NCBI GenBank assembly: GCA_040767965.1
Contig: JAXGNR010000008.1
Coordinates: 70,614 to 134,613, forward strand
From: Atribacterota bacterium
Lineage (GTDB): Bacteria; Atribacterota; Phoenicimicrobiia; Phoenicimicrobiales; Stramentimicrobiaceae
Reading direction: 5' to 3'
Length of the DNA stretch: 64,000 bases
This document shows, piece after piece, positions 1-64,000 of the stretch. The notes under the pieces were generated by a model. That model had not been told where the DNA came from and did no database searches. It worked only from the letters and a program-made list of their open reading frames with translations. Made by a program: the position numbers and the translations under genes. The stretch's first letter is position 1. Each line of letters begins with the position of its first letter.

Positions 1-201
1 TACATGTCCAAGACTTTTTACTACTTATCATTGGTAGTTTCTCTTGCTTTTATATTATTTTTAAAAATAAATGAAATTATTGCCATTCTAAAAGGAGAAG
101 CTGATTTGAGAATGGTTGTCCCTGCAACTGAGATTGAGCAGGTGGCAGAAATACAAAAAAAATCCTGGCAAAACAAAAAGAGAGGTGATGAAAAACAATG
201 A
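1..201 (+). CDS. TRAP transporter small permease (DctQ-like), 3' part only
   Basis: Hydrophobic C-terminal segment overlapping the start of a DctM gene (ATGA overlap at 198-201); truncated by the window edge. Confidence 0.65.
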   Translation, partial: YMSKTFYYLSLVVSLAFILFLKINEIIAILKGEADLRMVVPATEIEQVAEIQKKSWQNKKRGDEKQ

Positions 202-1475
202 TTTGGATTATGATTCTCCTGTTTTTTATATTTATGATTATCGGTCTTCCCGTAGCTTTTAGCATGGGCACTTCAGCACTGATTTATATTTTGTCAGAAG
301 GTATTCCTATCTCTATGGTTGCACAGAAATTTTTTACTAATACCCAGTCTTTCCCTTTTTTAGCGGTTCCCTTCTTTATATTATCAGGAAATTTAATGGT
401 TCAATCCGGTGTTGCTAATAAGATTATCAAGTTTGCCAATAGCGTTATAGGTAGATTACCAGGGGCTCTTGGTTGTGTATCGGTAGTAGTTAGTATGATT
501 ATGGCTGGAGTTTCAGGGTCATCAGTAGCTGATGCTGCCTCTACTGGCAGTATTCTTATTCCTGAAATGGTTAAACAAAAATATACCAAATCATTTTCTG
601 CAGCTATTAATGCCACAACCTCAGTGGTGGGTATTATAATTCCACCCAGCAGTACTATGATTATAATTGCCTGGATTACTAATTTATCTGTACTGCAAAT
701 GTTTTTAGCTGGGGCAATACCAGGAATAATATTAGGATTATCTTATTTAGTAATAACTGTTTTAATTTCTATTAAAAAAGATTTTCCCAGAGAGGAATCT
801 TTTAGCTGGAAGAGATTTTTTGAAGCATTTAAAGAATGTGCCTGGGTAGTTGTTTTCCCATTTTTATTATTAATAGCGATTATCTTTGGAATTGCAACTG
901 TTACCGAAATAGCAGCAGTTGCCTCTCTTTACTCTCTATTTATCGGACTATTTGTTTACAGGTCTTTAGACTTTAAAGGTTTGAAGCAAGCGTTCATTGA
1001 TTCGACCAGATCAACAACTGCTGTTATGGCTCTAGTCTGTTCGGCTAATGTCTTCAGCTGGGTTCTTATCAGAGAAAATATCCCACAAATGATTTCCAGA
1101 GCAGTATTATCATTAGAAGTTTCAAATGCGATTATTTTATTGGTTATGATTCTTATCCTGGCAGTTGCTGGTATGTTTGTTGATTTGGTGGCAAATTTAT
1201 TTATTTTTATTCCTATCTTTTTCCCTATAATCAGAGAAATGGGTATGGATCCTATTCATTTTTCAATAGTATTGTTGATAACTTTAGCTTTGGGGTTGTT
1301 TACACCTCCTGTAGGAGCAACCCTTTTCATATCCTGTAATATTGCTAAAATTGGATTGGAAGAAGTTTTCCAGGATTTAATCCCTTATTTTATCGTAGGG
1401 CTGTTGGTGGTTATTCTGGTAGCATATGTTCCTGAAGTAAGCCTATGGCTCCCCAGACTAGTAACTGGGAGATAA
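198..1475 (+). CDS. dctM: TRAP transporter large permease DctM
   Basis: 425 aa polytopic protein with AVPFFIL, GVSGSSVAD, IIPPS and TPPVG motifs. Confidence 0.93.
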   Translation: MIWIMILLFFIFMIIGLPVAFSMGTSALIYILSEGIPISMVAQKFFTNTQSFPFLAVPFFILSGNLMVQSGVANKIIKFANSVIGRLPGALGCVSVVVSMIMAGVSGSSVADAASTGSILIPEMVKQKYTKSFSAAINATTSVVGIIIPPSSTMIIIAWITNLSVLQMFLAGAIPGIILGLSYLVITVLISIKKDFPREESFSWKRFFEAFKECAWVVVFPFLLLIAIIFGIATVTEIAAVASLYSLFIGLFVYRSLDFKGLKQAFIDSTRSTTAVMALVCSANVFSWVLIRENIPQMISRAVLSLEVSNAIILLVMILILAVAGMFVDLVANLFIFIPIFFPIIREMGMDPIHFSIVLLITLALGLFTPPVGATLFISCNIAKIGLEEVFQDLIPYFIVGLLVVILVAYVPEVSLWLPRLVTGR

Positions 1476-1596
1476 ATAATGCCATTAATGCAATAATTTA
1501 TCATGTTTTATTGAAATGTGAATTTCGAAGACTATAAAAATAGCAATAATACTGATACGCAAATCTTGGTTTGTATTAAATGAAAAGGAGATTTAA

Positions 1597-2769
1597 ATGC
1601 CTATTATTTCGTTTAAAGATACTGCTGACTATAATGAACTGACAAAATTGTTAGCAGATTTAATTAGTATTGAAAGTGTAAATCCAGGATATCCCGGATA
1701 TACTAAAGCAGAAAAAGAAATAGCTGATTACATATTTAGCTATTGCAAAAAATTAAAAGTTGACTGTATCCTTGACGAAGTCTTACCTGGACGCTCTAAT
1801 GTAATTTGTCACATTCCCGGAAAAGACAAAAGAGGCCTGTGTCTAGAGTCTCACATGGACACAGTATCTATTCAAAATATGGACATTGATCCATTAAACC
1901 CAGTAATCAAAGAAGGGAAAATGTATGGCAGAGGAAGTGCAGATGATAAAGGTTCCCTTGCTGCCATGATGATGACCCTAAAAAATATTACCAGTTTTAA
2001 TTTAAAACCTTCCACAGATTTGTATTTTGTAGCTGCAGCTGATGAAGAATTCCAACATAGAGGAGTTGATCATTTTTTACAGAAAGGAATTGATTTACAA
2101 GGAGCAGTTGTTGGAGAGCCAACCCAATTAAATGTGATTAGCGCCTGTAAGGGAGTTGTCAGATGGAAAATTACCAGTAAAGGCCTTGCTGGACACAGCT
2201 CAAGACCAGAAGAGGGCCATAATGCAATATATGATATGGTAGATTTAATTAACTTGCTGAAAAATAAACTTATTCCTGATTTCCAGCATAGAAAACACAC
2301 ATTATTGGGGAATCCCAGCTTAAGCGTTGGTTGCATTAAAGGAGGAAGTGCGGTAAATATTATTCCTGATGAGTGTGCAATTGAAGTTGATAGGAGGCTG
2401 CTCCCTGGAGAAACAAGAGAAAGTGCCAAAAATGAAATTTTACAGCTAATAGAAATTCTGTCCAGAGAAAAAGAAATTAAAGAGATCCTAATTTCTGAAC
2501 CTACTACTTATGCCATGCCGGTAGATACAAACCAAAATGAATCGATTGTAAAGACTGCCTTACAGGTTTGCGAAAACATTCTTGGCTATTCTGATTTAAA
2601 GGGAGTAGATTTTGGTTGTGATGCCTCATCTTTTACAGAAAAAGGAATTCCTTCCATTGTATTTGGTCCGGGAAATATCTTACAAGCCCATACAAAAGAT
2701 GAATATGTAACCCTGGAAGAAGTTTACAAGGCTGCAGAAATCTACAGTCAAATTTGTATTAATTTTTAA
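1597..2769 (+). CDS. M20 family metallopeptidase (ArgE/DapE-like)
   Basis: SHMDTV, GRGSADDKG, DEE, GEPT and AHTKDE metal-binding motifs. Confidence 0.9.
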   Translation: MPIISFKDTADYNELTKLLADLISIESVNPGYPGYTKAEKEIADYIFSYCKKLKVDCILDEVLPGRSNVICHIPGKDKRGLCLESHMDTVSIQNMDIDPLNPVIKEGKMYGRGSADDKGSLAAMMMTLKNITSFNLKPSTDLYFVAAADEEFQHRGVDHFLQKGIDLQGAVVGEPTQLNVISACKGVVRWKITSKGLAGHSSRPEEGHNAIYDMVDLINLLKNKLIPDFQHRKHTLLGNPSLSVGCIKGGSAVNIIPDECAIEVDRRLLPGETRESAKNEILQLIEILSREKEIKEILISEPTTYAMPVDTNQNESIVKTALQVCENILGYSDLKGVDFGCDASSFTEKGIPSIVFGPGNILQAHTKDEYVTLEEVYKAAEIYSQICINF

Positions 2770-2834
2770 TTTTTTAATATTGATATTGAAATATTTTAAA
2801 TAAAACATCTTTATCAGATAAGGAGAATTTATAG

Positions 2835-3872
2835 ATGTCTATTAATTTAAGAAGCGATACACAAACCATGCCAACAGAAGAAATGCTTGATGCAATGAGA
2901 AATGCCCAGTTAGGAGACGATGTTTTTGGAGAAGATCCAACAGTTAACCGACTGGAAAAATTATCTGCTGATAGACTGGGAAAAGAAGCGGCATTGTTTG
3001 TCAGCAGTGGAACTATGGGTAATCTTTGCGCTCTTATGAGCCATACTCAACCTGGTGATGAGGTTATTTTAGAAAAAGAGTCGCATATTTATTATTATGA
3101 AGTTGGCGGTTTTTCCAGAATAGCAGGACTGTCACCCCGATTGGTTCCCAGCATAAACGGCATTATGAATCTGGAAAACATTAAATCTGTCTTAAGACCG
3201 GCTGATATTCATTTTCCTGCCCCAAGTTTATTGTGCCTGGAAAATTCACACAACAGAGGTGGAGGAACTATTTATTCAGTAGAACAGATGGATGAAATTA
3301 GTAATTTTGCTCATGATTTAAATTTCAAAGTACACGTAGACGGTGCTCGTATTTTTAATGCTGCAGTTGCTTTAGGTGTGGATGTGAAAAGATTGGTTAA
3401 AGAAATTGATTCAGTAATGTTTTGTCTTTCTAAAGGACTTAGCGCCCCGGTTGGTTCTGTGCTGGTGGGAAGCAAATTATTTATAACCAAAGCCAGAAAA
3501 GCCAGAAAATTATTGGGAGGGGGCATGAGACAGGCAGGAGTTTTAGCAGCTGCTGGAATTATTGCCCTGGAGAAAATGGTTGATAGACTAAAAGAAGACC
3601 ATTTAAATGCTCGATATATTGCTGAAGAATTAAAAAATACTGCAGGATTGGATGTAGATTTAGATAGTGTTCAGACTAATATGGTTTACTGTAATACCGG
3701 CCAGCTTAAAGTATCCCCGGAAGAGTTTGTAGTACAGCTGAATCAAGAGGGAGTACAGGTGCTTCCAATGCCTCCTAATAAAATTAGGATAGTTGTAAAC
3801 AGACATATTTCTCAGGAAGATGCAATAGAGGCAGTAAGGATAATTAAAAAAATTACTGCAAAAAATATTTAA
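2835..3872 (+). CDS. ltaE: Low-specificity L-threonine aldolase
   Basis: LRSDT, GDDVFGEDPTV, HVDGARIFNA, CLSKGLSAPVGS, GGGMRQAG. Confidence 0.92.
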   Translation: MSINLRSDTQTMPTEEMLDAMRNAQLGDDVFGEDPTVNRLEKLSADRLGKEAALFVSSGTMGNLCALMSHTQPGDEVILEKESHIYYYEVGGFSRIAGLSPRLVPSINGIMNLENIKSVLRPADIHFPAPSLLCLENSHNRGGGTIYSVEQMDEISNFAHDLNFKVHVDGARIFNAAVALGVDVKRLVKEIDSVMFCLSKGLSAPVGSVLVGSKLFITKARKARKLLGGGMRQAGVLAAAGIIALEKMVDRLKEDHLNARYIAEELKNTAGLDVDLDSVQTNMVYCNTGQLKVSPEEFVVQLNQEGVQVLPMPPNKIRIVVNRHISQEDAIEAVRIIKKITAKNI

Positions 3873-3950
3873 AATATTTTAAGAAATAGAAGCTGGTCTC
3901 TTCCAATTTAAAACTTTAGGAAGACACCAGTTATATTTTTATATCGTGAG

Positions 3951-4580
3951 TTGTACATGATCAATAAAGAATATCAATTAATAAAAGAATTTTTTAAGAA
4001 TAACCTTTATGTACTAATAGTATTAGGATTAACTACTTTTTCCCTGGTTATGCAATGGTATCGACCAATCAGCGCTTCCTTGGTGATCAGTAATATTATC
4101 TATTATTTTCTTTTGCCAATATTGGTTATAATATTTATCTTTAAAGAAAGCCTTCTTGATTTTGGATTGGGAATTGGCGATTTTCGTATCTGGCTGTTCT
4201 ACTTTTTTATTACAGTACTAATTGGATTACCGGTATTATTTTTTGCTTCAAAATTTTATTCTGTCAATCAATATTATTCCTTAAAATTCAATTATTATGA
4301 TTTTCTTATTTCTTCGGTACCCATTTTATTTGTGTGGGAATTTTTACTGAGGGGTTTTTTATTATTCGGTTTAAAAAAACACTTTGGTCAGGCAAGTATT
4401 ATTATACAAATGGTACCTTTTGTACTAATGCATTTGGGTAAACCCGAAGTTGAAACTATTTCATGCATTTTAACTGGATTATGGTTTGGCTGGATTGCTT
4501 ATCGCAGTAATTCTTTCTGGCCAGCTTTTTTAATTCATGTTTTCATTAATTTTTCAGTGAAATTGTTTGTAAATTTTTAA
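3951..4580 (+). CDS. CPBP/CAAX-family intramembrane metalloprotease
   Basis: WEFLLRG, FVLMH and LIHVFIN motifs in a membrane protein. Confidence 0.8.
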   Translation: MYMINKEYQLIKEFFKNNLYVLIVLGLTTFSLVMQWYRPISASLVISNIIYYFLLPILVIIFIFKESLLDFGLGIGDFRIWLFYFFITVLIGLPVLFFASKFYSVNQYYSLKFNYYDFLISSVPILFVWEFLLRGFLLFGLKKHFGQASIIIQMVPFVLMHLGKPEVETISCILTGLWFGWIAYRSNSFWPAFLIHVFINFSVKLFVNF

Positions 4581-4642
4581 TGAAAATATGATAAAAATAT
4601 ATAAAGTAGTAAAAAATAATCTTTTTAAATGAGGGATAAGCA

Positions 4643-6007
4643 ATGAAAATGAGAACTGAACAGGACAGTATGGGTAAGATAAAAGTGCCGGTAGATAAAC
4701 TATGGGGAGCACAAACCCAACGTAGCTTTATTAATTTTCAGATTGGAATTGAGAAGATGCCCATGGAAATAATAAGATCATTTGCTGTTTTAAAAAAAGC
4801 TGCTGCTTTGGTAAACAGTGATTTAGGGCAACTAGAAAAGGCAGTTGGTAATACTATTGCTATGGTTTGTGATGAGATTTTAGAAGGGAAATGGGATGAT
4901 CATTTTCCTTTAGTAGTCTGGCAAACCGGGAGCGGTACACAAACAAATATGAATGTTAATGAAGTAATTGCCAATAGGGCAAATCAGATTTTGAATAAAA
5001 AAATAGTTCATCCCAATGATCATGTTAATAAATCCCAAAGCTCTAATGATACTTTTCCAACTGCTATGCATATCTGTGCGGCAATTGATCTGGAAAAAAA
5101 ATTATTACCTGTAATTTCATTATTAAAAAATATTTTAAAGCAGAAAATGGAAGAATATCAGCATATTATTAAAACAGGAAGAACTCATTTGCAGGATGCG
5201 GTACCGCTTACCCTGGGACAGGAAATAAGTGGTTGGCTGCGTATGGTAGAAAGAAGTGAAGAGTTTATCAGGAATGGTCTTGAGAAATTAAAAGATCTGG
5301 CTTTAGGTGGAACGGCTGTGGGGACCGGTTTAAATGCTCATCCTGAGTTTGGAAGCAAAGCTGCCCTGGCTATTGCAGATATTTCGGGAATTAACTTTCA
5401 AACTGCTCCAAATAAATTTCATTCTTTAACTAGTCTGGATGAGCTGGTATTTGCCCATGGTGCTGTAAAATCTCTGGCGGTTGATTTAATGAAAATTGCC
5501 AACGATATTCGCTGGTTATCCAGCGGGCCACGCTGTGGAATAGGAGAATTAAATATACCTGCCAATGAACCAGGAAGCTCTATCATGCCAGGAAAAATAA
5601 ACCCTACTCAATGTGAAGCAGTTACTATGGTAGCAGTGCAGGTGATAGGCAATGATGTTACTATTGGCATAGCTGCCAGTCAGGGAAATTTTGAATTAAA
5701 TGTTTTCTTACCGGTGACTATCTATAATTTTTTACAATCAGTCAGATTGTTGACAGATTCAATTTCCTCTTTTACTGAAAATTGTCTTAAAGGGCTTTCG
5801 CCTAATATTGAGAAAATTAATTATTATCTGCAAAATTCCTTGATGTTGGTTACTGCCTTAAATCCTGTTATCGGGTATGACAAAGCAGCTAAAATTGCCC
5901 AGAAAGCTCACATTGAAGGGATAACGCTAAAAGAAGCTGCTATCCAGTTGGGATTTTTAGCGGCAGATGAGTTCGACAGGATAGTTGATCCTCAAAAAAT
6001 GGTTTAA
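4643..6007 (+). CDS. fumC: Class II fumarate hydratase
   Basis: [38 protein letters not shown] signature. Confidence 0.96.
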
Positions 6008-6082
6008 TAAATGATAAAAAGTAAAAAATAATTAATTACCGAGATTACTGAGAATAAATATTTTTTTGTATAATAAAAATAT

Positions 6083-6508
6083 TTATTGATATGTAAATAA
6101 TTCTTTATCAGACATATTAAGTATTTGTTGTCCTAAATCTTCACAGGTATCTTTTTCGAAATCAAGTAGCTTAATTATCTCAGGTTTCAAAAGTATAGTG
6201 AGGCTTTTGTTGTTTGATTCAAAAAGAGCTTTGATGGTTTCCGGGTTATTTTTAACTTCAATATTCCCTTTGCCCATAGTGCATCCGGTAGAAATTTGCA
6301 GCCCATCTATCAAGCAGGAAGCAGGAGGTTGATATTTCAATTCTGCCTTCACAGTTAAATCAAAATAACCTTTAGCATCTAAGATTTCCAGGGCAGATAA
6401 TCCCATTTTTATACCTAAATTAAGATATGGTCCGGCATGTCCATGCAGCTTTGTTCCTCGGCTAATCATATCATCTATATTATTACGGTTAATGCTAAGT
6501 TTTATCAT
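6083..6508 (-). CDS. FmdE-family (formylmethanofuran dehydrogenase subunit E-like) protein
   Basis: HGHAGP..LG.KMG, SCLIDGLQISTGCTMGKGN. Confidence 0.85.
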   Translation of the reverse strand: MIKLSINRNNIDDMISRGTKLHGHAGPYLNLGIKMGLSALEILDAKGYFDLTVKAELKYQPPASCLIDGLQISTGCTMGKGNIEVKNNPETIKALFESNNKSLTILLKPEIIKLLDFEKDTCEDLGQQILNMSDKELFTYQ

Positions 6509-6558
6509 TAAAAACTCCTTTAAATATGCAAGATTAATTTTTAGTATAAGTCATGTAA

Positions 6559-6585
6559 GTGTTACAAAAAAAATAAAAGTAACAT
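6559..6585. promoter_or_regulatory. Candidate NikR operator GTGTTAC-N13-GTAACAT
   Basis: Inverted repeat between a minus-strand TTGACA (6626-6621)/TAGTAT promoter and the FmdE-like start; resembles the GTGTTAC-N13/14-GTAACAC NikR box. Confidence 0.55.
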
Positions 6586-6797
6586 TCTAACATATCTGAT
6601 ACTATCATAATCAGGTTAAATGTCAAGCTAGACAAAATCATTATTTTTTTAAAATTTTTTAAATATATTGTAATTTTTTTTATTAACCAAAACAAGATAG
6701 TTGCAATCGGGAAATTGTTATACTAAAATAAAATTAATCTCAATGCAACAACAAAAAGAATTAATAAAGTTATTCTATGGGCATGAGGTAATAATAA

Positions 6798-7325
6798 ATG
6801 CAATCTTCGCTAGAAGAATATATTGAAGATTTAATAAAAAGATATCAAGCCCACTATAATGTAGAAGTAAATAAGAATATTGCTGGAAAAAACTTGGATA
6901 TCTTTGCTATTTCTCTCATTGAGCACTTTCGCCATATCCTCACAAAAAAAATAAAAATTGATCATTATCAGGAAAAAGAGATTATTTTAGTAAAAGGAAT
7001 TGATAAATTGGTTGATGTGGAAGAAGTGAAAGAATTTAGCCAGTTCCTTATCAAGGCCTCTCAGGAATTAATCAGCCCTTCCCTGGATATAATGTCTCAT
7101 ACTATCAATGGAATAATTGTATCTTCCCAGGGATTTTCCCAAGAAGCAACCAATACTGCTAAAAGATTCCGCTATGGAAAAACATTTTTTCTGGGAATTA
7201 AAGGATGGTTTGACATTAGATTTCTCTTAATAGATCTGAAAAACAGTTGTATAAATTGTAATGCCAAAGGAAATGAAATTTATGAAGTCTATGATTTCCA
7301 GAAAAGAAAGGAGGGGATAAATTAA
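6798..7325 (+). CDS. Hypothetical protein upstream of cstA
   Basis: 175 aa ORF with GAGGT RBS; no motif recognised. Confidence 0.7.
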   Translation: MQSSLEEYIEDLIKRYQAHYNVEVNKNIAGKNLDIFAISLIEHFRHILTKKIKIDHYQEKEIILVKGIDKLVDVEEVKEFSQFLIKASQELISPSLDIMSHTINGIIVSSQGFSQEATNTAKRFRYGKTFFLGIKGWFDIRFLLIDLKNSCINCNAKGNEIYEVYDFQKRKEGIN

Positions 7326-7417
7326 TTATTTTTATAGAAACAATAAATAATTAATAATTAGTTTTAAATGCTGCTTTCTTTGATTTATTGATTTTTATTT
7401 TAGGGAGGTTTCTATTA

Positions 7418-9037
7418 ATGAATCTTTTAACTATACTAATATTAGCAGTCATTGTCTATATTATTGCTTATTTTGTTTATGGAAGTTTTCTGGATAAACT
7501 AGTTTCTATTGATCCAAAAGCTAAAACTCCTGCCCATGCCATGAATGATGGTGTTGACTATGTCCCTGCGAAAGCCCCGGTGTTATTAGGCCATCATTTT
7601 GCCTCTATTGCAGGAGCTGGACCTATTACCGGACCAATCGCCGCTATTGTGTTTGGGTGGCTGCCTTGTTTTCTCTGGATTGTACTGGGTTGTGTTTTTG
7701 TAGGTGGAGTACACGATTATTTTGGTTTGATTACTTCTGCACGACACAAAGGGAAATCAGTAGGTGAGATTATCGGACAGTATGTAGGTAAGAAAGCACG
7801 AATATGGTTTTTGTTATTTGCCTGGTTAACGTTAGTATTAGTGGTTGCAGTCTTTACAATATTAACTGCAGCAGCCTTTGCAGCCAATGGCTCTGTAGCC
7901 ACCGCAGGATTTCTCATGCTGCTTATTGCTATGGGGATGGGTTATGGAATGTACCGGGCAAATATGAGTTTGCCTATTGTAACTGTTATTGGAGTTATTT
8001 TACTTTTTGTTTCAATTTGGATTGGTTTAAATTATCCCTTCTTATTTTTTAACCAGATTACATGGACCTGGATTTTAATAGTGTACATTTTCTTAGCTGC
8101 TACCCTACCAGTCTGGATTTTGTTACAGCCTAGAGATTATCTTTCATCATTTTTGCTTTATGTAGCTTTAATAGGTGGTTTTCTCGGTATAATAATTGTA
8201 AGACCTGTTCTTGTATACCCTGCAGTAACCACTTTTAGAACCGGAACAGGGTTTTTATTCCCCATGCTATTTGTTACTATTGCCTGTGGTGCAGTTTCCG
8301 GATTCCATTCTATGGTTGCCTCAGGTACAACTGCAAAACAATTGGATAATGAAAAAGATACCAGAATGGTTGGTTATGGAGCTATGCTCATCGAAGGAGT
8401 TTTAGCGGTAATAGCCCTGGGAACTGCTGCTATCTTGACTAGAGAAGGGATGGCCACTGGCCTTGCTGAATGGGGAGGAGCAGTTGGAATATTTGCACAC
8501 GGTTTAGGGAAGTTTATGGCTGGTTTTGGTGTACCTGAACAAACAGGTGTTGTCTTTGGTTCTTTGACAATTTCTGCTTTTTTAATTACTTCTTTAGACA
8601 CTGCTACCCGTTTAGGAAGGTATTGTTTTGAAGAGTTAACATCGGAGAAAATGCCTTCAATCTCTAATCGTTATGTGGGAACAATCGTGACAGTTGTTGC
8701 AGGGGGTGCTTTAGCAATGAGCGGACAATGGAGTGCAATCTGGCCGATATTTGGTTCAGCAAATCAGTTGCTTGCTGGTTTAGCCTTACTGAGTGCAACT
8801 GCCTGGCTGGCACATTTGGGTAAAGACTTTAAAGCTACTTATTATCCTATGGTTTTTATGATGCTGGTTACCATAGCAGCATTGATTAACCTGGTATTTA
8901 CCAACTTTGGCAAAGGTAATTTTTTACTTGCTTCCATTTCCATTCTGCTCTTATTCCTAGCCAGTTTTGTTGTGTATGGAGGATTCCAGGCTTTAGGAAA
9001 ATTAAAAGAGATTAAAGCAAGCCAGGTAAAAAAATAA
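7418..9037 (+). CDS. cstA: Carbon starvation protein A family transporter
   Basis: DGVDYVP, GHHFASIAGAGPI.GP, IACGAVSGFHS, TSLDTATRLGRY; ATG 7418 follows a GGGAGG RBS. Confidence 0.93.
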   Translation: MNLLTILILAVIVYIIAYFVYGSFLDKLVSIDPKAKTPAHAMNDGVDYVPAKAPVLLGHHFASIAGAGPITGPIAAIVFGWLPCFLWIVLGCVFVGGVHDYFGLITSARHKGKSVGEIIGQYVGKKARIWFLLFAWLTLVLVVAVFTILTAAAFAANGSVATAGFLMLLIAMGMGYGMYRANMSLPIVTVIGVILLFVSIWIGLNYPFLFFNQITWTWILIVYIFLAATLPVWILLQPRDYLSSFLLYVALIGGFLGIIIVRPVLVYPAVTTFRTGTGFLFPMLFVTIACGAVSGFHSMVASGTTAKQLDNEKDTRMVGYGAMLIEGVLAVIALGTAAILTREGMATGLAEWGGAVGIFAHGLGKFMAGFGVPEQTGVVFGSLTISAFLITSLDTATRLGRYCFEELTSEKMPSISNRYVGTIVTVVAGGALAMSGQWSAIWPIFGSANQLLAGLALLSATAWLAHLGKDFKATYYPMVFMMLVTIAALINLVFTNFGKGNFLLASISILLLFLASFVVYGGFQALGKLKEIKASQVKK

Positions 9038-9061
9038 AGAATATTTCTTTAATATATTTAA

Positions 9062-9109
9062 TAATTCAATAAAAGAGGCTGACAACTGTCAGCCTCTTTT
9101 ATTGAATTA
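9062..9109 (+). terminator. Intrinsic terminator (perfect inverted repeat)
   Basis: taattcaataaaagaggctgaca-ac-tgtcagcctcttttattgaatta after cstA. Confidence 0.85.
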
Positions 9110-9208
9110 AATTTGAATTATTATTGAAAATAAACAATAATACAGAAAGAAATATTTTTAAAGAGGCAATAAACAATTTTAATTTAAAAATGAGGAAAGA
9201 GAACAAAA

Positions 9209-10195
9209 TTGCAGCCTAAGAAAGTAAATGATTTAGAAATTCCAGTTTTATATTATCTTTCTGATTATTGTTTTATATCCGGAAAAGAATTAAGCAATTC
9301 TTTGGGCATATCCAGAGTAGCTGTTTGGAAACAAATACAAAAATTAAAAAAATTAGGCTATCAGATTATTGCCAGCGGCAAGGATGGTTATAAAATCACT
9401 TCTCGTCCTGACATCCTGTTGGCTGCTGAGGTTTCTAAAATGATAAAAACAAAAGATATTGCAAAAAAAATATTTTATTACAAGAAAGTGGATTCCACCA
9501 ATTCCCTGGCCAAGCAATTATTAAAAAATGAAAATAATAACCTTCCAGAAGGAACAGTATTAATTGCCAGAGAACAGACTGCTGGCAGAGGAAGATTAGG
9601 TAGAAACTGGTATTCACCTAAAGGAGGAGTCTGGTTTACCATTATATTATTTCCTGATCTTGAGCCGGCTTATATAAGCAGAATAACTTTGATGTCTGCT
9701 GTTGTTCTGGTTAATTCCCTGAAAACTCTTTATAACTTAAAGCCTAAAATAAAATGGCCTAATGATATTATTTTCGAAGGTCAAAAAATAGCCGGTATAC
9801 TAACAGAAATGTCTGCAGAGGCGGATAAGATTAACTATATACTGATAGGAATTGGAATTAATGCTAATCTGCAAACAGATTGGTTTCCCTCAGAGATCAG
9901 GAAACAGTCAATCTCCCTAGCAGAAATTTTGCAAAAGCCTGTTTCCAAAGTACAATTACTCCGATTGATATTAGAGAATTTTGAAAAATATTATTCTATT
10001 TTAAAGAAAAGACAATTTTCTCTAATATTGGAAGAATGGAAACAAAATACTGAAACGCTTGGTAAATATGTTACTATTATGTCTGGAGAGAAAACTACTT
10101 CAGGCAAGGTCATAGATATTAAACTGGATGGTTCACTGATCATTAAAGAAGATAATGGTAATTTGCAGAATATCTTATCCGGGACTCTATTATAA
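9209..10195 (+). CDS. birA: Bifunctional biotin ligase/repressor BirA
   Basis: N-terminal HTH (SGKELS..LGISRVAVWK), QTAGRGRLGR, KWPND, KIAGIL. Confidence 0.93.
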   Translation: MQPKKVNDLEIPVLYYLSDYCFISGKELSNSLGISRVAVWKQIQKLKKLGYQIIASGKDGYKITSRPDILLAAEVSKMIKTKDIAKKIFYYKKVDSTNSLAKQLLKNENNNLPEGTVLIAREQTAGRGRLGRNWYSPKGGVWFTIILFPDLEPAYISRITLMSAVVLVNSLKTLYNLKPKIKWPNDIIFEGQKIAGILTEMSAEADKINYILIGIGINANLQTDWFPSEIRKQSISLAEILQKPVSKVQLLRLILENFEKYYSILKKRQFSLILEEWKQNTETLGKYVTIMSGEKTTSGKVIDIKLDGSLIIKEDNGNLQNILSGTLL

Positions 10196-10216
10196 TTTCT
10201 TCAGCTTAATAAATAA

Positions 10217-10255
10217 TTGACAGATCAGTTAACTAAAATTATTATAGAAGTTAAC
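10217..10255 (+). promoter_or_regulatory. bioY promoter with BirA operator
   Basis: TTGACA(10217)-17-TATTAT(10240) overlapped by GTTAAC-N16-GTTAAC (10228-10255), the BirA box geometry. Confidence 0.75.
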
Positions 10256-10276
10256 CATATTTAGCGAGAAGCTGCA

Positions 10277-10825
10277 ATGTTCTTAAAAAAGATTACCTTG
10301 AAAGATATATCTATTGCCTCTTTGCTTGCTTCTTTAACAGCATTAGGTGCTTTTATAATAATTCCTTTATATCCTGTTCCTATTACTCTCCAAAACCTTT
10401 TTACTTATTTGGCAGCTATGGTGTTCGGGAAAAAAATTGGACTTTTAAGTCAAATTATTTATATTTCAATGGGCATAGCTGGGCTACCGGTATTTGCTGC
10501 AGGTAAAACAGGTTTAGGAATACTCTTTGGGCCAACCGGAGGATATCTGTGGGGTTTTATAATTTCTGCCTATATCATTGGCTTTCTGGTAGAAAAGAAT
10601 AATTTACGTCAAAAGGAACATTTCTTTTATTGTGGGTTGCTGGGAGCAACTATCATCAATCTATTTGGAGCGTTACAATTGTATTTGGTGACCAGACTCA
10701 GCATAACCGCTATTTTATTTACAGGTGTAATACCTTTTTTCCCTGGAGATCTTATAAAAGTAATTTTAGCAGCAATTCTCAGCTATAAATTAAAATTAAT
10801 ACTTACTTCTCAGAGAGCGATATGA
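10277..10825 (+). CDS. bioY: Biotin transporter BioY
   Basis: PVPITLQ, GLPVFA, GPTGGYLWGF, PFFPGDLIK. Confidence 0.92.
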   Translation: MFLKKITLKDISIASLLASLTALGAFIIIPLYPVPITLQNLFTYLAAMVFGKKIGLLSQIIYISMGIAGLPVFAAGKTGLGILFGPTGGYLWGFIISAYIIGFLVEKNNLRQKEHFFYCGLLGATIINLFGALQLYLVTRLSITAILFTGVIPFFPGDLIKVILAAILSYKLKLILTSQRAI

Positions 10826-10843
10826 TATAATTCACATATAAAA

Positions 10844-10921
<78 letters not shown>

Positions 10922-11070
10922 TAAATTTTTTCTTTACATAAAAATACTTTCAAAAATTAATTATTTTATTCAAAAAATACAATTAATAAATCCAGAATAT
11001 ATTTATCTGCTTTTTCAAGGCCGAATTTTATGATAATATCATAATACATAATATTAAGGAGGTAATAGTT

Positions 11071-11592
11071 ATGAGCAATCAAAAAAAAGTGGCCATCCTG
11101 GCTGAAGAAATATATGAAGATCAGGAGCTATGGTACCCTTATTTAAGGTTAAAAGAAGCCGGTTATGATGTACAAATAGTCGCTCCTGAGAAAAAGATTT
11201 ACCATAGCAAACACCAATATCCAATTTTAGCTGATATAGCAGTTGCAGAAGCAAAAGCTGAAGATTTTATCGGTGTTATTGTGCCAGGAGGGTATGCCCC
11301 TGATCACTTGAGACGATATCCGAAGATATTAAATTTCGTGCGGGAAATATTTGAAAATAATGGTCTGGTTGCAGCAATCTGTCATGCTGGTTGGGTTTTG
11401 GCCTCAGCTGGAATACTAGAAGGTAAAAATGCAACCTGTTTTATTGCTATTAAAGATGATATGGTTAATGCCGGTGCTAACTTTATAGACCAGGAAGTAG
11501 TAATAGACAATAATTTAGTTACTTCACGTACTCCAAGGGACCTGCCAGCTTTCTTGCCGGCTATCCTGAAAGTGTTAGAAGGATTAAAATAA
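11071..11592 (+). CDS. PfpI/DJ-1 family protein
   Basis: YEDQEL, VPGGYAPD, AAICHAG, TSRTPRDL. Confidence 0.92.
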   Translation: MSNQKKVAILAEEIYEDQELWYPYLRLKEAGYDVQIVAPEKKIYHSKHQYPILADIAVAEAKAEDFIGVIVPGGYAPDHLRRYPKILNFVREIFENNGLVAAICHAGWVLASAGILEGKNATCFIAIKDDMVNAGANFIDQEVVIDNNLVTSRTPRDLPAFLPAILKVLEGLK

Positions 11593-11635
11593 GAAATACT
11601 TTAAAATTTGAAAAACTTGTACTGGAAATAAGCTA

Positions 11636-12307
11636 ATGCGAAAAATAGTATTGACAGTTTTTCCATATCTTCTTTTGATTTTGGTTACCTTGTTCTTGAG
11701 TATAATATGGTGGCCGGCAGATGGTGGTTTTGTGCAATTAACCAATTCCTGGATTGGCCTGTTTTTCGTAGCTGTATTTTGTATTATTTTTCTTTTACAG
11801 GATGAGATCTATCATTTGCTGGATTACCATTCTAAAAACAATTTTTTATTACCCAATGAACCATTACAAAAAAACAGAGAATTGCCTGCAATTATAAAAG
11901 ATGAGCAAAAATTCCAAGAAATGATTTCTGGAACTGTGTTGGCCTGGATAGAAAAAATAAATGCAGAAAAAGAGGAAAAAGCTTTACAAGAGGAAGATTT
12001 CTCTCAGGCTATTGAACAATTTAAAAGAACAAAAAAAGAAAACATCAAATGGCTTTTTCTTTTTGCTGATTGTTATTTAGTTCAACAAAGTAAGGATATT
12101 CTATATGAGATATATGAAAAACATTACCTGACTGAATCAATGTTCCAGGAGATTGCTGATGAAATAACAGCAGATAAAGAAGAGGTAAAAGTGACTTTAG
12201 AAGTATTGCAGCATCTAAAATTTATAAAAAAACAGGAAGAGGATATAATTATTACTGAAACAGGTTCGGCATATTGCTCTTATCTGGAATATGCCGAACA
12301 AAAATAA
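11636..12307 (+). CDS. Hypothetical protein with two N-terminal TM helices
   Basis: 223 aa ORF, hydrophobic N-terminus, possible winged-helix-like C-terminus. Confidence 0.65.
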   Translation: MRKIVLTVFPYLLLILVTLFLSIIWWPADGGFVQLTNSWIGLFFVAVFCIIFLLQDEIYHLLDYHSKNNFLLPNEPLQKNRELPAIIKDEQKFQEMISGTVLAWIEKINAEKEEKALQEEDFSQAIEQFKRTKKENIKWLFLFADCYLVQQSKDILYEIYEKHYLTESMFQEIADEITADKEEVKVTLEVLQHLKFIKKQEEDIIITETGSAYCSYLEYAEQK

Positions 12308-13030
12308 TTAGTTAATAAAATTACCCATTAAACGCAAAAAAACTGTTGATTTTTTTGGATCATTACTATTTATTCTAATTGATTTTCTAAAATCACCCGT
12401 GGTTAATAAATCTGAGCTTATTTTTAGTTGTGCCTCAAATTGTTTTGCAGGTGAAATAATTAAAGGCAGTTTCAGATTATAGTTGAAGAGTTCTTCCGCA
12501 ATAATTTCCTGAATAATTAAGTCTGCATCTCCTTTGTTTGAAATTGTAAAATTTATTATCGGAAGATTATTCTCATTAAAAGTGCCTAAATCAAAAGTTT
12601 GTTCAGATAATTGCAGGTCAGGGCTTGGTACTTTTAAAACATTTATACTTGTTTCAATTACTACTTGCGGTTTTTCCGGATCATTTGATGTCAGGGTAAT
12701 TAGCTTGCTTACTTCACCTTCATACCCTGTTGGGTCAAAAGTAGTTTTTAAGATAGTTTCTTTTCCAGGCAAAATTTCATTTTCTGCCAAATCAAGGATT
12801 GCACATGGGCAAGAGGAGTAAACTGATTCAATAATTAATTTTTCTTCACCTTCATTTTTAATAATAAAATCATGAGTTGGCCTTTCATCAGGAGTTACTT
12901 CTCCATAATAACAGCTTTCTTCTGAAAGCACTATTTGAGGAGGATTAGGTTTGCTGCATCCTGATAAGAAGAGAGTTATTAAAATAAAAATGGTTAAAAT
13001 TATTAAAAAGTAATTCTTTTTAGTTGTCAT
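12308..13030 (-). CDS. DUF1573-like (tandem Ig-like) lipoprotein
   Basis: Lipobox LSGC; two repeats of F.I.N.G...L.I ... SNDP; SSCPC motif. Confidence 0.8.
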   Translation of the reverse strand: MTTKKNYFLIILTIFILITLFLSGCSKPNPPQIVLSEESCYYGEVTPDERPTHDFIIKNEGEEKLIIESVYSSCPCAILDLAENEILPGKETILKTTFDPTGYEGEVSKLITLTSNDPEKPQVVIETSINVLKVPSPDLQLSEQTFDLGTFNENNLPIINFTISNKGDADLIIQEIIAEELFNYNLKLPLIISPAKQFEAQLKISSDLLTTGDFRKSIRINSNDPKKSTVFLRLMGNFIN

Positions 13031-13080
13031 CTAAGCAGTACCTCTATAATTTTCTTAAAAAATGTATTTTTAGTATTTAA

Positions 13081-13677
13081 TTAATATCCAGGAGGAGGTG
13101 GGCAAACTCCTTCATCACAACCACTGCCACCATTACTTGTCTGTGGAGTAAAAATAAAAGTTAAATATTGATAAAGGTTGTCTTCTTGTCTGCTGGTAAA
13201 TCGGTCATATATTCTTCTGATATGAAGATCTGCTCTTAAAATCAGAATAGCAGAGTTTTCTGTAAAGTTATAATTTTCAGCAGTTTTTCCTCCCTTATCC
13301 AAAAGTACTAAAAAGGGTATTTCTGTTTTTTCCTGCCAGGACAGGTACTGGGCTAGGGTTTCATCTGAAGTTCCTTCAGTTTCGATTAAAGTTATTATTT
13401 GATAACTTTCTCTGGGCTGATAATCAGTCAAAAAAGCAATTAACTTATCTATATTGTTAAAGGAATCTGCATCCTTTTCTTTAGCAAAACAAAGAAACAG
13501 ATGATCTTGTTTATTATTGAAATTGCTTAATTGATAGATTTCTCCATCCGGTGCTGACAAAGAAAAATCCGGTGCTAATATACCGGTCTTTATTTGAGCA
13601 ATTGCTGAATTACTAAAAATTAAAATAAAAATAATTATTGTCAATACAAAAAAAGAATATTCTCTATTTTTTATCAA
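13081..13677 (-). CDS. Secreted redoxin/AhpC-TSA-fold protein lacking CxxC
   Basis: Signal peptide, G.LAPDFSL...G..Y.LS, PFLVLLD; C-terminal CDEGVCPPPP. Confidence 0.7.
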   Translation of the reverse strand: MIKNREYSFFVLTIIIFILIFSNSAIAQIKTGILAPDFSLSAPDGEIYQLSNFNNKQDHLFLCFAKEKDADSFNNIDKLIAFLTDYQPRESYQIITLIETEGTSDETLAQYLSWQEKTEIPFLVLLDKGGKTAENYNFTENSAILILRADLHIRRIYDRFTSRQEDNLYQYLTFIFTPQTSNGGSGCDEGVCPPPPGY

Positions 13678-14006
13678 TTTATGCCTCCTGTCGATGAATT
13701 AAGATGAATTAATTAGTTTAAATTTCTGTAAAAAGGTCAGCATTTCTTTTTATAATTTTACTATATTTTAAATATATATTCAAAAAATCATTTCTGATAA
13801 GTTTGGTTTTTTGATGATAGTTGTTCAAAATCAATGCTTTCCACTAGAAGGTATTGATATGTATCAGAACAGCAGTTGAGATATTAGAGAAAGGAAATTT
13901 TAAACTACTTATCAATCTAATTATTTGTAATAAATTCTGATATATTCTATAATATTTTATACAAAAGAGGATATAGTGATTAAAAAATAAGGAGAAATAT
14001 AAAAAT

Positions 14007-14963
14007 ATGAAAAGCAATATATTGGGAAAAACAGGAATTAAAGTAAGTGAATTTTGTTTTGGGGTGTTACCCATGGGGCCCCTACAGGCTAATATTCCGG
14101 CAGAAGAAGGGGCAAAAGTGGTTTTACAAGGATTAAATTCCGGAATTACTTTTCTTGATACAGCCCAGGCATATAGAACATATCCCCATATCAAAGAAGC
14201 TTTATCTAAGTTTCCAGGGGCAAAAGATGTAGTTATTGCCAGCAAATCTCATGCAACTGATTATGAAGGAATGAAAGAAGCTATTTTAGAGGCATGCCGA
14301 GAGCTGGATCGAGACTATATTGATATTTTTCATTTGCATGCTGCCCGTGAAGATAAAAATGTTTTTGAAAAAAGAGCCGGTGCTTTAAGCTGTTTGGTTG
14401 ATATGAAAAAAGAAGGCAAAATTAAAGCAGTAGGTATCTCTTCTCATGCTATAGAAGTAATAGATAAAGCAGCAGAAATGAATGAAATTGATGTTGTTTT
14501 TCCAATTATTAACAAATTGGGATTAGGCATAATTGGCGGCACCCCTGAAGAGATGATTGAAGCAATTAAAAAAAATCATCAGGCAGGGAAAGGTATTTAT
14601 GCCATGAAAGCCCTTGCAGGAGGTTATCTTATCAGTCATCTGGAAGAAGCTATTAATTATGTAAGAGAAATAAAAGAAATTCAATCAATAGCTATTGGAA
14701 TGGTCTATCCTCGGGAATTAGAAATTAATCTTGATATTTTTGCCAATAAGAAAATAAACCAGGAAGAACTAAAAAAAGAAGGGATTAAGAGAAAGAAACT
14801 CTTTATTTCACGCTTCTGTGAAGGTTGCGGAACATGTGTGGAAGCTTGTCCGAATCAGGCTTTATCTGTTAAGAATGGTAAGGCGGTTGTAGATTATAAT
14901 TTATGCTTAACCTGCGGATACTGTGTACCTCATTGTCCGCTTTTTGCATTAAGAATAGTTTAA
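14007..14963 (+). CDS. Aldo/keto reductase with C-terminal 2x[4Fe-4S] domain
   Basis: LGKTGIKVS, FLDTAQAY, YIDIFHLH; two CxxCxxCxxxCP motifs. Confidence 0.9.
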   Translation: MKSNILGKTGIKVSEFCFGVLPMGPLQANIPAEEGAKVVLQGLNSGITFLDTAQAYRTYPHIKEALSKFPGAKDVVIASKSHATDYEGMKEAILEACRELDRDYIDIFHLHAAREDKNVFEKRAGALSCLVDMKKEGKIKAVGISSHAIEVIDKAAEMNEIDVVFPIINKLGLGIIGGTPEEMIEAIKKNHQAGKGIYAMKALAGGYLISHLEEAINYVREIKEIQSIAIGMVYPRELEINLDIFANKKINQEELKKEGIKRKKLFISRFCEGCGTCVEACPNQALSVKNGKAVVDYNLCLTCGYCVPHCPLFALRIV

Positions 14964-14991
14964 GTTTAAATCAGCATTATAATAAATATGG

Positions 14992-15903
14992 TCAGTTAGT
15001 CAGAAGATCAACTGTTTTTGGCAATACCTTTATATGAAACTTGTTTTGAGCCGGCAGTTTTTCTCCAGCTACCTGAGAAATAACAGGTCTGTCAGTTTCT
15101 ACAAGGATTTCTTTTCCCTTGAAGAAACTGACTTCCTTTAAATGCTGATGTGTCCCCTTGATAACTGTCGGTAAAAGATGTAAACAACGAAGTCTTCCCA
15201 TTTTACGTACTATGCAGATATCAAACAGACCATCATCTATTTTTGCATCAGGAGCTATATTGAATTTGCCACCTTCTACTTTACCATTAGCAATTGCCAG
15301 AAAAAGTATTTCTCCTTCTATCACCTGCTGGTCAATAGTTATCTTTGCCTGAAAAGAAGGAAGAGGAGAAAGGAGTTTTCTGATGGTTGCAAAAACATAA
15401 ACATAAGCACTCAATGTTTTCCAATGAGGATGATTTGTTTTTATCTGATTGGCCAGAGCGGCAATTTCAGCATCAAAACCAATTCCAAATACATTTAAAA
15501 AATAGATTTCCTCGTTTATCAGTCCAGTATCTATTTTCTGAATTTTTCCATTTTTTATAATCTGGCATGCTTTTTCGACATCATTGGGAATAGTGGTACT
15601 TTTTATAAAATCATTAGCCCATCCTGCAGGAATTATTCCCAATTTAGATGGAACAAGATCTTTTTTTACCGGAAGAAGACCATTAACAATCTCATTAATG
15701 GTACCATCTCCACCTACTGAAACAACAATATCAGTTCCTCTTTCAGCAGCCTCTTTTGCTAAATCCACCGCGCCTCCAGGGGAAGAAGTCCAGCTGATAT
15801 GATATGGCAGATGAAATGTCTGTAAAATATTTTCAACTTCAGGAACCACCTTTTCCGGCTTTCCGCCACCGGCAGCCTGGTTAATAATTAATTCAATTTT
15901 CAA
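14992..15903 (-). CDS. Diacylglycerol kinase family lipid kinase (YegS/BmrU)
   Basis: INQAAG, GGDGTINE, IPAGWANDF, GIGFDAE. Confidence 0.9.
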   Translation of the reverse strand: MKIELIINQAAGGGKPEKVVPEVENILQTFHLPYHISWTSSPGGAVDLAKEAAERGTDIVVSVGGDGTINEIVNGLLPVKKDLVPSKLGIIPAGWANDFIKSTTIPNDVEKACQIIKNGKIQKIDTGLINEEIYFLNVFGIGFDAEIAALANQIKTNHPHWKTLSAYVYVFATIRKLLSPLPSFQAKITIDQQVIEGEILFLAIANGKVEGGKFNIAPDAKIDDGLFDICIVRKMGRLRCLHLLPTVIKGTHQHLKEVSFFKGKEILVETDRPVISQVAGEKLPAQNKFHIKVLPKTVDLLTN

Positions 15904-16213
15904 ATACTTACACCTTTTTATAAAAATATTTTTATATATTCATTTAATGAAATAAAAAAATTATAACAATATTTTAAGAATAAGCAAATACTTTAATTAT
16001 CAAATAAAGTATACCATTAAGATTGACAGCCTGAGTATATTAATCGTCCAGCAATAAAATAACTTTAAATTAAATAATTATCAGAATAATAAAACTCATT
16101 AAGATGGTAAAGAGTTCTATTTTTTGAACACTATATTGTTTATAGGATGATTAGTTTCAAATTTAAACAAAAAATGATAAGATGTAAAAATAAAATCATG
16201 TACAGGGAGAAAG

Positions 16214-17563
16214 ATGAACCTATTTAATTATAAAGAAAAAAAATTGAAAAATTCTGCGCCGTTAGCTGATCGTGTGCGGCCAAAAAGTCTGGATGATTTT
16301 ATTGGCCAGGAGCATATTATAGGTGAAGGTAAGCCTTTACGTCTGGCTATTGAAAAAGATCAATTGCAGTCAATTATATTATGGGGGCCTCCCGGTTCGG
16401 GCAAAACATCTTTAGCTATGATAATAGCACAAATGACAAAAAGTAATTTTGTCCAATTTAGTGCGGTAACTTCCGGGATTCCTGATCTTAAAAAAATGAT
16501 TACTGATATACATCAACGTTGGGCTTTCAATCAACAAAAAACTATTCTTTTTGTAGATGAAATCCACCGATTTAATAAAGCTCAGCAAAATGCATTTCTT
16601 CCCTATGTGGAAGATGGCACTATTATCTTAATAGGAGCAACTACTGAAAATCCCTCTTTTGAAGTAATATCTCCTCTCTTGTCCCGTTCTCATGTCTATG
16701 TTTTAGATGCTTTATCTGATGATAATTTAAATCAAATAATAAGACATGCCTTGCAAGACAATGATAATGGTTTAGGCAATCTTTCTCTTAAAGTTGATGA
16801 TGAAGCAATTAAATTTCTGATTCAGCTTGCCTATGGTGATGCCCGGGTGGCTTTAAACATTTTAGAATTTGCAGCTATCGCTCAATCTCCAGATCCAAAT
16901 GGTATTATTGAAATTGATAAAAAACTGATTAGAGAAATTGTCCAAAAAACCAGCCTGCGTTATGACAAAGACGGAGAAGAGCATTATAATATTATTTCTG
17001 CTTTACACAAAAGTATGAGAGATTCAGATCCTGATGCAGCTTTATACTGGACTACCAGAATGATTGAAGCCGGGGAAAATCCACTTTATATTGCTCGGAG
17101 ATTAGTCAGGTTTGCCTCTGAAGATGTAGGAAATGCTGATCCTTCTGCCTTGAACATTGCGATATCTGCCATGCAGGCAGTTCATTTTTTAGGTATGCCG
17201 GAAGGAGATTTGGCTCTTATTCAGACAGCAGTTTATTTGGCTAATGCTCCAAAAAGCAATGCCTTATATAAAGGAAGAAAATTAGCTGCCCAGGATATTA
17301 AAAGATATGGCCATCTGCCAGTACCCCTGGTAATTCGTAATGCACCTACCAAAATGATGAAAGATATGAATTATGGTAAAAATTATCAGTATGCTCATGA
17401 TTTCCAGGATGCCCTGGTTCAACAGCAGCACCTTCCTGATCAATTAAAAAATAGGAAATATTATTTTCCTTCAGATAGAGGCTTTGAAAAACAGGTTAAA
17501 AGGGAGATGCTGCTTCGGGAAAATAAAAGATCAGGATTAAAAGAGTCAAAAAATAATCTTTAA
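16214..17563 (+). CDS. rarA: Replication-associated recombination protein A (RarA/MgsA)
   Basis: PLADRVRP, GPPGSGKT, DEIHRFNKAQQ, ISALHKSMR. Confidence 0.95.
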   Translation: MNLFNYKEKKLKNSAPLADRVRPKSLDDFIGQEHIIGEGKPLRLAIEKDQLQSIILWGPPGSGKTSLAMIIAQMTKSNFVQFSAVTSGIPDLKKMITDIHQRWAFNQQKTILFVDEIHRFNKAQQNAFLPYVEDGTIILIGATTENPSFEVISPLLSRSHVYVLDALSDDNLNQIIRHALQDNDNGLGNLSLKVDDEAIKFLIQLAYGDARVALNILEFAAIAQSPDPNGIIEIDKKLIREIVQKTSLRYDKDGEEHYNIISALHKSMRDSDPDAALYWTTRMIEAGENPLYIARRLVRFASEDVGNADPSALNIAISAMQAVHFLGMPEGDLALIQTAVYLANAPKSNALYKGRKLAAQDIKRYGHLPVPLVIRNAPTKMMKDMNYGKNYQYAHDFQDALVQQQHLPDQLKNRKYYFPSDRGFEKQVKREMLLRENKRSGLKESKNNL

Positions 17564-17609
17564 CTGATAGAATTACAAAATATCAAAAAAAGTAAGAGAG
17601 AATTGAAAA

Positions 17610-18752
17610 ATGAAAGATAACCGTTTAACAGTGGGAGTGTTGTTTGGGGGAAAATCAGGAGAACATGAAGTATCTTTTTGTTCTGCTTCTGCTGTTATTA
17701 AAGCTATTGATAAGAAAAAATATATAGTAATCCCAATTGGAATAACCAAAAATGGAACCTGGTTGACAACTGCAGACAGTATGTTGGCCTTACAGACAGG
17801 AGAAGTGCATGCTCATAGCAGGAAAGCTTTAGCATGGACTGGTGAACAGGGCCAGTATCAATTGATTGAGTTAAATGAGAAAGAAAGTATTTCAACAGGA
17901 CTGATGAGTAAAATAGATGTTGTCTTTCCTGTTTTGCACGGCCCTTATGGCGAAGATGGCACAGTTCAGGGTTTTTTAGAGTTGCTGGATATTCCATATG
18001 TAGGATCTGGAGTAGCAGCTTCAGCTCTTGCCATGGATAAGGATTTAATGAAAAAAATATTTCAACAAGCTGATTTGCCTCAGACCAGATGGATCACTTT
18101 GAAAAGAAAACATTGGGGAAAAGAGAAAGAAAAATTATTGGCAGGTATAGAGAAAAATCTACAATTCCCGGTTTTTGTCAAGCCAACCAATCTCGGTTCC
18201 AGCGTAGGGATAAGCAAAATAACAGAAGTAAAAGAACTTATCCCGGCCATTGACCTGGCATCATCATATGATAGAAAGATAATTATTGAAGAAGCAATTG
18301 GAAATGCACTGGAGATTGAATGTGCTGTTTTAGGGAATGATAATCCTGATATTTCCATTGCCGGAGAAATAAAACCCAATAGCGAATACTATGACTATTA
18401 TTCAAAATATCTGGACAAAAAAACCAGATTAGTTATTCCAGCAGAAATACCCAAAGAGGTAATGGAAGAGGTAAGAATGATTGCTAAAAAAGCATATCTG
18501 GCTATTGATGGAGCAGGTATGGCACGAGTTGATTTTTTTGTGCAAAAAAACAATAGCTCATATAAAGTTTTTTTAAACGAGATAAATACCATTCCTGGCT
18601 TTACCACTACAAGCATGTATCCTAAATTATGGGAGAAAAGTGGGATCGGATTTACAGAATTGATTGATAGATTGATAATTCTTGCTATCGAAAGATTTCG
18701 GGAAAAAAAATTAAATAAGACTGATTACCCATCTTTAATTTTAAAAAAATAG
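17610..18752 (+). CDS. ddl: D-alanine--D-alanine ligase
   Basis: GGKSGEHEVS, HGPYGEDG, GSSVGI, YDYYSKY, NEINTIPGFT. Confidence 0.95.
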   Translation: MKDNRLTVGVLFGGKSGEHEVSFCSASAVIKAIDKKKYIVIPIGITKNGTWLTTADSMLALQTGEVHAHSRKALAWTGEQGQYQLIELNEKESISTGLMSKIDVVFPVLHGPYGEDGTVQGFLELLDIPYVGSGVAASALAMDKDLMKKIFQQADLPQTRWITLKRKHWGKEKEKLLAGIEKNLQFPVFVKPTNLGSSVGISKITEVKELIPAIDLASSYDRKIIIEEAIGNALEIECAVLGNDNPDISIAGEIKPNSEYYDYYSKYLDKKTRLVIPAEIPKEVMEEVRMIAKKAYLAIDGAGMARVDFFVQKNNSSYKVFLNEINTIPGFTTTSMYPKLWEKSGIGFTELIDRLIILAIERFREKKLNKTDYPSLILKK

Positions 18753-18847
18753 GAATAATCTTGTCTAAAAATTATAAAATAGGGAATAATAATTATAGAA
18801 AGAAAAAAAGTTTTTGGTAGAAAGAATAATTCTACAAATTATTCCCA

Positions 18848-18937
18848 GAGGTTGAAAAAGGCAAACTATTCGAAAGAATAGGGCGCAAAGTACTGGGTCT
18901 AAAGCATAAATGCTAAGATTGCCAGACTACCGACTTC
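18848..18937 (+). ncRNA. c-di-GMP-I (GEMM) riboswitch, aptamer 1 of a tandem pair
   Basis: GGCAAAC-TATTC-GAAA-GAATAG-GGCGCAAAG...GGGTCTAA...GCCAGACTACC consensus, followed by a U-tract. Confidence 0.92.
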
Positions 18938-18972
18938 TTTTTCTTTTGACAAAAAAATATAAAAGACAATTG

Positions 18973-19060
18973 AGTTGAAAAAGGCAAACTATTCGAAAGA
19001 ATAGGGCGCAAAGTTATGGGCCTACAGTCTTTCAAGACTATGGCTGCCAAACTACCAACT
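18973..19060 (+). ncRNA. c-di-GMP-I (GEMM) riboswitch, aptamer 2 of a tandem pair
   Basis: Same P2 (41 nt identical to copy 1), GGGCCTAC...GCCAAACTACC, followed by a U-tract. Confidence 0.92.
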
Positions 19061-19118
19061 TTTTTCATTTTAGGCCAAACTTTGACTGCTTTTTTCGACT
19101 GAGAAGGAGATAAAAAAT

Positions 19119-19742
19119 ATGAAAGTTTGGAATAAAATGAAAGATATCGGCAAGCTTTTAATTATAATAAGCACAGTTTTTATATTAACATCCTGTAGCG
19201 GGATTGTTCCGGAAACCATTCAAGAAGAACAAGATATTAACAGCCCTATCACAGGCATTGAAGAAAAAGCAAAAATTAGTTCAGTTTATTTAGATGTTCC
19301 TTATCAAAAATATGCAGGCACTAATTGGTGTTTACCAGCCTCAGGTTCCATGACCTTAAATTATTTTGGAATACCGGTAAGTCAGCAGGAATTAGCACAA
19401 AGCATAATTAAGCCTGACGGATTGGGCGATATTTACAAAATGGTCAGATTTGCACAGGATTTAGGCTTTGAAGCTTCATTTAAAGTTTTAACAATAGAAG
19501 AAATTGAAGAATATCTTACAAAAAATATTCCTATAATTGCAATTCAAGAATACAAAGAAACCAACCCTCTGGCTCATGCCCGGGTGATTATAGGTTTTGA
19601 TTCTGACAAAAAAGAAATAATCAGCAATGATCCTACCATCGGTAAAAGCTATACTATAGCTTATGATAATTTTTTAAATCTGAATTTGACTGCTAACCCA
19701 AAATATACTATGGCTATAATAATAACCCCGATGTCTGTTTAA
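19119..19742 (+). CDS. C39-like (papain-fold) peptidase lipoprotein
   Basis: Lipobox LTSC; LDVPYQ..NWCLPAS (catalytic Cys), HARVIIGFD (His), NDP. Confidence 0.85.
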   Translation: MKVWNKMKDIGKLLIIISTVFILTSCSGIVPETIQEEQDINSPITGIEEKAKISSVYLDVPYQKYAGTNWCLPASGSMTLNYFGIPVSQQELAQSIIKPDGLGDIYKMVRFAQDLGFEASFKVLTIEEIEEYLTKNIPIIAIQEYKETNPLAHARVIIGFDSDKKEIISNDPTIGKSYTIAYDNFLNLNLTANPKYTMAIIITPMSV

Positions 19743-19753
19743 TAGAGGTTTAT

Positions 19754-19966
19754 ATGAATAATGTTAATTCCAAAAACCAATATGATTATTGTGAAATATA
19801 TCCCCATCAGGGAGAATATAAAGTTGAATATGGCTATCAGACTTATAATGGAAAAATGTTATATCCTCCAATCAAAATAGGCAGTAGAAATTTTTCAACC
19901 GAGAAAAAAGCCTTACGTTACGCCAGAAAAATTGTCTCAAAAGAAGATATAAATATTTTTTGTTAA
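19754..19966 (+). CDS. Small hypothetical protein
   Basis: 70 aa, GAGG RBS, directly after the peptidase gene and before a terminator. Confidence 0.65.
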   Translation: MNNVNSKNQYDYCEIYPHQGEYKVEYGYQTYNGKMLYPPIKIGSRNFSTEKKALRYARKIVSKEDINIFC

Positions 19967-20011
19967 TTTTTTAACAAATTTTTAATTACCTGACAAGATT
20001 TATAAATCGTA

Positions 20012-20059
20012 AAGAAAAAGAGGTTTTTGGGAATTTTACCCAAACAACCTCTTTTTCTT
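20012..20059 (+). terminator. Intrinsic terminator
   Basis: aagaaaaagaggtt...aacctctttttctt inverted repeat. Confidence 0.75.
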
Positions 20060-20142
20060 GTTATAACATCAGTTAGCTTTGACAGTACAAAATCATGGTG
20101 TTATGATTGATTACAAAAGTATTATTAGTAAGAAGGTGATTT

Positions 20143-20559
20143 ATGTCTAAATTAGTCCGATTCAGCGTTTCTTTGGATGAAATGCTGTTAATGAGGTTTG
20201 ATAATCATATTAAAGGAAAAAATTATAAAAACCGTTCTGAAGCCCTGAGGGATTTGATCAGAGAGGATCTGGTGGAAAAAGAATGGGAAAATAATGACAG
20301 AGTTACCGGCACTATTACACTGGTTTATGATCATCACAAGGGAGGATTAGTCAATAAGTTAACAAATTTACAGCATAACTATCATAATATGATTGTATCA
20401 ACTCAGCATATTCATCTTGATCATGATAATTGTCTGGAAGTAATTATCGTACAAGGGGAAGCCCAGGCTATAAAAAAGCTTACCAGTGAGCTCAAAACAG
20501 TGAAAGGCGTCAAATTTGGTGATCTTTCTATGGCTACTTTTGGGAAAGAATTGGTTTAA
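20143..20559 (+). CDS. nikR: Nickel-responsive regulator NikR
   Basis: RFSVSL ribbon, NRSEALRDLIR, YDHH, QHIHLDHDNCLE. Confidence 0.95.
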   Translation: MSKLVRFSVSLDEMLLMRFDNHIKGKNYKNRSEALRDLIREDLVEKEWENNDRVTGTITLVYDHHKGGLVNKLTNLQHNYHNMIVSTQHIHLDHDNCLEVIIVQGEAQAIKKLTSELKTVKGVKFGDLSMATFGKELV

Positions 20560-20614
20560 CTTATAATATAATACTTTTAGAACTAAAATTTATAAAACTA
20601 AAAAAGAGGATATT

Positions 20615-21688
20615 ATGAATATTGGAATACTAGGTTTGCCTTTAACTGGTAAAACAACTATCTTTAATCTTTTAACAAGCCAGCACAAAGACACGGATTC
20701 TTTTTCTTCCCGAAAAACAAAAAATATCGGTATTGCCAGAGTGGCTGATAGCAGAATCGATTATTTAAGCTCTATTTTCCATCCAAAAAAGACAACTTAT
20801 GCCACTATCGAAATAACCGATATCCCGGGCATTTCTCCAGACCTTTCGGAAAAAGCCAAACAAGAAATATTAGGACAAATACAAAGCGTAGATGCTTTAT
20901 TGATGGTGGTAAGAGTATTTAAAAATGAAGAAGTAGCCGGTAGTAAAGATCCTCTTGCTCAAATAGAATCTTTGACATATGAAATTTTGTTAAGAGATTT
21001 AGAGGTTGCGGAAAATAGAATTAATAGACTTGAACAGGCAAAAAGAAAATTAACAAATCAGGAAGAAATAGAAAAACAAATATTAAAAAAATGCCAGGAG
21101 CATTTAAGCAATGACCAGTTGCTCATAACCCAGATATTTACTGAAGAAGAACAAAAAGTAATAAGCGGCTTTAGTTTTTTTACCTTAAAACCGATAGTTA
21201 TAGTAATAAATGTTGATGAAGAACAATTACAAAGCAGGCAGTTTCCCAATATTGATAAATTTGAAGAATTTATCCGGGAACACAAAATGGCCAGTATTCC
21301 TATTTGCGGGAAGATAGAAATGGAGATTAATGAATTGAATGATGAGGAAAAACTGCTGTTTTTAGAAGATTTGGGTATCAAGGAAACTGGTATTGAGAGA
21401 TTATCAAAAGTACTTTATCAACATCTGGGATTGGTATCATTCTTTACTGTAGGAAAAGATGAAGTAAGGGCCTGGACAATAAATAAAGAGACCAGGGCCG
21501 TAAAAGCAGCCGGGAAAGTACATAGTGATATAGAACGGGGTTTTATAAGGGCTGAAGTTGTAAGCTATCAAGATTTCAAAGAATTAGGAACAATGCAGAA
21601 AGTAAAGGAAAAAGGATTACTGAGAGTAGAAGGAAAAGACACAGTTATTGAAGATGGGGATATTATAAATTTCAGATTTAATGTTTAA
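20615..21688 (+). CDS. ychF: YchF/Obg-family ATPase
   Basis: GLPLTGKTT, SFFTVGKDEVRAW, HSDIERGFIRAEV, DGDIINFRFNV. Confidence 0.9.
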   Translation: MNIGILGLPLTGKTTIFNLLTSQHKDTDSFSSRKTKNIGIARVADSRIDYLSSIFHPKKTTYATIEITDIPGISPDLSEKAKQEILGQIQSVDALLMVVRVFKNEEVAGSKDPLAQIESLTYEILLRDLEVAENRINRLEQAKRKLTNQEEIEKQILKKCQEHLSNDQLLITQIFTEEEQKVISGFSFFTLKPIVIVINVDEEQLQSRQFPNIDKFEEFIREHKMASIPICGKIEMEINELNDEEKLLFLEDLGIKETGIERLSKVLYQHLGLVSFFTVGKDEVRAWTINKETRAVKAAGKVHSDIERGFIRAEVVSYQDFKELGTMQKVKEKGLLRVEGKDTVIEDGDIINFRFNV

Positions 21689-21735
21689 TTTCAGAAGAAA
21701 GGAAATTTTCAACAAAGAAAAGGTTTCTGATTATT

Positions 21736-22497
21736 ATGGAAAACAAAAGAAGTGAACAGCAAATAAGGGAAACTGCAGAATTATTAAAAAATTCAAATTA
21801 CACAGTTTGCTTAACAGGTGCCGGGGTGAGTACTGATTCTGGTATCCCGGATTTCAGGACTCCTGGTAAAGGGATATGGGAAAAGGTAAATCCAATTGAA
21901 GTGACCAGTATCGAAGCTTTTCAAGGAAACCCGGCCAGGTTTTATCATTTCTATCGTCCACGCATAGAAGGGCTCCAAAAAGTATCACCAAATTCAGCTC
22001 ATAATGCTCTTGCCTACCTGGAAAAAAATAATTACCTGCATTGCCTGATAACTCAAAACATAGATTGTCTTCATCAAAAAGCCGGTTCAAAAAATGTGTT
22101 GGAGATACATGGAAGTTTAAATCAGGCTATTTGTCACAAATGCGGTCAAAAAATTAATGCAGAAATATTGTTACAAAAAATTGACCAAAGTGAAAAAAAG
22201 ATACCCTATTGCCAATGCGGAGGTGTTTATAAACCAGATGTGGTTTTGTTTGGGGAACAGCTTGACAATCTGGATAATGCTATCGAAGAGGCTAATAAAG
22301 CAGATTTGTTTTTAGCCATTGGTTCATCGCTGCAGGTTTCTCCGGCCAATTTATTACCGGAATATACCCTGATTAAAAAAGGTAAACTTATTATCATCAA
22401 TTTCATGGAAACCCATTTGGATGAGAAGGCAACCATAGTTGTTCATGAAAATGCAGGTGAATTCTTAACAGCAGTATGTAATTATTTAGAATTTTAA
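21736..22497 (+). CDS. cobB: NAD-dependent deacylase (sirtuin)
   Basis: GAGVSTDSGIPDFR, TQNID.LH, HGS, zinc Cys pairs, GSSLQV.PA. Confidence 0.92.
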   Translation: MENKRSEQQIRETAELLKNSNYTVCLTGAGVSTDSGIPDFRTPGKGIWEKVNPIEVTSIEAFQGNPARFYHFYRPRIEGLQKVSPNSAHNALAYLEKNNYLHCLITQNIDCLHQKAGSKNVLEIHGSLNQAICHKCGQKINAEILLQKIDQSEKKIPYCQCGGVYKPDVVLFGEQLDNLDNAIEEANKADLFLAIGSSLQVSPANLLPEYTLIKKGKLIIINFMETHLDEKATIVVHENAGEFLTAVCNYLEF

Positions 22498-22513
22498 TCC
22501 TTCTAAAAAAATA

Positions 22514-23968
22514 TTAAGCTATTGAAAAACCAGCCCAGTATACAATTGCTAAATACCCAAATATAGTTACTGTCAAGAAAGACAATAATACAGCCATTAA
22601 ACCCTTAGAAAATAAAACCTGTGGATCAAGGCCGTATCCAACAGGTATAGCTCTGACAGATGTGGGTAACACAAATGCACAGTTACAGGCTACAGATGCC
22701 AGGTAGATATAAGGAATTGGGTTTAACCCCATGGATATCATGACACTGCCTACAATAGGAGTTAAAATAGCAACTGCTGCAGTATTGCTGGAAATATTGC
22801 TTAATATAATTCCCAGTAAAGAAATTATTGCGATTAGGAGCAAATTATTTGAAACATTTATCTCAGTAAACAACTGTGCAATGGTATTACCCGCTCCGGA
22901 GATAGAAATAAATTTACCAATAGCAATGCCTCCTCCAAAAAGAAGAAACAATCCCCACATCAATTTGGAAGAAGCATAATTCCAGTTTGACAAGCGTTTT
23001 CCATTATTGCCGGGAATAATAAAGGTCAGGCATCCGATTATTAAAAAAACATAAGATGGTACCAGAGATGGCAGAAGGTCCTGATATAAAGGCCGTATAA
23101 AAGAAACCACTACTGCAATTATAAAAAGCAAAAAACTTCTTTGTTCCGCCTTTGTTATTTTATCCATTTCTATATATTTTTCCTTAAAAAATTTTTTTGA
23201 TCCAGGCAGGTTATCAGTCTCGAATTTAAAACTCATCAGGTATAATAAAATAGGGATGCAAATAACTATAAGCATAGGAATCATTCTGGTAGTCCAGGTC
23301 CAGAACATATATTCTCGGCCAATAATCTGATTTTCAATATATTCGATTGCAATGAGATTCATTGCTCCACCTAAGGGGGAACCAAAACCGCCTAGCCCGG
23401 CTCCCCAGGCAATTGCCAGTGATATGGCAATACAGATTTTATTATTTTTGATTCCTTCTGACCAGCCAAGATAATTAAACATGGAAATAGCAATTGGAGT
23501 TAACACAGCAACTACCACCACATTGGGAAGAAAAATAGTCAGAATTGTAGAGACAGTAAACCAGACTATTAACTGCTCTTTAACAGTGGTTCCGATAAGA
23601 CAAAGAGCCCTTAGCGCTATACGTTTATCAAGGCCCCATAATTCCCAGGAAACAGTTATTAAATCAGCCCCTAAAAGTAGGATTATAATAGGGCTGGCAT
23701 AACTGCCGATAATATCATCTACAGGTACAAAGTTAAATAAAGAGTTAGTAATAATAGGCAGTAGACCAGTGATGCCTATATGCACCGGGCGAAATATCCA
23801 CCAGGCGGCCATCCAGAGCATTGTTCCTATTGCCCCTTTGCTGGCATAGGAAAAAGCATTCAAAGGGAGAATATAAACTATTAAAAAAAAGATTAAAGGA
23901 CCACTGGCCAGTTTAAAATAATTATATTTTTCATCATTATTGCTATTTTTATTTAATATCTTTTGCAT
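22514..23968 (-). CDS. SLC13/DASS family anion:sodium symporter
   Basis: LGGFGSPLG..MN, WGLFLLFGGG, SNTAA, CAFVLP. Confidence 0.88.
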   Translation of the reverse strand: MQKILNKNSNNDEKYNYFKLASGPLIFFLIVYILPLNAFSYASKGAIGTMLWMAAWWIFRPVHIGITGLLPIITNSLFNFVPVDDIIGSYASPIIILLLGADLITVSWELWGLDKRIALRALCLIGTTVKEQLIVWFTVSTILTIFLPNVVVVAVLTPIAISMFNYLGWSEGIKNNKICIAISLAIAWGAGLGGFGSPLGGAMNLIAIEYIENQIIGREYMFWTWTTRMIPMLIVICIPILLYLMSFKFETDNLPGSKKFFKEKYIEMDKITKAEQRSFLLFIIAVVVSFIRPLYQDLLPSLVPSYVFLIIGCLTFIIPGNNGKRLSNWNYASSKLMWGLFLLFGGGIAIGKFISISGAGNTIAQLFTEINVSNNLLLIAIISLLGIILSNISSNTAAVAILTPIVGSVMISMGLNPIPYIYLASVACNCAFVLPTSVRAIPVGYGLDPQVLFSKGLMAVLLSFLTVTIFGYLAIVYWAGFSIA

Positions 23969-24251
23969 AAATGAGTTCCTTTTTCCTTTTAAAAAGTTTT
24001 TATTTTTTAATTTTATACTTAAATAATAACAAATTAAAAAAATTATATCTCAAGCTTATCTTACTTGTAAAGAGATGTAAAGAAGAATGATTAAACAGAA
24101 GAAAAAAACCTTTGTTGATATTAAATAATTGTTTTGGTAAAATCAATTAATTATGCAATTATATTAATAAATTATTGCTAGGATGCTAGGAAAAACAAAA
24201 TAAATCTTAAGATCCAAAATTGTAATTGCAATAGAGAAGAAGGAGAATGTC

Positions 24252-25148
24252 ATGCTATATAATAGTGTTTTGAGCACCATAGGTAATACCCCTCTTTTGA
24301 GGATGAGCAAAATATCTTCCGGCAATGTTTTTGCTAAAGCGGAATTTTTAAATCCCGGAGGCAGCATTAAAGACCGTGTAGCTAAACATATAATAGAAGA
24401 AGCAATAAAAGTGGGTAAATTAAAGGAAGGAATGACCATAATTGAAGCAACCTCCGGAAATACCGGCATAGGACTGACACTTTACGGTGTACAAAGAGGT
24501 TATGAAGTTATATGCGTTATGCCGGAAAATATGAGTGAGGAAAGAAAAAAAATAATCAAAGCTTTTGGAGGAAAGATTATTACCACTTCAGCCGAAAAAA
24601 GCTTAAATGGATCCCTGGAAAAAATAGAAGAATTATTGAAACAGGAACCCGATAGATATTTTTTAGCTAATCAGTTTGTAAACCCTGTTAATCCGGAAAC
24701 ACATTATCTGACCACAGGTCCGGAAATTTGGAAAGATACCAAGGGGGAAATTGATATATTTGTAGCCGGAGTAGGAAGTGGAGGCACGCTACAGGGCATA
24801 GGCACTTTTTTAAAAGAAAAAAATCCAGCAATAAAAATTGTTGCAGTAGAACCAAAAAATAATGCTGCTCTTTTAGGAAAAGAACCTGGTTTGCATCAGA
24901 TTCAAGGGATAGGCGATGGCTTTATCCCGGCTGTTTTAGATGTCAATATTATAGATTTTGTTATTACTGTTTCTGATAAAGAGGCAATAGAAACCACACG
25001 TCAGCTTTCATTACAAGAAGGTTTATTGGTAGGTACTTCTTCTGGAGCCAATATATTTTCGGCTTTAAATTTAGACAATGGGAAAAATCGTATTGTAACA
25101 GTACTGCCTGATAGAGCTGAAAGATATTTCAGTACTGCCCTGCTTTAA
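24252..25148 (+). CDS. cysK: Cysteine synthase A (O-acetylserine sulfhydrylase)
   Basis: IGNTPL, NPGGSIKDR, ATSGNTG, GVGSGGT, HQIQGIG. Confidence 0.93.
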   Translation: MLYNSVLSTIGNTPLLRMSKISSGNVFAKAEFLNPGGSIKDRVAKHIIEEAIKVGKLKEGMTIIEATSGNTGIGLTLYGVQRGYEVICVMPENMSEERKKIIKAFGGKIITTSAEKSLNGSLEKIEELLKQEPDRYFLANQFVNPVNPETHYLTTGPEIWKDTKGEIDIFVAGVGSGGTLQGIGTFLKEKNPAIKIVAVEPKNNAALLGKEPGLHQIQGIGDGFIPAVLDVNIIDFVITVSDKEAIETTRQLSLQEGLLVGTSSGANIFSALNLDNGKNRIVTVLPDRAERYFSTALL

Positions 25149-25229
25149 TTATAATTAAAATGGTGAGTAGAAATAGATTGCTTATTATTTTGAATAATGT
25201 CCTATTTCTACTCAAAAAAACTATTTTCA

Positions 25230-26177
25230 TCATAAAAAAATATCTTTGAGAATTTTATTTGACTGGTGTTTTGCTTTTTTCATTTTATGGTTGTTGATTA
25301 TTCTATCCAATTGTACAATTATCACTGAACCTATAACTAAAAAGATGCCCAGCAATTTCCACCCTTGCAGTTCTTCCTGAAAGAAAATATAAGACATTAG
25401 AACCGCTACTATTACTTCAACAGTAGTTATGATACCGGCTTTGGATGCTTCAACCCCGGTAGAAAGTCCTTTAACGTAAAATAAATAAGCAAAAATAGTT
25501 ACCAGAATACTAAGTGAAAAAAGATAAAGCCAGACAACAGGATAATATCCTCCCTGCAGCAGGATCAAGGGCTGTGAAAACGGAGAATAAAAAAGCAAGC
25601 CAAAACCGATAGAATAAAAAACAATAGTATAAGGATGACATTTGTTAACTATAGGCTTACTTAAGATGGTTAAAGAACCAAAGGTCAAACCAGCCATGAG
25701 ACCGGTAAATATTCCCAGGTGGTTTAACTGTAGATTTCCCCATGATCCACCGGTAATGGTAAAAAAACAACCAAGCAGGCAAAATAATAAGGCGGATATT
25801 TTATTTGTGGTAAATAATTCCTGAAAAAAAATCCTGGCCATAATAGCAATAAAAACCGGTGCAGTATATAATAAAGTTACCGCAGTAGCGATAGAGGTTA
25901 TTTTAATAGTGGTGAAGTAACTAATATTGAAAAGACATTGACTTATTAATCCGATAGCAATTACATATTTGAGAAAATTTAGTTTAATTTTTAACAGGGA
26001 TTTGTCTGTGAAAAAAAGGTAAAAGAATAAAAAAATGAAGGCAAAAAACATCCTCCAGAAAATAATATTGGAAAGAGGAAGTCCTTCATTCAACAGGCTT
26101 TGCACAAAAAAACCGCCTAATCCCCAGAGACCTCCTGCTGAAACAATTAGTAAATAGCCTTTTGTTTTTTTATTCAA
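25230..26177 (-). CDS. EamA/DMT family transporter
   Basis: Ten TM segments in two EamA-like repeats (LWG, LLYTAP). Confidence 0.85.
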   Translation of the reverse strand: MNKKTKGYLLIVSAGGLWGLGGFFVQSLLNEGLPLSNIIFWRMFFAFIFLFFYLFFTDKSLLKIKLNFLKYVIAIGLISQCLFNISYFTTIKITSIATAVTLLYTAPVFIAIMARIFFQELFTTNKISALLFCLLGCFFTITGGSWGNLQLNHLGIFTGLMAGLTFGSLTILSKPIVNKCHPYTIVFYSIGFGLLFYSPFSQPLILLQGGYYPVVWLYLFSLSILVTIFAYLFYVKGLSTGVEASKAGIITTVEVIVAVLMSYIFFQEELQGWKLLGIFLVIGSVIIVQLDRIINNHKMKKAKHQSNKILKDIFL

Positions 26178-26278
26178 ATAAGATTCCTTTTAATTTCAAT
26201 TGAATTTTAATTTACCAAGTTATTATAGGTTGAAAATCAAAGGAAAGCAAAATATTTAAAAAATTTCAGGAGTGAAAT

Positions 26279-27049
26279 ATGCAAAAAGAATATGAAATTT
26301 ATGCTGTAAAATATGCCGGACCTATTGAAAGCTCAGGAGCTTTCATTATGTGGAACAAAGACTGGGATAAAAAAGTTGTCAGAAATTATTATATCTGGTG
26401 CATTAAAGGAGATGATCATACTATCATTGTTGATGCAGGTGTCTCTCCTTTAATGGCAAACCGTTTAAAATTGCCCAATTATGTAAATCCGGCAGATTTG
26501 CTTGCTCGGATTGACATTGACAACAACGATATAGAGAATGTTATCATATCCCACTTACATTTTGACCATTCCAATGGAGTAAGTCTCTTCCCTAAGGCTA
26601 CTTTTTATATTCAACAGAAAGAATTTGACTTTTGGACAGGTAGTCAGATGGCCCGGAGACCGCCTTTTAGGTTTTACCTGGACGAGGAGTCCAATGCTTA
26701 TCTGAAAAAACTTGAAGGAACAGAAAGATTACAACTGATAAAAGGTGATCAGGAATTATTCCCCGGAATCAAAGTCCTGCTAACATCTGGTCACAGTTAT
26801 GCAAATCAGTCAATAGCAGTAAACACAAAACATGGTACTGCAATTATTGGATCTGATTGCGGGCACTTCTTTAGAAATTACCAGGAAGATTGGCCCAGTG
26901 TACTCATAGTGGATTTGGTTGAATGGATGAAGTCTTTCAATAAAGTACGCAGTCAGGTTTCCTCCTTAGACTTACTTTTCCCGGGGCATGACCCTCTGAT
27001 GACTGAAAAATACCCTCAAGTAGTTGAAGGAATAACCAGACTAGTTTAG
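26279..27049 (+). CDS. Metallo-beta-lactamase fold hydrolase (AHL-lactonase family)
   Basis: SHLHFDH, GHS, SD, PGHDP. Confidence 0.85.
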   Translation: MQKEYEIYAVKYAGPIESSGAFIMWNKDWDKKVVRNYYIWCIKGDDHTIIVDAGVSPLMANRLKLPNYVNPADLLARIDIDNNDIENVIISHLHFDHSNGVSLFPKATFYIQQKEFDFWTGSQMARRPPFRFYLDEESNAYLKKLEGTERLQLIKGDQELFPGIKVLLTSGHSYANQSIAVNTKHGTAIIGSDCGHFFRNYQEDWPSVLIVDLVEWMKSFNKVRSQVSSLDLLFPGHDPLMTEKYPQVVEGITRLV

Positions 27050-27127
27050 TTTTATTGCCAAAATAGGGTGTTTTAGATAAAATATACTTTAAATATGAAT
27101 GCTTTATCAGAAAGGAGCAAGCTTCTT

Positions 27128-27355
27128 ATGCCAAACTATAATTATGAATGTCAGGATTGTCAGCATGTTTTTGAGGTTACAGCCTCAATTAAAGATATGG
27201 AGAAAGGTAGTTTCCCCTGTCCTAAATGTTACAGCAAAAAGACTAAAAGACTTTTTGACGGATTTGGTTATTGCGATAAAAGCGGAAGCAGCTCTACTTC
27301 CAGAAACAGCTACACAGCTCCTACATGAGGAGCAGGAAATGCCTGTTCTCTGTAA
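27128..27355 (+). CDS. FmdB-family zinc-ribbon protein, probable selenoprotein (UGA 27326-27328 read as Sec; ends at 27328 if not)
   Basis: MPNYNYECQDC...CPKC after an AAGGAG RBS; in-frame TGA then GAGNACSL-TAA; hairpin with loop G 24 nt after the UGA. Confidence 0.8.
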
Positions 27356-27373
27356 GAGAGCTATTTAAAAAAC

Positions 27374-27413
27374 AAGATAACCCTGCTTCTTTTAATAGAA
27401 TCAGGGTTATCTT
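27374..27413. terminator. Terminator hairpin between convergent genes
   Basis: aagataaccctg...cagggttatctt. Confidence 0.7.
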
Positions 27414-28582
27414 AATGTTATCCGCAGAATCCTGTCATCATTCTTTTGTGGAGCTCCTCGCCCGTCACGATTATTAGTCAGGACATATAAGGAGTTATCC
27501 GGTCCGACAACTGCACTACGTAAACGACCATAGATCCCATCGAACCAATCAGTAGCATATAGACGGTCAATAGCAGTTATTTCAAAAGAATCATTTTTTG
27601 GAATCATTCCAATTCTTATCAAAGCTCTACTGCGTAAAGTTGCCACAAATAAATCACCATTCCAGAAAGCTATACCTGAAGGAGGGGTAGCCTGAGTCCA
27701 CATAATAATCGGGTCAATATAAGGTTCTACATTAGCATCACCCAAAACTAAAGGCCAACCGTAATTTCCTCCCATTTCAATAATATTGATAATATCTTTA
27801 TCGCGTAAGCGAAATTCTCCGGAAGGACCGTGTTCAGAAGAAAAGAGGGTTCCTGTTTCAGGGTGCCAGGCAAGTCCCTGGGGGTTACGATGTCCCAAAG
27901 AGTATACAGGAGAATTATTAAAAGGATTATCAGCAGGGATGTCACCCTCAGGAGTTAATCGCAAGATTTTTCCACCCAAATTACTGATATCCTGGGCAAT
28001 CTCAGCCTGCCAGGTATCACCGGTGCAAATATAAAGCATTTCATCAGGACCAAAAGCAATACGTCCACCATTATGGACCCTGGAGCCGGGAATTTTATCG
28101 ATAATTACTTTATCAAATTCCATGGTATTATCTAAATCGTGATATCGGACAACCCGGTTAAAAATTTCATTGTTTTCACTATAGGTATACATAATATAAA
28201 GGTACTTCTGTTGTGGATATTGGGGATGTTTAGCCAAACCCATCAGACCGCCTTCCCCTACATGAGTTACCTCATTAATTATTTTGTAGGGTGTTTCTTG
28301 TAAAATACCATTTTCAATCAGGCGGATTAGTCCGGCACGCTCATTAACCAGAGCTCTATTTTCAGAAAGAAATACTAATTCCCAAGGTATGAACAGGTTT
28401 TCTATCCATGTTTCTACCTGGTATTCAGGAGGTTCTAAAATAAAATCATCTTCTACTTTTTGCGGTGGATTTCCTACTATCGGCAGGCTTGTCTGGGCAT
28501 ACAGTATAATTTGTCCGCTTAACAAAATACTTAAAAAGAAAACTAGAAAGAATAGATGTTTGTGTTTTTTCATATTATGCAC
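27407..28582 (-). CDS. PQQ-dependent sugar (glucose/sorbosone) dehydrogenase
   Basis: Signal peptide; GEGGLMG, HNGGRIAFGPD, GHRNPQGL, GGNYGWP, GRLR. Confidence 0.9.
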   Translation of the reverse strand: MHNMKKHKHLFFLVFFLSILLSGQIILYAQTSLPIVGNPPQKVEDDFILEPPEYQVETWIENLFIPWELVFLSENRALVNERAGLIRLIENGILQETPYKIINEVTHVGEGGLMGLAKHPQYPQQKYLYIMYTYSENNEIFNRVVRYHDLDNTMEFDKVIIDKIPGSRVHNGGRIAFGPDEMLYICTGDTWQAEIAQDISNLGGKILRLTPEGDIPADNPFNNSPVYSLGHRNPQGLAWHPETGTLFSSEHGPSGEFRLRDKDIINIIEMGGNYGWPLVLGDANVEPYIDPIIMWTQATPPSGIAFWNGDLFVATLRSRALIRIGMIPKNDSFEITAIDRLYATDWFDGIYGRLRSAVVGPDNSLYVLTNNRDGRGAPQKNDDRILRITLR

Positions 28583-28804
28583 TGAGACCTCCTTAATATA
28601 TTTATAAGGAACGTTGATAGTATCAAGGTATTGGATAAGAGTTATTTATAATATATATACTATTTTATCATAAATGGTTAAAGAAGACACAAGAAACAGA
28701 TAAGCGGGAAAAGTAAATGGTATTATTAAGTGTTTTTTATTTTATATTATATTATAATTTAAGGCAGGATTATTTAAACTGAAAAATGAAAAAAGGAAAT
28801 AAAG

Positions 28805-29521
28805 ATGAGAGTGTGGGATATCCATCCTGGTTATCTGTCAGATAAAAGTTTATTAGGAGAACATGTGGAGATACATGCTTTATACAGTATTATCTGTGGT
28901 GGAAAGAAAGGATATTCTCAACATCCTGAAACCAAAAGATGGGTAGAAAATCTTCCTCAATTAATTCTTCGCCATAATCTGGTGGTTAAAGAAATGACCC
29001 TGAGGAGTTTCAGACATAACAGTCCTCTGTTAATTCCAGAAAATATACAGAAATCAGATTATGCATTTCCAGCTAACCTTTCATATGTTGACATACCATC
29101 CCGACAATTTGCAATTCTACAAAATAAATATCTGGGGAAAAAGCAATCCGGGCGAATACCTCTTCCTGGAAAAGGAACTGATTTCTGGGCCCATCACAAG
29201 TATTCTGTAATGGCTCGAGGTTATCAGTATTATAAAGAAGTTCAGTCTTTTATGAAAGGCAGGGCAAATAAGCCTATTCAAAAAGATAATGAATTAATAT
29301 TGAAAATTCATAGTTTTCTCCAGCTTGCTGTCACTGAGAAGCATCTTTCTAATACCAGCGAACATTTGTGGGGTTATTTTAAAGAAAAAGCAAATCAGGA
29401 AGAAAAAAATAATTTTCTACAATTATTAGATAACCGTGAAAGGCTTGTATTTCTTTTTGCACTAGCCCAAAAATACCAGATAACTTATTTATTGCATTCA
29501 ACAGTGTTTACTGATTTCTGA
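28805..29521 (+). CDS. Pyrimidine-dimer DNA glycosylase-like domain fused to a DUF1722/YbgA-like domain
   Basis: MRVWDIHPGYL...LLGEH.E.H, HPET.RW; WAHHKYSVMAR, HLWGYFK. Confidence 0.75.
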   Translation: MRVWDIHPGYLSDKSLLGEHVEIHALYSIICGGKKGYSQHPETKRWVENLPQLILRHNLVVKEMTLRSFRHNSPLLIPENIQKSDYAFPANLSYVDIPSRQFAILQNKYLGKKQSGRIPLPGKGTDFWAHHKYSVMARGYQYYKEVQSFMKGRANKPIQKDNELILKIHSFLQLAVTEKHLSNTSEHLWGYFKEKANQEEKNNFLQLLDNRERLVFLFALAQKYQITYLLHSTVFTDF

Positions 29522-29607
29522 CCAGCAGGTTTAATGTTGAATTTTTATTTTAAAAAGTTAACTTAATCGATTTTTATTAGGAAAAGATAGTTTATATAAT
29601 AAGAGGT

Positions 29608-30735
29608 GTGAAAATGAAAATTAAAGATGTAAAAGCCAGTATTTTATCTTGCCCGTTAAAAGAGCCTTTTGAAGATGCCACTAAGTTTTTTGCTGAACGA
29701 AAAATGGTTCTGGTAGAAATATTTACAGATGAAGGAATAAGTGGGATCGGGGAAGCTATTTCTGCAGGAGGTCCTCCAATAATAACAAAAAATATTATTG
29801 AAAAAGAACTAAAAGAATTTTTAATAGGTGAAGATCCTCTAAATATCGGTAAGTTATGGACTAAAATGTATTATGGCACTATTAAGCACGGGCGAAAAGG
29901 AGCATTGATTGCTTCAATGAGCGGCATAGATATCGCTCTCTGGGATATAAAAGGTAAAAAATTAGAGCAACCGATTTACAAAATACTGGGAGGAAACAGG
30001 GATAAAATTCCCGCTTATGCCAGTGCCGGTTTTTATGCTAGTGAAAATCCACTGAGATACCTCTTGCAACAGGCAGAAGAACATATTCAAAAAGGATTTA
30101 AAGCTATAAAAATAAAAGTGGGAAAGCTTGGGCTAAAAAATGATCTTCTCAGGGTAAGAGAAATAAAAAAACTGGTAGGTGAAGATGTAGTAGTAATGGT
30201 AGATGCCAATACTGGTTATAATATTTATGAGGCCATAAAAATGGGCAGGCTGCTGGATTCTCTAGATATCCGCTGGTTCGAAGAACCATTTAAGGCAGAT
30301 GATCTGGAAAATTATTGTGAGTTAAGAAAAAAAATTGATACACCTCTCAGTGCAGGGGAAAACGAATTTACCAGATATGGACATAAAGAGCTTATTTTAA
30401 GAAGAGCCGTTGATATAGTTCAGCCAGATGTGGCCTGGAGCGGAGGAATATCAGAAACATATAAAATTGCTACAATTGCCAGTATTCAAAATATGTTTTG
30501 CATACCCCATAGTTTTTCTACTATAATAGCACTTGTTGCTAATCTGCATCTAAATTGCGGAATAGAAAATTCATTATACCAGGAATATGATCAGCAGGGA
30601 GATAATCCATTACGCGATGAGCTAATTAATGAGCAAATAAAGATAGACGCTGAAAGTTATGTTAGTGTTCCGCAAGGTCCAGGGTTAGGAATAACTATAA
30701 ATCAGGATGTTTTCCAAAGATATTTACAAGAATAG
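29608..30735 (+). CDS. Mandelate racemase/muconate lactonizing enzyme family protein
   Basis: SGIDIALWDIKGK, KIKVG, MVDAN, WFEEP, GENE, QPDV. Confidence 0.92.
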   Translation: MKMKIKDVKASILSCPLKEPFEDATKFFAERKMVLVEIFTDEGISGIGEAISAGGPPIITKNIIEKELKEFLIGEDPLNIGKLWTKMYYGTIKHGRKGALIASMSGIDIALWDIKGKKLEQPIYKILGGNRDKIPAYASAGFYASENPLRYLLQQAEEHIQKGFKAIKIKVGKLGLKNDLLRVREIKKLVGEDVVVMVDANTGYNIYEAIKMGRLLDSLDIRWFEEPFKADDLENYCELRKKIDTPLSAGENEFTRYGHKELILRRAVDIVQPDVAWSGGISETYKIATIASIQNMFCIPHSFSTIIALVANLHLNCGIENSLYQEYDQQGDNPLRDELINEQIKIDAESYVSVPQGPGLGITINQDVFQRYLQE

Positions 30736-30866
30736 TAGAATAAATAAAATATTTTTCGAAAATGCAGAAATATTTCTGAATAAATTGGTTTTTATCATAT
30801 AATTAATACCAATATAAAAAGACTATTTTTATTATAAAGTTTATAAAAAGGAGTTAAGGTTATCTC

Positions 30867-31595
30867 ATGGAAGGAATTAGCACTTTTGGCTGGATAACAA
30901 TTTTTGCGGTTTTATCAGCTGTAATTAATGCCGTGGGTATTTATGCCGTCTATAAAAATAAAGAATGGGCTCAGCAGGCAAAAGCCTATGTAATGTGCTT
31001 TGCAGCTGGTGTATTAATTTCAGTTCCCCTGCTGCTGGCTTTCCCTGAGGCAATAGAAAAAAATAGTTGTGCCGGTTTTGCTGCCCTGGCCGGCTTTTTA
31101 TTCATATTTTTCAGCAATAAAGCTATACAGCATAAAACAAAACAAAAAACTCTTGCATTTGGCATTACTGCTGTTGAAGGAATTGCAATTCATTCTTTTA
31201 TGGATGGAATTATCTATACTGTAACTTTCAGTTCAAGCATTTACGTCGGTTTTTTAACAGGCATAGGTTTAGTTATTCATGAATTTGCTGAAGGAGTAAT
31301 TATTTTTTCTGTTTTACTAGCTGCTGGGATCCAGGCTAGAAAAGCAGTCATCTATGCACTGTGTGCTGCCTCTCTCACAACTCCATTAGGGGCTTTTTTA
31401 GCCTATCCATTTATTGCTCATTTACAGGATAGTTTTTTAGGTTTACTGTTAGGTTTTGTAGTGGGAGTATTAATTTATATATCTGCCTCTCATCTATTAC
31501 CGGAGGCTGCAGGTCATCAGAAAAAGCACTCTTTTGTTGCTTTATTAGCAGGAGTAATGTTAGCATTTATAATTGTAACTATCGAAATGATTTAA
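30867..31595 (+). CDS. ZIP family metal transporter
   Basis: FAAGVL, HSFMDG, HEFAEG, HLLPEA. Confidence 0.9.
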   Translation: MEGISTFGWITIFAVLSAVINAVGIYAVYKNKEWAQQAKAYVMCFAAGVLISVPLLLAFPEAIEKNSCAGFAALAGFLFIFFSNKAIQHKTKQKTLAFGITAVEGIAIHSFMDGIIYTVTFSSSIYVGFLTGIGLVIHEFAEGVIIFSVLLAAGIQARKAVIYALCAASLTTPLGAFLAYPFIAHLQDSFLGLLLGFVVGVLIYISASHLLPEAAGHQKKHSFVALLAGVMLAFIIVTIEMI

Positions 31596-31744
31596 TAATC
31601 TTTCTTGAAACTTGAAAATATTTGAATTGTTAAACTGGTAGGAGTATAATGCCTTAGTATGATTATTAGTGCAAATATTTAATTATTATAATAATAAAAA
31701 TTTGCACTAACTTAATTCACTGCTTAGGAATACTGAAGAAGAAG

Positions 31745-32089
31745 GTGTTTATTTTGGATGAACAGGAAATTATCGAGAAACTTATTGAGCTGGATGTCAG
31801 GGCATTAACAATAAATTCAAGAAGAAAAAACCAATTAGTTGAAATTACCAACCAATATAAAAAAGAAGAACAGGAAATAATTAAAAACTACCATTGGCAA
31901 ACAGAAAAAGAAAATGTAAAGACTGCTCAAAAAATCCTTCAGGAAGCCCAGGAAGAAATTGAACAGTTCAGGGAGAAGAATAAAGAAATCCTTGAAAATA
32001 TGGAACTGGAATTTAAAAGATCTCTAGCAACAATAACTGCGGAAATTATACAACAAATTTTTCAGTTTAATAGAGAGAATCATGGATAA
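31745..32089 (+). CDS. V/A-type ATPase subunit G/H (stator, coiled coil)
   Basis: Charged helical 114 aa protein, first gene of the operon. Confidence 0.6.
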   Translation: MFILDEQEIIEKLIELDVRALTINSRRKNQLVEITNQYKKEEQEIIKNYHWQTEKENVKTAQKILQEAQEEIEQFREKNKEILENMELEFKRSLATITAEIIQQIFQFNRENHG

Positions 32090-33128
32090 GTTTACTGTCT
32101 ATGCTGCTTTAAATACCAAGATAAGGGTATTAAAAAAAGAATTCATCAAACCGGAAGATTATCTAAACCTGCTAAAGCAAAAATCAGTTGCTGATGCATT
32201 TGTTTATTTAAAAGAAAATACTGCTTATCATAAGCTGCTGCAGGAAATTATTCCGGAAACTGTAAGCAGAAGAGATATAGAAGATATCTTGAAACGTAAT
32301 ATGGTCAAAAATATTGATAGATTAATTCATTTTTTTCAGGACGATTATAAGAAATTAATCAGATCTCTTTATATGAAATATGAAATTGAAGACTTGAAAA
32401 TCCTGGCAAGAAGTATTTTTAACAATAAAAAAATAACCAGTATAGAAAAACCTTTTACATTTTTAGGGAAATACAGCCAAGCAAATCCGGCTGAAATTAT
32501 GCAGTCTAATTCTATAAGAGACTTGATCTATTCTTTAAAAGGCTCTTATTTCTATGATTTATTAATTCCTCTGGCTGATGGAAGAAGAGAAAACCTCTTT
32601 CGTCTGGAGATGGCTTTGGATATGGGATATTTTGCTATTATCCAGAACCGTAAATTAAAGATATCAGCTGAGGACAGAACTTTACTGGAAAAATGGGAAG
32701 GCATGGTAGCAGATTTATTTAATATTCAGTGGATTTATCGCGGGAAAAAGTTTTACAATTTATCTCCGGAAGAGTTGTTGAATTACACAATCAACTTTGG
32801 TGACAAGTTAACCTTTCAGAAGCGCAAAGAAATGTGCTATACACAAAATATAGGAGAATTGTTAAAAATTACCAGTAATACATCGTACGGTTTTTTATTT
32901 AAAGAAGAAACAGTTTCTACTGATATATTTATGGAAAGAAGAATAAATAGGTATTTATATCATAAACTGAAGGAATTAAGTGGAAAATCCTCCTTTAGTA
33001 TTATCCAGACCATAGAATACGTCTGGTTACTGGAATTTGAAATAAGGGATATAATTTCAATTATTGAAAGTATCAGATATGAGCTGCCTGCCCAGGAAGC
33101 ACGAAAATTTTTAGTGAAAGCAGCATAA
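32082..33128 (+). CDS. V/A-type ATPase subunit C
   Basis: YAALNTKIR, YEIEDLK, DLFNIQWIYR, EIRDIISIIESIRY. Confidence 0.88.
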   Translation: MDKFTVYAALNTKIRVLKKEFIKPEDYLNLLKQKSVADAFVYLKENTAYHKLLQEIIPETVSRRDIEDILKRNMVKNIDRLIHFFQDDYKKLIRSLYMKYEIEDLKILARSIFNNKKITSIEKPFTFLGKYSQANPAEIMQSNSIRDLIYSLKGSYFYDLLIPLADGRRENLFRLEMALDMGYFAIIQNRKLKISAEDRTLLEKWEGMVADLFNIQWIYRGKKFYNLSPEELLNYTINFGDKLTFQKRKEMCYTQNIGELLKITSNTSYGFLFKEETVSTDIFMERRINRYLYHKLKELSGKSSFSIIQTIEYVWLLEFEIRDIISIIESIRYELPAQEARKFLVKAA

Positions 33129-33147
33129 AACCAAGGAGAAATAGTTA

Positions 33148-35124
33148 ATGAGTGTAGAAAGAATGAAAATAATGGGAATAATTGGGAAAAAAATGTTTTT
33201 AGATAAAACATTGCGTCTGGTAGTTCTGAACAAAAGCATGCATCTAATTAATGCATTAGCCAGAGTTAATTCTACAGATTTTTTCCTTGCTCCTACTGAG
33301 AGAAATATTGCTGCATTGGAAGAGGAAGCTTTTTTAAAACCATGTTCACAAAAAAGGGATTTTAACAAAGATGAAGAAATGGTTCGATTATTACAGAATC
33401 TTTTTAATATAAAACCAGAAATAAAAAAAGAATACTTAAAACAGGATTATGATTATCAGCAATTTATGAGACAATTTGAAGATATCTACCAAAAAGTAAA
33501 ACATACTGCTGATGAAATTACCGAAAAAGAACGTTTGATTGCCAACAAGAAAGAATATATTAATAATTTAAAATATCTTTCTGCTTTTCCAGACTTAAAT
33601 ATGAATAGACTTATTTCCATGCAATATTTATCCTTTAAACTTATCAGAATTTCCAGAGACAATTATGATAAGCTGAAAAAAAACTATGAAAATATTCCCG
33701 CTGTTATCTTGAAAATAGCAGTAGAAGGAAAACAAATAATAGTTGCCTCTTTTGTTCCGCAAACATTAGAAGAGACTGTAGAAAAGATATTCAGCTCATT
33801 AAATTACACTACCCTTGCTGTTCCAGAAAAAATTGAGGGGAATGTGGCTGAAATTATTGAGCAGCTTTCTCAGAATATTGAAGAAGACCTGCTTGAAATT
33901 GAAAATCGAAAAAAATCGCTGGAGAATTTCCGGGAAAAATATGGTAAAGAACTGCAAAAAGGTTATTCAAGACTGGAAATGGAAAAATTAATCGAGGAGA
34001 TTAAACCCGAAATTGCTGTTGGGGATAATTTATTTTTCTTATTTGGTTTTGTCCCGACAGGTGATATAACACAGCTAAAAAATGAATTAGAACAGCATTT
34101 CAGTGATCAGCTGATAATTTTAGTTGATGAAGCAAAACAACCTGGTTCAGGCATTACTCCTCCTACAAAACTGAAAAATATGAGGCTGTTTAGTCCTTTT
34201 GAATCACTGGTAAAAATGTACGGAACTCCCGATTATCAGGAAAAAGACCCTACTGCTTTTTTCGCTATTACCTATATGATTCTTTTTGGAGCTATGTTTG
34301 GTGATGTGGGCCAGGGGCTGGTCCTTTTTATCATTGGTATTTTCTTGGAATTTACTTTTAAAAAAGGAGGAATGGCAGGAATTCTGAGCCGGATAGGGTT
34401 CAGCTCTGCTATCTTTGGTCTTTTCTATGGCAGTGTCTTCGGTTCTGAAGAAATAATTTCTCCCTTAGTTATCAACCCGATGGCAAATATTAATAATATG
34501 CTGATTATTTCGGTTATTTTTGGGATAATACTTATGTTAAGCGGTTATATTTTTAATATGATAAACTCCAGTTATGAAAAAAATATAGAAGAAGGACTGC
34601 TGGGGAGAAATGGTTTAGTCGGACTTTCTTTTTACCTGCTCTTACTGTTTAGCGCATATCAGGCTTTTGTTGCACATCAGGAGGTAAAAACTGCCTATGT
34701 TTTTACCTTATTAGCTTTATTGGTGTTAATGTTATTTAAAGTACCAATATCCAGAAAAATGTTACCCGGTGATAACTCATCTTTGATTTTTTCAATCAAT
34801 GACTATATTGAGGAGGGATTTGGTGTTCTGGAAACACTTCTTTCAATGTTATCCAACACTATTTCTTTTTTAAGAGTAGGAGCCTTTGCCCTGAATCATG
34901 TGGGGTTATATATTGCTTTTTTAACCTTGTCTGAGATGATTAAAAGTTCAATGGGGAGTTGGGCAATTTTAATATTAGGGAATATAATAATTCTTACTTT
35001 AGAGGCTTTGATAGTATTTATCCAGGCACTGAGACTGGAATATTATGAATTATTCACCAAATATTATCGAGGAACCGGAATTGAATATACTCCCGCAAAA
35101 ATGAACCATAATATAAATTTGTAA
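33148..35124 (+). CDS. V/A-type ATPase subunit I (a)
   Basis: PPTKLKN, FGAMFGDVGQG, SNTISFLRVGAF, LRLEYYE. Confidence 0.93.
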   Translation: MSVERMKIMGIIGKKMFLDKTLRLVVLNKSMHLINALARVNSTDFFLAPTERNIAALEEEAFLKPCSQKRDFNKDEEMVRLLQNLFNIKPEIKKEYLKQDYDYQQFMRQFEDIYQKVKHTADEITEKERLIANKKEYINNLKYLSAFPDLNMNRLISMQYLSFKLIRISRDNYDKLKKNYENIPAVILKIAVEGKQIIVASFVPQTLEETVEKIFSSLNYTTLAVPEKIEGNVAEIIEQLSQNIEEDLLEIENRKKSLENFREKYGKELQKGYSRLEMEKLIEEIKPEIAVGDNLFFLFGFVPTGDITQLKNELEQHFSDQLIILVDEAKQPGSGITPPTKLKNMRLFSPFESLVKMYGTPDYQEKDPTAFFAITYMILFGAMFGDVGQGLVLFIIGIFLEFTFKKGGMAGILSRIGFSSAIFGLFYGSVFGSEEIISPLVINPMANINNMLIISVIFGIILMLSGYIFNMINSSYEKNIEEGLLGRNGLVGLSFYLLLLFSAYQAFVAHQEVKTAYVFTLLALLVLMLFKVPISRKMLPGDNSSLIFSINDYIEEGFGVLETLLSMLSNTISFLRVGAFALNHVGLYIAFLTLSEMIKSSMGSWAILILGNIIILTLEALIVFIQALRLEYYELFTKYYRGTGIEYTPAKMNHNINL

Positions 35125-35158
35125 TTATACCTATTTAAAAACGGAGGATTAAATTATC

Positions 35159-35578
35159 ATGTATGTTGTATTGTTTATTGCCATGATCATATCTGGTTTA
35201 ACTATTGCCATGGGAATCTATTGTTATTTAAAAAAAGATAAAAAGAATATTAAAAAAATCAGGAGATTAGTTAAAACTTCAATATTTGCCTATACAGTAT
35301 TAGTGGCTGTTTTTCTTTTTTTTCTATTGCCGGATATAGCCAGGGCACAAACCAATACTGATTCTTCGTCAGGAATGGGATTTTTGGCAGCTGCCCTTTC
35401 TACCGGTCTGGCTACTATCGGTGCCGGTTATGCAGTAGGTGCAGTAGGTTCTTCAGCCCTGGGTGCTGTTTCTGAAGATCCTAATATTTTGGGCAAAACC
35501 CTTATTTTTGTTGGGTTAGCAGAAGGTATTGCTATCTATGGCCTGATAGTTTCTATTATGATCTTAGGGAGATTATAG
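35159..35578 (+). CDS. V/A-type ATPase subunit K (c, proteolipid)
   Basis: GAGYAVGAVG, GLAEGIAIYG (catalytic Glu). Confidence 0.9.
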   Translation: MYVVLFIAMIISGLTIAMGIYCYLKKDKKNIKKIRRLVKTSIFAYTVLVAVFLFFLLPDIARAQTNTDSSSGMGFLAAALSTGLATIGAGYAVGAVGSSALGAVSEDPNILGKTLIFVGLAEGIAIYGLIVSIMILGRL

Positions 35579-35589
35579 GGATATTTTCC

Positions 35590-35898
35590 ATGAAAATGTT
35601 TTTGATTAGCGATAATACTCATACGTTAACCGGAATAAGGCTTTCCGGAGTCGAAGGTATAGTAGTGCATGAAAGAGAAGAAACGTTACAAGCATTAGAA
35701 AAAGTTAGCCAGGAAAAGGAAATAGGAATTTTGCTGATAACTGAACTGTTAATGGAAAAAGTGCAGCCAGAATTGAATGCAATGAAATTATCCAACAAAC
35801 TTCCGATTATTGTTGAGATTCCTGACAGACACGGGACCAGGCGTCCTGCGGATTTTCTCACCAGATATATCAGAGAATCAATCGGAATTAAGATTTGA
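35590..35898 (+). CDS. V/A-type ATPase subunit F
   Basis: DNTHTLTGIRLSGV, IGILLITE, PIIVEIP, IRESIGIKI. Confidence 0.92.
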   Translation: MKMFLISDNTHTLTGIRLSGVEGIVVHEREETLQALEKVSQEKEIGILLITELLMEKVQPELNAMKLSNKLPIIVEIPDRHGTRRPADFLTRYIRESIGIKI

Positions 35899-35913
35899 GG
35901 TGTAGATTTTATC

Positions 35914-36546
35914 ATGTCTAATACAATAGAAGACAAAATATCCCTTTTTACCAAGGTAATTATTGAAAGAATAGAGCTGGATTGCCAGGAAAAGGAACAA
36001 AAATTACTGGATTATTATGAAAATCGTAAAAGGAATCTGATAAATGAATATGAAGAAAGAAAAAAAAGTTCCCTGGAAACAGCCCGCAAAGATGCTGAAA
36101 TAAAAAAACAGCAGCTAATCCAAAAAGCTAAAGCAGATATGCGTTTACAGATATTAAAGAAAAGACAGGAATTTACTGATAGGGTTACTCAGGAAGTAAA
36201 GAGAGAAATCAAGAAATTTATTGACAGTCAGCAATACAATGTCTTTTTAGTGCAAGCCATGCAAAAAACCTTAGCAGCTTTTTCTGAAAAACAATTTGTT
36301 ATTATTGATCTTAGTGAAAATGATTTTAAAAATAAAAAAGCAATTATTCTGGACACTATTGCCAATCTCCGACAGGAGAATACTTATCAATTACATGCTC
36401 TTCATAATCTTCTCGGTGGGGTTTATGTGAAGAGCGGAGATGGCCGGATGGAAATTGATTATACTATTAACTCAATAATAGAAGAAAGCAATAAATTAAT
36501 AGGAGAAATATTATTTTCTCACTTAAACAAGGAGATACAAGACTAA
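35914..36546 (+). CDS. V/A-type ATPase subunit E
   Basis: Coiled-coil N-terminus, LLGGVYV...IDYT; operon position. Confidence 0.85.
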   Translation: MSNTIEDKISLFTKVIIERIELDCQEKEQKLLDYYENRKRNLINEYEERKKSSLETARKDAEIKKQQLIQKAKADMRLQILKKRQEFTDRVTQEVKREIKKFIDSQQYNVFLVQAMQKTLAAFSEKQFVIIDLSENDFKNKKAIILDTIANLRQENTYQLHALHNLLGGVYVKSGDGRMEIDYTINSIIEESNKLIGEILFSHLNKEIQD

Positions 36547-36547
36547 G

Positions 36548-38323
36548 ATGAGAGGGTTGGGAAATATAGTATATATAAACGGACCAGTAGTAAAAGCCAC
36601 CAATATGGAAGGCTTTATGGTACGGGAAATGGTGCTTGTAGGAGAAAAAAAACTTATTGGAGAAATTATTTCTCTGGAAAATAAATTAGGGACTATTCAG
36701 GTATATGAAGAAACTGCCGGGTTGAAGTTAACAGAAATAATCCAGGGTACCGGGGAAACCCTTTCCTTAAAATTAGGTCCGGGAATTTTAGGAAATATTT
36801 TTGATGGTATTGCAAGACCGCTATCTCAGATTTATGCCCGTGGTAAATCATTTATTCCTGAAGGGATTGGACTGACTTCTCTGGATACAGAAAAGGAATG
36901 GCCTGTTGAAATCATTGCAAAAACAGGCACCAGGTTAATATCCGGTCAGGTTTTTGCCCAGGTGCAGGAAACAAGCTCCATTCTACACAAAATAATGGTT
37001 CCACCAGGAATTGAAGGCAATATAATTGAAGCGGTGGAAGATGGTTTCTACAAAATTACTGATACCTTGATTGTATTAGAAAATAAGGGCAAAGAATATA
37101 AATTAAATATGTTTCAGGAATGGCCGGTAAGAAAACCCAGACCTGCTTGTAAAAGGATACCTATAGATAAATTATTAGTAACAGGACAGAGGATTATTGA
37201 TACCTTTTTCCCTATAGCCAAGGGTGGTACGGCAGCTATTCCAGGCAGTTTTGGTACAGGAAAAACAATCACTCAGCATCAACTGGCTAAATGGAGCGAT
37301 GCCGATATTATTGTTTATATCGGTTGTGGGGAACGTGGGAATGAAATGACTGAAGTATTGGAAGACTTCCCAAAACTGAAAGATCCTAAAACAGGAAATC
37401 CTCTGATGGACCGAACTGTCCTTATTGCTAATACCTCTAATATGCCTGTAGCCGCCAGAGAGGCTTCTATTTATACAGGTATCACTATTGCTGAATACTT
37501 CAGAGACATGGGTTACAATGTTGCAGTGATGGCAGACTCTACTTCCAGATGGGCAGAGGCCTTAAGAGAAATTTCCGGCAGATTAGAAGAAATGCCGGCT
37601 GAAGAAGGATATCCAGCCTATCTTGGTTCAAGGCTGGCAGCTTTTTATGAAAGAGCAGGTTATTTTCAAAATTTAAATGGTTCAGAAGGGTCAATTACAA
37701 TAATCGGAGCTGTTTCACCGGCAGGAGGAGATTTTTCCGAACCGGTTACCAAATCTACCAAGCGAATTGTAGGTGCCTTCCTGGCGTTAGACCGGGAATT
37801 GGCTTATGCCAGGCATTTTCCATCAATAAACTGGTTATATTCCTACAGTAATTATCTTCCCATGCTGAAGAACTGGTTCAAAGAGAATGTAGCTGCAGAT
37901 ATGTTAGAATTGAGAGGAATAATGATGGGTGTTTTGCAGGAAGAAAGCAAACTGATGGATATTGTAAAATTAGTAGGTGAAGATGTTTTGCCTGATGACC
38001 AGAGATTAGTACTGGAAATAGCCAAAATCATTAAGACCGGATATCTGCAGCAAAGTGCCTATCAGACACAGGATTTATATACAACTCTCAAACGTCAGTA
38101 CAATATGTTAAAAGTTATAGTAAAACTTTATGAGAGAGCCAATGCATGTATTAAACAGGGGATTCCACTTTCCAGGGTAAAAAACGAACAGCTGTTTTCT
38201 GATATTGTGATGCTGAAATATCAGGAAAGCACTGCAGAAAACACTCTTTTTAAGTTATTTTTGGATAAGATTAGCAATTATTACAATCAAATAGAAGACA
38301 TGTATAGCGAAGAGAAGGTTTGA
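36548..38323 (+). CDS. V/A-type ATPase subunit A (catalytic)
   Basis: PGSFGTGKT Walker A, CGERGNE, ANTSNMPVAAREAS, ADSTSRWAEALRE. Confidence 0.96.
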   Translation: MRGLGNIVYINGPVVKATNMEGFMVREMVLVGEKKLIGEIISLENKLGTIQVYEETAGLKLTEIIQGTGETLSLKLGPGILGNIFDGIARPLSQIYARGKSFIPEGIGLTSLDTEKEWPVEIIAKTGTRLISGQVFAQVQETSSILHKIMVPPGIEGNIIEAVEDGFYKITDTLIVLENKGKEYKLNMFQEWPVRKPRPACKRIPIDKLLVTGQRIIDTFFPIAKGGTAAIPGSFGTGKTITQHQLAKWSDADIIVYIGCGERGNEMTEVLEDFPKLKDPKTGNPLMDRTVLIANTSNMPVAAREASIYTGITIAEYFRDMGYNVAVMADSTSRWAEALREISGRLEEMPAEEGYPAYLGSRLAAFYERAGYFQNLNGSEGSITIIGAVSPAGGDFSEPVTKSTKRIVGAFLALDRELAYARHFPSINWLYSYSNYLPMLKNWFKENVAADMLELRGIMMGVLQEESKLMDIVKLVGEDVLPDDQRLVLEIAKIIKTGYLQQSAYQTQDLYTTLKRQYNMLKVIVKLYERANACIKQGIPLSRVKNEQLFSDIVMLKYQESTAENTLFKLFLDKISNYYNQIEDMYSEEKV

Positions 38324-38326
38324 TAA

Positions 38327-39700
38327 ATGAAAATTAAATATCTAAAACTGGAAAAAGCAGAAGGTCCGTTAATTGTGATGGATGAGGTTCAAGATGCAGT
38401 CTATGGAGAGCTTGTCAATATTGAGCTTCCAGGCAGTATACAGCGGACAGGACAGGTAGTCCAGATAGATCGGGGGAAGGTTGTAATTCAGGTTTTTCAG
38501 GGATCCTCAGGTATTTATCTGAATAATGTATATGTAAGCTTTACCGGAAAGCCAATGGAAATGTCTCTCTCAAATGAAATACTGGGAAGAGTGTTTGACG
38601 GTACAGCAAAGCCAATAGATGGTGCAGGAGATGTTTATTCTCTGAAAAGCTATAATATAAATGGCCGGCCGATGAATCCGGTAGCCAGGCTTTATCCAAG
38701 AAATTACATTCAGACTGGAATATCTTCCATTGACGGGCTTATGACCTTAATCAGAGGGCAGAAATTACCAATTTTTTCCGGAGATGGTTTACCTCATAAT
38801 CATCTGGCTGCTCAAATTGTAAGGCAAGCCCGCATCTCAGAAGAAGATGCAGAAAATTTTGTAGTGATTTTTGCAGCTATGGGTATCAAACATGATGAAG
38901 CTGATTTTTTCCGTAAATCTTTTGAAGATGCAGGGGTGATGGATCGCGTAGTAATGTACCTAAATCTGGCAGATGATCCGGTTATGGAAAGAATTATTAC
39001 TCCCAGATGTGCCCTTACTGCTGCAGAATATTTGGCTTTTGAAAGTAATAAACATGTCCTGGTTATTATTACTGATATGACCAGTTATTGCGAAGCCTTG
39101 CGGGAGATTTCTTCGGCTAGAGAAGAAGTTCCTTCCAGGAAAGGTTATCCGGGGTACCTTTACTCTGATTTAGCAAGCCTCTATGAAAGAGCAGGCATGC
39201 TGAAAGGCTCTCAAGGAAGCATTACTCAGATAGGTATCCTCACTATGCCCAATGATGATATTACCCATCCGGTGCCTGATCTAACCGGCTATATCACAGA
39301 GGGACAAATTGTGTTAAGCAGATCATTATTTCAGGCGGGTATTTATCCGCCCATTAATATTCTTTCTTCCTTGTCACGGCTTATGAAAGACGGAATTGGA
39401 GAAAAATATACCAGAGAGGATCACCCTGATGTAGCAAATCAAATCTTTTCATCTTATTCCAGAGTGCAGGAGATTCGGGCTTTAGCCCAAATTATAGGAG
39501 AGGACGAACTTTCAGAAGTAGACCGAAAATATATGGAATTTGGCCGGCAATTTGAGCAGCAATTTGCAAAACAGGATTTTGAAGAGTCCCGTGATATTCA
39601 GCAGACCTTAAACCTGATGTGGAAAGTGCTCAGTTTTCTGCCGGAACAGGAACTAAACCGGATAGATCCTTCTTTAACAAAGAAATATTTCAGGAAGTAA
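38327..39700 (+). CDS. V/A-type ATPase subunit B
   Basis: [35 protein letters not shown]. Confidence 0.96.
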
Positions 39701-39706
39701 GATTAA

Positions 39707-40387
39707 ATGCAGGAAAATATAACCTCAACCAAGGCAAATCTTATTGCTGCACAGGCAGCTTTGGATTTTTCCAAAAAAGGATTTGAGCTATTAGATAAAA
39801 AAAGAAATGTTTTAATCAAAAACATGATGGAATTTATGGAAAGGGCAAAAGAAATCCAGCAAAAAACTCAGGAAATATTTCAGGATGCCTATCAAGCCCT
39901 TACAGTAGCAAATATCAGCCTGGGTATAAATGAAGTAAATGAAGTTGCCCAATCAATTTCCCTGACTACTGAATTTAATATACTGACCTATAGTATTATG
40001 GGAGTGGAAATACCCCAGGTCAAGTATGAAAAGTATGAAATTGAACCCTCTTACAGTTTTTATCATACCAATACTGCTTTGGATGTGACACTGCAAAAAT
40101 TTCAACAGATTAAGTATCTCCTTTACGAGTTAGCTGAAATAGAAGATTCAGTTTATAAACTGGCTATAGAAATCAAAAGAACCCAAAAAAGGACAAACGC
40201 CCTAAAAAATATTCAAATACCTAAATATGAAAATATGGTCAAGTTTATAACAGAAGTACTGGAAGAAAAAGACAGAGAAGATTTTTTTCGTCTGAAGGTC
40301 TTAAAAAAAAAAGAAAATCCACAAACCCTCAGCATCAGTATAACAGTTTCACTTGCAATTTTTCAAATTTCAGCTAATATATTTTAA
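39707..40387 (+). CDS. V/A-type ATPase subunit D
   Basis: GFELLDKKRNVL, IMGVEIP, TQKRTNAL, EDFFRLK; the end may be extended by a poly-A length error. Confidence 0.93.
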   Translation: MQENITSTKANLIAAQAALDFSKKGFELLDKKRNVLIKNMMEFMERAKEIQQKTQEIFQDAYQALTVANISLGINEVNEVAQSISLTTEFNILTYSIMGVEIPQVKYEKYEIEPSYSFYHTNTALDVTLQKFQQIKYLLYELAEIEDSVYKLAIEIKRTQKRTNALKNIQIPKYENMVKFITEVLEEKDREDFFRLKVLKKKENPQTLSISITVSLAIFQISANIF

Positions 40388-40491
40388 ATGAACAACTTAA
40401 CAAACAATTTTTCAAGATTTCAGCTGATTTTCAGATATATTAGGTAGAACTAATATCTATGGCAAACAATAAAAAACAAGGAGAATAAAAA

Positions 40492-40962
40492 ATGGCTAAC
40501 TTTATCGCTAAAACTGGAAAAATATTAGCAGTCTGCTTAAGCAAAGAAAAAGGAACTGTCAAAAAAGAAGTTGCATCTGCTGTTTTAGTAGAAGATCATG
40601 GACTGCAGGAAGATGCACATGCCGGAAAATGGCATCGTCAGGTAAGCCTGTTAGGTGTGGAAAGTATTAATAAAATGAGAGATAAAGGGTTTCAAATAAA
40701 CTTTGGTGATTTTGCGGAAAATATAGCTACCGAAGGAATCATTTTGAATCAGTTACCAATTGGAACGAAATTGGAAGTTGGAGAAAATGTTTTGTTGGAA
40801 ATAACCCAAATCGGTAAGAAATGCCATCATGACTGTGAAATTAAACAAAAAATTGGCGATTGTGTTATGCCTAAAGAGGGAATTTTCGCAAAGGTATTAA
40901 AAGGTGGAGAAATCAAAGCAGGTGATAGCATGAAAGTCTTGTCTGTCTCAGACAGTCAATAG
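40492..40962 (+). CDS. MOSC domain protein
   Basis: GLQEDAHAG.WHRQVSLL, GDFAENI, QIGKKCH, CVMPKEGIF. Confidence 0.9.
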   Translation: MANFIAKTGKILAVCLSKEKGTVKKEVASAVLVEDHGLQEDAHAGKWHRQVSLLGVESINKMRDKGFQINFGDFAENIATEGIILNQLPIGTKLEVGENVLLEITQIGKKCHHDCEIKQKIGDCVMPKEGIFAKVLKGGEIKAGDSMKVLSVSDSQ

Positions 40963-41671
40963 ATTTTTACTTTTATAATCTAATTCAGATTTTTTGTGTC
41001 ATTTTTTATTTTTCTTTCCAATTATATCGTGGAAGCAATTGCTGTCTTGAGAATGGTTTGAAAACAAATGCATCTAATAAACATATAGTAAGGTATCTCA
41101 ACAATAAAGAACAATTTTAATATGTTAAAATGTTAAAATAGCATTATTTATATCAAAATACCTTGTAATATACCTCTAATCTGATTAAATAATCATTTAT
41201 AAAACTCTTTTTGACATTACTGCTATTTTGAAAATTTATTCGATCAATAAACTTCTACTCATTTTTTCCTTTGGAAATTTCAATCGAAAAATGAACCATA
41301 CCCTTGATACGGGGGATGGTTCTTCTCATCATGAGATTAGACCGATGAGCAATAAGGATAAGTTTTAGAAGTAGGAGTCTGGTCTCAGCATTTTATATAG
41401 ATTATTATCAATTCTAAAAAATAATGGAACCATTAATTCAAAGAAATATCATATTATAATAATCTGATGAATTGACAATTCATCTAATCCGATCAAGTAA
41501 AGGGAAAACGAAAAAAGAATCAGTTTGTAAGAAAAAAATGAATTTGTAGAATTTTTTACCATTGAAAGCAAATTTTGAGATTTTAAAAAAGATTGAAAAA
41601 GTTTTTTAAAAAGTATATATTATAAATATTTAGTATGAATAAACATTTCTAATTAAAATAATTATTTATGG

Positions 41672-41761
41672 AGATTGATAAAGGCAAACTATCCGAAAGG
41701 GTAGGACGCAAAGTTATGGGTCTAAGACATGTATCTGCTATGACTGCCAGACTGCCGATTT
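41672..41761 (+). ncRNA. c-di-GMP-I (GEMM) riboswitch
   Basis: GGCAAAC-TATCC-GAAA-GGGTAG-GACGCAAAG...GGGTCTAA...GCCAGACTGCC then a U-rich tract. Confidence 0.93.
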
Positions 41762-41809
41762 TCTTTTTATTTTCAGAAAACAATCTATAAATAAAAAAAG
41801 GAGAGATAT

Positions 41810-42016
41810 ATGAGAAAATTTGTTGTGTGTATTTTAGTAGCAATCTTTTTATTTACTGGTTTTGGTGGAATGGTAAGTGCACAGCGAGGACCTGCCCCAA
41901 ATTCTGGAGATGGCACTTCAGATGGTAGTGGATTTGATGGAAATTATGGCTCTTCAAATGGATGCGGATCTGCACCTAATTCCGGTGATGGAGTTCCAGA
42001 CGGTTCTGGTTGGTAA
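41810..42016 (+). CDS. Small secreted Gly/Ser/Asp-rich peptide with two APNSGDGxxDGSG repeats
   Basis: AGGAG RBS, signal peptide ending VSA, own terminator. Confidence 0.8.
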   Translation: MRKFVVCILVAIFLFTGFGGMVSAQRGPAPNSGDGTSDGSGFDGNYGSSNGCGSAPNSGDGVPDGSGW

Positions 42017-42074
42017 TATTTAATATTGTCCTTTATAGTAAATTTTAAGAATATGCGAAAATATTCAGTTATAT

Positions 42075-42106
42075 GAGCCCCTAGATTATAATATTGAGGG
42101 GCTTTT
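42075..42106 (+). terminator. Intrinsic terminator
   Basis: gagcccct...aggggctttt. Confidence 0.65.
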
Positions 42107-42299
42107 CAATTATTTTAAAAGGAATACTATTTTAATGAAAAAAATTCTCTTTTATAAATTTTAGATATATAATATAGGTGAAAATGTAATTCTACCTTCA
42201 ATCCCCATAGAAAAACCAGGAAGTGGCTTTTGAAAAAGAAGAGGTGAAAGGCTTATTTTATTTTTTCGTTTCATTTTTTAGAAAAAGAGGTATCTTTAA

Positions 42300-43379
42300 A
42301 TGAAAAGATGTCTTTCTGAAACGACAAATTTCTTCATGTTATTTATAACTATTATTTCTCTTTTATTATCCTTGTCTTCCTGTAGTGTGGTTACCCCTAC
42401 TGTATATACTATTACTGCTACAGCCGGTGTGGGTGGAAATATAAGTCCTTCGGGAAATATTATAGTAAATGAAGGAGACAGTTATACCTTCACTATTATT
42501 CCGGATACCTGTTATTATGCAGGCAATCTAATGATAGATGGTTCACCAGTATTGCCAATAGTGAGTGGTTCCATTGATTTTATTTTTTCTGATATCCAGG
42601 AAAACCATACAATTCAAGCAAATTTTTATTCCACAGGAACAGGGGTTCATAATATAACCACAGGGAGTGTTTACATGAGTATCCAGGCCGCCATTGATGA
42701 TGCCATAGATGAAGATATAATTGTTGTCTGTCCGGGGACCTACTACGAAAACATTATATTGCATGATAAAAATATCACGCTACAAAGTATTGATCCTTTC
42801 AATCCTAGCACTGTGGAGGCTACAATTATTCGGGCTACTTCCAGCGACTCAGTAATTAAATTCAGTGGTGGGGACACCTCAACACTAGAAGGGTTTAAGA
42901 TTACCAACGGAAATCCAATATATTATGGTGGCGGAATAAATATATTAAGCAGTTCTCCTTCAATCTTAAACAATATTATTGTTAATAATCATGCAGCATA
43001 TGGCGGAGGTATTTATGTGAGTTGGTATAGTTCACCTATTATACAGAAAAATACAATTACTGGAAACGAAGTAAATAACAGCGGAGGAGGAATCTGTGTA
43101 GTTATTAGTTCCGCTATTATCAAGGATAATATTATTAATGGTAATTATGCTGCAGAAAATGGTGGTGGGATTTATGTAGCTGCAGATAGTAATATTTTTC
43201 CTGCCAGTCCCCGTTTATCAGGCTGGGGAGCTGGAAGAGAGAATATTCCTGAAGTTGTTATGACCACACTTCTTCCAACAGAAGATTCAGAATATACTAT
43301 TGCCGGTAATAAATTCTTGGGGAATAAACATGGGGATCCTCTAAATTATACTGAAGGAGCACATGTCTATTTTCAATGA
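42300..43379 (+). CDS. Lipoprotein with InlB-B-like repeat and right-handed beta-helix (pectin-lyase-like) domain
   Basis: Lipobox LSSC; YTITATAG.GG.ISP; SIQAAID..V.PGTY.ENI; repeated N.A..GGGI. Confidence 0.8.
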   Translation: MKRCLSETTNFFMLFITIISLLLSLSSCSVVTPTVYTITATAGVGGNISPSGNIIVNEGDSYTFTIIPDTCYYAGNLMIDGSPVLPIVSGSIDFIFSDIQENHTIQANFYSTGTGVHNITTGSVYMSIQAAIDDAIDEDIIVVCPGTYYENIILHDKNITLQSIDPFNPSTVEATIIRATSSDSVIKFSGGDTSTLEGFKITNGNPIYYGGGINILSSSPSILNNIIVNNHAAYGGGIYVSWYSSPIIQKNTITGNEVNNSGGGICVVISSAIIKDNIINGNYAAENGGGIYVAADSNIFPASPRLSGWGAGRENIPEVVMTTLLPTEDSEYTIAGNKFLGNKHGDPLNYTEGAHVYFQ

Positions 43380-43457
43380 ATTTATTTATATCATACAAAG
43401 TTAATTATTTTGCAGATATTAATCTTTTTATATTAAAGAATAATAGGAGATTATAAA

Positions 43458-43991
43458 ATGAAACCAAGAGGGCTATTAATGATGGAACATCGTATCATCG
43501 AAAAGATGATTAGTATCATAGATAAGGAAATCAAATTTTTGGACTCTGGCGGCAGACTTGATAGTCGATTTATTGACACAGCAGTTGATTTTATTAGGAC
43601 TTATGCTGACAGGACTCATCATGGGAAGGAAGAGGATATCTTGTTTAGGGATTGTTCCAATAAATCTATGACAGAACAGGATAGTAAAATGATGAATGAA
43701 CTGGTTGAAGAACATAAATATGCCAGGAAAACTGTTAAAGCACTCATAGAGGCAAAAGAAAAGTACGAAGAAGGTGACGAGTCTCAAAAACCAATCATTA
43801 TTGCTCATCTGAAAGTCCTGGTTAATTTTTATCCTGTTCACATCCAAAAGGAAGATGAGATTTTTTTCCCGGACACAGAAAGATATTTTTCCATTAATGA
43901 GTTAAATCAGATGCTGGATGAGTTTTTTCGCTTTGACCAGAAGATGATTCATGAAAAATATCTATCAGTAGTACAAAAATATGCGAAATAA
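43458..43991 (+). CDS. Hemerythrin domain protein
   Basis: EH, HHGKEE..LF, EEH, HIQKED..FFP. Confidence 0.88.
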   Translation: MKPRGLLMMEHRIIEKMISIIDKEIKFLDSGGRLDSRFIDTAVDFIRTYADRTHHGKEEDILFRDCSNKSMTEQDSKMMNELVEEHKYARKTVKALIEAKEKYEEGDESQKPIIIAHLKVLVNFYPVHIQKEDEIFFPDTERYFSINELNQMLDEFFRFDQKMIHEKYLSVVQKYAK

Positions 43992-44322
43992 GTATAGTAA
44001 AAAGAAACAGGGCAAAAATTAATTTAATCAAAGAAATTTTTCTTTACAATTTATCTCATTAATCACTCCTGCTGTGATTTCTGCAATTGAGCTGGTAACT
44101 TCATACAAAAAGCGAATAAGGTTGTTTATTATCTTAGCTTCTCGTAAGTTAAACCATGAGTGAGAGAGAAAGTGCCCTTGTAGAAGAAATGTAGTAGATT
44201 GTTCCCTGAGGTAAACAGAGATGCGTGTTTTAGGTTTTATGAATTTGTAGTTTGATTAATGTATTTTCATTCTGTTATAATCAGTCAATAAGAATATTCC
44301 TAAGGCCGAACAGGAGGCAAGA

Positions 44323-45168
44323 ATGGCAAAAAGAAAAATAGTTAAAATAGATCAGGAAAAATGCACCGGTTGTGGTCTTTGCATTCCTGCTTGTCCGGAA
44401 GGTGCGCTACAAATTATTGATGGGAAAGCAAGACTGATAAGTGATTTATTTTGTGATGGTTTAGGTGCTTGTCTGGGTCCTTGCCCGGAAGGTGCAATCA
44501 GTATTGAAGAAAGAGAAGCAGAACCATATGATGAGTCCAGGATAATGGAAAATATTGTAAAACAGGGAGAAAATACTATTAAAGCACACCTGAAGCACTT
44601 GCAGGAGCATAATCAAAAAGAATTCTTGCAACAGGCAATTGCTTTTCTAAAGAAAAGAAATATAGAAATACCCATTCTTGAAGAAGAGAAAATAGTGGAA
44701 GATAAAGAAATAAAAGGTTGCCCTGGTATAGTTATGCAAAATATCAAAAAAACAGAAAATCAATCAAATGAAGAAGGAAAACGAAAATCTTATCTGACAC
44801 ACTGGCCTATACAGCTACATCTTATTTCACCCACAGCACCTCACTATAAAAAAGCAGATGTTCTTTTATGTGCTGACTGTGTAGCATATACAGCGGGAGA
44901 TTTTCATAAAGATTACCTGCAGGGGAAACCTTTAGCTATAGCTTGTCCCAAATTGGATCAGGGCAGAGAAATATATCTGGAAAAGATACAATCCTGGATA
45001 GATGATGCCAGGATTAATACTCTTACAGTGTTAATTATGCAGGTACCATGTTGTAGAGGTCTTTTACTTTTAGCAAAAGAAGCCGCAAATAAAGCTAAAC
45101 GAAAAATTCCCATTAAAGTAATTGTTATAGATATTAAAGGGGATATATTATCAGAGGAATGGATTTAA
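44323..45168 (+). CDS. 4Fe-4S ferredoxin-domain protein
   Basis: CTGCGLCIPACP, CDGLGACLGPCP, WPIQL, ADC, ACPKLD, VPCC. Confidence 0.88.
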   Translation: MAKRKIVKIDQEKCTGCGLCIPACPEGALQIIDGKARLISDLFCDGLGACLGPCPEGAISIEEREAEPYDESRIMENIVKQGENTIKAHLKHLQEHNQKEFLQQAIAFLKKRNIEIPILEEEKIVEDKEIKGCPGIVMQNIKKTENQSNEEGKRKSYLTHWPIQLHLISPTAPHYKKADVLLCADCVAYTAGDFHKDYLQGKPLAIACPKLDQGREIYLEKIQSWIDDARINTLTVLIMQVPCCRGLLLLAKEAANKAKRKIPIKVIVIDIKGDILSEEWI

Positions 45169-45294
45169 TTTTAATTACAATACACCACAGCAGTATTTCA
45201 TGTTGTGATTTTGAATCTAACTGGAAATACTGTTATTTTATATTTTGAAAAGTTTTTGTGTTTAATAAATATTGTTTGAAATGAGGTAAAGTAA

Positions 45295-45666
45295 ATGGTA
45301 ATGAGATTCCAGAAAAGATTGTTGTTATTTATATTATTTGGTGTGCTTGTATTGGTTGTTAACGGGTGTACTCCTGAAAATTTAGGGCAAACACAGACTG
45401 CCACAGTGTATCTTCAGATTCTTAATCCAAATGGACAAATTTATAGTATTTCTATGTATAACGAAGATTCAGGAGAATACAAAAATATTAAGGAGAAAAC
45501 TGACAGAGATGGCTTTTTAGTTATCACTGATGTAATACCGGGATTTTATAGAATTTCTGCTTATGACCAAATAGTCTTTGGTGAATGGTATGGAATCGAA
45601 TATTATGTAATATTAGAAGATGAAAATTATATTGAGATGACCGTAAAAGAAGACAAGTTTTATTAA
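45295..45666 (+). CDS. Hypothetical lipoprotein (carboxypeptidase-regulatory/Cna-B-like)
   Basis: Lipobox VNGC; TDRDG...PGFYRISA. Confidence 0.65.
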   Translation: MVMRFQKRLLLFILFGVLVLVVNGCTPENLGQTQTATVYLQILNPNGQIYSISMYNEDSGEYKNIKEKTDRDGFLVITDVIPGFYRISAYDQIVFGEWYGIEYYVILEDENYIEMTVKEDKFY

Positions 45667-45864
45667 ATTTGTCAATCAATTTATTGCTTAATAAGGGTAT
45701 ATATTATTGGCATATTTTTCCAAATATGCTTTGATTTTAGAGAAATCAAACTTTTATTTAGTGTTTGATGTCTTGTGAATAATAATTAATATTTACTCAT
45801 AGAATATAATAAAAAAAATTAATGGTTATCCCAGTTTAATATCTGATGAAATTAGAGGATTAAC

Positions 45865-46677
45865 ATGGATATAATTGAACATAACAGACATGCATGGAAT
45901 CTGGAATCTTCACAGGGAAGCCGATGGTCTACGCCGGTTTCCCCGGAAATAATTGAATCTGCCCAGAAGGGTAGATGGGATGTAATCCTTACACCCAACA
46001 AATTTGTACCGCATTCATGGTTTGGCCGCTTAATAGATAAAGATGTTCTGTGTCTGGCTTCAGGGGGAGGACAGCAAGCACCGATATTGGCTGCTGCAGG
46101 GGCAAAGGTAGTCAGTTTTGACCTTTCTGAAGAGCAGCTCAAAAAAGATTGTGATGTTGCAAAGCGTGACAAACTTCAGATACGCTGTGTTCAGGGTGAT
46201 ATGGCAAAGCTCTCTGAATTTGCTGATGAAACTTTCGACTTGATATTCCATCCGATTTCCAATGTCTTTGTCCCTGATGTAACAGCAGTCTGGTCGGAGT
46301 GTTGCCGTGTATTAAAAAACGGCGGAGACTTGCTGGCAGGATTTATGAATCCCTCCTTTTTTCTGTTTGACCATGAAGAAGCAGAAAAGTACGGGAAATT
46401 AATTGTGAAAAGAAAACTACCATTTTCAGAACCTTATGATCTTGACAGCAGCCAACAAGCTCAATGGGAAGCCAATAAAAATCCAGCACAGTTCAGTCAT
46501 TCATTGGATACCCAGATTGGCGGGCAGATAGCAGCCGGGTTTGCTATAATTGGGTTTTATGAAGATTCATGGTCTGATGAAGCTACAATGCTTAACCAGT
46601 TTTCGCCAACTTCTATCGCAACTCGTGCAAGAAAATTTTTAAAAAATAAAGATAACTTTGATTTAAATAACCCATAA
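45865..46677 (+). CDS. Class I SAM-dependent methyltransferase
   Basis: VLCLASGGGQ, FDLS, QGDM, RVLKNGG. Confidence 0.88.
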   Translation: MDIIEHNRHAWNLESSQGSRWSTPVSPEIIESAQKGRWDVILTPNKFVPHSWFGRLIDKDVLCLASGGGQQAPILAAAGAKVVSFDLSEEQLKKDCDVAKRDKLQIRCVQGDMAKLSEFADETFDLIFHPISNVFVPDVTAVWSECCRVLKNGGDLLAGFMNPSFFLFDHEEAEKYGKLIVKRKLPFSEPYDLDSSQQAQWEANKNPAQFSHSLDTQIGGQIAAGFAIIGFYEDSWSDEATMLNQFSPTSIATRARKFLKNKDNFDLNNP

Positions 46678-46845
46678 ACTCTCATAGCAAGAAATTGGTC
46701 AAAATATATATCATTAATCAGAGTGTTTACTGGTTTAAGATTGGGTTGTCCATTTCAATTCTATCCTTATATCTCAGGTTTTTATTTTGCGATAATTTAG
46801 AAAATGATTGATTAAGAATCAGAATTTTGAATCGGAGTAATTCAT

Positions 46846-47556
46846 TTGATTAAAATTGATAAATTGAAATATACAAAGAAACTTATTGGTTCCTGGAGTG
46901 GAGGAAAAGATAGTTGCTTTGCTTGTTACAAAGCAATGAAAAGAGGTTATAGAGTAGACTATTTCTTGAATTTAATTTCTAAAAAATACCAGAGATGTTG
47001 TTTTCACGGTGTTCAAAAAGAACTCATTGATTTGCAAGCTAAAATGATTGGTATTCCTCTCTTTCAGAAGCAAGTTAGCGATGATATGGATTTTTATGAA
47101 AAAGAATTTAAAGAGGCAGTAACTTACCTTAAATCCAAAGGAATAGATGGCATGGTTTTTGGTGATATTTATTTAACTGAGCATAAAAATTGGGTTGAAA
47201 GAGTATGCAAAGAAATAGGAGTGAAGGCAATAGAACCCCTGTGGCAAATAAAGCCGGAAGAGGTTGTTGAAGAATTTATATCTTTAGGATTTAAAGCAGT
47301 AGTGGTTAGTGCCAGGGCAGATTTGTTTAGTAAGGATATCATTGGTAGATTAGTCGATCAAAAATTTATAGATGAACTTAAACAAAGGAATCTTTGTACT
47401 TGTGGTGAGAATGGTGAATTTCATACCTTTGTTATTGGTGGGCCTATCTTTAAAAATGGGCAGATAGAAATAAGGAAGAGCCAGGTGATTCTAAAAGAAA
47501 GTTTCTGGCAACATTGGTTTTTAGATATTCAGGATTATCGGGTTATTCCTGAATAA
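46846..47556 (+). CDS. Diphthine-ammonia-ligase-like PP-loop ATPase
   Basis: SWSGGKDS, FGDI, EPLW, CGENGEFHT. Confidence 0.88.
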   Translation: MIKIDKLKYTKKLIGSWSGGKDSCFACYKAMKRGYRVDYFLNLISKKYQRCCFHGVQKELIDLQAKMIGIPLFQKQVSDDMDFYEKEFKEAVTYLKSKGIDGMVFGDIYLTEHKNWVERVCKEIGVKAIEPLWQIKPEEVVEEFISLGFKAVVVSARADLFSKDIIGRLVDQKFIDELKQRNLCTCGENGEFHTFVIGGPIFKNGQIEIRKSQVILKESFWQHWFLDIQDYRVIPE

Positions 47557-47592
47557 ACAGATTATAGTATTTTAATTAATAAGGATAAATAA

Positions 47593-48468
47593 ATGAAAAA
47601 CAGTAAAATTATTACAGGCCTCGTTTTATTGATTACTATTTTCTCAGCCATTGCTACTTTTATTGGTATTACCTCAAATGCCGGCCCCGGTGAATATGAT
47701 TACATGTCTATTCGAGGTGAAAATGTAACCATTTACGGGAGAGGCCTCTATCAGCATATGTCTGCAGATGTAGCAATTCAGGGCATTGCACAGGACTATG
47801 TTACTTTATTTATCGGTATACCTTTGTTGCTTTTTGCCTTATTTCTTTTTAGAAAGAATAATATTAAAGGACTGTTCTTATTATCAGGAATATTAATGTA
47901 CTTCTTGGTTACTTATTTATTTTATACTGCAATGGGAATGTATAATATCATGTTTTTGGTCTATCTGGTCTTATTGTGTTTCTCATTCTTTGCTTTCGTA
48001 CTGAGCTTATTTTGTTATAACATCACTGAAATCAAGCCAATGTTCAGTTCAGAGAAATTTATCCGTTATTCAGGACTATTCCTGGTGATAAATAGTGTAA
48101 TGGTAGCCATATTATGGCTTGGTATTGTTATCCCCCCACTATTAGATGGATCAATTTACCCAAAAGAGCTTCAGCATTATACTACCCTAATAGTGCAGGG
48201 ATTCGATTTGGGCTTGTTACTGCCCATCGGTATTGTTTCAGGGGTTCTTGCACTTAAGAAAAGTGGATATGGTTATTTATTTACCACAATTAATCTTATT
48301 TTTTTATCCATATTAATGGCTGCTTTAACTTCTAAAATACTATTTATGGCTAATGCCGGATACAATGTGATTCCGGTTATCTTTATTATGCCTACAATTT
48401 GTTTAATCTCTGCTTTCTTATCATTTTTTATTCTCAAAAAAATAAATGTGAATCCCGGGAAAATATAA
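47593..48468 (+). CDS. Conserved hypothetical membrane protein
   Basis: About 8 TM helices; YGRGLY, AQD.VTL, QGFDLG. Confidence 0.7.
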   Translation: MKNSKIITGLVLLITIFSAIATFIGITSNAGPGEYDYMSIRGENVTIYGRGLYQHMSADVAIQGIAQDYVTLFIGIPLLLFALFLFRKNNIKGLFLLSGILMYFLVTYLFYTAMGMYNIMFLVYLVLLCFSFFAFVLSLFCYNITEIKPMFSSEKFIRYSGLFLVINSVMVAILWLGIVIPPLLDGSIYPKELQHYTTLIVQGFDLGLLLPIGIVSGVLALKKSGYGYLFTTINLIFLSILMAALTSKILFMANAGYNVIPVIFIMPTICLISAFLSFFILKKINVNPGKI

Positions 48469-48775
48469 TAAAGCCAATAATGGTAAATCAATTCCTTATA
48501 AGAAAATAAACTATTTTAGGTAGGAAAGTTAAATATTTTATTGGCAAAAAATTCTATTGAATACTATAAAAATAATATAAACTTATAATCTAAGAGGAAT
48601 TTAGCCAGAAGATTAAGATATAATATTATGATTTCAAAGTGCTACGATAAAAAAAGATTATATTAGAAAAAAGCCCCAACTTTTTTGTTAAGGGAAATAT
48701 AGAATTTATAAAAATTTTAATAAAATATGCTTTAGAAAAGTATAAATTAATAAAAAGATAAGGAGCAAAATTTAA

Positions 48776-49600
48776 ATGTATTATTCTCATGACATTAAAG
48801 ATAACTTAAGAAAATTATTTTATTTATTATTTTTATCAATAATGTTTTTGATGCTCACTTCCTGCAGTATAATTCCTGGCATAGGATATTTTAATCCCGG
48901 AGACAATTGGGAATTAAAGAAAAGTGAACATTTTAATATTTATTACCGGGCGAATTCTTATGCTGAAGAAAATTTGGATGATATTGTTAAGATCCAGGAG
49001 GAGGCATACCAATATATACTTGAACAATTAAATGTTCAATTCAATGACACAATTTCTATTTATATCTATCCAACACCGGAAGATGCAGGTTGGGATCATG
49101 TTCAGGGTTTAGCTTATAACCGACAAAAAGTTGTATTAGGGGTATATAGCGAAAAAGGAAAATCAATAGGAGTTGAAGGGGCTTCAGCTCATGAAATAAC
49201 TCATGTCATTGCCTGGAATGCAATAGGAAAACCTGGTACCACATTTTTAAATGAAGGATTAGCAGTTACAATGGATGGAGTGTGGCATGCTGTATCTGAT
49301 CCGATTATAAATTTACATCAATGGGCTAAAAAGTTTATGGATGAAGATAAACTGCCCGCGGTCAATGATATGGTTAATAACTGGAATTCATTCAGTGGTT
49401 TAATAAACTATCCGGTAAGTGGTTCTTTTGTATCTTATCTTTTAGATGAATATGGAATAGAAAAATTTAAAGAAATGCTTATAGAGGCAAATAAATATAA
49501 TTTTAATTCAAAATGCCAGGAAATTTACAACAGAGAATTAAATGAATTAGAATTTGATTGGAAAGTGTATATTGATGAGGTAAGCGAGTACTTAGATTAG
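48776..49600 (+). CDS. Zinc metallopeptidase (MA clan) lipoprotein
   Basis: Lipobox LTSC; AHEITH and NEGLA gluzincin motifs. Confidence 0.8.
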   Translation: MYYSHDIKDNLRKLFYLLFLSIMFLMLTSCSIIPGIGYFNPGDNWELKKSEHFNIYYRANSYAEENLDDIVKIQEEAYQYILEQLNVQFNDTISIYIYPTPEDAGWDHVQGLAYNRQKVVLGVYSEKGKSIGVEGASAHEITHVIAWNAIGKPGTTFLNEGLAVTMDGVWHAVSDPIINLHQWAKKFMDEDKLPAVNDMVNNWNSFSGLINYPVSGSFVSYLLDEYGIEKFKEMLIEANKYNFNSKCQEIYNRELNELEFDWKVYIDEVSEYLD

Positions 49601-49965
49601 ATTTACTTGATAATAGTATAAATTTATTAACCAGATTAACTAAATAATTATTCTTATGTCAGGATAAGAATATATGGCTAATGAATAGTAAACGGGTGTC
49701 GTAGACGTTTAAAGGAGATTGATATAAATGATTAAGGTTTCAAGCTTATCCGTAATAGAAAAAAAGTACAAGGGTTTTAAATGGAAAGAAGCCTGCAAAT
49801 GACATGCTTTGAATTTAGTTTATGCATTAATTCTATGGGTTTTTGTAATTATTATTTATTTAAAATACGGGAAAGATTTAAAAAAACAAAGAACTCATTA
49901 ATTTTCTAAATAGCTAGTGTCTAAGGTGGGGGATTTTTCTTTTGTCTAGCTTACTTGTTTGAAAG

Positions 49966-50934
49966 TTAGGGAAAAATGTTGCCTATAAATTTTTTGATCT
50001 CATCTGCAAGTATTTCCGGCTTTTCAGAATGAATATAATGCCCGCTGTCCAGTAATTTATATTTTCCATGAGCTATTTGTGATATATAATCTGTCAATAT
50101 CTCTCTCCAATTAGCATCTGTAACTTCTTTACCATCAGAGATAAAGAAATACATCGGAGTATTGACAGGAATCTTATTCGCTTTTACCTTTTTTGCATTT
50201 TCGGTTAAATAATCAATTTCATTTAACATGTTTTTAGTGTAGGAGCTTTTATAAAATAGAGCTAAAAGCATTTTTTTGTCCTCGGTTGACAAATCTTCTG
50301 ATTTAATCAAAGGAAAAGATTTTTCCAGCTCAGTCTTTGACATATACCTGGACAGCCCAATTCTTGATATGAGGTACATAAAAGATAATTTAATTTTTGG
50401 GGGAATTGCAAGATAGTTTTCAACAAAATCCGGAACAGATGGGTCAATTCCTATTATTGCTTTAATTTCATCTGGATATCTTTGAGCCCAATAAACAGCT
50501 TCCAGTCCAGACATTGAATGGGCAACAAGTATATAAGGCCCTTTTTCTCCGGAAAGCCCTAAAACATTTCTTGTTTCTGCTAGTAGAGCATCTATATCCC
50601 TTGGGCTATCTGATGCTTCACTCCAGCCATAACCAGCCCTTTCAACAATTACTATTTTATAATCATTTTTTAATCTCATCCATAAAGGCTTGAAGTCAAT
50701 AATGGGACAACATGTTCCATGTCCGGCTAAAAACACCAGGGTAATATTACCTTGCCCTATACTATATACATGTAAATTATGGTTATTCACTCTGATCATT
50801 TGGCCTGGAGGTGGATATTTGATATATTCCTGATTTAATTTATTTTTATGATTTTCTGCAGCCGAAAAGAGAAGAAATACCAATATGATTACTATAACTA
50901 ATAATATTAACCCAAAGATTGTTATTACTTTCAT
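49966..50934 (-). CDS. Alpha/beta hydrolase with N-terminal membrane anchor
   Basis: ERAGYGWS, AHSMSG, GHYIH. Confidence 0.87.
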   Translation of the reverse strand: MKVITIFGLILLVIVIILVFLLFSAAENHKNKLNQEYIKYPPPGQMIRVNNHNLHVYSIGQGNITLVFLAGHGTCCPIIDFKPLWMRLKNDYKIVIVERAGYGWSEASDSPRDIDALLAETRNVLGLSGEKGPYILVAHSMSGLEAVYWAQRYPDEIKAIIGIDPSVPDFVENYLAIPPKIKLSFMYLISRIGLSRYMSKTELEKSFPLIKSEDLSTEDKKMLLALFYKSSYTKNMLNEIDYLTENAKKVKANKIPVNTPMYFFISDGKEVTDANWREILTDYISQIAHGKYKLLDSGHYIHSEKPEILADEIKKFIGNIFP

Positions 50935-51272
50935 TTTAACCCCTGTTTTTATAACCCAATTAAATGGAATTATATAACAAAAATATAATAATTGAAAATA
51001 ACAGCCAGATTCTACTATTGAAATAAGTAGAAGAAATTTGATAAGTATTTTTTAATATTGAGCTATGAACCACCAGAAAATTATCAGAAAAGGAAAACAA
51101 ATAAATGGGATTTGGTTTATGGATTTCCCATGTAAATGGCAGATAGGTAAAAAGTTAATTATTAATATGTTAAACCACATGGTATAATTTTTACTATATT
51201 AACCTATCAAGTTTAATATCCAGGATAAAATTTAATAAAAATTCATGAACATAAGAAAGCTGAAAATAGAAA

Positions 51273-52297
51273 ATGAAAAAACATCAGATAAATAATTTGA
51301 CAAAACAGGAACTGGTTTCAGAATTAGAAATACTTCTATTAGAATATAATGCACTGAAAGAAAGTGCCAAAGCAATTCTCATTCAGCAGGATTTTGAAAA
51401 ATCTGCCCGGGAAATATTTTCTTTTTGTAAAAAAGTTACCGGAGCCACTGGATATGTTGCTTTACCGAATGAGGATGGTTCGGAAAATGAAGTATTATTT
51501 CTTGATTCAGAGGACTCCTCCTGTATTGCTGATGAAAACTTACCAATGCCAATCAGAGGGTTAAGGGAAACTGCTTATCGTTCTCTGAAAGGTGTTTATG
51601 ATAATAATTTTGCAGATAGCCATTGGGTCAAATATTTACCACGGAAGGTCATATGCGGATGGAAAATGTATCGTTTGCGCCCCTTATTGTGGAAAATAAA
51701 GCTATTGGCCTGATTGGTCTGGCAAACAAGGAAGGTGGTTTCACTCAAAGGGATTTAGATTTCATCTCTTCTATGGGAGATATTGCAGCAGTTGCCCTGA
51801 GAAATAGCAGAAATTTAGAATCAGTTAAATACTTGAGTTTCCATGATCAGCTGACTGGCCTATATAATCGCCATTATTTTGTGAATGAGCTAAAGCGTCT
51901 GGAAGATTCACGTCATTACCCTATTGCTATTATTTCAGCAGACATGGACGGATTAAAAGAAATTAATGATTCCCAAGGTCATACACAAGGTGATCGCTAT
52001 TTGCAGGATTGTGCTGCAGTTTTAAAGAAATCAATTCGGGGATATGACTTAATTGCCAGGATTGGTGGAGATGAATTTGTGCTGGTATTGCCTGAGACGA
52101 ATAAAAATACTGGCGAAGAGGCTATTTCCAGAATTAACAATGCTATTAGTGAGCATAATGAGAAAAATAAAGATTTACCATTAAGCATTTCCATGGGAGT
52201 TGCTATTTGCGAGGAAAAGGGCTGTTCTCTGGAAGAAACCTATCATCAGGCTGACCGTCTTATGTATCAAAATAAACTGAAACGAAAAAAATTATAA
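51273..52297 (+). pseudogene. GAF-GGDEF diguanylate cyclase, frameshifted near 51640
   Basis: The GAF domain runs from ORF 51273-51713 into ORF 51623-52297 (HDQLTGLYNR, D.DGLK.IND..GH..GD, RIGGDEF). Confidence 0.8.
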
Positions 52298-52398
52298 TAC
52301 TTAAAATTATTACAATTTTCAAATAATAAAGAATCTGATTAGACTTAATGGTTATATATTTTATAAGATAGAAAATATTATTTAAGGAGTAAGAGATA

Positions 52399-52521
52399 AT
52401 GGAATATATTGGTTTGTTGGCACCAATTGCTTTTGTTTTTGCTCTGGCAGCACTTGCCCAGATTGGGTCATTGAAGAAAGAAATAGAAAAACTAAAAGAA
52501 GAACTCAAATCAGAAAAATAA
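52399..52521 (+). CDS. 40-aa small membrane protein (TM helix plus coiled coil), not in the ORF track
   Basis: AAGGAG RBS; MEYIGLLAPIAFVFALAALAQIGSLKKEIEKLKEELKSEK*. Confidence 0.65.
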   Translation: MEYIGLLAPIAFVFALAALAQIGSLKKEIEKLKEELKSEK

Positions 52522-52920
52522 TTTTTGTGAAAATCATTCGGCCTGAAAATTCAGCTTTTTCAGCTTTGCATCATCGAACTGATACATTTTTTTCTTTATA
52601 TATTCTTCTTTTCATTTCTCTTTTTTCTTCTATAATGATTTTAATTAATCTTTACAGTTCTTTTTGATAATATTTCATTTTATTAATTTATTGCTATAGG
52701 AATTAATGTCATATTAACAAGAAATTATTATTATCCCACATTAGTTTGAGGTACGATACGAAATACATTGTACTAAAGAAAATTTTTAGCTTCAGTTTGA
52801 ACAAATCAGAGAGATTTTGCTTATGTCTAAAAAGCTTTAGACTAATATGTTAAACCGAATAAAATAATAGAACACATTATTAATATATTTATATATAAAT
52901 AAAAATATAAAGGAGTTTCT

Positions 52921-54105
52921 ATGAAAAAATTAATGGTACTTTTCCTGATTGCCATTGTCTCTTTCTTTCTCTTCTCCGGCTGCCAGGGCCTCATCCCCTC
53001 CGAAGGAGAAGGAGAAGAAGAACCAGAAGGCATTGTGGTTGACATCCAAGGATCCGTCCAGGTAGAAGGCAAGACCTATCTCTCCCGGGGAACCCATGAT
53101 ATTACCGTGACCTTCCCGGCCCCTGTTACCGGTATTGTGAAAGGCTATATCACCTACTGCACAGGAGACTACAGCAAGAAAGTCAACGGAGACGGAACAG
53201 AAGTCATCTTCTTCCCCAATACCGACCGCACCGCCTGGACCGGCTCCGGCTCCTTCCAGGACAGTCAGTCTCTTTGCTGTGCCTCCTACCTGGAGATTAC
53301 CTCCGGAGCCTGTGAAGAAGAAGCCTGTATCCGTATTCCCATCATCATAGATTCAGAACCTCCCTATGCCACCATTGAAGTCTGTCTTTCTGACTGTACC
53401 TGTGATGGTTGTGAACTTTCTTTTACCAGTACGACTACTTCTCTTGACTGTGCTGAGGATACTGCCAACTCCGGGGATGACTGCTCAGGACTTGCCGGCT
53501 GGTCTCTTGCCCTTTATGAAGACTATCCCTTTGATGACTGCTGTGAGACCCCATGTGCCGAGCCTGTCTTTACCTGTTCCGGTACCGATTGTCCCATCGA
53601 ATGTACCACCGGTTGTCTCACTGAAGATCTTTACTATGCCCTGGTCACTTTGGTAGACCATACCGGCAATGAGGTGAGCTTTGGAACTCAAATCGAAATT
53701 GATCCTGAAGACTGCAGTTCCCTCGTCCTGAGTGACCTGGAGGCAGGAGACTGTCTGGATACTCCCTGGAACAGCGGGTTTGTGGTGTGCGAAGGTGTCA
53801 TTCCTGACTGGACCAGCGAAATAAGAATTGCAGATTATCAGGGAAAAGAAGCTATGGAAATTGGTGATATGGTCTATTCTACAATAAATAGCGGTATGAT
53901 TACCATTTATAATCTTACAGACCATGAATTAAGAATTAGTTTTTCTAAAGAAACATCTGGAGGTGGTTCAACCGGAGGTACAGGGCCTTATGATGCTTAT
54001 AAAAGTTATTCTTATTATTCAGTGGGAGACCAAATACTTTCAAGTGTTGAGCCTTATTCAGATGAATTTGGTTCTGGCTGGGAGATTATATTTGTATATC
54101 CATAA
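52921..54105 (+). CDS. Cysteine-rich acidic surface lipoprotein
   Basis: Lipobox FSGC, AAGGAG RBS, 22 Cys in the first ~290 aa. Confidence 0.8.
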   Translation: MKKLMVLFLIAIVSFFLFSGCQGLIPSEGEGEEEPEGIVVDIQGSVQVEGKTYLSRGTHDITVTFPAPVTGIVKGYITYCTGDYSKKVNGDGTEVIFFPNTDRTAWTGSGSFQDSQSLCCASYLEITSGACEEEACIRIPIIIDSEPPYATIEVCLSDCTCDGCELSFTSTTTSLDCAEDTANSGDDCSGLAGWSLALYEDYPFDDCCETPCAEPVFTCSGTDCPIECTTGCLTEDLYYALVTLVDHTGNEVSFGTQIEIDPEDCSSLVLSDLEAGDCLDTPWNSGFVVCEGVIPDWTSEIRIADYQGKEAMEIGDMVYSTINSGMITIYNLTDHELRISFSKETSGGGSTGGTGPYDAYKSYSYYSVGDQILSSVEPYSDEFGSGWEIIFVYP

Positions 54106-54204
54106 TTGGGTTTTTTCCGGATAAGAAAAAATTAATCTAAACTTGATAGAAAAACTATTTTGCAATTATTATTACAATACTTTATTTTTACCTAAAAGAA
54201 TGAA

Positions 54205-54239
54205 GCAAGGGTACCAATTTTGAAAAAAGGTGCCCTTGC
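54205..54239 (+). terminator. Probable terminator hairpin
   Basis: gcaagggtacc...ggtgcccttgc. Confidence 0.55.
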
Positions 54240-54523
54240 AACTTTTCACTCTTTGTCCGGACCTGCATATAATAAGGAAAGTTCCATATATATAATAAAG
54301 TAGAAGGATAATATTTTAGAAATGCAAAAAAAGTTTATCATAAGGTATAAGTAATTTTTAGTTTTATCTATTTTTAAAAAATAAAGACATTTAAATATAC
54401 ATTTAAATGTAAATGTAGTATATTAAAAGAAAACAAGACATTATTACTTCACATTACAATCACAGCCAACTATAAAAGTTATCAATTATCATCTTGACAA
54501 ACAAATATAATACCCTGTAAGAA

Positions 54524-54774
54524 GATAACAGGAAAGACTTTCTCTGGATTTAGGGAAAATTTAGAGAAAGCGCCCAAGGGGAAATATACCAAAATAAATG
54601 GTATTGAAACCTACCGGTACAACAGACTGTTATCAGACAGAACTCTGGAGAGCTTTTGGATAGAAAAGCACCGAAGAGGCAATTCCCCAGGCCTTAGGAA
54701 GGTCAAGCAGGGTTTTGCACAAAAGTGTTTCTCCTAATCCCTTTGGAAGAATCTTTCAGGTTAAAAGACAGAGT
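54524..54774 (+). ncRNA. Tandem glycine riboswitch (degenerate aptamer 1; aptamer 2 with a long insertion)
   Basis: Aptamer 1 P1 gataacag/ctgttatc; aptamer 2 CTCTGGAGAG...CACCGAAG..GCAA...TCTTTCAGG...GACAGAG. Confidence 0.85.
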
Positions 54775-54804
54775 AAGATATTTTATCTTATTCTGTCTTT
54801 TTTT
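54763..54804 (+). terminator. Riboswitch expression-platform terminator
   Basis: aaaagacagagtaagata-ttt-tatcttattctgtcttttttt; its 5' arm overlaps aptamer-2 P1. Confidence 0.85.
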
Positions 54805-54935
54805 ATTCAGGAGATTTTTATTTTATCTTAAACCACCGATAGTAATTTTGAGGAGGTGGTAAGTATTTTTTCTTTTTGTTTAGTTTTTAAATAAATAATA
54901 ATTTTTAGAAAGATTAGAAAGAGAGGATTATTAAG

Positions 54936-56426
54936 ATGATTAAATTATTAAGAAACAATAGAATTATTTTGAAATTACTTACATTTACTTTATTATTACT
55001 TTTTATTTCCAGTTGCGGCGGGGTTACTCCGGGGACTGATCCTCCCGCTATTGATTCTTTTACTGCAAGTCCTGCAAGTATTACTGAAGGAAGTAGCTCA
55101 ACGCTTAGTTGGGTTGTGACCGGTGCTTCCACTGTTAGTATTAATCAGGGTATTGGAACAGTTGATTTATCCGATTCGATCTCCGTATCCCCAACCACTA
55201 CCACAACTTACACTCTGACTGCCAACAATAGTGCAGGGACTATAACAGATAATGTAACCGTTACGGTGGGTGCAGATATGGAAGAAGCAATTCGGGTTGT
55301 TATTGAAGATATTCTTCCGGATATACCGGAAATTCAGTCAGGTTTCCCATATATATGTTTAAAATTAGCCTCACCTTTACCTTCTGGAACAGTTATTGAA
55401 GAAGATTCGATACCTGATCTGAAAGCACCAGTTAGGATTATTTTAGGAGAAGAGACATCTTTCTTTTATCTGGATTTAGCCCCTGGAAGCTATTATGCTC
55501 ATCCTGTGAAATACATTTTAGTAGACAAACAGGGGGGACATCAAATCCATGATGCCCAGTGGTGGCCAAAGATTAACAATATGATACCAGATATTATTGC
55601 TGAAGATACTCCTGATGAAGACTTTATTATTGCTTCCAGTATTATGACAAAAAAGCCCATTGGAACGATTCCTAATTACGTTTTTGACAAGATTATAAGC
55701 CAGTTCATGGAAGGTTTTATTGTAGTACAGGGCTTAATGCCTGAAGAAAATTGCTTTGGAGATGCCAACAAGACTTACCTGAATGGAATTAACTTCTTTA
55801 ATGCTTATAAAAATGCCTTTTCACGGGTTCAAGGTTTGGTTCAAAGCGATGCAAAGCAAGTATTAAGCGCCATAGATGCGATGGCTGATGAAGGTAGAAG
55901 TGTTATTACCATTTTTATTATCGCTCATGGGAATATTGATTGGATACGATTAGGAGGTGAAGGTTTTACTGCAAACCAGTTTAGGAATAAAATGAATGAA
56001 TACCCGGATGTTGCATTTAACTTCATTTTAGGTTCCTGTCATAGTGGGAGTTTTATTGATAATTTGAGTACTTTAGGGAATATCCATGTTGTGCAGACTG
56101 CCTGTGCCTCAGATGAAGGAGCAACAACCGATGTGGATGAATGGGGTTCATTTAATGATGTTAACCCTGCTGATGCGGGTAGTGAATGGACCAGTTCTCT
56201 GATTAAGGCAATGGAATTAATAGTTAATAATAATGACAGGTTGGGTACTATCCAGGGCATGGCCAGCACCTATGGTATACCGGTGACTTCAATATTGATA
56301 TGTGAAGCTGGCTTCGGAGCAGTCGGGACTAATCCTGGACTCGGCTTGTCTGCAGATTATGATTTATCCCATGTGGTAGGACATACTTCACCACGTCATT
56401 ATTGTATTACTGAAGTAGTCTATTAG
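54936..56426 (+). CDS. Lipoprotein with Ig/PKD-like domain and clan CD (caspase/legumain-like) cysteine peptidase domain
   Basis: Lipobox ISSC; IDSFTASP..ITEG..STLSW; FIIAHG and ILGSCHSGSF His-Cys dyad motifs. Confidence 0.75.
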   Translation: MIKLLRNNRIILKLLTFTLLLLFISSCGGVTPGTDPPAIDSFTASPASITEGSSSTLSWVVTGASTVSINQGIGTVDLSDSISVSPTTTTTYTLTANNSAGTITDNVTVTVGADMEEAIRVVIEDILPDIPEIQSGFPYICLKLASPLPSGTVIEEDSIPDLKAPVRIILGEETSFFYLDLAPGSYYAHPVKYILVDKQGGHQIHDAQWWPKINNMIPDIIAEDTPDEDFIIASSIMTKKPIGTIPNYVFDKIISQFMEGFIVVQGLMPEENCFGDANKTYLNGINFFNAYKNAFSRVQGLVQSDAKQVLSAIDAMADEGRSVITIFIIAHGNIDWIRLGGEGFTANQFRNKMNEYPDVAFNFILGSCHSGSFIDNLSTLGNIHVVQTACASDEGATTDVDEWGSFNDVNPADAGSEWTSSLIKAMELIVNNNDRLGTIQGMASTYGIPVTSILICEAGFGAVGTNPGLGLSADYDLSHVVGHTSPRHYCITEVVY

Positions 56427-56479
56427 AATATTAGAATATTCAAATTAATCAAAATAAGGGTCTATAATTGAAAAATAAC

Positions 56480-57975
56480 ATTTCAACTATAGCATAGTCT
56501 GATCAACCAGGATAGTCAAACAACTTTCTTTATGCCAGAATAAATACATATGGCCGAAGGAGCATTTGTGGCTTTTGGGGTTTGTCCAAAGACAATTCGT
56601 TTGTCTTAGGTGACTCGATCTGAACTGCCGGATGCTCCTCGGCCTCCTGTAAAAGTCTAATGGGAAGATGCCTTTAAAGTGGCTATTATAGACGCGATAA
56701 TACAGGAGGCCAGGCCACAAAACAGGAGGAGAAGAAAATGAAAAGGCTATCCGGAGGAATCGATATCGGAAGATACACACATCATATGATTATTCTGGAT
56801 GAGAAAGAACAGATCCTATACCAGAGGAGCCTACCCCATCAATTAGGGGAAATAAAGGAAACCATGAAACAGTTGAAATCTTTACAGAAAAAAGAAAATG
56901 CTCAGCTTTCCTTTGCCTTAGAGGGTAAAAACGGTTACAGTAATCCCCTGGACCTATTAAGCTTTGGACCAGGCTTACTCTCTACAATGTGGATAACTAC
57001 AAATTAAAGCGCTTCCGGGAGGCCTTCCCCGGAGAATGGCGGGATGATAACAGGGATGCTTTGATGCTCTCAAAAATGTTAAACTTGAAAGAGCACATCA
57101 ACACTAGCCAGGAGAAGATCTTTATCGAAATAACCAGACCTTCCATCATTCCTGAAAGCCTGAAACTGCTTTCCCAAATCATCAGCAGCTTTTAATTGAT
57201 GAAAAGGTCAGACTGACCAATCGTTTGGGCAAGAAATTACTGAGGTCTGTCCTGAGCTATTAACCCTGGGTAAATTAAAATATCAGAAGATCATTGCCAT
57301 CCTGGCCAAATATCCGGATTTTTCAAGATACTCAAAGATAACTCTCAAATCTTTGTTAAAGATACCGAATCGGCAAAAAGCAGGCACCTGGCCTCTTATC
57401 CGGTTTACATGGTCTTGCCTATATGCCAGATTTAACTAATATTTACAAAACCATTATCTCCTCCTACAGTAAACGTATCCTGCAATTACAAAAGGAGATT
57501 AAAGAAATCGATGCAAAGATGGACCAGATAGGAGCACATAACGATGCAATAAAACATTTCAAAAGAGTATACCTCGGCGGCAACCAAACTGGCCAGCCGC
57601 TTTCTCGGAGAAATCGGTGATATCAATCGTTTCCCTTCGAGAAGAAGTTAGCTGCCATCTACTGTGGCAGCATCGCCTGTGTTAACAATTTCTCCGGTAA
57701 AAACGAATAAGACCAAAGTAGTCTATAAGGCCAACAAGATTGCCAAACAGGCTTTAATAACCATGGCCGGAAGCCGCAGTATCCGTGTAAATCCACAGTG
57801 CCGTGATTATTATCTCAAAAAAGAACAGAAGGGAAAGTTCATAACCATGCCCTGAGATGTCTGGCCAGGCAGATGATTAAAGTCATTTACCGGATGCTAA
57901 CTGAGGACAGGGATTATCAGATAAAAAGAGAAGCTTGAAAGTGGCATAAAAAAGTTCTAATAAGCTAGTTGAATG
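56480..57975 (+). mobile_element. Degraded IS110-family element (boundaries approximate)
   Basis: Higher-GC block with a structured 5' non-coding end and a fragmented DEDD transposase. Confidence 0.8.
56738..57937 (+). pseudogene. IS110 transposase, multiply frameshifted
   Basis: GIDIG, ALEG..GY, DD.RDA (DEDD residues) and ANK.AKQAL...DYYLKK spread over ORF fragments 56738-57007, 56989-57195, 57423-57620 and 57664-57855. Confidence 0.85.
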
Positions 57976-58013
57976 GTCAGAGAAATTTCTGACCATTCAA
58001 CTAGCTTATTAGA
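57956..58013. repeat. Perfect 26-bp inverted repeat with 6-nt spacer
   Basis: tctaataagctagttgaatggtcaga-gaaatt-tctgaccattcaactagcttattaga. Confidence 0.9.
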
Positions 58014-58183
58014 TAGGATCTAAATATTTATTATCAGCAATAACCTTTCCAATAAAGGACAAATAAAATAGTCGTATATTATCTATGAATTATGATATTT
58101 TGTCTTTTATCACCAAATACAATGGATATTTATTTATTCTCAGACTTATTTTAATAGTTTAATTAATGGAGATTAACTATTTT

Positions 58184-58411
58184 TTATTCAAAAATAGCAT
58201 CAAATTCTATTTTATTTTCTCTTAATATTCTTTCTATTTTTGGCCTATCAACGGAATTAAAGCTCAGGCATATCCCGCAATCAGAGCTTAAATGGCGGGG
58301 TACCGGGATAAGTTTAACAATAAGTCCCTGTTTCTTTGCTAAGCTTTCTGTTTTAATAGCTCCGCTGGTTGAATAAAAGATAACAACACTTTTTGGTCCT
58401 GATTCAGTCAT
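58184..58411 (-). CDS. DUF3343 family protein
   Basis: F.STS.AIK.E, IPVPRHLSSDCG; last gene of the yedE operon; ATG 58411 preferred over 58483. Confidence 0.85.
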   Translation of the reverse strand: MTESGPKSVVIFYSTSGAIKTESLAKKQGLIVKLIPVPRHLSSDCGICLSFNSVDRPKIERILRENKIEFDAIFE

Positions 58412-58427
58412 TTTGTTAACCTTTCTG

Positions 58428-59579
58428 TTATTTTCCTTGTGCGATTTTACTGACACCCATAACTGCTTTTTGTATATCCTCATCCGTATTAAAGAAACTC
58501 ATACCAAAACGGACAGTCCCGGTAGGGAAAGTTCCTATGGTTTTATGGGCAGCAGGAGAGCAATGCAAACCGACCCGGCACATTAGATCATATTCTTCAT
58601 CAAGCTTTAATCCGATGTCAGAAGGAGACTGGTTTTGAATATTAAAAGAAACTACAGCAACCCGATTTTCAATGTCTTCTTTCCCGTATACGGTAATTCC
58701 AGGTATTTCTTTTAAACCTGAAATTAATTTATTAGTCAGGGACATCTCCTGCTGGTGTATTTGTCTAATTCCTTTTTTTAGAATACAGTTAATTCCTGCA
58801 TTCAATCCGGCTATTCCGACTATATTTGATGTTCCGCTTTCATACAGATCAGGTAGAAAATCAGGATGGTTTTCCGATTCTGAGCGGCTGCCGGTTCCAC
58901 CAGTTTTAAGGGGGGAAATCCTGTGAATATCAACACTATCTCCTATGACTAATCCACCAGTACCTGTTGGCCCAAAGAGGCTTTTATGGCCTGTGAAGGC
59001 CAAAAGGTCAATATTATCCTTTTTCATATCTAGTGGATAGGCACCAGCTGTCTGGGCAGCGTCGACCAGAAATAGAATATTCCTTTTTCTGGCTATTTCT
59101 CCGACAGAATGGATAGGAAGCACTGTACCAGTCACATTAGAAGCATGGTTCAGGACAATCAGGGCAGTATTCTCTTTAATGGCTTTTTCAATATCTTCCG
59201 GCTCAAGAGCACCATCAGCGGAACAGGGAATTGCCTGTACCTGAACTCTCTTTTTTTCAAGTTCCCGTAAGGGACGCATAACAGCGTTATGTTCCATACT
59301 ACTGGTTATTACATGGTCTCCAGAGTGCAGTAATCCTTTTAAAACCAGGTTAATAGCTTCGGTTCCATTCAGGGTAAAAATAATTCTCAAAGGATCCGAA
59401 GAGTTAAAAAGCTCAGCCAGACTTTCCCGACATTGATAAAGAATTCTCGCGGCTTCTATGGATAGACGATGTCCTGAACGTCCGGGACTTGCACCTATAT
59501 TTTCTGTAAAATCAATGATAGCTTCTATAACCTCTTTTGGCTTTGGGTAAGAAGTAGCTGCATTGTCAAAATAAATCAT
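58428..59579 (-). CDS. Cysteine desulfurase/selenocysteine lyase family (aminotransferase class V)
   Basis: IYFDNAATSYPKP, HASNVTG, DAAQTAG, TGHKSLFGP, RVGLHCSP. Confidence 0.92.
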   Translation of the reverse strand: MIYFDNAATSYPKPKEVIEAIIDFTENIGASPGRSGHRLSIEAARILYQCRESLAELFNSSDPLRIIFTLNGTEAINLVLKGLLHSGDHVITSSMEHNAVMRPLRELEKKRVQVQAIPCSADGALEPEDIEKAIKENTALIVLNHASNVTGTVLPIHSVGEIARKRNILFLVDAAQTAGAYPLDMKKDNIDLLAFTGHKSLFGPTGTGGLVIGDSVDIHRISPLKTGGTGSRSESENHPDFLPDLYESGTSNIVGIAGLNAGINCILKKGIRQIHQQEMSLTNKLISGLKEIPGITVYGKEDIENRVAVVSFNIQNQSPSDIGLKLDEEYDLMCRVGLHCSPAAHKTIGTFPTGTVRFGMSFFNTDEDIQKAVMGVSKIAQGK

Positions 59580-59607
59580 GATATTCCTTCCTGATTAATA
59601 ATTTATT

Positions 59608-59820
59608 CTATTTGGTTATGATTAGCAAATATTCTTCTCCTTGTTCTTTTACTTCCACCTTCCAGCCATTATTGTTAGCCATACGGGAAACATTATCTTT
59701 TGCAGTTCCTGTATCGACTAATACCTCTAAAGTACCTTCTTTAAGTTCTGTTAATTTATTCTTTACCTTTACAACCGGAAGTGGACAGGAAAGCCCTCTT
59801 ACATCAAATTTTTCACTCAT
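59608..59820 (-). CDS. TusA/YedF-family sulfur/selenium carrier
   Basis: DVRGLSCPLPV motif. Confidence 0.9.
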   Translation of the reverse strand: MSEKFDVRGLSCPLPVVKVKNKLTELKEGTLEVLVDTGTAKDNVSRMANNNGWKVEVKEQGEEYLLIITK

Positions 59821-60917
59821 GATACGGATACCTCCTTTTTCTTTTTAACTAAGTCACTCATACTAATTCCTATTAATAAACATATAATTAATCCTGTTAT
59901 AACCGAAGCTGGTCCCCAGACACCGGGCCCTGCTCCGGAGCTGGCAGTAGCAAAATTATGGGCAAAACCTGCGCCGAAAATCATTCCTAAAACAAAAACT
60001 GCAGCATCGGAATCTCCTTCTCCGGAAAGAAAAAGCTGACGTCCCGGACAGCCTCCTGCCAGCGTAAAAGCCAAGCCTGCCAAAACCATTCCACCGAAAT
60101 TCCAGATTTGACTTGTGTGGGCAACTGGCTGATTTTGAAATCCAGGATTAAACTGCCCCAATACCATATTGCTAATCCAGGCTGCTATCAATAAACTGAC
60201 TACTCCGGTAAACAGGTAAGTATCTTTAATCAAAAGAATATCTCTGGCAGCTGCAACTGTACAAAACCTGCTTCTCTGAGCAATAAAACCGATAATTAAC
60301 GCAATCAGTAAGGCTATCAGGACCGGTGCATATTGAGAACCGGGGCCTTCGGTACTGAAAAAAACTGCCTCGCTGGGCAATTGAGGTTTAAAAACTAATA
60401 ACAGTAAAAGACCTGCCATAATTGAAGGTAAAATCCAGCCCGCCAGGGGTCTGATTCTCTGGTTGCGTCCAAGATCAAAACCGGATTTGATAAAAAAGAT
60501 ACCAATAGAGATGCCAGCCACTAATCCTGCAATACCAAAGATGGCATTTCCGTCTCCTCCGGATAAACGCAGCAGGGCTCTCCATGGACAACCCAGGAAG
60601 ACCAAAGAGCCAATCATTGCCAGAAAGCCTAAGACAAAGCGGATCAGGGGAGACGAACCCCCTCTGGGTTTAAATTCTTTGAAGACCAGAGCAGCAATCA
60701 GAGAACCCAGCACAAAACCGATAATCTCAGGTCTTATATACTGAACTACTGCTGCCCGATGAAAACCTAAAGCACCGGCAATATCTCTTTCAAAACAGGC
60801 TACACAGATACCCATATTTGCAGGATTGCCCAGTTTTTGCAGGATAGTTGCCGCTATACCGATAAAAACTCCGGTAGAGATAATTAATTTCCGAGAAGAA
60901 AGTAATTTTTTTAACAT
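59817..60917 (-). CDS. yedE: YedE-family putative selenium transporter
   Basis: GNPANMGICVACFERDIAGALG, QYIRPEI, FLGCPWR, QRSRFC, GGCPGRQL. Confidence 0.9.
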   Translation of the reverse strand: MLKKLLSSRKLIISTGVFIGIAATILQKLGNPANMGICVACFERDIAGALGFHRAAVVQYIRPEIIGFVLGSLIAALVFKEFKPRGGSSPLIRFVLGFLAMIGSLVFLGCPWRALLRLSGGDGNAIFGIAGLVAGISIGIFFIKSGFDLGRNQRIRPLAGWILPSIMAGLLLLLVFKPQLPSEAVFFSTEGPGSQYAPVLIALLIALIIGFIAQRSRFCTVAAARDILLIKDTYLFTGVVSLLIAAWISNMVLGQFNPGFQNQPVAHTSQIWNFGGMVLAGLAFTLAGGCPGRQLFLSGEGDSDAAVFVLGMIFGAGFAHNFATASSGAGPGVWGPASVITGLIICLLIGISMSDLVKKKKEVSVS

Positions 60918-61117
60918 CAATATTTTCCTTTCAAATTAAGTTTTATAATATTTTTATTCAAAAAGAGTTTTCCAATAAAAAATATTTTAGTAAGTAAAAG
61001 ACAAAAGGGTATTGGTAATAACTATATCAGCTATAAATAGGTTTATTGGGTGATAATAAAATTAAAAGATAATCTGTCTTGAAACTAAGAAGTAACTTTT
61101 AATTTTTAAAAGGGGGT

Positions 61118-61237
61118 TCAATAGCCGACCGCTATTTTTTTTAAAAAATAACGTCAGCCAGGCACAAAGAAGTCAAAATCAGGAAATTCAATCATTTTTA
61201 GACTGTCATATTTATCAGACTGAATTAAGAATCTCAT
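61118..61237 (-). CDS. Putative leader peptide with in-frame UGA (MRFLIQSDKYDSLKMIEFPDFDFFVPG-U-RYFLKKIAVGY)
   Basis: ATG 61237 after purine-rich GAAAGAGAAG; UGA at 61156-61154; SECIS-like hairpin; lies upstream of yedE. Confidence 0.5.
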
Positions 61238-61344
61238 AATTTACTTCTCTTTCAAAAAATGGATAGGTATTTGAAATACTAAATGAATATTTTTAATTCA
61301 CGTATATAAATCACACCTGGATCGTCAATGCATTGTCAAGTTGC

Positions 61345-61376
61345 AAAGTTGTCAAAGGGACGGTTCTTTTGACAAC
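61345..61376 (+). repeat. REP-like imperfect palindrome, copy 1
   Basis: aaagttgtcaaagggacggttcttttgacaac. Confidence 0.85.
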
Positions 61377-61602
61377 AATTAACATTACTATTCACCTGCT
61401 AAATTACTTCAATTAACTGTAAAATAAATTTAATTGTCAGGGAATATAATCTTTTAAAAATGCAATCAGTAAACTTGATGATTGTTCTTCAAATAAGGAA
61501 AACATAGTCGATATTATTGATGTTTTTTAAGGTAGGAATGTTTGGTGTAAATTGCTAAAACATGAGAAGCTGGAAAAAGTTACCGAGTTATTGAGCTAGT
61601 AC

Positions 61603-61620
61603 AACCGTCCCTTTGACAAC
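61603..61620 (-). repeat. REP-like palindrome, partial inverted copy
   Basis: aaccgtccctttgacaac. Confidence 0.75.
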
Positions 61621-61766
61621 TACAACTATATAAAAGTTTCAAAAAATAGAATTACCCTTGACTATAAAATTATTTGTTGTTTAATATATTAATATAGTAA
61701 ACATTATGGTAGTAACATTTTTTAAAACCCTTTTTGTTAATTTTAAAGGAAAGTAAGTATAAATGC

Positions 61767-63602
61767 ATGGACCAGATTAATAAGAAAAAACTTGAATTTT
61801 TAAACAATCCTTATGTTATTCAAAGAGTGGAAGAAGCAATCATAATATGTCAACCGGAAAAGGTGACCGTAATTACTGATGCCCCTGAAGATATTAGATA
61901 TGTTAAAGAGCTGGCTATAAAAAACAAAGAGGAAAAAGAATTAGAGATAAAAGGACATACAATTCATTTCGACGGTTATTATGACCAGGGGAGAGATAAA
62001 GAGAATACCCGTTACCTCCTATCAGATAAAGTAGATTGGGGTATAGCTATTAATTCTATCGATAAAGATAAAGGCTTAGAAGAAATAAAATCATACTTCA
62101 AAGGAAGTATGAAAGGCAAAGAAATGTTAGTACGCTTTTTTTCTTTAGGCCCGAAGAATTCTTCCTTTTCAATCCCTTCATTACAAATTACTGATTCTGC
62201 TTATGTTGCGCATAGTGAAGACTTGCTTTATAGAAGCAATTATGAGGGGTTTAAGAGCTTAAATGGTTCTAACCGGTTTTTCTTTTTTCTACATTCTGCC
62301 GGAAGATTAAAGGATAATGTTAGTGTTGATATTGATAAAAGAAGAATGTATGTTGATTTGGAAGGAAATAGTGTTTATTCAGTAAATAATCAGTATGCTG
62401 GCAACTCTTTAGGCCTAAAAAAATTGTCTTTCCGTTTAGCAATTCGTAAGGCAAATGAGGAAGGCTGGCTTGCAGAACATATGTTTATCCTGGGAGTTCA
62501 CGGCAAGAAAGAGGAAACCACCTATTTTACCGGTGCTTTTCCCAGTGCCTGTGGTAAGACTAGTACTGCTATGCTGCCTGGCCAAACTATTGTTGGTGAT
62601 GATATAGCTTTTCTTAGAAAGATAAATGGAGAAGTAAGAGCAGTTAATATGGAAAAAGGAATTTTTGGAATTATTAAAGATGTAAATGAGGAAGAAGATC
62701 CGCTTATTTTCGATGCGTTAACATCTCCACGAGAAATAATATTTTCCAATGTGCTTGTAAATAATGGTATTCCCTACTGGCTGGGTATGGGAAGAGATAT
62801 TCCTGATAAAGGAATTAACCATAGCGGACAATGGTATGCTGGTAAAAAAGATGAGCAAGGCAATTTAATTGATCCATCACATAAAAATGCCAGATACACC
62901 ATTCGATTGGATGAATTATCAAATATTGATTCAGAGGCTGAAAATCCACAAGGAGTTCCTATTGATGGATTTTTTTATGGTGGAAGAGATTCGGACACTT
63001 CTATGCCGATAGTGGAATCACTTAATTGGAATCATGGCGTTTTTATAGGTGCTACAATTGAATCAGAAACGACTGCAGCTACATTGGGTAAGCAGGGAGT
63101 AAGAAGACATGATCCAATGGCTAACCAGGATTTTATATCTGTTCCTCTTGCTAATTATATTAAGAATTATCTCTCTTTTAAATACGATCTAATAAGAGTT
63201 CCAAGAATATTTGCTATAAATTATTTTTTAAAGAATACACAAGGAAATTACTTAACTCCAAAAATATATAATTTACTTTGGGTTTTGTGGGCTAATGGAA
63301 GAATTAATAAAGAATATGAGGCTATTATAACCCCAGTAGGATTAATTCCAAAGTACGAGGATTTAAAAACTATTTTTATACAGAAATTAAAAAGGAAATA
63401 TACTAAAGAGAATTATATTGAGCAATTTTCTCTCAGAATAGATAAATATCTGGAAAAGATGAATAGAATGCAAAATATTTTTTCTAATATTACCAATATA
63501 GATAATGAATTTATTAATGAATTAGATAATCAAATTGAAAGGCTGAATAATAAAAAGAGAGAATCTGGTAAAATTATTGTGTCTCCTTTTGAATTATATT
63601 AA
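61767..63602 (+). CDS. pckG: Phosphoenolpyruvate carboxykinase (GTP)
   Basis: QITDSAYV, YAGNSLGLKK, WLAEHM, AFPSACGKT, VGDDIA, H.NARY, YGGR; ATG 61767 preferred over TTG 61734. Confidence 0.92.
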   Translation: MDQINKKKLEFLNNPYVIQRVEEAIIICQPEKVTVITDAPEDIRYVKELAIKNKEEKELEIKGHTIHFDGYYDQGRDKENTRYLLSDKVDWGIAINSIDKDKGLEEIKSYFKGSMKGKEMLVRFFSLGPKNSSFSIPSLQITDSAYVAHSEDLLYRSNYEGFKSLNGSNRFFFFLHSAGRLKDNVSVDIDKRRMYVDLEGNSVYSVNNQYAGNSLGLKKLSFRLAIRKANEEGWLAEHMFILGVHGKKEETTYFTGAFPSACGKTSTAMLPGQTIVGDDIAFLRKINGEVRAVNMEKGIFGIIKDVNEEEDPLIFDALTSPREIIFSNVLVNNGIPYWLGMGRDIPDKGINHSGQWYAGKKDEQGNLIDPSHKNARYTIRLDELSNIDSEAENPQGVPIDGFFYGGRDSDTSMPIVESLNWNHGVFIGATIESETTAATLGKQGVRRHDPMANQDFISVPLANYIKNYLSFKYDLIRVPRIFAINYFLKNTQGNYLTPKIYNLLWVLWANGRINKEYEAIITPVGLIPKYEDLKTIFIQKLKRKYTKENYIEQFSLRIDKYLEKMNRMQNIFSNITNIDNEFINELDNQIERLNNKKRESGKIIVSPFELY

Positions 63603-63679
63603 TTGTCAGAATAAAATCTTAATTGTGGTTTAACCCTTTAAATATCTTTTCTGGAGCTGCTTAAAAATTTCCTGCAAAA

Positions 63680-63711
63680 GTTGTCAAAAGAACCGTCCCT
63701 TTGACAACTTT
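63680..63711 (-). repeat. REP-like palindrome, full inverted copy
   Basis: gttgtcaaaagaaccgtccctttgacaacttt is the exact reverse complement of 61345-61376. Confidence 0.85.
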
Positions 63712-63744
63712 ATAATTATGTTATGTTATTATAAGGAATTATAA

Positions 63745-64000
63745 ATGGACTATCCAGTTTTTCTGGGGATATTACTAATAGCAAGCAGCACGGTAGTTTT
63801 TGTTAGCGGATTGTATGCTACAAATGAGCGGTTGGATACAAAGATTAACAAACAATTAATCTGGATATGTTCTGCTCTTTTAGTGTGGGCATTAGGTCTT
63901 GCAATTACTTTAACTGCGGCCAATGAAGAAATCTGTTTGATCGGTCATGTAATCGCTCCGATTGGATGGGGCCTTATGCCCGGATTACTGCTGCATTTTA
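63745..64000 (+). CDS. Membrane sensor protein N-terminus (HisKA_7TM-like), runs off the window
   Basis: AAGGA RBS; MDYPVFLGILLIASSTVVFVSGLYA...INKQLIWICSALLVWALG... Confidence 0.55.
   Translation, partial: MDYPVFLGILLIASSTVVFVSGLYATNERLDTKINKQLIWICSALLVWALGLAITLTAANEEICLIGHVIAPIGWGLMPGLLLHF

Follow-up and report, generated by a model that had tools for sequence, protein, structure and literature searches.

The minus-strand DNA ahead of yedE in an Atribacterota bacterium (GCA_040767965.1, contig JAXGNR010000008.1) is best explained as a ~330-nt 5′ leader, with a promoter of its own, of a yedE-yedF-desulfurase-DUF3343 selenium operon. Positions are those of the window, that is, the whole 64,000-nt stretch that was analysed, and the features of leader and operon lie on its minus strand. 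Within the leader, a short conserved open reading frame (uORF) ends at an in-frame UGA, and it seems somewhat probable that the decoding of this codon, by selenocysteine (Sec) insertion as against stalling or termination, picks the RNA fold and sets transcription of the operon, probably via Rho. Literature searches found no description of such a leader. The element has the look of a sensor that would tie the operon to the cell's capacity to make Sec, and control of this type would be new.

The first-pass annotation had recognised yedE, tusA/yedF, a desulfurase and DUF3343 downstream of the element, and profile searches bear this out. The first gene, yedE (59817..60920; start candidates TTG 60920 and ATG 60917; ribosome-binding site GAAAGGAAAA, 60932-60923), matches TIGR04112 seleno_YedE with 493 bits (cut-off 200). 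It is followed by yedF/tusA (59608-59820; YedF/TusA profile), a cysteine desulfurase or SclA-like gene (58428-59579; TIGR01977) and a gene for a DUF3343 Se/S carrier (58184-58483; PF11823). Gene order is identical behind every leader whose contig extends that far, except in G020 (leader L027), which has lost yedE and most of yedF. Some relatives carry the operon as selD-yedE-..., with an extra Sec-type selD as its first gene. The leader invariably lies at the 5′ end of this same operon, with or without the second selD in first place, and one type of leader precedes two different first genes, yedE or selD, which have different ribosome-binding sites.

Fourteen distinct copies of the leader were obtained, from 8 of 86 Atribacterota genomes, all belonging to one family of uncultured bacteria, and from metagenome contigs; these copies are relatives and not independent trials. 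Their recurrence shows the element to be more than a chance arrangement. The leader was found in none of the 64 genomes of the other six families, and no second leader was found in this genome. Three further true copies (L030, L032 and L038) are cut by contig ends and were excluded from the 14. Four matches of the pattern scan (L024, L031, L037 and L040) were rejected as chance hits inside G+C-rich coding DNA. BLAST matches outside the family (G023, G033, G045, G046 and G076) were likewise discarded, being AT-rich stretches of 23-36 nt with E of 4e-4 to 8e-4, none of which was confirmed by the covariance model. Identity among the 14 copies peaks on particular parts of the leader, reaching 88.9% over the last 10 uORF codons, 85.4% from the UGA to segment 2 and 81.9% over segment 3 with hairpin 2 (segments defined below), and is lower in the 5′ UTR (62.7%), the spacer (60.0%) and the sequence further on (48.4%).

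The uORF comprises 27 codons (MRFLIQSDKYDSLKMIEFPDFDFFVPG; 61157..61237, ATG 61237-61235) behind a purine-rich ribosome-binding site (GAAAGAGAAG, 61244..61253), and the UGA that follows (61154..61156, next base C) is a candidate Sec codon. In this assembly the post-UGA frame (61118..61153) adds 11 codons, RYFLKKIAVGY, before TGA 61120-61118, which lies ~198 nt ahead of the yedE start; the frame stands in the sequence just as the first-pass annotation had read it. The annotation had also called for a check of orthologous leaders for a conserved frame ending in PG-UGA. Both the uORF start and FFVPG-UGA are kept in 14/14 distinct leaders, the UGA never being replaced by UAA or UAG, and the following base is C in 13 of them. 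The GAAAGAGAAG-type ribosome-binding site is near-unchanged in 12/14, while G008 (L022) and G020 (L027) have another purine-rich stretch ahead of the same ATG. Besides, the frame varies as a coding sequence might. Its two indels (3 nt and 39 nt) are both in frame, variability is greatest at the third codon position (15/19/25 extra states), and synonymous changes occur, for instance GGC to GGU directly 5′ of the UGA in G001. Conservation extends along the entire peptide and is almost complete in its C-terminal half. The conserved frame that the UGA closes is presumably translated. The UGA bases also pair inside a hairpin described below, hairpin 1:2, and their invariance is therefore no proof of a coding role.

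Behind the UGA the frames are short and diverse. The UAG of AAAUAGCGG ends the post-UGA frame 5-6 codons on in 13/14 leaders, and the residues between vary (RYFMKK, RCFITK, PYLLTK, PFSMK). The window's own UAG does not lie in this frame; its T6A8 run (61148-61135) is longer by one base. Contigs of DNA run X1 match the window, and contigs of run X2 lack one base at 61135. The peptide has no Pfam or NCBIfam match, and its 48-residue form found no relative among 5.8 billion predicted proteins. Nor did these searches yield a Cys-type homologue, all 14 copies having UGA. Frames this short are rarely called as genes, so the absence of protein relatives is weak evidence.

Around and behind the UGA, the RNA could fold in several mutually exclusive ways. 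In the long hairpin P1 (segments 1:2; 61123..61159), GGCUGAC-GUUAUUUU.../...AAAAUAGC-G-GUCGGCU, 15 bp bury the UGA. The 3′ arm, segment 2, can instead fold on itself as a SECIS-like hairpin (61120..61136) composed of AAUAGC (61136-61131), the loop GGUCG (61130-61126) and GCUAUU (61125-61120). The two are mutually exclusive, with predicted energies in the window of -15.4 kcal/mol for the long and -6.1 for the short hairpin; the long one, which the first-pass annotation had proposed as a competing structure burying the UGA (61159-61123), is indeed the minimum-free-energy fold. Across the 14 sequences hairpin 1:2 has 97.6% of its cells paired, at -11 to -17 kcal/mol, and is the minimum-free-energy fold among the free folds listed. 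The SECIS-like stem (-5 to -6 kcal/mol) is 5 bp long in 13/14 leaders, that of the window being 6 bp. Its arms are invariant, its loop is GGUCA in G008 and G015, and its loop G is the 23rd base after the UGA (the 24th in the window).

In addition, a third partner can be recognised ~100 nt downstream. Segment 3 (UUUAUAGCUGAU, 61026..61037) is complementary to segment 2 (GUCGGCUAUA), the 3′ arm of the first hairpin. The resulting long-range helix 2:3 has 10 bp, 98.6% of cells paired, two invariant arms and a duplex energy of -12 to -15 kcal/mol, comparable to that of helix 1:2. When the partners were slid against each other as a control, only 30-51% of cells paired, versus 97.6% (1:2) and 98.6% (2:3). 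Segment 3 can also pair with segment 4 as hairpin 2 (AUAGCU-GAUAU-AGUUAU, 61018..61034), a weaker AU-rich structure of 4-6 bp with 78.6% of cells paired, -0.4 to -5.9 kcal/mol and no U-run after it. With a ribosome footprint masked at the UGA, the predicted fold moves, among the folds listed, from 1:2 to the SECIS hairpin or to 2:3. RNAalifold returned the local hairpin on a short stretch and a long-range 2:3 + 1:4 fold on a long stretch. The first-pass annotation had suggested looking for a SECIS-like hairpin and a covarying alternative stem. Both structures are kept, but covariation did not appear, with compensatory double changes in 0 of 30 and 0 of 31 pairs of two candidate structures in sequences too alike for a covariation test; neither candidate is thus preferable on this ground, and the structures are proposed from complementarity and invariance. 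The third pairing partner and the UAG would, as an addition to that annotation, make up a trp-like 1:2 / 2:3 / 3:4 topology. Sequestration of a ribosome-binding site was also considered and set aside. In the listed single-sequence folds of whole leaders (13/14, L020 left out) there was no consistent pairing at the yedE or selD site, and such folds were not built on because long AU-rich folds are unreliable.

The likeness of the short hairpin to a bacterial SECIS element can be judged from general rules and from genes of the same genomes. Rfam includes clade-specific bacterial SECIS models; over this region nothing reached the gathering score, and at E up to 10 only snoRNA or CRISPR models appeared, with E above 1 and thus at chance level, so that no curated SECIS covariance model matched. 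An excerpted account of bacterial SECIS elements describes stems of 6-8 bp and, ~20 nt past the UGA, a loop G that is conserved (PMC4605307). The leader hairpin agrees with these elements in its in-frame UGA and in a loop G at about that distance. Its stem is shorter than theirs in 13/14 leaders, where it has the same 5 bp as the hairpin of an FmdB-family gene, and at 6 bp in the window it reaches the lower end of that range; the stem of the family selD has 8 bp. In this selD, 16 distinct sequences form such a stem, with a GGU loop that lies 27 nt past the UGA. In the FmdB-family gene (27128-27355), TGA 27326-27328 is followed by UUCUC-UGUAA-GAGAG, with a 5-bp stem and a loop G at +24. This hairpin contains the gene's stop codon, and in G019 the orthologue encodes Cys in place of the UGA. 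The first-pass annotation had seen the same +24 offset behind the leader UGA and the FmdB UGA, and both offsets hold. Like the true SECIS elements of selD and FmdB, the leader has an in-frame UGA and then a hairpin with a loop G 23-24 nt on; unlike them, it has a 5-6 bp stem, competition from a stronger UGA-containing hairpin and no Cys-type homologue for comparison.

The genome encodes the machinery that Sec insertion would need. It carries a selC-selA-selB-selD cluster, whose selD is without a leader, and selB and a Sec-type selD score above cut-offs in 8/8 leader genomes. An expected restriction of the leader to genomes with Sec machinery was thus found in one direction, but the machinery is also present in 17/22 genomes of the family and for this reason is no distinguishing mark of leader genomes. 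The Fdh-alpha genes of this genome contain no in-frame stop. GrdA and GrdB gave no match in it, but the control genomes gave none either, and this result says nothing on absence.

Upstream of the uORF, a promoter-like region (61303..61355) contains three TTGAC(A/G) repeats (61355-61350, 61339-61334 and 61328-61323) and TATATA (61308-61303). A canonical TTGACA-17-TA(N)AAT lies 61-85 nt ahead of the uORF ATG in 12/14 leaders. Of the two misses, the window's copy falls outside the strict spacing rule (14 nt), and the contig of L020 ends 75 nt ahead of the ATG. Between leader and yedE, the candidate promoter flagged by the first-pass annotation is present as TGGAAA-18-TATTAT (60974-60945), but promoter-like sites in the region number 8 against 6.5 +/- 2.7 in shuffled sequences, which is no excess; the AT-rich promoter-like hexamers just ahead of yedE may represent an internal promoter. 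As for RNA, metatranscriptome run X16 gave two small contigs inside yedE that leave the leader uncovered and are uninformative on its transcription either way, and run X17 gave scraps only, equally uninformative.

The spacer behind the uORF was described earlier as C-rich and G-poor, and its composition agrees. Its 85 nt (61035..61119), a candidate rut site, contain 19% C and 6% G, and equally skewed 85-nt windows make up 41,686 of 4,650,904 in the genome (0.9%). The skew is shared by 14/14 leaders (C 16-26%, G 2-9%). The spacer also holds an AU helix of AAAAAUUAAAA (61107-61097) with UUUUAAUUUU (61067-61058), 91.9% paired. The genome encodes rho (670 bits, cut-off 509), and a scan of 60700-61900 gave 0 terminator-like sites of the intrinsic kind. 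Since there is no intrinsic terminator and hairpin 2 is weak and without a U-run, the output step of the leader is a guess.

On these grounds the interpretation given in the first-pass annotation is partly supported, most of the comparative checks that it suggested having turned out favourably, and we infer translation of the uORF, Sec insertion, stalling, a role of Rho and a direction of control as parts of one scheme. A ribosome bringing the UGA into its A site would have to melt hairpin 1:2, and the freed 3′ arm would fold into the small GGUCG-loop hairpin 23-24 nt after the UGA, in bacterial SECIS geometry. When SelB-GTP-Sec-tRNA(Sec) is available, Sec would be inserted and the ribosome would proceed 5-6 codons to the UAG inside the SECIS arm. 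There it would cover segment 2, letting segments 3 and 4 pair, and after its release 1:2 would re-form. When Sec-tRNA(Sec) is scarce, the ribosome would wait at the UGA and segment 2 would be free to pair with segment 3. UGA-C is a weak stop signal, and together with the invariant FFVPG end it would slow release. Which of two folds forms would thus depend on Sec-decoding capacity, in the manner of the trp leader. An effect on transcription through Rho is the probable output, in view of the missing intrinsic terminator, the C-rich and G-poor 85 nt between segments 2 and 3, and the use of one leader before two first genes whose ribosome-binding sites differ. It is likely that low Sec turns the operon on. 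A more specific proposal, to which we give slightly less than even credence, is that of a naturally occurring attenuator that responds to the 21st amino acid. In it a single UGA would either be recoded by SelB and a SECIS or hold the ribosome, the SECIS arm would serve as the anti-switch segment, and shortage of Sec-tRNA(Sec) would turn on uptake (yedE/yedF), mobilisation (desulfurase, DUF3343) and, in some genomes, a second selenophosphate synthetase.

An unlikely but credible alternative is that the ribosome terminates normally at the UGA, with no Sec, and that the leader senses another signal, either as a TnaC-like arrest peptide for a small selenium compound or as an RNA- or protein-binding switch made from segments 2 and 3, its SECIS likeness being incidental. 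Arrest peptides are conserved near the C-terminus, and the invariant FFVPG end recalls them. Moreover, pairing in hairpin 1:2 constrains the UGA anyway, the SECIS-like hairpin, with its short stem of 5 bp, matches no Rfam SECIS model, and the window's post-UGA frame is unlike the others. Nevertheless, two Sec-type genes of these genomes share the GGU... loop and its spacing from the UGA, all 8 leader genomes have Sec machinery, and normal termination gives no purpose to an in-frame UAG (13/14) sited where a terminating ribosome covers segment 2. Alternatively, and rather improbably, the uORF would itself encode a functional small selenoprotein, ~34 residues long and bearing Sec six residues before the C-terminus, which would act in selenium handling, for instance as a carrier or sensor, and the frame would simply form the first cistron. 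Full-length conservation with a near-invariant C-terminal half would be expected of such a gene, the linkage to selenium genes is constant, and the order of UGA, SECIS-like hairpin and in-frame stop a few codons on is that of the FmdB-family selenoprotein. Whereas an ordinary cistron needs neither an invariant segment 100 nt downstream nor a ~190-250-nt non-coding gap with a conserved base skew in its first 100 nt, the leader has both; the variable residues after the UGA also count against a selenoprotein, as does, weakly, the lack of a Cys homologue or other relative in Pfam, NCBIfam and the 5.8 billion proteins.

A marginally less probable possibility still is that the hairpin is a SelB operator as in E. 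coli selAB, at which SelB loaded with Sec-tRNA represses, the uORF serving only to open hairpin 1:2. According to an excerpted report, the SECIS-like element of selAB binds SelB-GTP-Sec-tRNA and represses expression (10.64898/2026.03.03.709296), and the leader hairpin is invariant. The leader resembles that element, as far as the excerpt describes it, in placing a SECIS-like hairpin in a selenium-gene leader as a feedback sensor of Sec-tRNA/SelB status (10.64898/2026.03.03.709296). In the excerpt, however, the E. coli element comes with neither a uORF nor a UGA, is separated from the Shine-Dalgarno sequence by 3 nt and acts by repressing the start of translation, whereas the hairpin here follows the UGA of a presumably translated uORF and lies ~190 nt from the ribosome-binding site of yedE, or ~250 nt from that of selD. 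An operator would also leave the invariance of FFVPG-UGA, the in-frame UAG and segment 3 unexplained. That a chance ORF and a chance hairpin merely coincide, functionless, in AT-rich intergenic DNA is barely conceivable. Short ORFs and AU hairpins are common at 33% G+C, but conservation refutes this reading, given 14 distinct copies, in-frame indels, identity peaks on the named parts and a fixed place ahead of one operon. The proposed Sec-decoding leader is compared below with the closest known systems.

Trp-type attenuators are represented by the trpL, hisL, leuL and thrL leaders. As in these, a short ORF, equipped with a ribosome-binding site, is found between a promoter and an operon. Segment 1 contains the codon of the amino acid that would be sensed, a ribosome terminating at the stop would sit over segment 2, and the pairings 1:2, 2:3 and 3:4 exclude one another. 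Unlike in these, the sensed codon would be a single recoded UGA that needs SelB and a SECIS instead of a run of codons, segment 2 would itself be the SECIS, segments 2 and 3 are ~100 nt apart, and helix 3:4 forms no intrinsic terminator. The leader of the E. coli tryptophanase operon, tnaC, and leaders of the mgtL/mgtA type act through Rho; in tnaC, a ribosome that free tryptophan keeps from releasing its peptide at the UGA stalls and physically covers the rut site. Critical C-terminal residues, a UGA stop, a C-rich and G-poor stretch downstream, the lack of an intrinsic terminator and the presence of rho are shared with such leaders, but the signal here, unlike that of tnaC, would be Sec-tRNA delivered by SelB. 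Moreover, the C-rich stretch starts ~35 nt after the UGA, beyond the ribosome's reach, so a step of RNA refolding would be needed. A selenium precedent is fdhF(Sec) of Treponema primitia, in which, according to an excerpt, selenium controls transcription by translational coupling (PMC3892789); the general mechanism of leader-peptide attenuation is described there too. The likeness, so far as this source goes, is that failed decoding of a Sec UGA uncouples translation from transcription and alters the yield of downstream transcript. In T. primitia, as described there, the UGA lies inside the structural gene, whose own transcript is lowered at selenium shortage, whereas here a dedicated leader peptide would act on genes other than its own, probably with the opposite sign.

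Little is settled about the way in which bacteria sense selenium and regulate its uptake. The reviews and comparative studies consulted name no sensor for yedE or selD, and excerpts of a study of Methanococcus maripaludis state that no dedicated selenium transporter is established (PMC11097638). If the proposal is true, it offers a concrete, testable sensor in which a UGA directly registers how much Sec-tRNA(Sec) is available, it extends ribosome-mediated attenuation to a recoded stop codon that requires its own elongation factor, and it shows a SECIS with a second function in an RNA switch. It would also strengthen the case that YedE, YedF, the desulfurase and DUF3343 jointly form a selenium supply line. 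The leader could further serve as a selenium- or Sec-responsive genetic switch. In M. maripaludis, the excerpts cited above report that yedE mRNA rises 5.3 log2-fold on selenium starvation (PMC11097638), a rise counted here as the physiological logic for the proposed leader.

In the window, the 813-nt gap between yedE (59817-60920, minus strand; TIGR04112 seleno_YedE, 493 bits against a cut-off of 200) and the divergent gene for a GTP-type PEP carboxykinase (61734-63602, named from its own sequence) contains a leader that is read on the minus strand. Here a purine-rich ribosome-binding site (61253-61244) precedes a uORF that starts at ATG 61237, extends for 27 codons (MRFLIQSDKYDSLKMIEFPDFDFFVPG) and is closed by an in-frame TGA (61156-61154), after which 11 in-frame codons lead to a second TGA (61120-61118). 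The first TGA lies within the 5' arm of a long hairpin (61159-61123, 15 bp, -15.4 kcal/mol), and the 3' arm can refold into the SECIS-like hairpin AAUAGC-GGUCG-GCUAUU (61136-61120, -6.1 kcal/mol), the first loop G of which is base 24 after the UGA. The 85-nt spacer contains 19% C and 6% G, a skew matched by just 41,686 of the 4,650,904 85-nt windows of the genome (0.9%). Downstream of yedE, profile matches identified a YedF/TusA protein, a TIGR01977 cysteine desulfurase and a PF11823 Se/S-carrier protein; against the selenocysteine lyase SclA model the desulfurase reached 409 bits, under that model's cut-off of 525. The first-pass annotation, which had proposed a Sec-sensing leader-peptide attenuator from the sequence alone, described this locus correctly in every point that could be checked.

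yedE is present in 18 of 41 relative genomes, and the same element was found upstream of yedE orthologues at five loci. Pattern scans recovered four true copies among five matches in species-representative genomes and 11 among 14 in metagenome contigs; the four remaining matches were rejected as false, their positions being inside G+C-rich coding DNA. BLAST and a covariance model based on the leader copies agreed in placing the element in 8 of 86 Atribacterota genomes, at nine places. All of these genomes belong to the window's own family (7 of its 21 members besides the window), and the 64 genomes from the other six families lack it. Removal of identical and truncated copies left 14 distinct leaders, across which mean pairwise identity is uneven and highest on the named parts: 88.9% for the last 10 uORF codons, 85.4% from the UGA to the hairpin end and 81.9% for a second block about 100 nt downstream, compared with 62.7% for the 5' UTR, 60.0% for the spacer and 48.4% beyond the second block. 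Most leaders have a short motif, ACUUCAA(A)U, both in the 5' UTR and in the C-rich spacer (alignment columns ~10-20 and ~260-270; ~61278 and ~61085 on the minus strand of the window).

In these alignments, the uORF has the character of a coding frame. All 14 leaders retain its ATG and 12 a GAAAGAGAAG-type ribosome-binding site, and the two length differences, of one codon in G018 and 13 codons in G008 (both relatives of the window's genome), are in frame. Synonymous changes occur in Leu, Ile, Lys, Val, Phe and Pro codons, and in the Gly codon adjoining the UGA (GGC to GGU in the relative G001). The three codon positions carry 15, 19 and 25 extra states, the third being the most variable. F-F-V-P-G is invariant, as is the UGA (14/14). 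An in-frame UAG also follows 5-6 codons past the UGA, within the conserved AAAUAGCGG, in 13 of 14 leaders. The window is the sole exception, caused by one base in the T6A8 run after the UGA (61135-61148, minus strand), which is one base longer there than in all other leaders. At 61135, the contigs of a near-identical strain from DNA run X2 have one base fewer and those of DNA run X1 agree with the window, so that the extra base reflects either a difference between strains or a fault in the assembly. As evidence, the in-frame UAG counts for less than at first sight, because the 18-nt UGA-UAG spacing is common by descent to 12 of the 13 leaders, only the 3-nt deletion in G008 being an independent event.

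Four segments form the putative switch: segment 1, GGCUGAC, includes the UGA; segment 2, GUCGGCUAUA, is the invariant sequence of the hairpin 3' arm and also serves as 3' arm in the SECIS-like hairpin; segments 3 and 4 are UAUAGCUGA and AGCUA. About 100 nt downstream of the hairpin, the invariant UUAUAGCUGA (61037-61026, minus strand) is complementary to GUCGGCUAUA over 10 bp, with 98.6% of cells paired and a 2:3 duplex energy of -12 to -15 kcal/mol. The UUAUAGCUGA block alternatively folds into a weak local hairpin, hairpin 2, with 78.6% pairing and an energy of -0.4 to -5.9 kcal/mol. Modelled pairings are 1:2 together with 3:4, or 2:3, and shifting the arms against each other by 1-3 columns lowers pairing to 30-51%. 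Among the folds listed for the 13 of 14 leaders folded, unconstrained folding predicted 1:2 in every case, and a ribosome footprint on the UGA was predicted to release segment 2 into the SECIS-like hairpin or 2:3. Since both arms are invariant, compensatory double changes are absent from every pair across the 14 leaders. The comparative predictions of the first-pass interpretation all held except for covariation, and that interpretation is partly supported.

A ribosome's 3' edge usually lies about 15 nt beyond the first base of the P site. With the UGA in the A site, the ribosome would cover the 5' arm of 1:2 to about +12 and leave the SECIS-like hairpin free, and with the UAG in the A site it would reach about +33, covering most of segment 2. 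This layout follows trp-leader logic, the UGA taking the place of the regulatory codon.

Whether this UGA is a Sec codon has to be weighed. The window's genome encodes tRNA-Sec, selA, selB and a Sec-type selD in one cluster. Within the family, selB is above cut-off in 17 of 22 genomes, all 19 selD genes above cut-off contain one TGA, and all eight leader-bearing genomes are among those with both genes above cut-off. According to PMC4605307, the bacterial SECIS is a hairpin of 6-8 bp in which a conserved loop G lies about 20 nt past the UGA. Family selD hairpins have an 8-bp stem and a GGU loop 27 nt past the UGA (16 distinct sequences). The hairpin of an FmdB-family gene, whose UGA aligns to a Cys of the orthologue in the relative G019, has a 5-bp stem, a loop G at +24, the offset that the first-pass annotation had equated with that of the leader, and a stop codon within the hairpin. 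With a 5-6 bp stem, loop GGUCG, G at +23/24 and a stop in the 5' arm, the leader hairpin seems to fit this local standard at its weak end. Against a Sec codon, no Rfam model matches the leader hairpin, searches of Pfam, NCBIfam and predicted proteins found no Cys-form homologue of the leader peptide, and pairing within the long hairpin constrains the three UGA bases as well. On balance, we lean slightly towards decoding of the UGA as the sensed event.

The FmdB-family zinc-ribbon gene (27128-27355, plus strand; TIGR02605, 45.5 bits) extends across a TGA at 27326-27328 (...APT-U-GAGNACSL). Its Cys-form orthologue in G019 lies immediately upstream of yedE (locus L008), and this small Sec/Cys protein may also be part of selenium handling.

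The leader stands at the head of the same operon in every case. It is followed by yedE-yedF-desulfurase-DUF3343 in the window's genome, G006, G017 (contig C37), G018, three metagenome contigs and G008, where the contig end cuts the operon. A Sec-type selD stands between the leader and yedE in G001, G015, G017 (contig C78) and two further contigs. In G020 (locus L027), as seen about 150-460 nt beyond the leader core, a deletion has removed yedE and most of yedF, of which just the final 26 codons are left before the desulfurase gene; it perhaps also took a selD. Two Sec-type selD genes occur in each of G015 (contigs C12, C15) and G017 (contigs C33, C78). Since both genomes retain the ordinary selB-selD pair, the leader-linked selD, the first gene of the yedE operon and ~68% identical to the window genome's selD, is a second copy. 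In the sister family f2 (loci L007, L009-L014), yedE follows xdhC without a leader, and a Cys-type selD (…RASGCAAK…) also precedes in some genomes; this context looks like selenium cofactor (molybdenum hydroxylase) rather than Sec.

From hairpin 2 to the first gene, the sequence differs between the yedE-first and selD-first architectures. Therefore, control through the first gene's ribosome-binding site is unlikely, and transcriptional control is more likely. In 12 of 14 leaders the uORF is preceded, at a distance of 61-85 nt, by a TTGACA-17-TAnAAT promoter; the window leader has no clean copy. A terminator scan found no intrinsic terminator in the leader region, and on this feature a classical trp-type attenuator was rejected; a selAB-type operator was rejected on its position. 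Given the missing terminator, the C-rich, G-poor spacer skew kept in all 14 leaders and the presence of rho in the genome, we favour Rho-dependent termination, which would be set by the fold that forms. Near precedents for action through Rho are the tnaC and mgtL leaders. By analogy only with yedE of M. maripaludis, whose mRNA is reported to rise 5.3 log2-fold under selenium starvation (PMC11097638), low Sec would switch the operon on.

On sequence grounds, the leader is filed as a putative variant form of leader-peptide attenuation, neither classical trp-type nor selAB-type. Near precedents are the SECIS-like operator in the E. coli selAB 5' UTR (10.64898/2026.03.03.709296) and the transcription inside Treponema primitia fdhF(Sec), which depends on selenium and is coupled to translation (PMC3892789). 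Full-text literature searches yielded no account of a Sec-codon leader peptide or a selenium-responsive leader before yedE or selD, and no paper among those searched names Atribacter together with selenocysteine. A term search of a 2026 prokaryotic selenoproteome review returned none of 'leader', 'riboswitch' and 'Atribacter' (PMC13188914).

Immediately upstream of the leader, three direct TTGAC(A/G) repeats (61323-61355, minus strand; 16 and 11 nt spacing) could be a regulator binding site. Within 61562-61611 (plus strand), 30-44 nt are 100% identical to high-depth contigs of the metatranscriptome run X16 with unrelated flanks (depth 22-89 per contig). Short matches occur in other runs too, and one further partial copy of 25 nt lies elsewhere in the window's genome. 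Elsewhere in the window, Rfam models identified a glycine riboswitch as well as three c-di-GMP-I-type riboswitches, two of which are in tandem (18850-19059, 41674-41760 and 54635-54781, plus strand).
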